This document shows, piece after piece, positions 1 to 64,000 of a stretch of 64,000 nucleotides of DNA. This DNA is from Octopus vulgaris. Lineage: Eukaryota. A model generated the notes under the pieces. That model was not told where the DNA came from and ran no database searches. It worked only from the letters and a program-made list of their open reading frames with translations. Position 1 is the stretch's first letter. Each line of letters begins with the position of its first letter. A program made the position numbers and the translations under genes. The stretch is from NCBI GenBank assembly GCA_951406725.2, contig OX597814.1, forward strand, positions 197,346,001 to 197,410,000, written 5' to 3'.

Positions 1-358
1 GACAAACGGATTAAGTCGATTATATCGACCCCAGTGAGTAACTGGTACTTATTTAATCGACCCCGAAAGGATGAAAGGCAAAGTCGACCTCGGCGAAATT
101 TGAACTCAGAACGTAGAGGCAGACGAAATACCTATTTCTTTACTACCCACAAGGGGCTAAACACAGAGGACAAACAAGGACAGACAAACGGATTAAGTCG
201 ATTATATCGACCCCAGTGAGTAACTGGTACTTATTTAATCGACCCCAAAAGCACGAAAGGCAAAGTCAACCTCGGCGGAATTTGAACTCTGAACGTAACG
301 GCAGACGAAATACTGCTACGCATTTCGCCCGGCGTGCTAACGTTTCAGCCAGCTCGCT
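1..358 (-). mobile_element. SINE family A (tRNA-like head, GCCTTTCATCCTTTCGGGGTCGATAAA central domain); one full copy plus a tandem 3' unit running off the window edge
   Basis: Reverse complement matches the plus-strand copies at 39359 and 55358; 182-bp period (gacaaacggatt at 1 and 183). Confidence 0.9.
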
Positions 359-963
359 GACTACCAGCAGGCTTCTTACCACACAGCCACTCCTGCGCAT
401 AGTATACATACGCACATATGTATATTATTAAAAAAAAAATTTTCTGGCTTATGTAATTGGACGGCATCTTTGTTGTGGTACTGACCTGAAAACAGTACCC
501 GATGCCATAGTTTCCAGTGAATGTACGAATGTGATATTTATATCGACCCATTGTTGTCGAATCATTTCGCTTTGATTTTAGACACGAGACCGATCATTTC
601 ATTCATTTTGAAATAACTATATTGTTTTACAGACAGACATTGATAGGCATTTAAATGAAAAGAATGCATGCATTTAAGTCTGTGTATGTGTCTGTCTCTG
701 TGTAGCCCGCTAAAATATGTTTGTGAGTTGTGCAGCAAACTATCTTCTGTATAACTATGACAGCACATCTCCTTCACTCTATTTATATCTGTCTATGTGT
801 GTGTGTTTGTTTTTTGTAGAGTGAGTCTGAACAAGGAATCCGACATGTCGACAGTTTGATTGGATTGTGTATTTGTAAATCTAACTTCGGTTTCATGACT
901 GGCAGCAAATACAGACATGTGCGTGGAAAGCAGCAGCAAGTGGATCATTCACACAAGCACATA

Positions 964-1020
<57 letters not shown>

Positions 1021-1084
1021 AATAAAATAAAACATATGCATATCTATAAACATATATGTACGTACCTACCTCTACATGTACATA

Positions 1085-1272
1085 TACACGCATATATGAG
1101 TACAGGACACCAAAAAGACGTCGAACACAATGAGAAACGAAAACATAGGCACAAACCGAAGGAACTGGACATTTTTTTAAACAACAAAAAAATAGATTAC
1201 AGGACAATTAACACAAAGAAAAAACCCCTTCTTCAGTCGCTATGGTTTCATCTACTCTACGTTTCGAAGAAT
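1085..1272. mobile_element. Small interspersed repeat fragment between TA-rich tracts, possibly a Penelope-like terminal fragment
   Basis: A-rich segment with cccttcttcag...cgtttcga layout similar to 14750-14800. Confidence 0.35.
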
Positions 1273-1309
1273 ATACAAGAATATACATATATATACACGT
1301 ATATACAAT

Positions 1310-1471
1310 AGGCGCAGGAGTGGCCGTGTGGTAAGTAGCTTGCTTACCAACCACATGGTTCCGGATTCATCCCCACGTGGCACCTTGGGCAAGTATCTTC
1401 TACTATTGGCTCCGGCCGACCAAAGCCTTGTGAGTGGATTTGGGAGACAGAAACTGAAAGAAGCCCGTCGT
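1310..1471 (+). mobile_element. SINE family B, 5' half (tRNA-like head plus CORE-like ACCTTGGGCAAG block), ending in (TA)n
   Basis: Matches 12089-12250; A-box-like TGGCCGTGTGG and B-box-like GGATTCATCCC. Confidence 0.9.
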
Positions 1472-3139
1472 ATATATATATATATATATATAAACACGAT
1501 TATACATATATAAACATGTATGTATTTATATGTATACATATAAACACGTAAACATATGTGTATATACACATCTACACATATATATACATGTGTGTGTTTG
1601 TGATACATGTCTGTATGTATATGTGTGCGTTTATGTATATATATATATATATATATTCGACAATAATATTAAGGATTGGCCTTAATAGGCCATTCAACTC
1701 ACTAAAACGAGCAGCTAAACTCAAACCGCTAAATGGTAGTAATTCAGAAATCAAAGGAAAATTAAAAACATTTACCCTAATCATCTTTGGACAATGCATT
1801 GTTTCGACGTACTTTTTGGTAAACCAGCCTAATTAAATTAAATTAAATTTAATCAAGTCAATTTACCACAGGCCCGTCTCATCGGCAAAGAAGCCAGGAG
1901 GAATAAATATTCCACGAGGCAACAGCATCGATAAATATATATATATATATAGATATATATATATATGGATATGTATGTCTATATACATACATATGTATGC
2001 ATTAATAAAGAGAGTCATGCACACAGCTTTCATGGCGTGTTGTTCCTTTCACCAGTAGATCACAACTACTTCGACACTTAGTTTCCTCTCATAAACGCCA
2101 CCGCCCACTCCAGATGCATTGAACAACATCGTTGATGTCAATGAACATCCGCATTCTTTAGGCATTCGCTTTCGCCTGTTTTTTTTTATTTCCGTTATCC
2201 ACACATTCTCCAAGCCAAACCGGCTGTTGAAACACTAAGAGTCTTTGTGAACAATATTTTCAATAGAAATTCCGTATCGAGATTGTTTCGAGAGGAATCC
2301 CTCAGTGACAGGTTGACTGACAAGATCGGCAAACGATGTCAAAAACGTTTCGTGCTAGACATAATATCGGTGAATTTGTTTCTGTTAACTTTCTCGAGCG
2401 ATAGCGACCAGTCGGTCGTGATAAAATTGTGATTTATTTTGTCAGTTGAGATTATCGTGCTTTCTGTATAGAGAATTGAATCTACCTATTCATTCATTGG
2501 ATTACCGTGAATTTGACAGTGTACTATTCTTCAGACCGTTGTACTTATCACGTTATCACGGAGATGACTGAGTCTCACACAGTGTTGGCCATATGAAAGA
2601 TTTCCGCATAGTTTTCTCTTGTAATGCTTAGGGCGACTCACGAATATGATAGAAAACATAGCTTTAAGGACTTGCAATGTGTATAGTATATTCTTGTTTA
2701 CAATACGAATTTTTTGTCACAGCAATATGAGATTTTGGCTTTATCTGAAACCAATTGAAAAGACCCAGAAACGAGAAGAGGAAAATATGTGAGATATATA
2801 TGGATTGATATTTTGGAATTTATCTTCATGAAAATGTTTGCTATGGGAATGAAGTGAAAGAAAATAATGACGGTAGTTACAGAATCACAAGTACTTATTT
2901 TTATGCTGTGCTGACATTAATGTTTCGTACTTCCATGAATACACACAGGGAATGAAAAGAATATCAAAGTTTGGTGTCGAAAATATTGTTAATATTCCCA
3001 GTTTTGAAGACTTTGTGGAAATTGTTAAGAGGAGAACCGAGGGAGGAAACTTTTACAAGCTGTGTATGGCGATTTCGCAAAAACACCTGCAGATGTGACG
3101 TTTTGATTTTCCTTCTTTTTTAATAATAGCTTCATATAA

Positions 3140-3440
3140 AGGCACGTGACCTAGTTGTTAGGGCTTTGTATTCACAATCGCTAAGTCGCAGGTTCGATTT
3201 CCGGACCAGGTGATGCATTGTGTTTTGGAGCAATACACTTCATTTCACGTCGCTCCAGTCCACTGAGCCAGCTGTAAATGGGTGACCCTGCGATGGACTG
3301 GTCTTCTGATCAGGGAAAATGTTCGCTTGTTCGCCTGGCCAGCGGGGTGACATCATTCGAAAGCTAAAACTATGCAAAGGGCATTGTCACCAGTGATTAT
3401 AGCAACATCCGATAACCTGGTCAATCACGTGATCATGTGA
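3140..3440 (+). mobile_element. tRNA-derived SINE family C, decayed
   Basis: GGTTCGATTTCC B-box; body matches 61995-62255; tail matches fragments at 19537-19650 and 22058-22162. Confidence 0.75.
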
Positions 3441-3644
3441 AGAATATCTTCATAATCCATTTCGTGAAAGTGTAAGAAATAGAATTCAGGCATAAATGTT
3501 ACTCGTAACCCTTAATTAATCACCGTAATGTGGGTATCTTTAGACGTTACTGGGCCGAAATGCAATTTTATGCATTTTGCAATCATCAAACTAGGATATA
3601 TGAAAGCATTATTTTAATGAGAGTAAAAAGCATTGAGGTGATAG

Positions 3645-4070
3645 AATCGTTAACATTCCAAGTGAAATGCTTACCGTGATTTCGTCTGCCGCTACGTTCT
3701 GAGTCCAAATACCGTCGAGGCCGACTTTGCTTTTCATCATTTCGGAGTGGATAAATTAAGTACCAGTGAAGTACTGGAGTCGATGTATTTGTCCCCCTCC
3801 CCACAAAAATCCAGGCCTTGTGTCTATAGTAGAGAGGATGATTATTATTATTATCGTTAGCACGCACAGCGAAATGCTCAGAGACATTTCGTCTGCTACT
3901 ATACGTTCTGAGTTCAAATTCCGTCGGCGTCGACTTTGCCCTTCATCCTTTCGGGGTCGATAAATTAAGTACCAGTTACGCACTGGGATCGATGTAATCG
4001 ACTTAATCCGTGTGTCTGTCCTTGTTTGTCCTATCTGTGTTTAGCCCCTCGTGGGCAGTAAAGAAATAAG
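3645..4070 (+). mobile_element. Two adjacent SINE family A copies (~3645-3835 and ~3855-4070)
   Basis: Both contain ttcgtctgc..acgttctgagt.caaat and gactttgc..ttcatc..ttcgg. Confidence 0.85.
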
Positions 4071-4084
4071 AACATACCTTTTCT

Positions 4085-4240
4085 TTGTGCTTCAGATGAG
4101 ACCAAACTCTGCAAGGCGTACAAAGATGAGTGGAACACTGTGCTATACTCATTCTTCTGTTGTGATCGAAAACATAAAATGCAAAGGTGCCCAAGCATGG
4201 CCACAGCCTTTTGGGTCGAAACTGATAAAAGAATAAAATT
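4085..4240 (+). mobile_element. Decayed 3' end of a CR1-group LINE
   Basis: ggtgcccaagcatggccacagcc...gaaactg matches the LINE tail at 60638-60680. Confidence 0.55.
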
Positions 4241-5352
4241 ATAGTAATTTCAATGAGGCACATTCTCACTCCTGAAGGTAACTGTTCAGGTTAATGTATG
4301 CAGCCTGTCTCAGTACTGTGTTCAAAACTCACAAAAATAATACTTATAAACACATGCATAGAGGAAATATGTGATATAATACATATATGCAATAACGCAG
4401 AGGTTATATGAAATAATACATATATATAACATATGGTATAATTATAAACAGGGCAAGTTTTAGTCATTTCTTCGCAGACTAAAAAAAAAAAGATGAACAA
4501 CCTCTATCGAATTTCGAACCCACAAATACATTAGATGAAATGACAAAATGGTTTGTCAGATAAATTCGTTCATATTTTTCCTACGTAGCACTACGTGGTC
4601 ATGTGACTGAAAAAAGTAAAATTTATTCTAATTTCAAAAATAGTTACCACTACACAACCATGAATCACACAGATAGAAATATTTTTCATATTAATTCAAG
4701 TAACAGGAGAAAGGATTATAATACATAGGAAAAAATATCTTCAGAAAAATGAAAACGAGCGAATTTAGCTGACAACCAATGCATAAGAAAATATAGAAAA
4801 AAGAAGACTAACTGATTTATTTGACAACCAATACAAATACATAGGTAAGTATATACATTGAAATATATACACCAGTAAAACGTGATTGTAAATTCAGTTA
4901 AACGGAACACCTAAACGAGAATATATTCCGTATGAAAACAGCGTCGAAAGAAATCATTGTGATACAAGAGGCTAAGGTAAATATAAGATTTATTGGATAG
5001 TTATTGTGAACTATACCCGCAGAGGAAAATATAGGATTTTAGTTGATTACTCCAGTGGTTCATTTAATTATGACAGTAGTTGCCATTCTTTTCATCGATT
5101 AATTTTGAAATTACTCGGCCTTGGGTATTCACTAATTAAGTTATTTTCAACGTGGTTGTCATAATTTGACTCTGCTGTATCGTTTCTGCTCAGAAAGATA
5201 TTGTTAAGGAATCAAAAATAGAAAGAAAGAATCTACGGAGTCTAAGTTGCAGTAATTTTTGACTGCCTTGGAAAGCAACGGTGATTTGGTATATTATAGA
5301 AATACGAATTAAAGAGTGTGAAACTGCTGTTGTTACATATTTAGGTCACAGA

Positions 5353-5535
5353 AGGCAGCGAGCTAGCAGCATCATTCATACGAAGGACATAATATTACTT
5401 AGAAATAATTTTTTTGGCATCACGTTCTGGGTTCAAATTTCGCCGAGGTCGGTCGACTTTCATCTTTTCATTTTCGTAGGGTCTATAAAATAAATGGCAG
5501 TTGATCATTGGGAACGATGTAATTGACTGGTCCCT
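5353..5535 (+). mobile_element. Decayed SINE family A
   Basis: acgttctgggttcaaatttcgccgaggtcg...cttttcattttcgtagggtctataaa. Confidence 0.75.
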
Positions 5536-6129
5536 CACTATATATTTTATGCATATGTTTGTGTGTACGTGTATCATCATGCTGTAAATAGCAGTTGGAT
5601 ATCCTTTAAATACGACTCAGTCGCTTGAAAAGTTGACGGACACATTAGAGAAATGTTCGTAAAAAGATGGACTGCTGTTGTAAGGATGTTGAGAGTCCAT
5701 GGAGCCGTGCTGGTGTAGCCGGTCAATGTGAAATTAAGGAAAAAGGTAAGGTAAATACGGACAAAAGAAAATGAAAAAACAAAAGGAAAAATAGAAAGCC
5801 GACAGGTTAAATAAAAACCCCAAAGGTTTATATTACATTAGCTAATTTTTAAATAAAAATTTCATTCGACTTCACTCGATTTCATTGTACCGTATTAATA
5901 ATTTCATATCGTGTTTGTAATTCCGTCCCTTTGTGGTGGCTGTCCTTGTTTTGTCCCCTCTATGTATGCCCCTATAGGTGAATAAAGAAATACGGACACA
6001 TTAGAAAATGTACTCCTGAATACACCACATCTGAAAGAAAATTGGGGGTGGCCTATAGCAAGACTGGAACGCCTTTTTATCCTAAGATTGCATGATCAGT
6101 GTTTAAAGCCATTTTCAGACAATAATAAT

Positions 6130-6340
6130 AACGGTTTCAAATTTTGACATAAGGCCAGGAATTACGAGGTAGGTGGATAAGTCTATTAGATCGACACCAG
6201 TGCTTAACTGGTACTCATTTTATTGACCCCGAAAGAATGAAAGACGATGTCGACCTCAGCGGAATTCGATCGCAGAACATAAAGACAGACGAAATTCTTC
6301 TAAGCATTTTTCCCGGTGCGCTAACGACTCGCCGCCTTAG
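6130..6340 (-). mobile_element. Decayed SINE family A
   Basis: ctggtactcattttattgaccccgaaagaatgaaag...gtcgacctcagcggaatt. Confidence 0.8.
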
Positions 6341-6694
6341 TATTAATAAAATCCTTTTTGCTTGTTCCAGTCATCTCGAGTTGAACAGACGTGTTTTTTT
6401 CTGCTGTGAAGTTAAATACTTGTTGGTTTTACTTTGTTGTAGGCTTTCCTTTTGGGATTGCCTTTTGTTTTCTATTGTTTTTGTGTCTTTTTGGTGCTCT
6501 ACCTGCGTTTGCAGGCTTGTATTTATGGCTGGGTTTTTCCCCCCATTTAGGGACGAAATTTGTATTTTATGCGGAGTATGGACAACTTCACGGAGCATTC
6601 GTCTGAACTGGAGTGCGACTTAACAGAAGCTCAAAACAACAAAAGTGGTTACGCGACCATGGCCTAAAGAGGCAGTTACGCGTCAGCAACCTGA

Positions 6695-6870
6695 GTCAAT
6701 AGCTTAGCGGTTTAGCAAAAGAGACCGATAGGATAAGTACCACACTTTAAGAAATAATTTTTTTAAATAAGTATTGGGGTTCACTCATTCGACTAGAAAT
6801 TCTTCAAGGCGGTGCCCCAGCTTGGCCGCAGACTAATGACTGAAACCAGGAAAGGATAAACAATAAGATA
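6695..6870 (+). mobile_element. SINE family B, 3' half
   Basis: ttagcggtttagcaaaagagaccgatagg...ggcggtgccccagc..ggccgcagactaatgactgaaac. Confidence 0.8.
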
Positions 6871-8171
6871 CATTCAGTGATGACATATTTCGTTAAAAAA
6901 AAAAGGCATCTTGAAACATTTAACCAGCAAGTTCTTGTACTTCACTTTTTTTATCGTGATTTTAACTGAAATCTCTCTATTCAACAATATTCTTCGTCTA
7001 ATTAAATTTTCAGATCGATACTTCCTGTGGCGCATCAAGCCATACTTCTACATAAAGATTAACAGTATATGTTAGCATTACAATAGTTAGATAATACCGC
7101 ATTACATTAGATTCTGCTGCATATATATTTATAATATACACACACACATTCACACACATTAGCAACTCGGCAACCATAAGGAACCAAATTTCGTATTAGT
7201 TTCTGATGTAGTAAACCACTTAGCAACATGTTCACTTAACAATTTCATCACGAACCAATGAGAATGCTTTGACTAAAATCTGGAGGGTTCGAGACGAGTG
7301 TACCTCTATGCAGCTGCTCGTATGGCTGGAAATAGCAGTCGGATATTTATAATATCATATATAACTTCCCACAAAAAATGTCATTGTACAATGTACTTCT
7401 TGATGTACGATAGAAAAGTTATTCACGATTAAAGTTGGAGCGCTTTCAACAGACGACTGCAACAAACTAAGCCGAATTTATAATACTTTCTACTAAAGGA
7501 ACAAGGCCTTAATTTTTAGTGGGCAGCAGTCGATTAGATCTACTCCAGTACGCATCTGGAACCTAATTTATCGATTATAATAGACACTTCACCAAGGTGC
7601 TATGATGTGGAATTGAACCAGAAAGCATGTGGTTGGGAAGCAAGCTTCTTAACATATTTCTACGAAGTTCCCTCTTTTGTCTGAAATCGTATGACTTACC
7701 GAGCGTAACGCTTACCATTAGTAAGTCGATTTTGTGACCCCATTTTCATGTTCAGATGGAGTGAATTCTTTTCACTTACGAAGCAACTTTCTTTGAGAAT
7801 GACATATCTTATTCCTTGTCTCTTATCAAATGCGCAGATGTGTTTCTATCTAAGAATTCAATAACGATTAATATCTTTCTCTTTCATTCTTTTTCTGCAT
7901 CTCTTTCTCTCTCTCTGTCTATGGAGAGCCAGGCTTTGTTGTAACGTAAAAGCAGATTCCATATAAACGATGTCTGCGTCCCAATTTCACTTCTATAGAG
8001 AAGCCATTATCTTTGGTACACCACTTAATTCCCTTGGAGTTTTCAAGAATGTCATAAATTCTCAGATTTTTAACTCATAAATCTGAGGACATATGAAAAA
8101 AATCAATAATAGTTAATCACATCGCCCAAAAAATATATAATGAAATTACACACACACACACATAAATATAA

Positions 8172-8226
<55 letters not shown>

Positions 8227-8929
8227 CATTCATTCTAATAGCCACTACTAAATTAGGAAGTGAACTATTTTTGCTATAAAACAAATCAATATTCCAGGAC
8301 TTTGTGACATTTCAGCTGTCAAAAGACAGCCACTGACTTCTGCTGCTCGGTATGAACAAGAGAGATTATCTTGTGTCTGGCGAAACATAAATCATATCAT
8401 GTGCTATTCCATTATGCAATGTTACCGAACTGCTTTTAATGTTATTCATGTTTGAATTAAACTGTCAAAATATAGCATCGGAATGATCAATTAGACGGAC
8501 AATTTGACATCTTTCGCAGCTTCTAGTACTTTGATTTCAGTTAGTCATGTTTGTTTTACACCGTTCTATCCAGATTATGTATTTATAGGTCTTTCATTTA
8601 TCTATTCCTTGATGGATTTGTAATTATATTACTTTGGCTTGGAATTTCTTCCTTCTTTTGTTTTATGATTCTGTCCGGAGTTAATTGTAAAACGTAATAC
8701 TGTATCAAATTAGATTTAATTCAGAACACTGACTTCAACTTTTACATCGTTTTAGTATTATTAGATGCAGATATTCAACACATAACCGCCATATTTGAAT
8801 GATTATATTTTTTTTTTTCTCCCTAGTTTCAGCTCAGAGCTGCGGCCATACTGATGCACCACCGTTAAAAATATATATATATTTAACGACGGTTAAATAT
8901 ATATATATAAAAATATTTAATGGCCGTTT

Positions 8930-8968
<39 letters not shown>

Positions 8969-9671
8969 ATACATGATTCTAGACGTGTTTTTGTATATTC
9001 GAATAATTACAGCCAATGAAAGCGAAAGCTCTCTCAATACCAAATGCAAAGTGTATTTTTTTTTATAATCCTGAAAGCTGCCATCTCCCATCTGGTTATT
9101 CGAATTTCAAATTGCCGATCCTTGGACCAGATGTGTAATGCGGTCTAACAGAACCGTCAGTTTGAATGTAAGAGCATGTGTGTGCTTCGTAATTTATCTT
9201 TTCTATTCTGCCCCTGGTGCATGCTACTGTATTTACGGCTCCGGCTATGTATAGAGGAGAGCCCAAATATATGTATGGGAATACGAGTGCGGTATTTCCT
9301 TATCCACATTTGCGTGGGTGAGTTAATATGTACATGAATAGACATCCTAAAACTCATTGCGCTGTCACCCACACGAAATAAGATAATTAATGTATAGAGC
9401 TGTAAACTAATGGCGTTTTCCATTGAATCATTGACTTAAACTTCCTGTCAAAAACCGCCTGCAACTTTTATTCAACTATTCCTTTAATCGTTTCGTTTAT
9501 TCAAATATGGTCCTGCTGAGGTAACTCCATCAAATATATTGATCACAGTTAATATTTCTGTTTTATACATATTTCACCAAATCACTTTGTCGAAGCGCTT
9601 GCTGGCAGCCCTTAAGCATACGAAAAGCATCGCTCTTTGAAGCAATATAATACAAGCACGATATTAAAATA

Positions 9672-9792
9672 CGGTAATACTTCAATGTACGAAGAAACGC
9701 TTTAGGAAACCCCGGGTTTATGAGTTTTTATAGTTATTGCTTTACGAGTTATTTTCTGGGAACGAATTAACTCGTATATCGAGACATTACTG
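9672..9792. mobile_element. Tc1/pogo (Tigger-like) MITE
   Basis: Imperfect TIRs cggtaatacttcaatgtacga / tcgtatatcgagacattactg with TA on both sides. Confidence 0.6.
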
Positions 9793-11099
9793 TATATACG
9801 TTCCAATTTCTACAATTTGTATTTTTCGTCTTTTAACTTATAATTACTTCATTTATTGAACTCCGGCCATACTTGGGAATTGCCCTGAGGGACTTAATCG
9901 AATACATCGACCCCCAGTATCTATTTTAAAGCCAAGTACTTATATTATATCAGTCACTTTTGTTGAACCGCTATATTAGGGTTCATAAACAAAACAATAC
10001 CGTAAGTTCACCTGGATAAGATTTCAATTCAAAGATCGACATAAGTAATTTCTGTACGGCACCTATTCAAGTGCCTTTATGTATAGTTTCCATAATGATA
10101 GGTAAGAGTGCGCAAATCAGTATCAAAAATTGCAGCCTCGTATCAGTGATGTACACTGAAGCGATAGTCAGTGCATGCAATAGCGGAGATCTGAGCATTG
10201 CGGCATATGACCGGGAGCGAAATTTGCATATGGAGTACAAAGCCAGGTTCTAAATTTTATACAAACAAGGTCGATTTTTTTTTCAATCTTGGTATCAACA
10301 CAAACACTTGTGCAATAATAATAATAATAATAATGATTATTATTATTATATGTGTACATCAACATAATCAGATATATCTAATAATGAAAAAAATATTTCA
10401 AATAAATCCAAAAATATTTCTACGATCGTTCGTTTGCCGAAGATTTTCAGTAGGTTCAGAGCGTTTTAAATGCACACATTTTTATGTACATATATTAGTG
10501 CACTCAATGTCAGATGGTGGTGCTTCATTTTACAACGTAACAAATTTTCATTTTGTACTCCCGAAAGCTTTAGAGGGTGCGCTTGCTCTTCCTACACAAT
10601 CTGTTCCTGAGCCAATGCTTTGTGAGTGTTGCTGGGTACAACACACTAAGAATCTCTCTAGGTTGATCAAATGACCCGTGTTATTACAGAACAATCCGTG
10701 ATAAACGTGACGTGTTTGTATTTGAGCGCACCGTGTCATCACGGATCAGCGATAAATGAATTACTGGAAAAAGAGGCTATTCGTATTTTAATTTCCAAAC
10801 ATATATTCTCTTCTTTAGCTCGAAATATTTTTCAACACAAATCTAAAGATATATTCCCAAAATTAATTAAGAATTACTTCATCCGACTCAACGCATTAAT
10901 ATTTTGCTCTTTTCTGCAAATAATCGCAACGAAAATAGAAATCAAACTATTTTAGAAGTAAATGAGATAAATCGATATACCACAATCATTATGTACTATA
11001 TGTAGAGCTGGAGATCGATTTTACTCTTATCTTTGTTTTATTGCCGATGTGTTTATGGAAGGTTCTTATAAAATTACAGCTGACTGATAAACACACACA

Positions 11100-11107
11100 C
11101 ATGTATG

Positions 11108-11147
<40 letters not shown>

Positions 11148-11395
11148 TGCATGTATCTGTATATGCATATATCTATGTACATATATATGTATATATATAG
11201 ATAGATGCATGTATCTGTATATATATATATATAGATGCATGTATCTGTATATGCATATATCTATGTACATATATATGTATATATATAGATAGATGCATGT
11301 ATCTGTATATATATATAGATAGATGCATGTATCTGTATATACATATATATATATGTACGTATCTATGTATATATATATATGTATATATGTGTGTG
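11100..11395. repeat. TA-derived compound minisatellite (agatgcatgtatctgtata repeated 5 times; ~88-bp higher-order unit)
   Basis: Direct inspection. Confidence 0.85.
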
Positions 11396-11399
11396 TAAC

Positions 11400-11680
11400 A
11401 TTGTCTATCTTTCGTCCTTGTTTTCGTATACATTCGATGCTTTCTTCCAAGGAATCTAATGCTCTTAGCTTAGTTTTTCCTTGGGGCCGGCCATAATGGA
11501 GCAATCTCAAGATTAATCAGCCGAAATTGCGAGGATGATATGGTTCTTGACTGAGGATAGATAGCTTCGAATGACCCGTCCTTGTTTTCTTTGTATCGTC
11601 TATCTGGATGTTTTGTTGTCCCTTTTTGTATCACCTAGTTGTCCGGATGTTTTGCTTTCTTGTCCATTTTTTATTATATA
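11400..11680. mobile_element. Unclassified T-rich repeat fragment between TA tracts (possibly Penelope-like)
   Basis: Complex sequence bounded by microsatellites, with internal ggatgttttg repeats. Confidence 0.3.
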
Positions 11681-11711
11681 TATATAGTTTGTCTGTCTGT
11701 ATAATATATCT

Positions 11712-12040
11712 ACATGGTTCCGGATTCAGTTCTACTACGTGGCACTTTGGTCACGTGACTTCTACTACAGCACTCGGGTCGGTCAAAGCTTTGTGTGGAT
11801 TTGTTTGACATATCTACGCATTTGTGTGTGTGTATACCTATGTTTCTCTCCGCTCAACAACCGGTTTTAGTGTTTACATCGCTTTGACCTAGCGGTTTTG
11901 CAAACGACGACGAACGGGATAATTTTCAGTCTTTAAAATTAAATACGTACTGGGGTTGATTCTTTCTACGAAATTTTTTCAAGGTGGTGCTCCAGTATGA
12001 CCGCATCCTGATCCCTGAAAGAAGTAAAGGATAAAAGATA
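11712..12040 (+). mobile_element. Decayed SINE family B
   Basis: catggttccggattcag...ggtggtgctccagtatgaccgca. Confidence 0.8.
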
Positions 12041-12088
12041 TATATATAGAATACGCATAACAACGACGATTTAAAATATATGGCTATA

Positions 12089-12499
12089 GGCGCAGGAGTG
12101 GTGTGTGGTAAGTAGCTTGTTTACCAACCACATGGTTCCGGGTTCAGTCCCACTGCGTGGCACCTTGGGCAAGTGTCTTCTGCTATAGTCTCGGGCCCAC
12201 CAAAGCCTTGTGAGTGGATGTGATAGACGGAAACTGAAAGAAGCCCGTCATATGTATGTATATATGTGTGTGTGTGTGTGTGTGTGCATGTTTGTGTTTC
12301 TGTGTTTGTCCCCCTAGCATTGCTTGACAACCGATGCTGGTGTGTTCATGTCCCCGTTACTTAGCGGTTCGACAAAAGAGACCGATAGAATAAGTACTGG
12401 GCTTACAAAAGAATAAGTCCCGGGGTCGAGTTGCTCGATTAAAGGCGGTGCTCCAGCATGGCCGCAGTCAAATAACTGAAACAAGTAAAGAGTAAAGAG
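12089..12499 (+). mobile_element. Full-length SINE family B (tRNA head, CORE-like block, internal microsatellite, LINE-derived tail)
   Basis: Best-preserved copy; B-box GGTTCAGTCCC; tail ggcggtgctccagcatggccgcagtcaaataactgaaac plus A/G-rich repeats. Confidence 0.92.
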
Positions 12500-13320
12500 A
12501 TGTATGCATACATTAACTTTCTCTCATTATCTCCCTCGCTATCTATATGTCTGTCTATATCTGTCTGTCTCTCTTTCTGTTTATGTCTCTGTGTCTCTCT
12601 CTGTCTGTGTCTGTCTGTTTGTCTGTCTGTATCTGTCTGTCTGTCTCTGTTCATATATAGCTACATACATATATGCATACAATAATATATATATATTTCT
12701 ATATATATTGACGTATAGGTTACACGGAATGTTATATTTGCGAGACAAAAGCCTATCAGACGGACAGCGCTGATGGCCCAAATTCTAGTATAGCGGATGT
12801 CCAGCTGAGATTCTGGCAGTTCGTGACCTATTCGCTGCAAGAAATTTAGTTTTAAAATGACCGTTTCCACCAGGCCGGAAATAAGTTAAATTGGTCAACC
12901 GAAGAAATCAAACGCCAACAACTTGTATAATGTGACTGAGAAACTTTACTATAATGGATGATTCACGGGGCTCACCAGGTGTTTTTAACTGTACCATGTG
13001 TGTGTGTTTAATATATATATATATATATCTTTGTGTAAGTGTATATAATACGCACACGTATATACTTTTTTTCATGAGCATCATAAATGTTTTCAATGCT
13101 ATACTTTACAAGGAAATATTTTTATACATTTCAAGTTCATAATCTATATAATTATATATATATATACACGCAGCGTTTCTTTATAGAATATAAGTACGGA
13201 GATCAGTCGCCGCGATTTCAATTCTTGCTTTGGGACTGCATGAGACATGGTACGCTGGGCTTTATTTTGGGGCAACCTATAGATCCAGTATTATCATATA
13301 TGAGTGTAGGTGAATATGTA

Positions 13321-13492
13321 TACGAGGGAATGCTGAAAAAGTTCCTAGCTTTAAGGGTCTTACGAAAAGCCTAACTGGAGGACCGCCCTTCCGAGTTCTT
13401 TTACAGGTATTAGGAAAACTGAATGAAGGCTGCGACAACTGTGAATCTGAGAGGGAAATATGTTTAATAAATATCATAATTAACTAATCCTC
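13321..13492 (+). mobile_element. Mariner-derived MITE, partial
   Basis: TA-CGAGGG...GCTGAAAAAGTTCC TIR; same family as 14306, 47572 and 61203. Confidence 0.75.
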
Positions 13493-13764
13493 GTCTATGC
13501 TAGGAACGTTTGAGCGCCACCCTCGTGAGTGTTTGTGTGTGGGGGTATGTGTATGTATGTGATGGACTCTCCCGTAAAAGACGGCGTGTGTCTGCTCAGC
13601 TTGTGCCGAACGACCTGTACAAACTTTGCTCCTTCGTGCCACACATTAGCTCACTCCTTCCACCAAATCGACGTTGTCTGAACAGGTGCACTGCGTGCCA
13701 CGCGTCAGGTGTCGAAGTGATCGCAGAGCAACAGGAAAATGTAGTGTTTTATGTGTGTGTGTTT

Positions 13765-13922
13765 ATTCTCTCTCTGGTTATTTTCTCGTATTCCTTTCTG
13801 TTGAAGAGCATAGGCACGAAACGTAAAATAATTTCTCACCTTCCTGAGCGTTAAACTAATACACCTGTTTGTTGTTTATATACCTGTCTTCGTGTTTTGA
13901 TTTTTTGTAAATTCCAACTAAT
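13765..13922 (+). mobile_element. Penelope-like terminal fragment with a degenerate hammerhead motif
   Basis: TTT-CTGTTGA-A-GAGC-atag-GCAC-GAAACGT-A-AAA, then ttcctgagcgt shared with the 63845-64000 element. Confidence 0.5.
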
Positions 13923-14305
13923 ATATATATGTGTGTGTGTGAGAAAGATAGACAGATAGATATACGAACTATAAAATATATGAGTATGTGTGTGTGTATG
14001 TATATATATATATATATATATATCCATCCATCCATCCAGGCAATAGAGACTTATAAATCTATACAGATATTTCACTGAGTGGCTATGCCCAGTTGGGGAA
14101 CTACTGAACAATCTGAGAACATTAAATCGAAATAGAATTTATATCTGCGGTAGGACTTCCAATGTGATAAATTTAAAGTTCGCTAAGAAACTTTCCAAAA
14201 CTTTTAGATTATATAATAAAGACATGAATAAAGGATTACACCGTGCAAAGGCCAACGCATGTTTCTATTGTATAAGCATTTTTTATATAACTAAATGGTA
14301 CAATA

Positions 14306-14505
14306 TAGAGGGTGCTGAAAAGTTACTGGCTTTCAGGGTATTGCGAAGGACTTGTTTGGAGGACCAGCCTAATGAGTTCTTTTCAGGGCTTAGGAAAACT
14401 GAAGGCCCGCTCCAATGAGAGGGGAATACATTGAATAAAATCATAATTAACTGATCCTATATTTTCTTTTACCCAAAGCCAGGAACTTTTCAGCACATCC
14501 TCATA
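14306..14505 (+). mobile_element. Complete mariner-derived MITE (~200 bp)
   Basis: TIRs gagggtgctgaaaagttactggcttt / aaagccaggaacttttcagcacatcctc; interior resembles a transposase C-terminus (LEDQPNEFF). Confidence 0.8.
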
Positions 14506-14624
14506 CAACTCGACCCGTATTAGATCGATTATGGAATCAAATACACGCATACACATGTATATTTTTTCATATATACGTGTATGTATGTATACATATATAT
14601 ATATATATATAATATATATATATG

Positions 14625-15200
14625 TGGGAGGGGGCACAGGACGTCATGAAACGTTTACAGCAAAAAAATATGAGGCACGAGTACTTGGAACATGAACTAT
14701 TCTTTCTAACAACGTAAGACACAAATGGAAAACAGAACAACATAAATAACGACCCTTTATGAGCTGTTGGCTGTTTCTCTAGTCTCCTATTTCGAGCATT
14801 TAACAACAATATACGCTTTCGATAAAACAGTTGCTCCTGTAAAGCAAATTAAATAAAATTTGGGATTTTGCGGAGGGTCAAAATAGGTAACACAAACAGG
14901 ATAGTGAAAACGAACAGGAAGGGCGGCTAAGCCTAAACGAGACTGTGGTGGCGAACGCGTAAATCAAACTAGGTCAGAAGACAAACAAGAACACGTCTCC
15001 TTGATCCAGCTACAAACAGAGAGAAAGTTGGCCGATGGTTACGTGTGAGCTACGTGAGCAAGGAAGGAGGAGTGAGGGAGAGAAAGTGGCAGAGTAATAG
15101 GATAGAATAGTGGAGGAAGAGGAGGTAAAAGAATAAGAGAGAGAAAAACGAAAGAGTAAAAAGATCGTATAGAGCGTGCATCAGAATTATAAAGATAAAA
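14625..15200. mobile_element. Unclassified repeat next to (TA)n, possibly Penelope-like
   Basis: Purine-rich complex segment starting at a TA tract; motif layout similar to 1085-1272. Confidence 0.35.
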
Positions 15201-15769
15201 CTTGTATATTTGTATCTGTGTGCATATGCATGTATGTAAAGGTGCGGGTTATATAAATATTTAATACACTATATTTGTAAAACGCTAAGTTAACAAGACA
15301 AGTTTTTCCTTCCTTCTGAAAAATTCATTAATCCAAAAAGTAAAATGATTTCGTCTCAGAACCGAAACCATTTAAAATATTTACTCGCTCATCTCTTTCG
15401 ATAAAGAAGTTTGCTTAAAACTCTTTTTATAATCGTTTCGATTTATATTTATGACTAATTCTCTCATAGTTACAATAGCCCCCCCATGTTTTATCTTCTA
15501 TTATATTATCAAAGTCTAATATGTAATAATAGCCTTTCGGTATGTATGTAAGTGTGTGTGTGTGCGTATTGGTTTCAACGCTAATAACAAAAAATATCTT
15601 CCGATCTAATTAATTAAAATGAAGCAGTGAACCGGGTCTCTAACACGTTGATAGCAAGTAGTGAACATCGATTTTCTGCATCTGAATTGACAAATGTTTA
15701 TCAAGTAGCTTGAGACTCTATTAACGATAATTGAATATTAGTAAGAACTGGTGATTTCCATTGGAATGT

Positions 15770-15797
15770 TTCTCTTTACCTTTTCCTCTCTCCCCCT

Positions 15798-15836
<39 letters not shown>

Positions 15837-16340
15837 TATTTTAATATTCCTATCTCTCTTTTACCATTGTCGCTCTTTCAACTCATTTTTGGTCTCTATT
15901 TTTTCTCCCCTTCTCCTTTTTCTCCCATACCGTCTCTCTTTCTCTTTTTCTCCTTTTCTCACTACCTCGCTTTCTCTCGCTCTCTCTCCCTCTCCCTCCC
16001 TTCCCTCGCCCTCAATGTTTTGCTCTCTCTCCCTCTCCCTCCCTTCCCTCGCCCTCAATGTTTTGCTCTCTCTCCCTCTCCCTCCCTTCCCTCGCCCTCA
16101 ATGTTTTGCTCTCTCTGTCTCTTTCTGTCTATCTCTCTCTATCTGTCCATCTCTGTCACAAACGCACTCTCTCTCTCTATCAAACACACACACACATACA
16201 CCTTGTTTCTTTATTTTTACTATCACTGTCCAACTTCTACCCTATTCACTCTTTCTACTCCTTTTCTCTCACTTCCCCTCTCATACTCACTCAATTTCTT
16301 TCTACTTCTCTCTCACCCTCTCTCTCTCTCAATTCTCTCT
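15770..16340. repeat. (CT)-rich polypyrimidine tract with a 43-bp unit repeated 3 times (15981-16115)
   Basis: tctctctccctctccctcccttccctcgccctcaatgttttgc x3. Confidence 0.9.
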
Positions 16341-17109
16341 AATCAAGATAATACTATGCAGGGAATGCATGCCTCTAACTATAGAAGCGTACCCATGCTT
16401 TGACGTCAATGCTTAAACAATATCTCCACATCTCTATATATGGTAACCTGCGTTTCATCATAGCATATCATGAATGGGCAACCATACCTTACATATGCTA
16501 TGCAGTATTTTTATATCAACGTTGCATCATATTCGTTGGGGGTTTTTTCTGTATTTTCTTTTTACATAATATTTTATTAAGAATGGACGACAGATGGAGG
16601 AGATAATTTGAGGTAATGGAATTGAATTTCTATAGAAGATTAGGTTAAGATAGGAAACAAAATCGTAATAAAAAATAATTAATAAGTAAATAAATAGCTA
16701 AATACTGTGATAGAATAAGACTTGTCAATTAATGTCCTTACTGCAAGCCAAATGATGGGGAAAAAATTAATAGATGCATTATACCGACTCATTAAAGGAT
16801 ATTTCATACACACTGAGAGAGACATTAACTGTATATATACATATATATATATATTTGTTTGTATATTATGTTGATAATATATAAAAATATATATATATAC
16901 ACATATGCGCATATATATAGACACACACGAATGTCTGTTGATTATATAAAGATTAACAGTAAAGTATATATATATAAACACATATATATATATATACTGT
17001 TATATGTATATATATGAATAATATACATGTTTGTGTGTGTATATATATATATATTTCGAGAGTGAGAGACAGAGAGAGTTGTTATATGTATATATGAATA
17101 ATACGTTTC

Positions 17110-17142
<33 letters not shown>

Positions 17143-17804
17143 GTTTGTGTGTTAATATATATATATACATATACACACACATATATTCACAGAGGGAAAG
17201 AAAGATAGAGATATAGAAAACATCGTCACCCTCGTTGTCCTCATTATCATCGTCATCATCGCCATCGTCGTCGTGTCATTATTGTCATTGTTATCAATAT
17301 CGTTATCGTCATGGTCGTTGTCAATGTCGACGAGAGAAAAATAGGTACACAATACACCGTATCAGGTATGTATGTTTTATATCATCTTTGAAGCACAAAA
17401 TACCGATATTACTGAAGGGGATTGTTTCTCGTGTACAATACAGGTTACACGCGAAACATGAGGACACTAAGGAAATAAATGTCCGACATTATTTCAGATT
17501 CAAAGAACACCATCAGTATTACGCTTGCGTAATACTGATATAACGTCTGAGATCGTGTATGAGACTTTTAGTTGCTCCTAGTACGAGTTCCACACTCTTG
17601 TGTTCCATAGTGCTTAAGAAACCAGAAGTTCAGAGGCACAACTTCACTTGGAATCCATGTATTACATTTAGTTTCTGTTATTTTACCCCTTTCAGTTATT
17701 GGACGGCGGCCCTGCGGGAGTACCGCCTTGGTGGGTTTAGGTCGAACCAATTGACTTTCTTTTAATATAATTTTTTTGAAAGTCCGCTAGTTATTCTGTT
17801 AGTA

Positions 17805-17943
17805 TCGAAAACCTTGCGAATGAATTTGGTAGACGGAGCCATAAATATTATACACATACACACACACGTGTATATATATATATATATCTGTGTGTGTGTG
17901 TGTGTGTGTGTGTATGTATATATCTGTGTGTGTGTATGTATAT

Positions 17944-17995
<52 letters not shown>

Positions 17996-18200
17996 TTACA
18001 TATGTATATGTACTGTGTTTGTGTGTATCACAATCGCTTGAAAACTTATCTTGGTTTGTTTGCGTCCCCGTAACTTAGCAATTTGGCATGAGCCACAGAT
18101 AAAATAAGTAGCAGACGTTAAGAAAAAGCAAAAAAAAAAGACTACCTGACGTCGATTTGTTCAACTAACATTCTGACAGGCGGTGCCCCAGCATGTCCGC
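17805..18200 (+). mobile_element. Decayed SINE family B with expanded internal microsatellite
   Basis: gaatttggtagacgg-(TA/TG)n-cgtccccgtaacttagc...ggcggtgccccagcatg. Confidence 0.75.
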
Positions 18201-18704
18201 ACTCGAAAACAAGTATCGAACAGATAATAAATCCGAAAAGAAACTTAGGGAAATGTTAATTTGTATTTTTTTAATATTTTTCTTCTTCCATTTTTGTTTT
18301 TTGTTGTTGTTGGTGTTGTTGTTTTTCTTTCGAAATGCTGACAGCGGCAAATTAGACGTGTGCGCTTATGCGAACATCTCATCGGCTTCGTAATAATCCT
18401 TTTAGTTTAAGTAACTCCAAGTGTTTATTGAAATATTTTTAAACAAACCAAATTCCATCATAAAAGCCAATCAAGGGTCTTCACTGGAAAATGACAGAAT
18501 ACCGGTTGTCATTAGAATTTATTACAACAAAGTAAAAAAACCGTTTCGTCATGCAATCTCTTCATCTCTTTCATTTCATGCTGGGAATCCGTAAAGTAAT
18601 GCTTTAAGGCATGTGCATAATACAGGTTTTGTAAAATGAACAGCGCCATTCAACAAGATTATTTCCAAAAATATAGAACATAGAAGAACCATATACATAT
18701 ATAT

Positions 18705-19132
18705 AGGAGTGGTTGTGTGGTAAGTAGCTTGCTTACCAATCCACATGGCTCTGCGTTCAGTCCCACTGCGTGGCACCTTGGACAAGTGTCTTCTACTATA
18801 GCCCCGGCCCTACCAAACTTTTGTGAGGAGATTTGGTAGACGGAAACTGAAAGAAGCCCACATAGTATATATATATATATATATATTGTGTGCGTGCATG
18901 TGTGTGTGTTTACGTGTGTGTATGTTTGCGTTTGTGTTTGTCCCTCCACCATCGTTTGATGACCGATGCTGGTGTGTTTACGTCCCCGTAACATAGGGGT
19001 TCAGCAAAAGTGATCGATAGAATAAGTACTAGGCTTACAAAGAATATGTCCTGGGGTCAATTTGTTCGACTAAAGGCGGTGCTCCAGCATGGCTGCAGTC
19101 AAATGACGGAAACAATTAAGAGTAAAGAAGTA
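18705..19132 (+). mobile_element. Full-length SINE family B
   Basis: Colinear with 12089-12499. Confidence 0.92.
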
Positions 19133-19473
19133 AAATATATATTTTTTTATTTATCTTTCAATCATTTTGACTATGGCCATGCTGGAGCATCGCCTTTTAG
19201 TCGAAGAAATCGACGTGTGCATTTGGCTACGTTTATTTATGTATGTCTGTGTGTGTATTTACGTAAGCACCATTTTAAGATTTCGCGTTTTTCTTTACGT
19301 TGTATGTGTTAACTTAGTGTTAAGACAAACACAAACCTTTAAGAAACGAACGAAACTGAAATATGTACTACGATTGATATGATTAACTAAACCCAGTATG
19401 TGAGCCAGTATGGAGGATGTCTTCTCATGAAAACCAATACTTATATACATAACAGAATGAATAATGGGTATTA

Positions 19474-19536
<63 letters not shown>

Positions 19537-19647
19537 TGGCCTGCTCGCTTAGCCAGCGGTATGGCGTCATTTGAAGGCTAAAACAATGCGAAGCGCATTG
19601 TGACCAGCGATGTGTAGCAGCATCTGATAGCCTGCTCGGTCACGGTG

Positions 19648-19650
<3 letters not shown>
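19537..19650 (+). mobile_element. 3' fragment of SINE family C inside (CA)/(TA) repeats
   Basis: Matches 3325-3435; inverse of 22058-22162. Confidence 0.75.
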
Positions 19651-19685
<35 letters not shown>

Positions 19686-19757
19686 TATATTATATTATAT
19701 TTTGTGAAATTTGATTTAGTATTTCTAAATAATATTCCCTCATATTATTATTATTAC

Positions 19758-19863
19758 ATATTAAAGGAAAATGGTCAAAACAAAGTTAAGACGAGTATCT
19801 CAGCTCATTTAGCATAGAGAAACTCGTCCTGCCTTGGTTTTGTTGTCCATTTTCCTTTAATAT
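19758..19863. repeat. 106-bp imperfect palindrome (MITE-like)
   Basis: atattaaaggaaaatgg/ccattttcctttaatat perfect 17 bp; inner gacgagtatctc/gagaaactcgtc. Confidence 0.8.
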
Positions 19864-22030
19864 ATACCCGCTAACTCGGGAGCCTACTACAGATCACTCG
19901 CGCCACCTTCAGCTCTGAACTTGGAACCCAATGGATGACCAGTGATAGGTCTTATGCAGCGTACCTATTCGTTTAGATCATCAGTGGACGAAACGCCTCA
20001 TATTCGATATAAATTTATATACATTCATACGTGGGTGGACTGGGAACTAATGCTGTGTTTATTTGCATTACTTTTCGACTCAGCTTCGTGCGTGTATGTA
20101 TGTATGTGTGTATATATATATATATATATGTACTTATGATTGTATGTATGCAAGTATGTATTTATGTATGCATGTGTGTGTTAAAATCAAATTCCATAAG
20201 GCTCTTCAAAATGAGTCTTTGACGTGAAAGGCGTAACGTAAAAGTGAGAACGTTTGCTTGGATACTTCGAGTAATGTAACAATAAACGGCAAAGTTAAAA
20301 TTCACATAATAGAATAAATGAATGTTTTTTCAGAAAGAAACAATTTATAATGCCTCGGAGGAAGAAACATGATGTGGGAGTAAAACGTGTGAGAGACTAT
20401 ATTTTTTTCTGGAAAAAGGGTTGTATTTCTACGATTTCTTCTCAAACAAACGTCTGTTTTCAGAACATCAAAACTGTATTCTCTTTATCGCGTTTGATCA
20501 TTCTGTGGATTTTGTGGAACCATTGTTTTCCTTCATTAAAAAAAAATCTATTAAGAGTGGCTGGGTAATTTGTTGTGCAGATACAGACTATCATTATGTC
20601 TCTAAAAAATTTTAATTTTATATTTTACATGTTCACTTTCCTTTACTCTGTGATGGCATTAATTAAATTGTTGCCATCATTTTAGCTAAGCCTTTATTTA
20701 AAACACCGTTTGCTTAAAATCCACAGCAAAAAGAAAAATATATATATCAACATCCATAATGCTCACATAGCACTTGATTAAATCTTTTTTTTCTATTTAA
20801 TCACAATATCAGTCTAAACTATAGAGCTCTGTGACGTCAGCATCCTAAATCGATATCGCAAACAGATGAGTTAGTTTCAAAGTTTTCCCATTAAAAAAAA
20901 TGTATCTCATTTATACCCTTGTGTAAACATACTCCGACTTATATTGACTACTTCAGACGAAGATTTAGCCGCAAATTATATCTAGAAAATCTACGACTGT
21001 TTGCTTTTAATATGAATGATTACTTTACACAGGAATATAATATTACTATAAACACTATAAAGATGTAATTTATTTAGGATACCACGAAGAAAGAGAAAAT
21101 TTTAAAGTTACGAGAAGTACCTTGCTGAAAAGTGATATTTTTATTTCTGATGTCGCCGAATGGATAAATTGAGAAATTTCTGAATGATGGAAGATCATGG
21201 AAGAATTTATTCTCAAAAACAAATTAACAGGGAAGATATTCAATGTTATGTAAGACATTAAAATTATGAATTTAAAATAGGAAAATAAAAAGAAATTTAT
21301 GATCAGTAGACCTGTCTTTATTCGGTCTTAATTTATTTACCACGTAATATGTTTCTTTGAAGGAAAGTATAAGCTTAAATACAGATTTAACTGACGAGAA
21401 AAATAAAGATCCCTGACATTTGTGGTAGCAAAGCAATTAACTGAATACATACGTTGTACTGGCCTTACTGCACTCGCGTAAATATGGAAGGCCAAAATGA
21501 AAACGACTTGTTTAATTCAGAATATTTCTTGCTAAATCTTTTAATCGTTTCAGTCATTCAAATGTAGACAAGCTGGGGCACAACTTTGAAGAGTTTCGTA
21601 GAAGAAATCGATTTCAGCAATATTATTAAAGTCTCGAATTTATTCTACGGGGAGTCGATTTCCGAACATGAAAACAAACCAACAATGTTTAACAAGCAGT
21701 GGAGAGGAAAACCACAAAGTCAACACAAACACACAGACATACATGCACACGCACATACATTACACACACACACACACACACGCACACGCACACACGCGCG
21801 CGCGCGCATAAATATATGATACGAAGTTGTACTTGCATAGCAAGTGAGTTGAACAATGATCGTATGCTGAAACAAAAACAATTTCAGCGTTTAAGATGTT
21901 TGTAAGCCATTTAAGAACACACAAAACCCGTTAGTTTCAGTTCAAAATTTAAATTTGAGTCAAAATATTTTCGTTCTATGTGTAGTGTGTAGATATATAT
22001 ATATATGTGTGTGTGTGTGAGTGTAGATAG

Positions 22031-22057
<27 letters not shown>

Positions 22058-22064
<7 letters not shown>

Positions 22065-22162
22065 ACCGACCAGACCATCAGATGTTGCTACACATCGCTG
22101 GTCATAATGCGTTCGCATTGTTTTAGCCTTCGAATGACGCCACCCCGCTGGCTAAGCGAGCA
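22058..22162 (-). mobile_element. 3' fragment of SINE family C inside (TA)n
   Basis: Reverse complement of 19537-19650. Confidence 0.75.
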
Positions 22163-22167
22163 AACTA

Positions 22168-22211
<44 letters not shown>

Positions 22212-22284
22212 GTACATGTAATATGTACACATATATACATATATTCATGCATACATATATACACACATATACATAGGTGGACGT

Positions 22285-22595
22285 GTGGCTGTGTGGCTGT
22301 GTGGTAACAAATGTGGTTCCAAAACACATGGTCCGTGGTTCAGTCTCACTGAGTGGTGACTTGGCATGTGTCTTCTGCTATAGCCTCAGACCAACCAAAG
22401 CCTTGTCAGTGGATTTTGTAGACAGAAACTGAAACAAATCAACCGTATAAATATATATGCATATATGTAAGTCTATGTGTGTGTCTTTGTGTTTCTCACT
22501 CATCACTTCTTCAAAACTGCTGTTTTTTTTATTTACATCCCCATAACTTACTGGTTTCACAAGAAGAAACTCATAGAGTAAGTACCAGGCTTATC
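22285..22595 (+). mobile_element. Decayed SINE family B
   Basis: tggctgtgtggtaac...gtcttctgctatagcctcagaccaaccaaagccttg. Confidence 0.75.
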
Positions 22596-22740
22596 AACAT
22601 AAAAATACCACTAGACTGTGTCTCATAATTTTGTTTGCCCACTCAGTGGTATCTATCAGTTTATCTTTGTATGTATGTATGTATGTATATATATATATAT
22701 ATATATAATACACACACATGCACACGCACACACACACATG

Positions 22741-22797
<57 letters not shown>

Positions 22798-23228
22798 ATA
22801 TATATACATGTATGTATATGTGCATATTCATATCTATTATATCAAAGTCAATGTGTTCGTGTGTCACTTATACATTAAAAAACTGCTGCACCGATCATAA
22901 TGAAATTGGAACGCAAAATCCAAGCGTAGGGAGAAGGGTAATGCTGTGTGTTTCATACAATTTCATGAACCAAAATTACTGAATGGATCCTTATGATATT
23001 TGGAACTCAGGTTTAATGCATAAGGGCGAGTGTAATGCAATATATTTGGTTTGAATTTCAGACGGCTTAAAGGGAGCAGAACCCCCATGAAAATTCACAA
23101 ATTTTCGATATTGATGAAATTTCAACCATGGTTAATTGACACACATCAAGAAGTATTCTCAGTTTCCACTTCACATGAGGATTCTAAGGCACCCTAATGG
23201 GGGCCTTAACTCCCAAAATTATAGATAA

Positions 23229-23277
<49 letters not shown>

Positions 23278-23280
<3 letters not shown>

Positions 23281-23622
23281 CATAAAAGTAAATAAATGGC
23301 ACAACGAAGTACCGATATTTACTGGAAAATAGCGAACGTAATAAATACGACGCTAATGTATAGCTTCACTGCGTATGTACTAGCAAAAATGCGTGTGTGC
23401 AACAAACATGAAAACAATTGTCTTACCTCTAGGAAGAACATCTGAAAAATGAAATACCTAGAAAGGGATAATGTGGTACCGGTTTCAGATTCTTCAAAAT
23501 ATGTCTGCCCACATATATTTGATTTATCTTCATCAGCCACGTATACCTCGACAATTTATTACGTTCGCTATTTTCCAGTAAATATCAGTACTTCGTTGTG
23601 CCATTTATTTACTATTATGTAT
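23278..23622. mobile_element. 345-bp element with 69-bp terminal inverted repeats, next to (TA)n, carrying a hammerhead ribozyme
   Basis: 23278-23346 is the reverse complement of 23554-23622 with 2 mismatches. Confidence 0.8.
23473..23540 (-). ncRNA. Minimal type I hammerhead ribozyme
   Basis: GUGG-CUGAUGA-AGAU[..UCAAAUAUAUGU-GGGCAG-ACAUAUUUUGA..]AUCU-GAAA-C-CG-G-UA-CCAC; complete catalytic core; stems I and II pair; palindromic ACCGGU stem III. Confidence 0.75.
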
Positions 23623-23739
23623 AATTTTACCCTCACGGGCTATCCTTTACTGGAAAGCAATACTCTCGTATTGCATTAATATTTTCATATATATATATAT
23701 ATATATATACATTTAGATATTTATGTATAGATATATACA

Positions 23740-24105
23740 TATGTCTGTATATACATGTATGTATATGTCTATATGTGTATGTATATGTCTATATGTGTAT
23801 GTATATGTCTATATGTGTATGTATATGTCTATATGTGTATGTATATTCTATATGTGTATGTATATGTATATATGTGTATGTATATGTGTATGTATATGTC
23901 TATATGTGTATGTATATGTCTATATGTGTATGTATATGTCTATATGTGTATGTATATGTCTATATGTGTATGTATATGTCTATATGTGTATGTATATGTC
24001 TATATGTGTATGCATATGTCTATATGTGTGTGTATATGTGTATGTATATACATGTACATATGTGTGTGTGTGTATATGTATGTATATATGTGTGTGTGTG
24101 TATGT
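23740..24105. repeat. 20-bp minisatellite (tatatgtctatatgtgtatg)n
   Basis: About 12 near-perfect units. Confidence 0.92.
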
Positions 24106-25311
24106 ATAAATATTTATATCTATTGTATATATTCTATTATTATTAGTGTTATTATTAGTTGTAGTAGTAATGTTAGAAGTAGTAGTAGTAGTAGTAGTAA
24201 GGTAGTTAGCGTGTTGTCAGGATTGTTACTGCACCGAACAAATGTTCAACGGAATTTCTTCCTATTCTAGGTCCTGTGTTCATATTCCACCTTTCATCTT
24301 TTCGCAGTCGTTAAAGCATGTACCAGCTGAGCACTGGGGTTGATCTAATCGACTAACCTTCCCCACTAAACTCACTGTTTCTGCGCCAAAAGTTGAAAGA
24401 ATAATTATTGTTATTACCATTGCTGAAATGGTTATTGTCGGATTCATATTTTGCGTCCATAACAATGCTCCTGGGGAAAATTAGATTTTTACTTCAGTTA
24501 CTTGAAAGGGAAAAATGTTGACTTTCTTTATTATTTATGTTTGCTTTTTGCGGTGGTAGGAGTAGCTGCTGTTTACTTTGTCGACGGAAGGCTTTCAAAC
24601 ATTGGTTCATTCATCCATCCATTCATTCTATCACACGGGAATGAAAATTAAGTTCCGCCTTTAGTCTTTTAATGCGCTTATGCAAACATCCATTATACTT
24701 CTTTAAAAAATATTCAATACTGTCAGTTTTAAAGGATTGGTTGGGAATATTAGCTACAAATGTGGACACTATGGATTCGATCATGCCAATATCTGGGAAA
24801 TTTCAGAAAAACCAGATTTAAAAATTGTAAGGGCCATAATTTTAGTCACGGATATTTGCATCTTGACAGACACAAATGAAAAATCCTGCGTCGAAATTGC
24901 AAATATTGACAAGGTGTTAAGAATAACGTCAGCACTATATGTTTGCTAGAGTTGTGAGTCGCGAAGACGCTTGGGATATGTATCGGCTCTGGAGTAAGAG
25001 TAGAACGTTCGAGACATTGGCTAGAAACGAAGAAAACACATCCATAAACCATTTCCTGATTCATTGAGAAGATATTGTGTCACACATCTTTCATTGTTTT
25101 CCATTAAATACCCCCTCATTAGCAAATTATGTTGCTATTTGTTTTGGAAAACCACAACATTCTCACTTGTTTTTGTCGGTTTGTATGTAATGATGTATAC
25201 AAAATTTAAGCGCAATTTCAGTATTTCATGTTACGTAATAATAACTATTATTACCATTATTATAATCGTAATCATCATCACAATCATTGTGATCATCATT
25301 ATTATTATTCA

Positions 25312-25795
25312 GTGAGAGAGCAGCATATGGCATCAAACTGACACTGAGGTACAATTATACGAATGCCTGTATACCTATCATGACTACACTTGACATGTGC
25401 ATCACAACCTTATGTGCGCGTCATATTCACCTAATAGCAAGACAGCGTATGATTTCGCAGGTGGGGCCCAGTAAGAATTTGCTTCGGGTTGAGTAGCCCT
25501 CCCCGCTAGAAAGATTCCTGAATAAGGGTTGTTTAATGATGTTGAACGAAACAATCATGTTTCCAGAGGTGAATTATTCAAACCTGAAAGAATTCCTCTC
25601 AACAAATGGCTGTGATGCTCTCTCATTCCTTCTGCTCTTGATCAGAAATGCACATATCGTCAGCCACCAAAGTACATGCTTAACTGGTTAAAGGTTAGCC
25701 GTTACAAGGAAGCCTGCGGTAAGAGCCGAATATTTACTGTAGCCCATTTTTTACACCAAGACAAAACATGTACATGATAAAATTTCTAATTAGTT
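25312..25795. mobile_element. (TTA)n-associated interspersed element, copy 1
   Basis: Colinear with 26647-27174; begins gtgagagagcag right after an (ATT/ATC)n tract. Confidence 0.8.
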
Positions 25796-25939
25796 CGCCT
25801 AGATCTATTTTACCATTAAATTCTTCGAGGTCGATAAAATACTTACCAATCAAGTACCAGTAGACTTTACAAGCCCCTCAAAAACCCTGCCTGCGCCGAC
25901 GTCTGAAGTCACTATTATGTTGTTTGTTCCTTCTCGAGT

Positions 25940-26185
25940 CACGCCTGACTCATAGGGCCGGTTTCCCTGTTTCCTTGGAGTTTTGATTTCCCACCTAGAC
26001 GGGACGCAAGTCTGTCGCAGATGAGCTGCAAGATGCAGGAGGAAATGAGAGAAAGTTGTGGCTGGAGCCGCGTGGAGCTTAGGTGTTTCGCTCATAAGCA
26101 CATACATCATCCGGTCTGAGATTCGAACCGCCGATCCCTCGACCGCGATTCCGCTGCTCTAACCACTATGCTATGTACCTCCGCG
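25940..26185 (-). mobile_element. tRNA-Arg-like SINE family D
   Basis: Reverse complement gives ggagg...tagtggttagagcagcggaatcgcggtcgagggatcgg..ggttcgaatctc; body matches 55826-56095. Confidence 0.8.
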
Positions 26186-26378
26186 AAGTCACTTTTACAA
26201 TCAGGGAAAACTTCTTTCTAGCTATATACTGCATTCGCCCATCATTCATCGGACGCCACCCAAACACGAATTAAGCACTGGAGTCGATATAATCGACTTA
26301 CCCCTTCCAGTAAAATTTCTGGTCCTATGCCTTTAATAGAAACAAGTAGTAGTAGTTGTTGTTGTTGTTGTATTTCAA

Positions 26379-26575
26379 GGCGGCGAGCTGGCGGAATCGT
26401 TAGCATGCCGGGCAAAATGCTTAGCGACATCTTATCCGTCTTTATGCTTTGAGTTCAAATTCCACGGAGGTCTACTTTTCCTTTCATATTTCCGGGGTTC
26501 GATAAAATAAGTACCAGTTGAGGTATTCAACATACCCCTCCCGGAACTTGCTGGATTTGAGCCAGAGTTTGAAAT
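26379..26575 (+). mobile_element. SINE family A
   Basis: ggcggcgagctggcggaatcgttagc...gataaaataagtaccagtt. Confidence 0.85.
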
Positions 26576-26646
26576 TATTGCCTTTCATAGACAGATTATT
26601 ATGATTATTATTATTATTATGATTATTATTATTATTATTATTATTA

Positions 26647-27174
26647 GTGAGTGAGAGAGCAGTGAGTGAAGTCCAGTATACCCCTCATGACTACCCGTCT
26701 GATAAGGGTACACGAGGCACATGGATCACAACCATATGTGCGCGACATGGTGATCTCATATCCCGATAAACAGCACATGACCTTGCTGGTGGGCCCAGTT
26801 AGAATTTTCTTCTGGTCGAGTAACTCATCCCGCTCAAAAAGTCCCTGAATAAGGGTTGTTTAAGGATGTTCAACGAAACACCCATGTTTCCAAAGGTGAA
26901 TTATTCAAACCCCAAAGAATCCCTCTCAACACATGGCTATGATGCCTCACCACACCATTTCTGCTCGTGATCAGAGATGCACATATCGTCAGCCACTAAG
27001 GGACATGTTCAACTGGTTAAGGTCAAACAACTGACAAGCGAATATGTGGTATTGACCAGAATATTTGCTGTAGCCCATCTTTAATACCAAGATAAAAACA
27101 ATGTACATGATAACACTTCCGATCAGTTAAGATCAGAAGCCACGAGAGCCACTGCCTGGTACTGCTTCAAGGCA
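26647..27174. mobile_element. (TTA)n-inserted interspersed element, copy 2
   Basis: Flanked on both sides by (TTA)n; homologous to 25312-25795. Confidence 0.85.
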
Positions 27175-27794
27175 TTATTATTATTATTATTATCATTATT
27201 ATTATTATTATTATGCTTTTTTTATCTTTACTGTAACTTTCCAATTAGTTTTAGCAACCTTTTTTTTCTTTAATACTCCCCGAATAAAATAAATTATCGC
27301 CACCAACTTTACAATTAGAATAAAATTAATATTCCTTTTTTTCTTAACATATAATAATATGCTAATTAGTGAAGTTCTAATTTCTCCAGATTCCCAGTTA
27401 TTTTTTTTTAATAACTTTATATTAAATATTCCTTTCATGTTCCATATTTTTTCAAATTCTCACATTTTCTAACAAAGGAAAGTCGTTATTATTTCCATAT
27501 ATGGTTATACAACAACAACAAAAAAAATACAAAATACAGAAGCTTGGTGGATCCGTATCATCTATGGGTTAAGCTTAACTAACTCCAATTCTTTTCACTC
27601 TTTTTCTCCTATTTCGAGATGATCGGTTACATTTCAATGTACGACTAGATAACAGCTATCTTCTGAACTGGAATCAATTAAATTTTCTGTTGCACATAAG
27701 AATACTTGGCACAGATGGACGACAATCGAAAATACTAAAATGCTATTCAGAGCGCCACGTTCTAAATTGATTCTAAGAAACAACATGAGAAATG

Positions 27795-27985
27795 TATAGT
27801 AGTAATAGCAGTAGTAGTGATGGTAGAAGTAATAGTAGTGGTAGTAGTGGTAATGGTAGTAGTAATAGTAGTGGTGATGGTGGTAGTAATAGTAGTGGTG
27901 GTGGTGGTGGTAGTAGTAATAGTAGTGGTGGTGGTGGTGGTAGTAGTAATAGTAGTGGTGGTGGTAGTAGAAGTAGTAGTAGTAA
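27795..27985. repeat. (GTA/GTG)n compound trinucleotide repeat
   Basis: Direct inspection. Confidence 0.9.
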
Positions 27986-28053
27986 AGTTGATTTATAGAT
28001 TTATTTAAAATGGATTTGCAGGCATATATTTAAATATAAGTATATCATGTTAT

Positions 28054-28134
<81 letters not shown>

Positions 28135-28176
28135 TATACATGCATACGTGGAATATACATGTTTATAAGCCATTTA

Positions 28177-28227
<51 letters not shown>

Positions 28228-28229
<2 letters not shown>

Positions 28230-28365
28230 GCAGCGTGGAAGGTGTTTATAAGTCATTTAACATACAAAATGCGTTAGATTCACTTCGACATTTAAATTTA
28301 ATTTGTCAAAATATTTTCGTCACTTTGAAACCGTGACCTGTTCACTGACAAAATTCCGTGACGCA
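28228..28365. mobile_element. Small TA-adjacent repeat; partial second copy at ~21880-21975
   Basis: Shared catttaa...cgttag.ttca.tt..a.atttaaattt..gtcaaaatattttcgt. Confidence 0.6.
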
Positions 28366-28478
28366 TCTGAGAAAGTAGCAGTTAGTGTGCATGTAAGTAT
28401 GAGCGTGTGAATGTGTACATGCGTGCACACCTATACGCATGTATGTATTTATGTATGTATGTATGTGTGTGTGTGTGT

Positions 28479-28611
28479 AGGTGCAGGAGTGGCTGTGTGG
28501 TAAGAAGTTTGGTTCACCAACCACAGGGTTTTGTGTTCAGTGGCACCTTGGGCAAGTGTCTTCTACTATAGCCGACAAAAGCCTTGTAAGACGGAAACCG
28601 CAAGAAGCCAG

Positions 28612-28613
<2 letters not shown>
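28479..28613 (+). mobile_element. SINE family B, 5' half (3' half at 31651-31842)
   Basis: ggtgcaggagtggctgtgtggtaag...ggcaccttgggcaagtgtcttctactatagcc...aagaagcc then (TA)n. Confidence 0.88.
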
Positions 28614-28663
<50 letters not shown>

Positions 28664-28811
28664 TAAAAAGCCAAAACAATGCGAAGTAAATCGATTTTCT
28701 ATGCAATATATTCTACACAATGCTTCATAGTAATTATTCCATTATAATATGTATATATATATGTATATATATATGTATATATATATGTATATATATATGT
28801 ATATATATATG

Positions 28812-30362
28812 TACTTACTTTGATACTTTGATAGGTTTCGGCCATTATTGGCCCAGGCCATGTCTAACTTAATAGCACCACCTGGTGAAGTCTTTCAAGT
28901 CAGAATTTGGGCACTATGGCCCACTCAAGTAGAGAGTTATTGTTTACAGAGACATATCCGGGTGTAGGGGGTTTATCCGGGATTTCTTGAAGGAATCTGT
29001 CCAAAGACTTCTTGAACCCTATAGGGTCAGTTTCTGTTTTAATGTGTTTTGGTGTAATGTTAAAGAGAGCGGGGCCAATTGAGGTGAAATAATTGTGCCG
29101 TATTGTTGTTATGAGATGAGAGTGCGATTTTTGTTTTGGGCGGATGGCACGGGGCCCAAGCCTTGGATGTACCTTAAAGGTGATGCCAACATCATTTGGG
29201 CAATGCTGATGGAATATTTTCCACATCATGCAGATGATGTAGCGCTCACGACGACGTTGGAGAGAATAGAGTTTTAGCTTTTCTAGTCGACCCCAATAGT
29301 CGAGGCCTGTCATGCCATCTATCTTTTTTGTGATTGCCCTTTGAGGTGCTTCGACTTTTATGATACCTTGTATTGTGTGGGGAGACCACAGTGGACAACA
29401 GTATTCAAGGTGGGGTCGGGCAAAAGTGGAGAAGAGAAGGATAATCGTGTGGATATCTCTCGACTGGAAAGTTCTGAGAATCCAGGAACACATTCTGCGG
29501 GCCATGTCAACTTTGGTGTTTATATGAGTGGCCCAGCTTACGTTGTTGTCCACAATTACTCCCAAGTCTCTGATGTTGTTGGACGCCGCGAGAGTTTCAC
29601 CTGAAGGAAGGGAGTATGGGAGTTTCAGGGCATCCTCTTTTCCAAAGTGGATTAGCTCAAATTTATCCTCGTTCAGCAGCATATTGTTTTTTTCTGCCCA
29701 TTGGATAACAGCCAGTAGATCTGACTGAAGGCATGTCCGGTCACTCGCCTCATTTATGACCTTCTGTAGCTTGGAGTCATCTGCAAAGATTTTTATGTTG
29801 CTGTGCTTGATGATGTCATTAATGTCATTAATGTAAATGATGAAAAGAAGTGGGCCCAGCACAGTGCCTTGCGGAACGCCACTACTGACTCTGGCTGGGC
29901 TTGATTTTACCCCTTCAACTACAACATGTTGAGATCTGTCTGTCAGGAAACACTTAATCCATTTCAGTAACTTTCCAGAGACACCAATGTTGGATAGTTT
30001 TTTCAATAGGATCTTGTGATCGACCCTGTCGAAGGCCTTACTGAAATCAAGGTAGATGACATCGGTGTTGGAGCCCTCTCCCAAAGCTCTCAAAATGTCC
30101 TCAAAGTGATGCAGGAGCTGCGTTAGGCAGTCCCTTCCATTACGGAACCCATGTTGGTTGGAGATCAGCCGTCTGTTGCTTTCCAGAAATTGGGTTATTT
30201 GAGATCTCACCACCCTCTCAAATACCTTGATGATATGAGAGGTGAGTGAGATCGGACGGTAATTCACTGCAAGGGACTTGTTTCCCTTTTTGAAAACTGG
30301 GACAACAGACTGGGACAGAAGGTTTTTTGGAATATAGCCAGCATCCAGTGAGTTTCTCCAGT
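28812..30362 (-). mobile_element. 5'-truncated CR1-group LINE with (TATCAAAG)-like 3' tail, inserted in (TA)n
   Basis: Uninterrupted RT frame, ~90-bp 3' UTR, TA-type microsatellite on both sides. Confidence 0.95.
28900..30360 (-). CDS. Non-LTR retrotransposon ORF2 fragment (reverse transcriptase and C-terminus, ~486 aa, no own start codon)
   Basis: [57 protein letters not shown]; no stops or frameshifts. Confidence 0.9.
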
Positions 30363-31519
30363 GAGTATGTATGTATATATATATGTATATATATATATAT
30401 GTATGTATATATATATGTATGTATATATATATGTATGTATATATATATGTGTATATATATATATGTGTATATATATATATGTGTATATATATATATGTAT
30501 ATATATATGTATATATATATGTATATATATATGTATATATATATGTATATATATGTATATATATATGTATATATATATGTATATATATATGTATATATAT
30601 GTATATATATATATGTATATATATATGTATATATATATGTATATATATGTATATATATATGTATATATATGTATATATATATATGTATATATATATGTAT
30701 ATATATATGTATATATATGTATATATGTATATATATATGTATATATATATGTATATATATATGTGTATATATATATGTGTATATATATATGTATATATAT
30801 ATGTATATATATATGTGTATATATATATGTGTATATATATATGTATATATATGTATATATATGTATATATATGTATATATATGTATATATATGTGTATAT
30901 ATATATGTATATATATGTATATATATGTATATATATGTATATATATGTATATATATATGTATATATATGTATATATATATGTATATATATATGTATATAT
31001 ATATGTATATATATATGTATATATATATGTATATATATATGTATATATATGTGTATATATATATGTATATATATATGTATATATATATGTATATATATAT
31101 GTATATATATATGTATATATATATGTATATATATATGTATATATATATGTATATATATATATATGTATATATATATGTATATATATATGTATATATATAT
31201 GTATATATATATGTATATATATATATGTATATATATGTGTATATATATGTGTATATATATGTGTATATATATGTGTATATATATGTGTGTATATATGTGT
31301 GTATATATGTGTGTATATATGTATGTATGTGTATGTGTATGTATGTGTATGTATATGTATGTGTATATGTATATGTGTATGTGTATATGTATATGTGTAT
31401 GTGTATATGTATATGTGTATGTGTATATGTGTATATGTATATGTGTATGTGTATGTGTATATGTATATGTGTATATGTATATGTATATGTATATGTGTAT
31501 ATGTATATGTGTATGTGTA

Positions 31520-31550
<31 letters not shown>

Positions 31551-31613
31551 GTATGTGTATATGTGTATGTGTATATGTATATGTGTATATGTATATGTAT
31601 ATATGTATATGTA

Positions 31614-31650
<37 letters not shown>
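30363..31650. repeat. 1.3-kb (TATATATATG)/(TATGTG)-type satellite
   Basis: Almost only T/A/G in alternating purine-pyrimidine order; unit drifts from ~10 to ~6 bp. Confidence 0.97.
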
Positions 31651-31654
<4 letters not shown>

Positions 31655-31842
31655 GTCTGTGTTTGTCCTTCCACCTTCGTTTGACAACCGATGTTGATGT
31701 TTACGTCCCTCTAACTTCGCGGTTCGGCAAGAGAGCGATAGAATAAGTACTAGGCTTACAAAGAATAAACCCTTGGGTCGATTTGTTCGACTAAAGGTTG
31801 TGCTCCATCATGGCCGCAGTCAAATTACTGAAACAAGTAAAA
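31651..31842 (+). mobile_element. SINE family B, 3' half
   Basis: tgtgtttgtcc..ttgacaaccgatg...catggccgcagtcaaattactgaaacaagtaaaa. Confidence 0.88.
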
Positions 31843-32564
31843 AAAAATGTGTGTTTGTGCCAGTTTGTTTGTCTGTCAGTGTATGTGTGTTTGTGACTGC
31901 GTGTGTGAGTGTGTGTATTTGTTAGCGTGTGTGTTAGTGTATTTATATAAATGTACAGACGAGCGATGGAACAAACAAAAAATATATTACCGAATGACCG
32001 ATAATATGGACGTGTACTACGTCCACAAACCAAAATATGTAAAAACCAGATTAGTAATGGCAACTGTAACAGCTCTGCTAGCGTCGCAAACCAATAGGAA
32101 TTGCTCGATATGGGTCGGCTCGCAGAAAATATAATTAAGGGAGAATTATGTCACAAGAGTCAACGCCTTGCTGCTCGTGAAATTCATCATGAAATCTATA
32201 CCTACTCCTTAATATTGGTTTCAAATGTTGGCACAACGCCAGCAATTTCAGTACTCAATATTTTATTGACCCCGAAGGCATAAAAAGCAAAGTCGACCTC
32301 CGTGGGATTTCAGCTCAGCGCGATGACATTTCTACCAGCTCGGTGCCTTCTTGCTCCCGCGCAAGCATCAGCTGGTGATCCACACATTACGGCATAATCT
32401 GGTGTTACAGCATGTGGCAAAACATGAGACAATGACCACAACTTAGGGGATCAACACAGATGTTAATGCTTTACCACATGGTTTAATATATCACATGGCA
32501 TATAAGACTTGTCCCTTCTTTACTTACACAAATCTGTATGTATATTTCCTAATGTCACATAATA

Positions 32565-33130
32565 TTGGGTTGTCTGGAAAGTTCGTGCCGATTTATAGTA
32601 GCTTACCCTTCGATTTATTTTAGAACATGGTTGAGTCCATAAAATAGGATTTGACTACACCTCCATTTAGAGCACAGTTTAAGCTATCTTTTCGTGGAAG
32701 AAGGTTTATGTTCCTATAACCTCTGTTAATTCTGTAACCCTTTAAAATGGAAGATACGAAAGTTCATTTTCGGCACTTGATGATTTGGAAACGAGACAAA
32801 AATTGCTGCAGCTTGGCTGGGATGTGTTACCCCACCCTCCAAATTCACCAGACATTGCTCCTTCGGATTTTCACTTATTCAGATCTCTGCAGAATAGTCT
32901 TAATGGTAAAAATTTCAATTCCTTGCATGACGTAAAAAGATACCTTGATGAATTCTTTGCCATGAAACCACCTCAGTTCTGGGAAGAGGGTATTTTCACC
33001 TTAAAAGAAAGATGGAGACGCATTATGCAACAAAATGGTTCCTATTTGGTTGATTAAAAATGTAATGGCAAGTATTTATTGACCTTTTTCTTTCCTTTAA
33101 AAATCAGCACGAACTTTCCGGACAACCCAA
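32565..33130 (+). mobile_element. Internally deleted mariner transposon (566 bp)
   Basis: ~30-bp TIRs ttgggttgtctggaaagttcgtgccgattt / aaatcagcacgaactttccggacaacccaa; TA on both sides; MEDTKVHFRHL fused to LGWDVLPHPPNSPDIAPSDFHLFRSLQN. Confidence 0.93.
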
Positions 33131-33461
33131 TATTTTTGTAATATATTTTGTAAGTAAGTTGGACTCCTGTAGCAAATATAATGAAACATTTACTATAATG
33201 ATTACTGTATCAAATATGATATATTTGATGTTGTATCAAGAGGAGACACTTTGATAAGTCGTGGTTAAGATCAATGATATATATTTGACAGTTTAAAAGA
33301 TTTCAGTTGATAATATTGTTCATTAATTATAAAGAAAATGTAAGAAATCACTCTAATGAAAACTGATGGGCAAAAATAAAACACCCACACAAATATATAC
33401 ATACACACACTCAAACACACATATATATAAATCAAGGTTTGTGTTTTATGCCAAATTAAGC

Positions 33462-33492
<31 letters not shown>

Positions 33493-33562
33493 CATACATA
33501 GACATATATATATTATACACGCACTCATACATACATAAATATTATATATATATATATATATA

Positions 33563-33736
33563 TTTTACTCTTTTCAGTATTTGACTGCAGCCATGCTGGA
33601 GCACCGCCCTTAGTCGGGCAAATCATCCCCAGGACTTATTCTTTGTAAGCCTAGTACTTATTCTATCGGTCTCTTTTGCCGAACCGCTAAGTTACGGGGA
33701 CGTAAACACACCAGCATCGGTTGTCAAGCAATGTTG

Positions 33737-33782
<46 letters not shown>

Positions 33783-33946
33783 CATATATACGATGGGTTT
33801 TCAGTTTTCGTCTACCAACTCACAATGCTTTGGTCGGCCCGAGACTATAGTAGAAGACACTTGCCCAAAGGTGTCACGCAGTGGGACTGAACCCGGAAGC
33901 AGGTGGTTCGTAAGCAAGCTACTTACCATACAGCCACTCCTACGCC
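33563..33946 (-). mobile_element. Full-length SINE family B
   Basis: Reverse complement of the 12089-12499 structure. Confidence 0.92.
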
Positions 33947-34425
33947 TATATTAATATCATTTTTGATTCCTTTACTTTCTATAAACATTTCTCCTGGAAA
34001 TGGTTATGATTTTCAATCGAGCCATTACTATTCAAACGCTACAGAGAAACAGAATTCTATTTGTGGTTCCTGAATGTGACGGATGCATATATTTTTGATA
34101 CGCTAGGCTAAGATGTTATCCGAAAACTTCATCGATATCTGCGTATAACATAAATAGATCGAAATTTCAGGGATTTGCTCTCTTTTGAGGACATTTCCAA
34201 GTCAATTACACTGAAGAATGTATTTTCCAATTCAATTCTAAAATGTTAATATACACACGCTCTCGCATACACACGTATGTGAGCATATATGTGAGAGTGT
34301 ATGAGTGCGTTTGCGTGTATACATTGTTGGATGTCGAAACACCTGAGTGCCCTAGCTCGGCTACAGCCGCTCACCAGAATCGATAAAACAAGAAAAGAAA
34401 AGCTAAGTGTGTGTGTATATATATT

Positions 34426-34478
<53 letters not shown>

Positions 34479-35362
34479 TATTGGTACAGCTAAACCATTT
34501 GGGTCAGATGCAAAATGCGAATACTCTTGAATGAAATCACAAGTACTTTCTATAGAAAGATTTAAGGTGTTAATTTACGGCAATAGAAACGAGATTGTTG
34601 CTTTATTATCGAGATAATAACAAGATGGTTTAGTATTGAATGTTGGTCATTATATTGTATATAGCAGAAGATAGGACCTGATAGGCATAGAAACGTCTGA
34701 ACTGAGATGATTGCTATTATTGAATTCTTTCACATTCTAGGTTCGCAATAGTGTATATGTGTTTTTATTTACACCATTTGCAGAGGAAATATAACATAAC
34801 AAATGCATAAACGAAGAAAAAACACACACCAGAAGCCATTAAAATGCAAAGAAATATTTGATCGATTCAGAAAAACCAATCGCAATTGGAGGAGGAAGCT
34901 GATAAAAAGTTGCTTTTTATAGAAGCAAATATTCGATTGAGTCAAATCTAATAAAAAAATACGAAAAAATGCTGGGAAACATTTCTCCACCGACTACAAT
35001 TCTCTTGTTGGTAACCTCTAGGGAATCTGAGGTAATAAATATGCCCATACCGAAAAATTACTTCAAATGTTGATTGCATTTTGTAAAATAGTTTTCATTA
35101 CATTACTAAATTTTTGTGAAGACTGAAAGTAGACGAGCAAATAAAAGAAAAAAAAAATTCTCATTTTTAATTTCTTTTTCTTACTTTTTTTTTGGATTAT
35201 CTCTAAATTTGAAATTTTATTATATTACATAATCTATGGAGTTATGATTCAAATTAGAACAGACAGTGTGTGAATGTGTGTTGAGTACACTTTACACCAC
35301 TTCTAAAGAAATCGTTTTGCGTCTATGCACACACACAATCACACGCGTGTGTGTAATATATA

Positions 35363-35364
<2 letters not shown>

Positions 35365-35409
<45 letters not shown>

Positions 35410-35438
35410 TATATACATACATACAGACACATAGATAG

Positions 35439-35477
<39 letters not shown>

Positions 35478-35494
35478 CATACATACAGACACAT

Positions 35495-35535
<41 letters not shown>

Positions 35536-35622
35536 CATACATACAGACACATAGATAGATATAAATATATATATATATATATACACAAATAGACATATAT
35601 ATAGTTAGATAAATATAAATAC

Positions 35623-35671
<49 letters not shown>

Positions 35672-35700
35672 TAGATAGATAGATAGATAGGTATAAATAC
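35365..35700. repeat. (TA)n/(GATA)n compound satellite with duplicated acatacatacagacacatagata units
   Basis: Direct inspection. Confidence 0.9.
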
Positions 35701-36830
35701 ATATGCGTGTGTGTGGAATATACATCTGCCTAAATACTTACGGGAATGCCTATATACATACAGTTTAGCAGATACACACATGCGCACACACAACTCTATA
35801 TTATTGATTTATTCAATGTTACATAGTTAATGACTGCTTCCTTTGTAAATAATTTCTCCGTTGATTTGTCTGTCCGAAATGGGGTTTTATTCAACTCCTT
35901 AGAGACACGATATCCTACCTAGCTGCCATCTTTAATTCCGTTTCTCCCTGATGGCTCTTGAATTCTGTTAAGCTGCTAACAATGAGACTAACAATAGAAC
36001 ACGGCTTTAGAACGGTTTTATAGTTTTTCACTTTCCTTTTTCATATTATGCTATCATTACTGTTTAGACTTTGATAAAATACATCGCAAAAATAAAGGCT
36101 TTTTATTCAGGTATTTCTGTCGACTGTTGTAGCTAAGTTTAGAGCGAAACAACACAATGCAAAATAGACGTAATATAATAAACGTAATATTTTTTAATAT
36201 TTCTTTTATCTATGAAATCCTATTAGTTTACAATCATATACAATTGTAATGATGCATCGGTGTACGTCGTGTACATATACATACCTACATACATACAAAT
36301 ATATTTATAGATACATACATACAAATATATTTATAGATACATATATACAAATATATTTATAGATACATACATACATATATATTGTCAGGAATGTAAGTAT
36401 GTGTGGGTGTGTTTGTGTTTCTCTTTATTCAAGACTTAAAAATATGTATCAATGTTATTTTGCTTACATAAACAAAGCTCTGTAAAAGTATACATGAACG
36501 CTTAGAGAAAACCGCATTAGTGAGTCTAGATGAGCATCGATATAACTGGCTTTGTATCGCTCTCTGTCTCAATACAAACATTTATATATATTTATATTTT
36601 TACGGCTACAAACGTACACACATTATATAGATACGTATGAGATATGATGAGTGTGTATTCGCAGGTATAAGTGTATAAGTAGTATATATTTTATATATAC
36701 ATCTTTTATATATACCTTATGTAATAGTGAATGTATTATATACACGTTTCGAATCATATACGTGTGCGTGCGAAATGTTTTATGTATCTATCTCTTTATA
36801 CGTATATATGTATATACGAACGCATATAAC

Positions 36831-36834
<4 letters not shown>

Positions 36835-36880
<46 letters not shown>

Positions 36881-36934
36881 GAGAGGTGGGGAGAGATGGA
36901 TGGACAGATAAATAAATATAGATATACATATATA

Positions 36935-36980
<46 letters not shown>

Positions 36981-37012
36981 GTATGTATGCAAACTTATGC
37001 GCTTATATAAGA

Positions 37013-37057
<45 letters not shown>

Positions 37058-37063
37058 TATGCG

Positions 37064-37114
<51 letters not shown>

Positions 37115-37146
37115 GTATGTATGCAAACTTATGCGCTTATATAAGA

Positions 37147-37190
<44 letters not shown>
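36835..37190. repeat. (TA)n array with repeated spacer aaacttatgcgcttata (3 copies)
   Basis: Direct inspection. Confidence 0.85.
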
Positions 37191-37619
37191 TTATGTGTGA
37201 TGTGTATATCATTGCATGGTTATTTTCTTGTATATTGTCATCGTATGAAGTAGAGAAAAGATTATTTTTGAGTGAACATTATACACATGTATGTGTGTAT
37301 TTGTCTATGTATGTGTATATGTGTGTATATATGTTATTAAAAATAAACCACGGCTCTGTTCCAGTGTAATATTGTTTTATTGGTGTTTTATTGTATTTCC
37401 GCTTCAAGAATCTTTTCTTTCGACGATGTCTCCAGACTCACTTCTTAAATACTGGTCGACACTTATTTTTGCGAAGTGAGATGACAGTCACTAAAACGCC
37501 TTTAACTGATTCTTTTATTTAATCGCACTTTTAATAATTTTAGACGTGGGACTGTGACACTGTTAAAACACTTCCTTAATTTATTTTCTATCAGTTTTGT
37601 TGTCACTTTATGGCTAGAA

Positions 37620-40270
37620 TTTGGTTTATGGTCGAGATTGTAGGTACTACTAATCTTGCTTGAATTTGACCTTGAATGGTAGGATGGTCCGGTACCGTTG
37701 TTAAGAGTACATGCAATAATTTTTGGACTTTCAGTAGAGGTTGCTTTTATATGTCTGATTATTTAGGTAGGCAGGTAAACAGTTGAGGACCTCTAGATAT
37801 CGGAATTGGAAAATCTCACAAAATCTTACATTTCTTCGACTCCAGTATTCCTCCGGTTTGATGATTGGTGCCATGTGTTTCCAGCTTCAAATCCCCATTT
37901 CTGGCACAGTCTCCAGTGTATGACTTTTACAACCTGGCCGTGTCTCCGTTTTTTATATTCTTCCTGTGCCAACTAGGGGCAATCTTCCATAATGTGTGCC
38001 ATTATCTCGTTCCAAGTTACACAGGCTCTACATTTTTCTGACACATTCTCTCTAAAAATATTTTTTCTTAAGTTGTTTGTTTTTATCGCTTGATCTTGGG
38101 CTGCTACAATCAGTCTCAGTTTCTCTTTTTAATTGCCCCCTTTTTTTATCAAAGCCAGGATTTTGTTCCACATACGTCGTTAGTGGCTCTCCAAACTCGG
38201 CCATGCAGAGGTTTCCCTTCGATCTATCTGACTTTGTATTTCATTCTTGTCTTTCTCCTATTACGCGCTTCATCACCAATTCTTTATTTTATCTGTTTTT
38301 AGTTTATCTGTGCAGCTCTCTATTCTACAAGACTTTTTTCCATCTGTACACATTCTTCTACTGCTATTAAGCCTTTTTCACCCTTCTCTCTCCTCAAGTA
38401 CAGCCGGTTGATATCAGCTTTTGGTTGGTAGGCTCCATACATCTTCAACAGCTTCCGAATTATTCTCTCAAGTTTCTATATATCGTTTCTGGTCCAGTCT
38501 ATAATTCCAACTCCATATTTGATTAAGGGTACTGCTCTTGAATTTATTGCTTTAATAAGCTTTTTTTTTAATTCAGTTTTGACTGCAATAATTTTATGAC
38601 TCTCCTTGTATACTCCCTACTGGTCATTTGTTTCATTTATTTACTATTTTTTATCTCGTCTGCTCCCAGTATACCCAAGTACATATATCATTGTCTTTTC
38701 TCAACGTTCTCATTGTTTGCCCATTCGGCATTTCAATTCCCCGGCTTCTTTCAAATCTTCTTTGTTTCATTTTCAAGATAGTGCACTTTTCTATCCCAAA
38801 TTCCATACCTACGTCATTTGAGAAAATGCGAATAATACATACAAGATTTGCAAGCTGTATCTAATTTTACGCATAAACCTTTTATATCATCCATGAAAAG
38901 GAGATTATTTATCTGACCATTTCCCAAATCGTCAGCAATTTTAACTTTTCGTAGTATGAGAGCGGTACGAGAGCCAATACGGATAGTAACGGAGATAAGC
39001 TATCGCCTTGGAATATTCTACACCTGATGATCACTTTTCCGAATTTTTGTTTTCCTCCGATCAATTTCAGTATTCCATTTTCTCCATGTTTTCTGCTATT
39101 CCAAACACGCCCATTGCTTTACTTATCCAACTGTGTGGTACCGTGACATATGCGTTTTTGTAATCTATCCATGCTGCACTCAGTCCCGTCAATCTGCGTC
39201 TACAACTTTTAATTATCATTTTATCAACTAATAACTGATCGTTTGTTGCCCTACTTTGTTTCCTGCATCCTTTCTGTTCTTCTGGAAGTAAATTGTTACT
39301 TTCCAGATGACACCGGCCATAAAGTTCAACATTAGTGGTAAACAGGTTATAGATCGAAGGCGGCGAGCTGGCAGAAACGTTAGCGCGCTGGACGAAATGC
39401 TTTGCGGTATTTCGTCTGCCGCCACGTTCTGAGTTCAAATTCCGCCGAGGCCGACTTTGCCTTTCATCCTTTCGGGGTCGATAAATAAAGTACCAGTTAC
39501 GCACTGGGGTCAATATAATCGACTTAATCCGTTTGTCTGTCCTTGTTTGTCCCCTGTGTGTTTAGCCCCTTGTGGGTAGTAAAGAAATAGGTACACAGGT
39601 TATAGATCGAAAATTTGATACCAAGATCCCTTTCAAGGGATCCTTGAGGTGTAGCTGCGTTTGTCCATATGTCATTCAAGCAGGGACGTGACACTGCTTT
39701 GGGCTTCAGGCAGTCATCCCGCTACGCAGTGACCCTTTCATGCTACTATTTAAAGTTCTTCAGTCAATAGCCTTATACTCCATCCGGGCCTGGTCCTTTC
39801 CAATTTGCTATTTTTTTAAATTTCTGTCTCACTGTCTATAGATTAATTCTGACATCATTTTGTCTTGGTACAATTTCAAGCTGTCTTCCCACATGTGTTT
39901 GCCACTCCACGCTTTATATCTCGCCAGCCTGTTCCACAGCCTTCCCCAAAATTCTTCCGCATCTGGAATCCCTTCTTGGTGTTGGCCTCCCCCTATTTCC
40001 TCAAATAGACGCCTTCTATTTGATTGGAACAGTCTATTCTGTTCGAAACCATTGCATCTTGCATCGTATCTTTTCAATTTAACCTTTAATGCTGTCACCT
40101 TTTGTGTCAATTATTCATATATCGTTTTTCACCTTTCTTCCTATCTGTTCTGCCCATTTAATTTTCTAATTGCTATCTTATTCTTCAGCTCTCCTCTCAT
40201 TATACTATTCAATGCCCGCAGTTCTTCCCGTGTCTTTTCTAGCTTCATTCATATTCTCTTCCTCCAGTTT
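37620..40270 (-). pseudogene. Decayed R4/Dong-clade non-LTR retrotransposon (RT, CCHC knuckle, start of the restriction-like endonuclease)
   Basis: KLKRYD..EQNRLFQSN; LLPEEQKGCRKQSR..DQLLVDK..AWIDYKNAY..VPHSWI; near 37880-38045 KCRAC...AHIMEDC..LAQEEYKKRRH.QV..VIHWRLC; many stops and frameshifts. Confidence 0.85.
39359..39594 (+). mobile_element. Young SINE family A inserted in the R4/Dong element
   Basis: Perfect 17-bp TSD acaggttatagatcgaa (39342-39358 and 39595-39611). Confidence 0.95.
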
Positions 40271-40271
40271 G

Positions 40272-40520
40272 ATTCTTTTTCTTCTTCTTCTTCTGCTTCT
40301 TCTTCTTCTCCTCCTCCTCCTCCTCCTCCTGCTTCTTCTTCTTCTCCTCCTCCTCCTTCTGCTTCTTCTCCTTCTTCTCCTCCTCCTTCTTCTCCTCCTT
40401 CTCCTCTTTCTTCTCTTCCTCCTTCTCCTTCTTCTCTTCCTTCTCCTTTTCCTTCTCCCTTTCTTTCTCCTCCTCCTCCTTTTTCTTCTTTTTCTTCTTC
40501 TCCTTCTTATTATTATTGAT
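40272..40520. repeat. (CTT/CCT)n polypyrimidine trinucleotide tract
   Basis: Direct inspection; source of the poly-R/L/SP ORFs. Confidence 0.95.
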
Positions 40521-41277
40521 AATATTGTTATAGCAACAATAAAGATATATATATCTATATGTATATATGCAGCATACCGATGATTATATACCCTTATATA
40601 TAAATATGGCATACATTATATATATACATATATGTATGTATATAATAATAAATATATTTGTGGTGGTGGTTGTTTTCGTTGAAATGTAAATCATTCCTTA
40701 ACAATTAAAGTTGCTGTTGAAGACGTTGTTATTGTTGTTTTGTCATTTAGGAAGCCATAGGATTTTCCACTTTAATTGATAATCAAATTCGTGTTTAAAG
40801 AACGTGTTTGATGTTTTCATGATGTGTTATCATAGAAAACTAATGAAACAAACAATAGATATTAAGATCTAAGGATGAAATCGTTAGAAATACATTAATT
40901 AAAATTAATAATTACTAACATAAGCACAAGGTCAAATATTTGGCGAGAAGGTGGACAATCAAATAATTCGAGTTTGTTACTTGACAAGCATTTTATTTTA
41001 TAAACCCGTAGAAGACAAATGAGAATGTTGACGTCAGCAGAAATAGAATTCGCAACCTACAATGCCTGGACAAATATCACGAGACATTTTGTAAAATCTC
41101 AATGCAAATTGCCATTATACTAATTTTTAGTTACAGTAATAAGTGTCGCTAATGTAAGGCAGAAGGGGAGGAGTTTAGTCGATTAATTTGATTTGAACCC
41201 AGTACAAAAGTGCTATTAGACATTATCGACTCTGGAAGGATGAGACAAACTTAATCTAGCTGGAATCTGATCTCAAT

Positions 41278-41679
41278 ACTCTTTTACTTGTTTCAGTCAT
41301 TTGACAGCGGCCATGCTGGAGCACCGCCTTTAGTCGAGAAAATCGACCGCATGACTTATTCTTTGTCAGCCTACTACTTGTTCTACAGTTTCTTTTGCCG
41401 AACCACTGAGTCACAGGGGACGTAAAAACACCACCATTTGTTGTCAAGCGATGTTGGGGGGAGGGACAAACACTGATACACAAACATATACACACACACA
41501 CATACATATATAAATATACATATACACAACGGGCTTCTTTCAGTTTCCGTCTACCAAATCCACTCACAAGGCTTTGGTCGGTCCGAAGCTATAGTAGAAG
41601 ACACTTGCCCAAGGTGCCCCGCAGCGGGAATGAACCGGGAACCATATGGTTGGTAAGCAAGCTACTTACCACACAGCCA
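41278..41679 (-). mobile_element. SINE family B, nearly full length
   Basis: Reverse complement of the family B structure. Confidence 0.9.
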
Positions 41680-42049
41680 TGTTAAAGATGGAAGAAACCT
41701 TACAAAATGTTTTGTTTTTTTTTTGTTTTTTTGTTTTTTTTTATCTGAGAATGAGCATTTCTGTCAGCACGCTGACTTAATATCAGTAATGATGGCTCTG
41801 ATTTAGGCACTCGTTAGTTTAAGGAATTGGGGTTAATTGAAACCATCTGCTCCAGAACCTATGTGGTACTTTATTTATATCTGCCCTTGAGGGATGAAGA
41901 GCAAAGATTTTGGAATTCAGAATATAAAGAGCAGGGCGATATATTGCGAGCAGTGGGTGGGAATAAACGGTCTGATACAGTACGTGAAATCATACGTCAT
42001 CAACTGGTAATCAAATTTGTGCGATGGATGTACAGATTTCCTAGTTTAG

Positions 42050-42560
42050 TCCATCTATCCACCCCACGTCTCTGTCCACTGTTCCTAGGAGGGTCGTGGT
42101 GGGTAGAGCCCTCAGACACCTCCACCATCGGGTCCTATCAGAAACAGTTGTCATTTCTCTTTCCTGTTCGATTCCCAAGCACGACCAACTGCGATTATAG
42201 ATATTATCCAGCCATCTCATTCTTGATCTTCCCCAAGGTCACCTTCCGATTAGTTCGGCTTGAAGAATCCACCTGGCAATTCATTCCTGCAACATTTTAA
42301 TCACATATCCTTAGTACCGGAGCTGTGACCTCTCAATGTGTATCTGTAGCGACTCGATCTAGAGAGACTCCCTGGTCTCCGAGCTACGCACACTGTCGAA
42401 TACCGTTACTCGACACAAACACATCCTACAAAGGAAGCCTGTTTTATCCATTTGCATTCGCGATTGTATTCTTTCGCTTATTACCCAATATCCATGATCA
42501 TAGGTGAAGATAAGCACTGGAACCAAATTCAACATTCCGTACAAAATTCCTTGCGATGTC
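42050..42560 (-). mobile_element. Decayed RTE-clade LINE 3' fragment
   Basis: Minus-strand GYV.....ARWILQAELIGR*PWGRSRMRWLDNI..SWSCLGI resembles the RTE C-terminal G.R..GR...RW.D motif. Confidence 0.6.
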
Positions 42561-43199
42561 AATTTTAATATTTTGAGTTCAAGTTGATCCGAAATTTTGC
42601 TTTCATTCTACTTCTGCTGATAAAGTAATTGCTAGTTATAGTTGAGTTATGCCGAAATTATATCCTGGTGCCTATCATAGAAATCATTATAGACCGAAAA
42701 CTAAAAGAGATTATCGCACTATTTTCGTGTTATCAAAAGAGGATTTCTTTCAAAAATAAAATTGAAAAAATGTGGTTCTTTCATCTCACTTAATAACAAA
42801 TTCAATTTGAAAAAAAAAAAGAAACATTTAGCTATATTTGTGTAGTTTTTTTTCTATTTTTATCTTTAAATAAAATTTCCTACCAAAGTATTAATAAAAC
42901 ACACAAACTGGATTAATCATTCAGAAGTTTGGTTTTTGATTTCGTGTTTTTTTTTTGTTTTGTTTTATATTTCGCCTTTTTTTAGTATTTCTCTCTAAAT
43001 CTTGATCGTCATCGTCATTATCATAAGAAGCAGCACCATCACCATGATAATCATCATCGTTGGTTGTCGTCTTCGGCGTCATCCTCATTTTCACCACCAT
43101 TCATGATCATCATCGTCATCGTAGCCTTCACCGCATTCGTTGCCATAATCATCCACAACAATTATAATCGTCCTCATTATCATCATCATCATTATCTCT

Positions 43200-43485
43200 T
43201 TATCACAGGTTTTGTTGGCGATCCTGGGGTCTTGTATGCGCAGCGGGCTTGCTACCTGCAGCCTCCGGTATCATGCTAGTCGTTCTTTTCAGCTATCAAA
43301 TACTTTCCTGGTTATTCTGGGCCGTGCCAACGAGACAAACCTTTTATAACAGTTCTACTGGGCACTCTGTTCCAATTTCTTTTATATTCCCCCTGGGGCC
43401 TTATGGTACTATACCTAAGGACCTAACAGTAATTGGCACTGTCTTCACCTTCATTTTCCATAGCCGCGCTATTTCGTACTTAAGA
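43200..43485 (-). mobile_element. 3' end of an R4/Dong-clade LINE between (TAT)/(CAT) tracts
   Basis: Minus-strand LKYEIARLWKMKVKTVPITVRSLGIVP...ELL*KVCLVGTA matches the RLE C-terminus pattern. Confidence 0.75.
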
Positions 43486-43850
43486 GGGTTGTATCATTAT
43501 TATTATTATTATTATTCGATAATTCATTACCAATTTTCACTGAAATAATTAATATACAGCTAATATCAAAAACGAAATATATTGACGAACCTATACCAGT
43601 GTTTTTTTTTTCTTCTTTCTTTATATGAAATCAAATGAGAGTTCAATCATTTATTGATCCTAGTATGAATCGATTCGATATTTTTACTGTAAAAATAACA
43701 CACAATGGTTTTATCAAGATTTATTCCCAGCTTTGCTCTTTCTCTTTCTCTCTACCAGATTTCATTTCTCCATCTCTTCATTTCCCTGGTTTACATTCCC
43801 CTCTCTTTATATTTCTATTTTTCCTCTTTACCTACATGATTCATAATATA

Positions 43851-44440
43851 TTTACCGATGATATATTACTATTAATGATTTGTAAACAGACTTGTCTTGT
43901 GTCTACAAAGAAGAAATCGATGCTATTTGAGTGAAAAACTTTATACTACACTAGCAGTATCGCCCGGCGTTGCTCGGGTTTGTAAGGGAAATAACTATAT
44001 AAGCATTTTTAGAGAGTTATAGCAAAAAAATGCATTAAAAAGGGAAAAAAATGATGGTAAATTTTTTTTTTAATCGTTGACTCGTCGTAGACATTTTTAG
44101 AGAGTTACTTCCCTTATATAATAGCGAAAAAATGCATTAAAATGGAAAAAAATGATGGTAAATTTTTTTTTTAATCGTAGACTCATCGTAGACGCGCGCT
44201 AATACCCAGAAGGGCTCGATATGAATCACGACTATAAGATACCTGGTTTTGGTTAAACTGCACCGCAAAATGTGGGAGTAGTTAGGAATCTAAATCGAAG
44301 AGGACAGACACTCACACAACTACAGTTTTATATATAAAGATTTACCGATGATATATTACTATTAATGATTTGTAAACAGACTTGTCTTGTGTCTACACAA
44401 AAGAAATCGATGCTATTTGAGTGAAAAACTTTATACTACA
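43851..44440 (+). repeat. 100-bp direct duplication (43851-43950 and 44341-44440) flanking the Helitron
   Basis: 98 of 100 bases identical by eye. Confidence 0.92.
43951..44340 (-). mobile_element. Non-autonomous Helitron (390 bp)
   Basis: Minus strand starts TC after A and ends CCCGAGCAACGCCGGG hairpin + CGATACTG + CTAG before T; internal ~90-bp tandem duplication. Confidence 0.85.
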
Positions 44441-44607
44441 TTATGATTATAATCTTCAACCTCGAATACGTATTAAAAAAGTATTTTCCAGTTTATGTTT
44501 AGAGACGCCGAATACAAGACAGAGAAAAATGGTTGATTTCCGCATTTCGCCACGATCATCATGTTCCCTAAATAAACGATTATAGAAAACTTAAACAATC
44601 AAAACAA

Positions 44608-45033
44608 TTGGTAAGAAGCTTGCTTCCCAACCACATGGTTTCAAGCTCGATCCCACTCCATAGCACGATGGGCTAGTGGTTTTGAATATATAGCGTCTGA
44701 CCGGCTAAAACACTTATTAGTGAATTTGGTGGGCGAAAACTGAAAGAACCCCGTCGTATATGTGTGTGTTTGTATCTGTGTTTGTCCCCACGTCTCCTTG
44801 ACAACCAGTGTTGGTGTGTTTACGTCCCCGTAACTTAGTAGTTCGGCAAAAGAATTCGATAGTCGCACGAGTGGCTGTGTGGTTAGTAGCTTGCTACCCA
44901 ACCACATGGTTCCAGGTTCAGTCCCACTGCGTAGCACCTTGGGCAAGTATCTTCAAATATAGCCTCAGGCCGACCAAAGCTTTGTGAGTGGATTTGGTGG
45001 ACGAAAACTGAAAGAAGCCCGTCGTATATATGC

Positions 45034-45083
<50 letters not shown>

Positions 45084-45420
45084 TAGGGTGTCTGTGTTTG
45101 TCCCCCCAACATCGCTTGACAACCCATGCTAGTGTCTTTACGTCCCCGTAACTAAGCGGTTCAGCAAAAGAGACCAATAGAATACAATAGAATAAGTACA
45201 AGGCTTACAAATAAGTTTTGGGGGCGATTCGCTCGACTAAAGGCGTTGCTCCAGCATGGCCGCAGCCAAATGACTGAAACAAGTAAAAGAGAGAGAATAT
45301 GTACCAGATTTTTAAAACATAAGTATTATGGTCGATTCGTTCGACTAAGAATTCTTCAAAGCGGTACCCCAGCATGGACGCAGCCTACTGACTGAAACGA
45401 GTAAAATATAAACGATAAAA
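44608..45420 (+). mobile_element. Nested family B SINEs: older copy (44608-44861 plus ~45297-45420) interrupted by a younger copy (~44862-45296)
   Basis: Outer copy breaks at ..tcgatag and resumes at aatatgtaccag.. Confidence 0.8.
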
Positions 45421-47571
45421 AATAAGTTATTTTGTATATACAGGTGTTATTACAAGCCCCCTCCCCAACACGCACACATTGTCTGATTATAGATATGCGA
45501 CCTGCTTGAACTTAATAGTTGAGTATATTGAACCTTATAGTATCAAACATTTGCAGAGGTTTTGTAGCTGTAAGCTTCTATAAATTAACTCTATATAGAT
45601 TATATCGAGTGCGTTTGACACTACTATATGTAACATGAGTGATTCTTTCTACATGTGGACAGAAATTCTTGTTGTCGGGCCTTTGCTATAGCATTAAATG
45701 TTAAATACTTATAGCCTGCAAGTCAGTAGCTCCAGTTCTCTGAAGTTGTTCGATTTGCTGTGCATACGAACAGATAGGCAACTTATTTTTCTGGTATTGA
45801 TCAAATGATAAAACCTCTGAGCTGAACCCGATAAAGCTTAAAAATCGATCAGGAGAAATCTACGGAGAACTAGTTAAATTTGCTATGAACGCGTGCCTCC
45901 TAAGTAGGTTTGTGTGCGTGTGTGTATGTATATATATATATGGTGGAAGTTCCATATATATATATGGAAAAAAAGTCAAGATAGAAAATGCTAAAATAAT
46001 TTTATAAAAAACATTTCAGTACCGGTTTCAGTCGGGGCATTTTCAACTGTAACAATTAAATAATTAAATTTAGAAAAATTAAAGGAAAAGTTTTTTAAAA
46101 GAATGTTTGCATAGTGTTCAAATACAAGTGGAATTTTTCTTTGTTTGTGCCTGTCTCTGTCTCTCTTGTTTACTTTTGTGGGTTCGAGGTCGTTGTGACG
46201 ATTATATATACATATAATACACACACACACAATGGGTTATCGTTTACAAGAATTTTGAGAGACCCCTATTAGGTCACCGAAATCTAGTTCCCTTAAAAAA
46301 TTAGATGTCCAACAATTTGCACAGCTTTTTTCCTACATATATTTTTGTTTCCATTTTATTCTCTCAAAGGGGAAATTTGAAAGAAAACGCTGAGTATTTC
46401 AATGTTTTCTCACATAACCTGAGGATGAAATTAAAATTTGTTATCAGTCAAAAAAATAAAATGGCGTAACTCTTCAAACAATCTTTTTACTACGTCTTCA
46501 AGAATTTATTCTTTACAAATCATCGTGTAAATTATATTTGGGCTCTTTTTTTGCTTTGTTTTTAAATATTTTTATTTCTCCTTCGTGTTTTTATCGCAAT
46601 TAGATGATTTTGCCGATGGAAATGATGGATCAGAGATAGAGTTAATTGTTTAAACAATCAATGTGTTGTTGATGGTTTCTTTATTAATTAAATGTTAATT
46701 GAAATTAATGAATGAGTGACATTTTGGGTCGATTTGAGCCCCCTTTGATTAACTTGTATCAATATAAAAATATAATCGAAATGAAATGAAACGTTGAAGT
46801 GAGTTTTAATGAATTGTTAAATAGACATTAAGCCTGACATTAGTCACGACTGACGAGGGAATTATTAGTAATTCATTTACATGCTAGAAACACCAACTAA
46901 ATGACTTTCAAATCACATCCTATAACTATATCATAGAAGGGATTACATTAGAGAATATAGTCCTAGATACACAATATTTGAAATGTAATAGAGCAGATTA
47001 TCATGAGTGGAATACATTAGATCAGTGCTGCCGAATGTCCGGCCCACGAAGCCTTAGAATCCGGTCCGCTAGTCGGTCTTCAATTTATGGGTATCTGCAA
47101 AACAAATTACAAAAAATTTATTCGTAGATCACAAAAGATCACATTAAAGTATCCTCTTTATGTCCAGAAAGTGTGCTACACGCAGGTCTTCTCCATACGT
47201 CATTATGAGACGTGATTTATCTGCGACAGAGATAGTTTTTAAGTATGCTGAGTCAGCTGCTGACCGTGTTGTGGATGAATACCGATTTTCGGTGGCTGAA
47301 AACTGTAATGATTAGATTAAAGGCCTGAGGAAGTAGGGCTGATTTAGAACGAAATATGAATGATATATTAAAAAATTCAAGTATGTATTTATAGAGTGTT
47401 GAGGAAATGTACCTGTAAAAATGATTCTATTCTCAAAGAGAAGATTAGTTGCATCCTAAATTGTCTTTATATTGGTCCAACTTGCGATACTCATCTTAAA
47501 TTACAGCTCGGTCGGTTGCTTTATGTTCTTCCAGATCGCTGTATACATACGATAGGGTACTAAAAAAAATA

Positions 47572-47743
47572 CAGGAGGATTGGTTAATTATGATTTTATT
47601 CAGCATATTCCCCTCTCACATTTATACACTTATTGCACCGGCCCTTCAGGTGTTCTAAGCCCTGTAAAAGAACTGGGAAGGCAGACCTTTCAGCCAGGCC
47701 TTTCGTGACACCCTTAAAGCAGGGAATTTTTCAGTACCCGTTC

Positions 47744-47746
<3 letters not shown>
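47572..47746 (-). mobile_element. Mariner-derived MITE (family of 14306-14505)
   Basis: Reverse-complement homology. Confidence 0.78.
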
Positions 47747-47787
<41 letters not shown>

Positions 47788-47789
<2 letters not shown>

Positions 47790-47832
47790 AGTAGTAGTAG
47801 TAGTAGCGGCAGCAGCAACAGTGGTGGTAGTG

Positions 47833-47866
<34 letters not shown>

Positions 47867-47936
47867 CGGCAACAGTGGTAGTAGTAGTAGTAGTAGCGGC
47901 AACAGTGGTGGTAGTAGTAGTAGTAGCAGCAGCAAC

Positions 47937-47968
<32 letters not shown>

Positions 47969-48048
47969 CGGCAACAGTGGTGGTGGTAGTAGTAGTAGCA
48001 GCAGCAGCAACAGTGGTAGTAGTTGTATTAACAGCAGCAGCAGTAGTG
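47788..48048. repeat. (GTA)n with recurring gcggcaacagtg interruptions
   Basis: Direct inspection. Confidence 0.9.
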
Positions 48049-49344
48049 TCCTAGATCATCCTCTTCCAAAGGAAATGTACCCTCATCGGTGCTCGATTCG
48101 CTTTCGCCTTTATCATTCCAACTGAACGAAGTCTAATAGTGCATAGTAAGTTCTTTGTTAAATTTTGAAACGTATTTACTTTCGCAAAACTCATCGTAAA
48201 CAATAATGCGCCGAGATCTTAAGTTTTGTAATCAAAATTGGAACTTCCATGTTTTCCCTTATGAGTTTTCAGAGTTCCATTAACACAGAAAAAATTCTGA
48301 ATGGCCCAATAAAAATAGATAGAAGCAATGAAAAGTACTATTGATTAATATTGTGAGAAAGTGACAACAATCAATCACTATTCACTAGCAACGACCTTCA
48401 GTTAAAACTACAGTAAATACACCGACTTTGGACAACATTATTCTATGACTATAATTAAGAATTAGATGGAATTGATTGACAATTTCAATACATGCGATAA
48501 TTGTAGCCATTGAATGAATGGAATCCGTCCTAAGAATTGTCTTCTAAATCCATTGAGAATCAGTTTGTTTTATTCTTTTGTTTGGTAATTCAACAAATGT
48601 CTTCGCATGAACTTGCAAACGGTCTTAGAAAATGACAAAGTGAAATGCTATGGAAATTTAGTATACAGACCTACTAGCTGATAGCGTATAATAGACTTGA
48701 TATTTTCCATGGCAAAAATAACAATAGACAACTGATTATTGACATAATAATGCTAAATCGTTATAATATTGTGCTGGGGCGAGCTGAAAAGAATCACACC
48801 AATCTAGCGATTGAATTAAAACATTGGAACAGTGAAATAATGCATCATAGCATACCATTTACAATTAGTACGAACGGAACAGATATACAATAACATCTGT
48901 AAAGACTGTGACAATTTAATATTTCCCTTTCTTCTCTCTCTTTTCATTTATTTGTCTGTCAGTCTCTCTCTCTCCGTCTCTTTCTGTCTTTCTATTCTTT
49001 TAGGAACAGACTGGAACGTGTGCCTGTCAATTCTTATGGGAGTAGACAGTTATACATTTAAGTGAATAGCAAAACTACGTTCTTTTCATTTGTTAAATAA
49101 CCCAAACGTGTTTATAGATGTTATTTTTCTCTTTATATTATCTTTTGTCAATGTGTATTTAAATCACTTTTAAATAAAACTTTAAATCTGTTTCTGAAAC
49201 CAAACATCAACAAAAATAATGTGGGCAACGACGGTTATGATGATCAATTTGTTCGACTAAAACCCTTCAATGGCTGCAGTCTACTGGTTCGTACAAATAG
49301 AATATTCAACTGAACAAATCCTCAATTCATCTTAGTACAGCTAT

Positions 49345-49592
49345 CGTGGCACTCCATCGGTTACGACGACGAGCGTTCCAGATGATCTGATCAGCGGAAC
49401 AGCTTGCTCGTAAAGTAATCGTACAAGTGGCTGAGCACTCCATAGATACGTCTACCCTTAAGGTAGTTCTCGGGGATATTGAGTGACACAGAGGGTGACA
49501 GTGCTGATCCTTTGAAATACAGGTACAACAGAAACAGGAAGAATAAGTGACAGACAGTTGTAGTGAAACAGTACAGCAGGGTTCACCACACA
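49345..49592 (-). mobile_element. 3' part of SINE family D
   Basis: Reverse complement of ~56590-56832. Confidence 0.8.
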
Positions 49593-49595
49593 CCC

Positions 49596-49882
49596 CAAAA
49601 GGAAGAAAGGCAAAGTCGAATTTGAACTCAGAACGTAGCGGCAGACGAAATACCTATTTCTTTACTACACACAAGGGGCTAAACACAGAAAGGACAAGCA
49701 AGGACACAAACGGATTAGTCGATTAGATCGACCCAGTGCGTAACTGGTACTTATTTAATCGAACCCGAAAGGATGAAAGGCAAAGTCGACCGCGGCGGAA
49801 TTTGAACTCAGAACGTAACGGCAGACGAAATACCGCTAAGCAATTCGCCCGGCGTGCTAACGTTTCTGCCAGCTCACCGCCT
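49596..49882 (-). mobile_element. SINE family A with partial tandem 3' unit
   Basis: Same junction gcagacgaaatacctatttctttact as at 118-143. Confidence 0.88.
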
Positions 49883-50363
49883 TTCTCTGCTCCATGATGA
49901 TCCCTCAGATATTCTTGCAAGGCATTATGTGTAGGCCTTTGAATCCCAAGCTACGGTTGCAGATATAACCAGATCGTTGATGATTTCGCATTTTGATGCT
50001 TAACGTATCTTAATGCTCATCGGTGGCTCTCACCACACTCTCCATTGTCAGTCATTAACGATAATGCTTCTGCGGCTTATTGAATTGCTTTGGCTCTTAT
50101 CTCTAGCAGTACTGGTGGTGGTTATGAGTGACCTTCGTTCACTTTAGTGACGTATGTATTTCTACATTTAGGTTGTAAAAAATTGCAAATTAGACACCCA
50201 CATATATATATAATGTAAATATACATGTAAGTATGGATGGATGTATGCATGTCTGTTCTCATCCACTCGGACGTTAATTTCACGTGTAGTTTGTTCCACT
50301 TATCAGATCACCTGGTACCCTCGTAGTCATAATCGACAGACAGCCAGTGTGTGTGTGTGTGTG

Positions 50364-50402
<39 letters not shown>

Positions 50403-51195
50403 ATATGGATATGTATGCGTGTGTATATGGATATGTATGTGTGTGTATATGGATATGTATGTGTGTGTATATGGATATATGTGTGTGTGTATGGATATAT
50501 ATATAGCTATGTATGTGTATGGATATGTATGTGTGTGTATGATATATATATTTATATATCTACACACATATATAGATACCTGTGTATACATGTGTGTGTA
50601 TATATACACGAACCTCTGTGCTGTATTCTTGCATCTATTATAGTATCACTTATTCCTTTGCATTATTCACCAAAGCGATAAATTTCAGGTGTCTTGATAA
50701 TTTCGCTGTTTTATTTTTAATTTAATTTATATTCAATGAGATGTAATAGATAGATGAACTGGGAAGAAGTTACAAATCAATAAAATGTATGTTTTTCTAA
50801 TGGGAAAAAAATAAATCGCAAAGGTGTGGTGTAAACAGAATAGATTACCTTTAAAATAATTTGATGAAAGGGAGAGTTTTTCTTTAATCTAAATGATCGC
50901 ATATAGACACACAATCGTAGTGTATTTATATTTGTGTGTGTGTGTGTGTATTGGAATTCATATTCACAATGCGGTAAACATTTATATATCTACGTATACG
51001 TGTATACTTATATTACCGTGTGCGATTGTGTGTATTTTTATACACTCGTAGATTCACACATGCATATATATTTACGCAGAAACCGACATATATACACTAA
51101 CTATATATACGCAAATACATACACATATATATACATCTATATATATATGTGTGCACATATATATATATATGTGTGTGTATCTATATATGTACATC

Positions 51196-51281
51196 TACAT
51201 ACATAAAAACATACATTGCATGCATATATATATATATATATACATATACATACACACACATACAAGTACACAAACTTTTAC

Positions 51282-51319
<38 letters not shown>

Positions 51320-51581
51320 CACACACACACACACACATACAAGTACAAACTTTTACCTTTATATATTAAGGTAAAAGTTTGTACTTGTATATAATATATA
51401 TATATATATATATATATGCATGCATGCAATTGTGTGTATGTATGTATATATATATATATATATATGCCAATTTATATATATATATATATATATATGTAAA
51501 TGTGTGTATGTTATATATATATATGCATGCAATGTGTGTGTGTATATATATATATGCATGCAATGTATGTTTTTATGTATG

Positions 51582-51583
<2 letters not shown>
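51196..51583. repeat. Microsatellite-containing fold-back palindrome centred near 51363
   Basis: atacaagtacaaacttttacctt/aaggtaaaagtttgtacttgtat; outer tacatacataaaaacatacattgcatgcat/atgcatgcaatgtatgtttttatgtatgta. Confidence 0.85.
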
Positions 51584-51642
<59 letters not shown>

Positions 51643-52191
51643 ATGTATTTGCGTATATATAGTTTGTGTATATATCTGTATTTTAGTGTATATATATATA
51701 TATATATATATATTTGTGTGTATGTATAATCTTACTATTTATAAATAGAAATTGTGGCCATCTTAAGTGAACGCTATCTGTGTCATTCGTAGTATAGTTC
51801 ATTCATAAGTCATATCCCTCTCCCGCTGTTTGTTTTGTGTGAATGGGGATTGGACAACGTCAAACTCATTTGCGTTTCTTTTGAGATTAAATTTTACTTA
51901 ACAAGAATTGGATTTTAATTAACAAAGACACTTCCATTCCGAGTCGTGTCGTTTTGTTTTGGAATACGGGGACCCTTGAAATTAAAGCTGTTACAATATT
52001 ATAGATATTTTCCTTCGACGGAAAAGGTGGGATCTTTGGTTCTAAACAGTGGTATGATGTTTGAGGTTTGGAATAGAATTAAAACCCGATGTTAGCTGCT
52101 ATGTTATCAAGAAACTTCCATATAAAATCCATGCATATTTTTGGTATGTTCGCTTTTCATAGATCAACCTCTGTTCTATTAACTACTTCTA

Positions 52192-53440
52192 TTGAGTTAG
52201 CAGCTAAGTTCCCGCCGTGTTTTTAAATTTTGGAATTTATTGCGTTTTTAAATTTTGGAGTCTTTTTTTTTTCCGAGAATTCTTTTTTGAAACATTTTAG
52301 AATCTTTTTTTTTTTTTTCTAGTTAAATTTAGTTAATTTTTGTTTATTTTCAGATCATTAAAATGGAATGTCAAGTTAAGAAAAACGAGCATTTTCGACA
52401 CCTGCTTTTTGCTTTTAATCAAGGTTCTAAGGCCGCAAATGCTGCTCGCGACATTTGTGCTGTGTATGGAGAGGGTGCCATGGCTGAAAGAACCGCTCGT
52501 GATTGGTATGCCAAGTTCAAAAATAGAAATTTTGGCCTCAAAGATGCACCTCGCTCTGGCCGTCCAGTTGAGTTCGATGAAGAGCGATTAAAACAACTTT
52601 TGCATGAAAATTCTCGTCAAACGACAATGGAACTGGCAGAGAAAATGGAATGCTCCCACGCTGCTATAGAGAAGCATCTTCACATGGAGCATGGGTTCCG
52701 CACGCTTTAAGTGACAACAACTATAATCAACGAGCCACAATCTCCGCTGGCTTGCTTCCTCGTCACCGCTCAACTCATGGACACAAGCAACGATTTCTTT
52801 ACCGAATCGTTGCTGGCAACGAAAAATGGTACCTGTACATCTATATGAAACAGCGTAAGGAATGGCTTAGCACCGATAATCAAGCGACGCCGCGCGTGAA
52901 ACAAGATCTTCATCCGCGTAAAATGATGTCGTGCGTGAGGTGGGACTGGGAAGGGATTATCCATTATGAATTGCTTGAACGGAACCAAACGACCAACGCG
53001 GAACTCTATGTTCAACAGATGGAACGATTCAACACGGCTATTCAATCGGCAGCATGGAGTTCTTCTGCACGAAAACGCTCGCCTTCATATCGCCAATATA
53101 ACCAAGGAAGCCATTTAAACGCATGGCTGGGAAGTGCTGCCACACCCTCCGTACTCTCCTGATTTGGCACCAACGGATTTCCACCTCTTTCGATCTCTTT
53201 CAAATGCTATGCGCGAAGTTTCGTTCAATACTGATGCAGAATTGAGAGCTTGGTTAGATAAATTTTTCGAGTGGAAATCGGGTGATTTCTACCAACGAGG
53301 TATTGAAAATCTTGTTGAACTTTGCGAAGAAGTTGTAAACAACAAGGGTGAATAGATTATTGATTAATTAGTTATTTTTTATTAAACCATTTGAAAAATT
53401 TTAATTTTGAAAAGCAGCGGGAACTTAGTTGCCAACCCAA
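52192..53440 (+). mobile_element. Near full-length mariner transposon (~1.25 kb), inactive
   Basis: TIRs ttgagttagcagctaagttcccgc / gcgggaacttagttgccaacccaa; TA on both sides. Confidence 0.93.
52363..53355 (+). pseudogene. Mariner DD34D transposase pseudogene (frameshifts, stop, mutated catalytic motifs)
   Basis: HTH N-terminus, WVPHAL, GNEKW (normally GDEKW), LHENARLH (normally HDNARPH), PYSPDLAPTDFHLF spread over three frames. Confidence 0.92.
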
Positions 53441-54084
53441 TAGTAACGTATCTGTTGAACTGTGTTAATTTTGGTGCAACATGGCTGTTTTGTATCGCGC
53501 TCCGTATTTGCTTGATATCATGTGACAACCATAATAGGAAGCAGTAATATGTGCGTGCGTTCGTGCCTGCATGTACATATTTATGTATGTGTGCATGTGG
53601 TGAAAGAGATCAATTTTTCAAGCCGCAACATATCTAGCATTTTGTATCTGTACATCATGTAACCCATATTTCATTGGCTTTTAAACCGAATTCAAATTTT
53701 CAAATGATCAGCCATCAAGCTGTTAAATGGCCGCTGAGAAGAAACTGTTCAAACTGACGTGGAAACTTGCCAAATCTTTCGAGGAAATTGTTTGAGAAAT
53801 ATTGGCTGTGGAATGCTAGAATTTATTATAGCTTAAATACAACATTTCCTTAAAATGAGAATTTGAATCTCAACTTTATTTTCATTTTATATTTTCCATA
53901 CAATGTATTTACAAAATCGTATTGAAACAATGCAAGTCAAGAGGTCATGGAGCAGAGAGCTAATCTAACTCGAAGACGAACTAGGAAGGTTATTGGCAAA
54001 AAAAAAGACTAAATAAGCAATGAAAGCGGCGAAAGAGGACTCAAAAGATAAGGCATGTAAGAGTGCATATAAACTCAACTATAA

Positions 54085-54370
54085 CCTATCTATGGACCCC
54101 TTTGATTATGACTTTACTCTGGAGGACCCAAAGCCATTCGATGTTTATAAACTAGTTTTGTAGAGACTTCTTTCAAAATTCCTATTTTGTTTTTTACACA
54201 TTAATTTGTGTAGGTTGAACTATGTAAAATGTTAGAGATGCACCCCCAATACATACATCTAAAGCAAAAGTTTTTCAGGAGCCCTTAGAATATTAATGTG
54301 GATCCCCAATTTGCTATTTTGTGCTATGGACCCTCGATGCTTTTATATGGACTCTGGTTGCGAACCACAA
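54085..54370. mobile_element. Decayed hAT-like MITE with repeated ATGGACCC motifs
   Basis: Several tggaccc-like motifs; ends ggttgcgaaccac. Confidence 0.4.
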
Positions 54371-55357
54371 CTGATATAAATCATACTGTACTTTTTATCA
54401 TTGCACTTCCATTGTACAGACGTATTACGTGTGTGTGTGTATGGTGTGTGCATGTGTGTGTTTTTGTGTGGGCGTGTGTGTATGTAGGTAAAACACTGAT
54501 AAAAGCTTGAAATGGCGTCCAAATTCTTTTATATGCGTGTACTGTTTTTGTATAAGTAAAATAAATTTAACTTTTTATACAAGAGTGAAATCGTTTTGTC
54601 TAGATTTCGGTATTCATATGTATTATGAAGATCAAGATACAAAAAATCGTTATATGTATAGTTATGTATATTAAATCGAGATTTGTATATATGTGCATAT
54701 CCTTATAAATATGTATAAGTATATATGTACCGACAAAAGTATCTCTCTTCTCTCTCTCGCTATATATACATGTGTGTGAGGGTTGTTTGTGTATGTATAT
54801 TTGCATATATATTTATATGTATGTGTATTTACATACATATATATACACACAAGTATATATGTGTATGTATATACAATTATAGATTGTTTAAAAAGATGTA
54901 TTTGCATACGAAACTCGTACCTATATGTGTGTGTGTGGGGGGGTACGATTTTCAATCTTAACTCTCCTATCATGTTCTACTACAGCTAATGTCATACGTA
55001 GGATTAATAATACAAGACTAAAGGACCTTCCAGGCGCTACAGCTAGCAATACCCGTACACACTACACCAGCATGTATAGCAGCCCAGGCCACGATCGTCA
55101 AATCTCATATGTTATTACCAGTTCCAATTTGCATTCAATTCAACAAAGCGGGTTTGTTGATTGTGCAAATCCCGTGCACATCCACATTCTTATGAAAACA
55201 TCACTAGTATTAATCACGACTTTATTAATCCTGCCAAAGCTATCGGTGATAAAATTGGTTGGGGTGGAAGGTTAATGAAACTAGTGATGTCCTAAACCTG
55301 AAATACACCACGCGTGGACCCGCAGATAGGTTGTGTAATTATATGTGTCCTACTCCT

Positions 55358-55588
55358 GGCGGCGAGCTGGCAGAAACGTTAGCACGCCGGGCGAAATGCG
55401 TAGCCGTATTTCGTCTGTCGTTACGTTCCGTGTTCAAATTCCGCCGAGGTCGACTTTGCCTTTCATCCTTTCGGGGTCGATAAATTAAGTACCATTTACG
55501 TACTGGGTTCGATGTAATCGACTTAATCCCTTTGTCTGTCCTTGTTTGTCCCCTCTGTGTTTAGCCCCTTGTAAGTAGTAAAGAAATA
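55358..55588 (+). mobile_element. Full SINE family A
   Basis: ~17-bp imperfect TSD atatgtgtcctactcct / atatatgtcctgctcct. Confidence 0.92.
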
Positions 55589-55825
55589 TATATATGTCCT
55601 GCTCCTATCCATTATATAACATGCATCTAATAAACACTGTTTATCAATGTGTAGCTATTACAAATCAGACTAGTTACATTTACATAGGTGCTTCTCACAA
55701 TGACTTGAAGTTCTGATTATATAATCACAATATGATATGTAGGTGCGTAGCTAAGGCTTGAAGCATATCATCTGAAGTTATTTGAAAATTAAAGAGGGAT
55801 TTCACAGACTACAATAACAAATGTT

Positions 55826-56095
55826 GCGGTCGGAGGATCGCGGTTTCGATTCCCAGCCCGGGCGTTGTGTGTGTTTATTAAGCGAAAACACCTAAAAGCT
55901 CCACGAGGCCCCGGCAGGGGGTGGTGGCGAACCCTGTTTTACTCTTTCGCCACAACTTTCTCTCACCCTATCTTCCTGTTTCTTGAGTAACGCTGCGATG
56001 GATTGGCGTCCCGTCCAGTTGGGGGGAACACATACGCCACAGAAACCAGGAAACCGGGCCCATGAGTCTGACTAGGATTGAAAAGGGCGACGAAG
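55826..56095 (+). mobile_element. SINE family D variant (D head, tail shared with 61995-62255)
   Basis: ggatcgcggtttcgattccc head; gagtaacgctgcgatgga..ggaaaccgggcccatg tail. Confidence 0.82.
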
Positions 56096-56456
56096 ACAAT
56101 GTGCGATCGTTCATGTGCGGCATTCTATAGTATTTATAACAATAAGTGCAAGTTATGTATTGCATAAATTATGACAATCATGTATAGTAAAGGTAACATT
56201 AATAGATTTGATGAACTAATTCTAGATCTGAGGACAGACTGCACACTTCTACAAACTCTAATTCCCATTAAATAATACTACAAACTCTAATTCCCATTAA
56301 ATAGGGAGTTACTCCCCTCTTAATTTGTAGTTACTGAGATTTTTTAAAGCATCCCACTTTCCCTCAACTCGCCTGTATCTGTTCAAATTTATTCAATCTA
56401 TTAATATTCTCATTGGTACTTGACCTAGTTTCATTCACGTGTATATGCAGTCTTGT

Positions 56457-56832
56457 GGAGGCGCAATAGCCCAGTGGTTAGGGCAGCGGACTCGCGGTCA
56501 TAGGATCGCGGTTTCGATTCCCAGACCGGGCGTTGTGAGTGTTTATTGAGCGAAAACACCTAAAGCTCCACGAGGCTCCGGCAGGGATGGTGGTGATCCC
56601 TGCTGTACTCTTTCACCACAACTTTCTCTCACTCTTACTTCCTGTTTCTGTTGTACCTGTATTTCAAAGGGCCGGCCTTGTCACTCTCTGTGTCACGCTG
56701 AATATCCCCGAGAACTACGTTAAGGGTACACGTGTCTGTGGAGTGCTCAGCCACTTACACGTTAATTTCACGAGCAGGCTGTTCCGTTGATTCGGATCAA
56801 CCGGAACCCTCGTCGTCGTAACCGACGGATTG
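56457..56832 (+). mobile_element. Full tRNA-Arg(TCG)-like SINE family D
   Basis: tRNA-like head tagcccagtggttagggcagcggacTCGcggtc..ggtttcgattccc. Confidence 0.88.
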
Positions 56833-56979
56833 CTTCTCTCATATGCAGCCTTGGGTTCTCCATTATATTACTACGTGATGATGTCGAGACCTGGCTAAGC
56901 ATACGATGCTTCTCGTATGTTTTATCCCTGACAGTTCACTTTTTACGTCAGTTCCCTTCGAATTCCCCTGGGTTTCAAG

Positions 56980-57560
56980 TTATATTCTGATAAAAGGGAA
57001 CCATCATGAGCTTCTCAATGGACTTGCTCCCTCTGGCTTCCTTCGGTCATGAGGAGCCAGGATGGTTCCGTTGGACTCTCTGACTCGGTTTCTTGATCGC
57101 AGGAGTAAGTTCAGCTTTCGTCACAAGGTCACCAGAGAGACTTCAGTACTCTTAGATTGAAGGTAAAACGCTCAACCATTTCCCTGCTGCCGCCAATATG
57201 TTTTTCCTTTTGTTCGTCACTGAGCAACCTCGGAAGAAACTTTGCACAAATTTTGCACATGTTCAAATCTCCATTAATAATTCTGTGTACACTTGCTACA
57301 ACGGCTATAAACTGTATGTTTATTGTCTTTATAACAAAGTTGCGAAATTTTTTCAAAACCAGTTCTCATGTTCTAAAGATTCTCTCTTTCCCAAACCTCT
57401 TATCGTCTCTCACATCCCATCTACCATCCTTGAATCTCTTGAGACGGCGAAACACAGACGCTACGCTTATACAAGTTAGTTCATAGGCAGTCTCAAGTAT
57501 TTCATAAATTCATCAGTTTCTGTTTTTCTTCTGTCCATTTTAACACAGTACTTTATTGCA
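56980..57560 (-). pseudogene. Decayed mariner-type transposase fragment
   Basis: KICAKFLPRLLSDEQK followed in another frame by VTCDE. Confidence 0.7.
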
Positions 57561-57899
57561 TGATACGCTTCCAAATTGTCTTTAGGTTATGACTGTCGGC
57601 TGTGACGAGTTGTTTAGTGAGATGTATTCAAAGTGTTGTTACAACTGTCTTCTTCAATCTCGAATAAAACCAATATTGGCAAGTCAGCTTATTCTATGTC
57701 TAGTAATGATATACAAAAATTCCAATAATCTAGGACCGTTGTAACTGCCTGAGTTTCAACTTTTCGGGAATGCATCTCGTAAATACATTCTTGTCGTTGT
57801 TATAATCGTCGTCGCCATCAACACCATCGTCGTCATCTTCATCATGATCTTTATCACCACCATCAGTCACAGCAGCTGCAAGTGTCGTCTGCTCTCATT

Positions 57900-58620
57900 A
57901 AATTGAACACCATGACCGCCATCTTGGTCTTTTTGTGTTGTCCTTATACATTCGCTGTATTTTTGGTCTCATCAATTCTTCATTTTCTCAATCCAAGTAA
58001 TTCAAGGTTTTCCTTTTCTTCTCTTTCCATTCACTTTGTCTTCTGTTAAGTCTCTGTAAAACATTTCTCTAATTAAGTGTCCATATTTTTTTCTAGCGTT
58101 CTTCCTTTTGATGACATCTAATAAAATTTTCTTAGCTTTTACCAGTTTTAGAACGTTATTGGTTCTATATTTTGTCCATGATATTCTCAAATGTCTTCTA
58201 TATTTTCTCATCTCAATGACTTCTAATGTAGTTGATAATTCTTTTGTTAACGCCCATGTTTCGGTTCCATGTAATGGAGGAAAGCATACTCAACATTTTA
58301 ATCTTTTCTTTTTCAGGTTTCAATACTAATGTTTCTTAATGTAAATATAGCTGACATTTTCTTCTTTTTTTTTTTCGAAATGATTTTCGAGTCAAATCAA
58401 TCCTTTTGATGTCTACTTCATATTTCCTGCTTTCCGAATGCAACTATCCCAAGAACATTATCTTTGGTGTCTGCCTCGTTACCTCCTTCTTCCTTTCAAT
58501 TGTAATATTTATTCTTAGTGACTGCTGTATCTTACTGATTACCATTGATTTCGATTTCTTTTAGTTTGATTTCTATTCCATAAGAGACATCCGTTTTTCC
58601 CTCTGCTGCAGTCACAAGCG
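57900..58620 (-). mobile_element. Decayed RTE-clade LINE fragment
   Basis: YRRHLRISW..RTN..VL...YGHLIR...V.GKRRKGKP. Confidence 0.75.
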
Positions 58621-59376
58621 CACATACATAATTCCATTACCCAGTTCTAGAAACTTTCTACACAAAATGTGATTAGTTTATTCTCTTTACAGTCTTAATT
58701 AATATGAAATTATTCAGAATTTCCAATCGTATATTTTTTTATATAATTATATACGATCATAATTTTAAAGTCAAATAATAATTTGAATATCCTTAATTTG
58801 TTTTAAGGGACATATCATTAAAATCTTAACATCTTCCTTGAAAAGACGAAACATTAAATTCTCATCAACATCTTTATATTAATTTTAATTGGGAAAGTAA
58901 TTGCATCGTTAACATGCTTAAGCCATAATGTGTAGATATCAAATTTCCGTTTCTTTTACTTTGATTTTCATTATAGAGGAAACATCAGGGTTTTGAAATC
59001 ATTATTCTACACAAAAAAAAAAAGATTTATCGTTTCCAAATAATTGAATCAATATGAAGATTATTCCCGACTTAAATTCTTGTAGCTAATATTTGTTGGT
59101 CAGGGAATTTATCTTCATCTAAACTAATATTTCATATTACAGAATATCGATTTTTTTAAAAAAATGTAGTGTAATAACTTATTAACGTTCTCCACAAAAG
59201 TTTGCTAGCAAACTATTTCCATACACCAAGATTTGTTCTATTATAAGGTTATTTCTCGTAAATATTTGACAAATGCAATTTAACATTTAGCTCTGAATAC
59301 CTGAATACTTCTTGGTCATAACCGCATAAAATTGTGTCTGCTACTATATATGCTTGAATGCATAAATAGTTGTTAA

Positions 59377-59404
<28 letters not shown>

Positions 59405-59426
<22 letters not shown>

Positions 59427-59650
59427 GATAATATTAGGGAATAAATCCAAACTTACAGGGAAAAATTAGATTTAGGATTAAATCCAATTTTATAGTAGAA
59501 ATATATTATATTATATTAAATTAGAGATAAAACCACTATTAGGCAAATCAGTGAAAAACATAAGCCAATACATAAAATTAATTTTAAAATATATAAAAAA
59601 AAATTAAAAAATTATTTAAATAATTTAAACTTATAAATTTTAAATACATA
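59405..59650. mobile_element. AT-rich TA-embedded repeat; inverted partner at ~60720-60851
   Basis: attaaattagagataaaaccactattagg..cagtgaaaaacataagccaata is inverted at 60785-60851. Confidence 0.7.
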
Positions 59651-59660
59651 TATATATATA

Positions 59661-60693
59661 TTGTTCATAATGGCCCTCTCAGACTTGCCCTCAGCCACGC
59701 AGAGAGCCACGATCACAAGTTATGCAGATGATACAAAAGTTTCACAGGCAATACAGAACCCTGAAGACACTAAGCACCTGCAATGTGAGCTGGACAAAAT
59801 ATACAAGTGGGCTGAAAAGAATAGCATGCAGTTCAATGCTGAAAAGTTTCAAGCTTTATGCTATCAGCATGCAAAACTGAATGCAATACCCAATGAATAC
59901 ACTGGACCCGGAGGGATTGCAATCCCAGAGGCACAATCAGTGCGTGACCTGGGTATTCACATGAGTGATGACGCGACCTTTCATGTACATGTTGCTAAAC
60001 TGGCAATGAAATGTAGACGGCTGGCCGGATGGATTCTTAGAACCTTTAGAACAAGAGAACAAGAAACCATGATGGTCCTCTGGAAGACACTTGTCCTAAG
60101 CCACTTTGACTATTGCTCTCAGCTATGGTCACCATCCAGTGTCAAGTTGATCACAGAACTTGAGGCGATCCAACGAAACTACACGAAGAAGATAGCCTCT
60201 GTGCAGCATATAAGCTACTGGGAAAGACTCAAGAGAGCGTAGGCGAGAAAGATATGCCATAATATATATCTAGAAGATCCTGGAAGGACTTGTCCCAAAC
60301 TTTGGCATCGAGAGTCACACAAATGCCAGAACCCGGGCGCCACTGCGTAGTATCAAGGACTCCAAATTTGCCATCAAGATGTAGGACAAGATACTGTGAT
60401 AGCCTGGGCTTCAGAGGCCCCCAGCTCTTCAATATCCTCCCGAAGAACCTGAGGGACCTGCATGGTGTAGATGCAGATGTCTTTAAAGTAGGACTGGATC
60501 TCTTCCTGTCAGGTGTCCCGGATGAACCAACTTCACGGCAGGAGGTGCAGATGAGGGCAGCTGCATCGAACTCTCTCATGTACCAAATGGCAGTTGCTAA
60601 AAAGCATTCGTGAGGTAAAATCATGTAGCAAACCAAATGGCGGTGCCCCAGCATGGCCACAGCTCATTAGCTGGAACTGGAAAAATCAAAATC
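59661..60693 (+). mobile_element. 5'-truncated CR1-group LINE (RT C-half, small deletion, in-frame stop) inserted in (TA)n
   Basis: LFIMAL.DLP, YADDTKV, DYCSQLWSP, FRGPQLFNILP, VPDEP; tail (aaaatc)2. Confidence 0.92.
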
Positions 60694-60725
<32 letters not shown>

Positions 60726-60842
60726 ATTTTTATATTTATATATTATTTTATTTATTAATTTTTTATATATTTTTAAATTAATTTTATATATTGGCTTATG
60801 TTTTTCACTGTTTGATTTACCTAATAGTGGTTTTATCTCTAA

Positions 60843-60890
<48 letters not shown>

Positions 60891-61121
60891 CGATGAATAG
60901 CCTTCGCGTAAACCATTGGTTCGTTTTGTTCTCTTACTTTATTATCATCTTATCATCATCCCATAATAATGACCTTTATCACTCGTATTACTACCTCAGT
61001 CAATCTAAATGTATATATTTGTCACTACCTGTCATAAATAGCCTTTTTCTATTTGCAATATGCAATTTCGTTGATTTTTTTTATTTTTATATTTTACCCC
61101 TATATATATAGATAGATAGAT

Positions 61122-61167
<46 letters not shown>

Positions 61168-61202
61168 GGTTTAAATGTTGTCGGTTTGTGGGTTAAAAAA
61201 AT

Positions 61203-61363
61203 GCAGGAGGATTAGTTAATTATGATTATATTCAGCATATCCCCCTCTCAGGTTCACACACTTTTTACAGCAGTCCTTCAGCTTTATTAAACCTTGTAAA
61301 AGCACTTGAAAGGTTGGGCCTCTAGCCAACCCTTTCGTGATACCCTTAAAGTCAGCACCCCCT
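61203..61363 (-). mobile_element. Mariner-derived MITE (family of 14306-14505)
   Basis: Encodes LIKLKDCCKKCVNLRGGYAE, a transposase C-terminal remnant. Confidence 0.75.
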
Positions 61364-61994
61364 CCAAAACATGTAAAGAGTAACAAAGAGAGAAACATTT
61401 AGTATAAATTTCAAATATTTTATACTTTGTTACATAATTTAAGTTACCTTAATTAATTATATATCACAGTTACATATTTATGGAAATTGTGATGTTTGTC
61501 CTAAGGAAACATCTGTTGAGCTCTGTGTAAAATTTGCTTTTCTTTTAAATATGTTACACCATAAAATCCTTTTAACCGATTATGTAATTCTTGCAAGCTG
61601 GTCCTGCCAGGATTTACTGCAATGTAATAGCGTATTGGAATTTAACGACCTGTTATCAAATGAACTCTTAATTACTGTGTCTTTAATTTTGCTGCTTATA
61701 CTGCAATTCTGTGTATGGTTAGGTGTGTATGTATATACTGAACGACAAAAGAGCAGGACGTATGTAATCAGCTTACAACAGCATACGCTCTATGAGACAT
61801 TGCACTCGGAGTTGAGAAATGCGTTTTTGTTTCCACGCTGTATTGTGAAAAACGATGCAATACTCTGACTCTATAGAATGAATTGATTTGACATAGTAGG
61901 TCCTGTGAGTTGAATTGACGGTACGTTGGGACAGTAATATGAATCTAGAGTACATGAAATTAAGAGCCTAATTGGTGAAGGTCTAAACAATGTG

Positions 61995-62255
61995 CGTGGA
62001 GGCGCGTAGCTTAGTGGTTAGGGTGTCATCATCATGATCGTAAGATTGTGGTTTCGATTCCTGGACCGGACGACGCGTTGTGTTCTTGAGCAAAACACTT
62101 CATTCCACGTTGCTCCAGTCCACTCAGCTGGCAAAAATGAGTAACGCTGCGATGGACTAGCGTCCCTTCCAGCTGGGGTACACATACGCCATTGAAACCG
62201 GGAAACCGGGCCCATGGGCCTGGTGAGGCTTTAAAAGGGCGCATTTATTTTATTA
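61995..62255 (+). mobile_element. tRNA-derived SINE family C
   Basis: A-box tagcttagtgg, B-box ggtttcgattcc, tgtgttcttgagcaaaacactt; 13-bp TSD tctaaacaatgtg. Confidence 0.9.
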
Positions 62256-62367
62256 TCTAAACAATGTGAAGCATGGCGATGATGGAAGTCGTTTTCCAAT
62301 AGAAGTGACATTATGTGGAATGTTATATAGTCAGTATATCCTACTTGGCTGACTTTGGACATATATA

Positions 62368-63015
62368 CGAGGCGAAGTCAAAACTTATCCGCACTTTTGC
62401 CATAACATATCTTTATTATTGTCAGACTACCTTCTGCGCATGCGTACATATAGTTGGTACTATTGTGATCTCGTGATTGACGTTTTAACCTGATCATGCC
62501 ATTTTGCTTTCTGGCTTTACAATATAAGCATAGCCGCTCCACTAGCAATGTGCACCCAAGAAGTAGTGATCCGATTTCTTTGGTCGGAAGGTGTGTCAGG
62601 TGCTGAAATTCATGGGAGGCTTTTAGCACTATATGGGGACAGTGTATTACTGCGTAGAAGTGTGTATGAGTGGATCAAGAACTTTAAAATTGGCTGGACA
62701 AGCGTGACGCACGAAGAGGAAGCAGGATGCCTGTCAAACTCAATTACTCACGAGAAGATTCAACAAGTTCGGGAGATGGTAAACGGTGAACCGGTCCACC
62801 ATTACCTCTGCTTTTTGTTCTCTTTTTGTGTACATTGCTAGTGGAGCGGCCATGCTTTCACTGTAAAACCAGAAAGAAAAATGGCGCAGTCACGCTCAAA
62901 CCTTGATCACGTGACCACAATAGTACTAACTATAAGCACGCATGCGTTGAAGGTGGTGCGATCATAATAAAGATATTTTATGGCTAAAGTGCGGATAATT
63001 TTTGACTTCCCTTCG
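62368..63015. mobile_element. Fold-back mariner-type element made of two inverted left ends
   Basis: TA-CGAGG.. TIR; ~190-bp inverted arms; transposase HTH fragment VIRFLWSEGVSGAEIHGRL..YG..VYEWIKNFK. Confidence 0.85.
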
Positions 63016-63084
63016 TATATAGCTGAGAACCAATAGAGATAGAAACGTAGAATACTTCACCGTGAATAACTTAGATAACTTACA

Positions 63085-63450
63085 TAGGTTTCGGCTAAAA
63101 GTGACCCAGAGCATGCTTAACTTAAGAGCTTCAAGTTTATTGTGCTTTCATTACTCTTTCAAGTAATGAGTCTTGACTGAGATGCATCTGAAATTTGTTT
63201 AGGTATCGTTTGAAAGTGATGGAATGATTTTCTCCTTTGATTAGTTTTTCTCGGGATGATGTGAAACAGAGTGAAGACACTGGAAGAGAAATAATTGCTT
63301 GTAATGTGATTGTCTCCTGAGCCTGAAATGTGTCAGGAGAATATATCATGGATCCTCGCTCTTGGGTGAATTCTAAATTGGATGTTAAGGTGTTCTACAC
63401 AATGTTGCTGATATATTCTCCATATTGTGAATATTTAGGTGATAAAGACC
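63085..63450 (-). mobile_element. Old decayed relative of the 28812-30362 LINE (3' end)
   Basis: IWRIYQQHC..IQFRIHPR vs [17 protein letters not shown]; 3' UTR ggtttcggc..ccag..catg..taacttaa.agc shared with 28833-28875. Confidence 0.7.
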
Positions 63451-63718
63451 AAAGATAAATAAATATGTAATACTCTGAGGATGTAAGACAACATGACTGC
63501 AGCATGGTTGGAGTGGTCACCATAATTCTGATACGGTACAGCTTCATTGTGGGCAACAGAAATAAAAGCTGGTACAACTTGGCCCAAAATATAACGGTTA
63601 ATTACTGACAATGGATAGTAATAGAAGGATGGATTCCTAGAAAATGTATTGAAACTGTTGTTTTTTCCAGCCGACTATATTTTACATATAGTGTGTTCTG
63701 CAGTACAATCATTATATA

Positions 63719-63757
<39 letters not shown>

Positions 63758-63844
63758 CTGTGTGTGTGTGTGTGAAAGAAATATACATATATATACATAA
63801 ATATATATAGATATATATACACACACACAATTATATATATATAT

Positions 63845-64000
63845 AGTGAATCCAAACAAAGAAGAACAAGAAAAAAAAACAATAACTCGAGGACATGGTA
63901 CAAGTACTGTGTTATCAGACGCTCAGGAAAGCAAGGAAAGAGGGTTTAACGTTTCGAGCCTTACTCTTCTTCAGAAATGGAGGAAAGTCCAAAGGAAGGG
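63845..64000 (-). mobile_element. Penelope-like terminal fragment next to (TA)n, cut by the window edge
   Basis: Contains a hammerhead motif; shares motifs with 13765-13922. Confidence 0.55.
63945..63977 (-). ncRNA. Minimal (dimer-type) hammerhead ribozyme motif
   Basis: UUU-CUGAAGA-A-GAG-UAAGG-CUC-GAAACGU-U-AAA. Confidence 0.55.

What the first reader, a model, noticed from the sequence alone, without database searches (positions are those of the whole stretch)
23278..23622. Intact hammerhead ribozyme boxed inside a 69-bp inverted-repeat element
Seen: minus strand 23540-23473 has every conserved hammerhead nucleotide (CUGAUGA, GAAA, GUA), stem I GUGG/CCAC, an unusually long two-part stem II closed by A-U, and a 2-bp stem III within palindromic ACCGGU. 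Predicted cleavage is between 23477 and 23476. It sits in a 345-bp non-coding unit with 69-bp inverted ends beside (TA)n. Established: minimal type I hammerheads with palindromic stem III occur in Penelope-like element terminal repeats and retrozymes and act as dimers, and Penelope insertions often carry inverted terminal segments. Inference: a non-autonomous ribozyme-carrying retroelement that looks like a MITE. I cannot tell whether this family is already described.
Basis: partly seen in the sequence, partly recalled or inferred. Interest (0 to 1): 0.72.

Follow-up and report, generated by a model that had tools for sequence, protein, structure and literature searches.

The report
Truncated Penelope-mobilised hammerhead retrozyme copy
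This is one broken, mirror-image copy of a protein-free 427-base repeat with hundreds of scattered copies; it carries a predicted self-cutting hammerhead RNA and was likely pasted into TA microsatellites by a Penelope-type retrotransposon enzyme, a known kind of element, but the family also records a stepwise lengthening of one ribozyme stem that would let its role be tested.

Summary
The hammerhead and the 69-bp inverted repeat are real, but the 345-bp MITE-like boundary is wrong. The insertion runs 23278-23688. It is two back-to-back, 5'-truncated pieces of a 427-nt circularly permuted, non-coding unit with several hundred dispersed copies. Arms end at one of two fixed points 65 nt apart, on (TA)n. 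All 50 simple inverted copies that could be scored pair one short end with one long end, the Penelope 'tail' signature, which a coding Neptune-type family in this genome also shows. Stems I and II covary across subfamilies (6 of 21 pairs). Stem III evolves along one lineage from a 6-nt palindrome, through a 6-nt duplication at the cut site, to 12- and 10-nt palindromes. Verdict: a non-LTR retrozyme, likely mobilised by a Penelope-type enzyme; this copy has one dimer-dependent ribozyme and is likely dead. Cleavage, circular RNA and the partner element are not shown; Rfam gave no hammerhead match. This scan reported the same short/long insertion pattern before, for other families in this and other genomes.

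The parts
23278..23688 (.). Whole insertion (411 bp): two back-to-back truncated arms of the 427-nt unit, 3' ends pointing outwards
   Evidence: (L001 1501-1778 and 1777-1911)
23278..23555 (-). Arm 1, 278 bp, unit positions m349 to m199 (m1 = base after the predicted cut); ends at the short (S) end; runs through the cut site intact
   Evidence: 97% identical to the L002 unit
23554..23688 (+). Arm 2, 135 bp, m131 to m265; ends at the long (L) end; no ribozyme; shares 2 bases with arm 1 at the junction
23623..23688 (+).
23473..23540 (-). Type I hammerhead motif; core CUGAUGA 23536-23530, stem II 23529-23487, GAAA 23486-23483
23478..23483 (-). Stem III palindrome ACCGGU; cannot close in a monomer (pair probability 0.00), self-duplex -8.3 kcal/mol
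23476..23477 (-). Predicted cleavage site after GUA (untested)
   Evidence: sequence
23419..23429 (-). GAGGTAAGACA, a 5'-splice-site-like word 47 nt after the cut site, shared with an otherwise unrelated family; hotspot of 5' ends in other copies; function unknown
23278..23346 (.). Left half of the 69-bp inverted repeat (overlap of the two arms; pairs with 23554-23622)
23240..23277 (.). (TA)n target run, left
23689..23709 (.). (TA)n target run, right

Best explanation
The window holds one truncated, inverted insertion of a non-coding 427-nt repeat with a type I hammerhead motif (a non-LTR retrozyme), which was likely copied from RNA into a (TA)n run by the reverse transcriptase and endonuclease of a Penelope-like element acting in trans. 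Shown: the permuted 427-nt unit, dispersed copies of varied 5' length, two fixed 3' ends 65 nt apart on (TA)n, one short and one long end in inverted copies, arms up to 1.8 units long that run through the cut site, no ORF, and covariation in stems I and II. Inferred: a source locus with two ribozymes in tandem is transcribed; two ribozymes pair through the stem III palindrome, cut, and the unit is likely closed to a circle (an uncut multimer would also serve); the Penelope protein binds the tail, cuts (TA)n and starts reverse transcription inside the RNA at the short or the long site; when both DNA ends are primed, one at each site, the two cDNAs meet through a few shared bases and leave an inverted pair such as this one. 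The window copy has one ribozyme with a stem III that cannot close alone and is likely a dead remnant.
For: Unit and wrap-around; of 189 tail ends examined 105 go to (TA)n, 78 wrap into the same unit, 6 other, none into a new ORF-like sequence. Copy number: 1784 first-look candidates; exact words 73, 408, 369; 318 and 198 pattern matches. End rule: of 149 distinct loci 60 are two-arm inverted; 50 have both ends scorable, all 50 short+long, 0 short+short, 0 long+long; 9 of 9 and 10 of 10 more scorable by eye. (TA)n at both ends of 42 of 60 inverted copies, at the 3' end of 72 of 83 single arms but the 5' end of 24 of 83. Of 184 S/L-ended arms 131 cross the cut site, 47 exceed one unit, 4 cross two cut sites (arms were mostly picked for holding the ribozyme). 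Covariation: 6 of 21 pairs, 67 cells, 0 of 500 shuffles, slid controls at most 11 cells. Position 17 is A (57) or C (33), never G, in 90 arms picked downstream of the core. Circular unit folds at -110.9 against -84.6 +/- 5.2 kcal/mol for 60 shuffles. A coding RT + GIY-YIG family with a CxxxxCxxC linker (781-aa frame) in this genome has a hammerhead-like motif, ends on (TA)n and shows two ends 36-37 nt apart. Print: tail at one end and inverted truncated copies (PMC8557442, PMC3846280, passages); tail = stretch between two internal RT start sites, both DNA strands cut and extended (PMC11167929, parts 1-2 of 4).
Against: No autonomous element with clear DNA identity to the unit was found; the one hint, a gappy 27-nt match of the tail start to the Neptune tail (best of 1126 windows, 0.9% of shuffles), was chosen after looking and unrelated places score higher. 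Cleavage leaves no clear mark on copy ends: among 92 of 99 arms, 6 end in m413-m1 against 3.1 expected. Long tandem arrays, typical of published retrozymes, were not seen (longest arm 773 nt). Rfam has no match. Core positions are only modestly more conserved than the rest (24/929 against 483/10510, copies not independent). Two non-simple loci break the end rule: L148 and L104 have long ends on both sides. 8 of 9 Xenopus retrozyme dimers did not cut in vitro (10.64898/2026.07.22.740005), and the anole Penelope ribozyme was not needed for insertion in vitro (PMC11167929).
Confidence: 0.82

Rival explanations
1. The copies are 5'-truncated 3' ends (pLTRs) of an autonomous Penelope-like element whose coding body I did not sample.
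For: Same insertion signature as coding elements; PLE fragments lie within 3 of the fetched loci up to (L030, L070, L147); only 40 of 1784 candidates were scored.
Against: Every long arm wraps into the same 427-nt unit; 0 of 189 tail ends lead into new coding-like sequence. The neighbouring PLE pieces differ in family, strand and distance. Longest stop-free frame in the doubled unit is 79 aa.
Confidence: 0.08
2. Mobilised by Penelope machinery, but from a linear, uncut read-through transcript of a tandem source; the ribozyme is kept for a step other than making the template, or rides along.
For: Arms pass the cut site intact and 5' ends are not enriched there; 6 of 43 second-lap 5' ends fall at m46-m51, which could be a transcript start; PMC11167929 found unprocessed RNA to be the main substrate in vitro. 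This rival shares the insertion mechanism with the best explanation and differs only in the template.
Against: Compensatory changes in stems I, II and III along the lineage imply that the fold mattered in successive source elements; at least 6 arms cross two cut sites; the m46-m51 hotspot also sits at the foot of a predicted hairpin, so it may be an RT pause.
Confidence: 0.35
3. A MITE (non-autonomous DNA transposon inserting at TA) that happens to carry a hammerhead.
For: 69-bp inverted repeat at 97%, TA flanks, no ORF; mariner-like remnants occur in the window (by eye).
Against: Arms are unequal, repeat length ranges 0-483 bp among 50 copies, 83 of 149 loci have a single arm, inner ends are scattered, copies wrap in tandem.
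Confidence: 0.02
4. The palindromes and paired stems arise from DNA-level template switching at hairpins, not from selection on an RNA enzyme.
For: Quasi-palindrome correction is a known mutational process (recalled, no call); 38 of the first 100 extended stem III words are imperfect palindromes; the core shows only weak extra conservation.
Against: Stem I partners lie 60 nt apart across the core and change together at two pairs; position 17 alternates only between permitted bases; a second, unrelated family has the same core and layout.
Confidence: 0.08

Closest known systems
Metazoan non-LTR retrozymes (Cervera and de la Pena 2020, PMC7229834, parts 2-3 of 6 and passages; Li, Clavereau and Pollet 2026, 10.64898/2026.07.22.740005, parts 1-3 of 5)
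   Same: Non-coding, AT-rich unit of 150-450 nt with one type I hammerhead, partial tandems, self-paired circular fold, co-occurrence with Penelope-like elements; weak palindromic helix III as in axolotl HHR_Amex1.
   Different: Dispersed pieces of under two units rather than arrays; frequent inverted pairs with a short/long end rule; no homology to an autonomous pLTR shown here (Li et al. found it for 21 of 57 Xenopus families); expression and circles not shown.
EN+ Penelope-like elements, Neptune type (Craig et al. 2021, PMC8557442, passages and supplement search; Arkhipova et al. 2013, PMC3846280, passages; Cervera and de la Pena 2014, PMC4209133, parts 1-2 of 4)
   Same: 5' truncation, partial tandems, inverted truncated copy, tail at one end, (TA)n targeting, hammerhead with small palindromic helix III and long helix II.
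   Different: No RT or GIY-YIG ORF; tail is 65-66 nt, not 30-40; stem II closes with A-U, G-U, G-C or a mismatch directly after A9, without the unpaired base and G10.1-C11.1 pair of the published PLE consensus.
Poseidon of Anolis carolinensis, in vitro (Frangieh et al. 2024, PMC11167929, parts 1-2 of 4)
   Same: Two internal start points that define a tail; AT-rich targets; ribozyme upstream of the start points; copies do not end at the cut site.
   Different: That element is autonomous and its tail lies in the ORF; the parts read do not report a one-short-one-long rule for inverted copies.
Palindromic stem III / dimeric hammerheads of repeats (Perreault et al. 2011, PMC3088659, passages incl. 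legend of Fig. S8)
   Same: Stem-loop III is palindromic and can pair in a dimer (10 bp in Aedes).
   Different: Here five to seven stem III forms lie in order along one lineage of one family, with a duplication at the cut site as the first step.

Membership tests
Type I hammerhead ribozyme | Core C3 U4 G5 A6 N7 G8 A9, G12 A13 A14, A15.1-U16.1, H17 | tested here: met
   per-position counts in 92 arms picked outside the core
Type I hammerhead ribozyme | Three stems around the core, supported by covariation | tested here: met
   Stems I and II: 6 of 21 pairs with two-sided changes. Stem III: only as dimer in this copy; palindrome kept or regained in 62 of the first 100 extended forms
Type I hammerhead ribozyme | Match to an Rfam hammerhead model | tested here: not met
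   No match at E up to 1 or 10
Type I hammerhead ribozyme | Mg2+-dependent self-cleavage | not testable with these tools
   Bench assay needed; copy ends give no clear sign
Non-LTR retrozyme | Non-coding, low-GC unit of 150-450 nt with one type I hammerhead, no LTR | tested here: met
   427-nt unit, longest frame 79 aa, 2-kb bin 32% GC
Non-LTR retrozyme | Tandem units with at least two complete ribozymes | tested here: met
   L171, L227, L241 hold two complete motifs 428-433 bp apart; no longer arrays seen; the window copy itself does not meet it
Non-LTR retrozyme | Expressed as linear and circular RNA | not testable with these tools
   No holder on record as RNA; only contigs available
Non-LTR retrozyme | Target-site duplication longer than 4 bp when present | tested here: inconclusive
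   (TA)n flanks hide any duplication
EN+ Penelope-like element (autonomous) | ORF with RT and GIY-YIG in cis | tested here: not met
   tblastn with a Neptune-type protein of this genome: nothing in the window; only unrelated neighbouring fragments at a few loci
Penelope-type insertion (works like) | 5' truncation, partial tandem, inverted truncated copy | tested here: met
Penelope-type insertion (works like) | Optional tail at one end (two fixed 3' ends) | tested here: met
   50 of 50 scorable inverted copies short+long; tail 65-66 nt
Penelope-type insertion (works like) | Sequence homology to the pLTR of an autonomous partner | tested here: inconclusive
   No blastn match to 43 loci, most with PLE protein hits; weak post-hoc tail match
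MITE | Fixed terminal inverted repeats at both ends, uniform size | tested here: not met
   Repeat overlap 0-483 bp, arm lengths 22-736 bp, 83 of 149 loci single-armed

The most novel reading that the evidence does not exclude
This family is a fossil record of a ribozyme evolving inside a circular RNA parasite of Penelope enzymes: a 6-nt duplication exactly at the scissile bond, itself a scar of cutting and rejoining or of an RT jump at the cut end, turned a dimer-only hammerhead into one that can close stem III alone, and later compensatory changes rebuilt longer palindromes (12 nt, then 10 nt), showing that cleavage is under selection in each round of mobilisation and that the element moved between dimer and monomer modes.
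Probability: 0.3. Interest if true: 0.66.

Novelty: new member of a known kind. Interest (0 to 1): 0.44.

Why it matters
What hammerheads do for Penelope-like elements and retrozymes is open: the 2021 survey calls their function unclear, and the 2024 in vitro work found the ribozyme dispensable for insertion. A protein-free family with Penelope insertion marks, covarying stems and a dated series of natural stem III variants gives ready-made constructs to ask whether cleavage mode (dimer or monomer) matters. The one-short-one-long rule constrains how inverted Penelope insertions form and supports, by insertion signature, the proposal that animal retrozymes ride on Penelope enzymes. The window copy itself is an ordinary dead remnant.

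Tried and rejected
Rfam scans: only microsatellite-driven miRNA matches below threshold; no hammerhead. Search for the autonomous partner: a GIY-YIG family search gave 150 scored of 6136 candidates and 30 loci; 13 longer stretches; blastn of the unit against them found nothing beyond 14-nt words and one family copy. PLE fragments next to L030, L070, L147, L174, L176 are of other families or kilobases away and were rejected as chance neighbours. One Pfam accession for a PLE domain was not in the library. Expression: no RNA holder listed; contigs of runs guessed to be RNA cover the unit but cannot show transcription, ends or circles; not used as evidence. 5' ends at the cut site: not enriched (one exact case, L142). 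Cofolding two window ribozymes did not give the active dimer as the lowest-energy fold. One search used a mistyped word and is ignored; one search stopped before its last step; the family B end tally was too crude to use. Phage collection: no match. MITE and chance motif rejected. Literature: searches found no paper on this family or on a stem III series within one family; 'octopus' was a search word because the genome size and microsatellites suggested such a host to me (inference, no call names the organism). Repbase and Dfam could not be searched, the supplement of PMC7229834 could not be read, one of the PMC4209133 files was not searched and the preprint's supplements are closed; any of these may already list the family.

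Full report
OBSERVATION. The minus strand at 23540-23473 has every core base of a type I hammerhead, with stem I GUGG/CCAC, a two-part stem II and the palindrome ACCGGU before GUA. It is the only hit of my descriptor in the window; shuffles give 0.01 per window and none with a palindromic stem III. The 69-bp inverted repeat is real. Rfam does not recognise the motif. The lowest-energy fold gives stem II as described, but slips the core into stem I, with z -1.4; stem III cannot close in one copy.

THE UNIT IS LARGER THAN REPORTED. A search of the own genome (2.8 Gb, 227 contigs) gave 1784 candidates, 40 scored. Long copies repeat with a period of 427 nt, so I used one natural unit (L002), numbered from the base after the cut site (m1), as a ruler. 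On it the window copy is two arms: 23555-23278 on the minus strand (m349 to m199, through the ribozyme) and 23554-23688 on the plus strand (m131 to m265). The inverted repeat is the overlap m131-m199. The unit has no frame over 79 aa and folds as a circle far better than shuffles (-110.9 against -84.6 +/- 5.2 kcal/mol, 60 shuffles).

COPIES. Exact words occur 73 times (ribozyme), 99 (after the cut), 369 and 408 (tail). A loose core pattern gave 318 matches, 70 of the first 100 of this family and 30 of a second family; a pattern for longer stem III gave 198. So there are at least several hundred arms. Runs with four organism labels hold the repeat. I mapped 149 distinct loci, picked by blast, ribozyme, post-cut and tail words, so not a random sample: 83 single arms, 60 two-arm inverted, 6 complex. 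3' ends fall at m200 (short) or m265 (long). Of the 60 inverted copies 50 have both ends scorable, and all 50 pair a short with a long end; 10 have a lost end. Nineteen further copies scored by eye agree (9, 10; the latter were picked by the tail). Exceptions are the complex locus L148 and L104, with long ends on both sides. (TA)n flanks both ends of 42 of 60 inverted copies, and the 3' end of 72 but the 5' end of 24 of 83 single arms. Inverted overlap ranges from 0 to 483 bp, which rules out a MITE. Of 184 short- or long-ended arms 131 cross the cut site, 47 exceed one unit and 4 cross two cut sites; of 189 tail ends 105 go to (TA)n, 78 wrap into the unit and none enters a coding-like sequence. 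Three fetched loci hold two complete ribozymes in tandem (L171, L227, L241).

THE RIBOZYME IS UNDER CONSTRAINT IN THE LINEAGE. In 54 distinct motifs 94% of cells pair; 6 of 21 pairs change on both sides (2 in stem I, 4 in stem II; 67 cells; 0 of 500 shuffles; slid structures at most 11 cells). Related copies inflate cell counts, and most rows were picked through core words, so core invariance there is by construction. In 92 of the 99 arms picked downstream of the cut, core positions differ in 24 of 929 letters against 483 of 10510 elsewhere, and position 17 is A or C only. The family stem I is 6 bp; the window copy has lost one pair.

STEM III SERIES. Looking at the cut site showed copies with longer stem III. 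Among the first 100 of 198 matches (my tally): ACCUGCGCAGGU 27, ACCUGCAGGU 24, ACCGGCUCCGGU 16, ACCGGCGCCGGU 9, ACCGACGCCGGU 8, ACCGGUCCCGGU 5, ACCGGAUCCGGU 2, point variants 9; 62 are perfect palindromes. A tree of 142 arms built without stem III is ladder-like; all 38 extended forms form one clade (bootstrap 99), with nested clades for the later forms (100, 100); the 10-nt form is not cleanly monophyletic. The first step is an exact duplication of the six bases before the cut in a GUC ancestor; later steps restore and then alter the palindrome by paired changes. The 12-nt forms can close stem III in one molecule (pair probability 0.17-0.76 against 0.00 for 6-nt forms and for the one 10-nt form tried), and self-duplexes go from -8.3 to between -12 and -26 kcal/mol. 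Terminal branches shorten from the GCAG/CTGC subfamilies (median 0.017) through the window type (0.012) to the palindromic 12- and 10-nt forms (0.004-0.008), which suggests, weakly, that lengthening is the direction. DNA-level palindrome correction is a rival cause.

PARTNER. The genome has many GIY-YIG matches (6136 candidates), among them a young family with a 781-aa RT + GIY-YIG frame and a CxxxxCxxC linker (Neptune type by that motif as described in PMC8557442; no tree made). It carries a U3-A8 hammerhead-like motif, ends on (TA)n, has two ends 36-37 nt apart, and one locus (L216) has a short and a long end on opposite strands. No DNA homology to the unit was found. The first 36 nt of the tail align best, over that 5.7-kb element, with its tail, in register (1 of 1126 windows; 0.9% of shuffles), but the test was post hoc and unrelated places score higher. 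The partner is unnamed.

MECHANISM. Shown: anatomy, ends, targets, covariation. From print: the Penelope tail is the stretch between two internal RT start sites, the protein cuts and extends both strands of AT-rich DNA, is predicted to be a dimer, and its ribozyme needed protein to cut and was not needed for insertion (PMC11167929); tails lie at one end of inverted insertions (PMC8557442; PMC3846280); retrozymes of coral, mussel and axolotl cut themselves and make circles, weak helix III forms as dimers (PMC7229834). Inferred: a tandem source is transcribed, cut and likely circularised; a Penelope protein starts at m200 or m265 and copies through the joint; priming from both DNA ends, one at each site, gives inverted pairs joined at a few shared bases (2 here). 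The two-ended wording came from earlier notes of this scan; I had found the end rule before reading them. Against a cut linear template: 5' ends are not enriched at the cut (6 against 3.1 expected). For a linear uncut template: 6 of 43 second-lap 5' ends lie at m46-m51, beside a splice-donor-like word shared with family B. Expression could not be tested.

NOVELTY. The kind is known (non-LTR retrozyme; link to Penelope proposed in PMC7229834 and 10.64898/2026.07.22.740005). My searches found no paper on this family and no earlier scan note on this sequence, but repeat databases and some supplements were out of reach. The scan has noted the short/long rule for other families here and in other genomes. 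Palindromic stem III in repeat hammerheads is in print (PMC4209133; PMC3088659); an ordered series within one family was not found in searches. Verdict: new member of a known kind, interest 0.44.

Noticed in passing
L191-L210 (e.g. L195 about 2650-3320): A second hammerhead family B, 30 of the first 100 matches, with no blastn similarity to family A but the same layout by eye: permuted unit of about 430 nt, ACCGGU stem III, two 3' ends about 66 nt apart, hairpin tail, (TA)n targets, inverted pairs.
   Followed up: partly
window 23429-23419 (minus); L195 36 nt after its cut site: The 11-mer GAGGTAAGACA, like a 5' splice site, is shared by families A and B at a similar distance after the cut; several family A copies have 5' ends at m46-m51.
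   Followed up: partly
L039 about 200-550: A third hammerhead family (stem III ACGAUCGU, long stem II) as an inverted pair in the (TA)n run at the 3' end of a Neptune-type element.
   Followed up: no
L037, L042, L211-L216: Young Neptune-type Penelope family with intact 781-aa frames, U3-A8 hammerhead-like motif, 36-37-nt tail with a palindromic hairpin, (TA)n targets.
   Followed up: partly
L104 1487-2547: Only 42 nt of the tail, at both ends of a 1-kb inverted structure whose arms also hold about 300 nt of other DNA; possible capture of foreign sequence.
   Followed up: partly
L063 1440-1873 and 7146-7580; L237 1269-2815: Mirror-image duplicates of whole insertions, kilobases or hundreds of bases apart.
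   Followed up: no
L148, L149: Near-identical six-piece complex insertions 25 kb apart with long ends on both sides, an exception to the end rule.
   Followed up: partly
window 28900-30200 (minus), 59637-60613, 39067-39561: Fragments that look like LINE reverse transcriptases (judged by eye).
   Followed up: no
window 32746-33057, 52333-53162, 62494-62841: Mariner-like transposase remnants (judged by eye).
   Followed up: no
window 22830-23225 and 24205-24420: The flanks hold other repeats (hits in 3 and 8 of the loci then held) and a 20-nt minisatellite at 23750-24030.
   Followed up: partly
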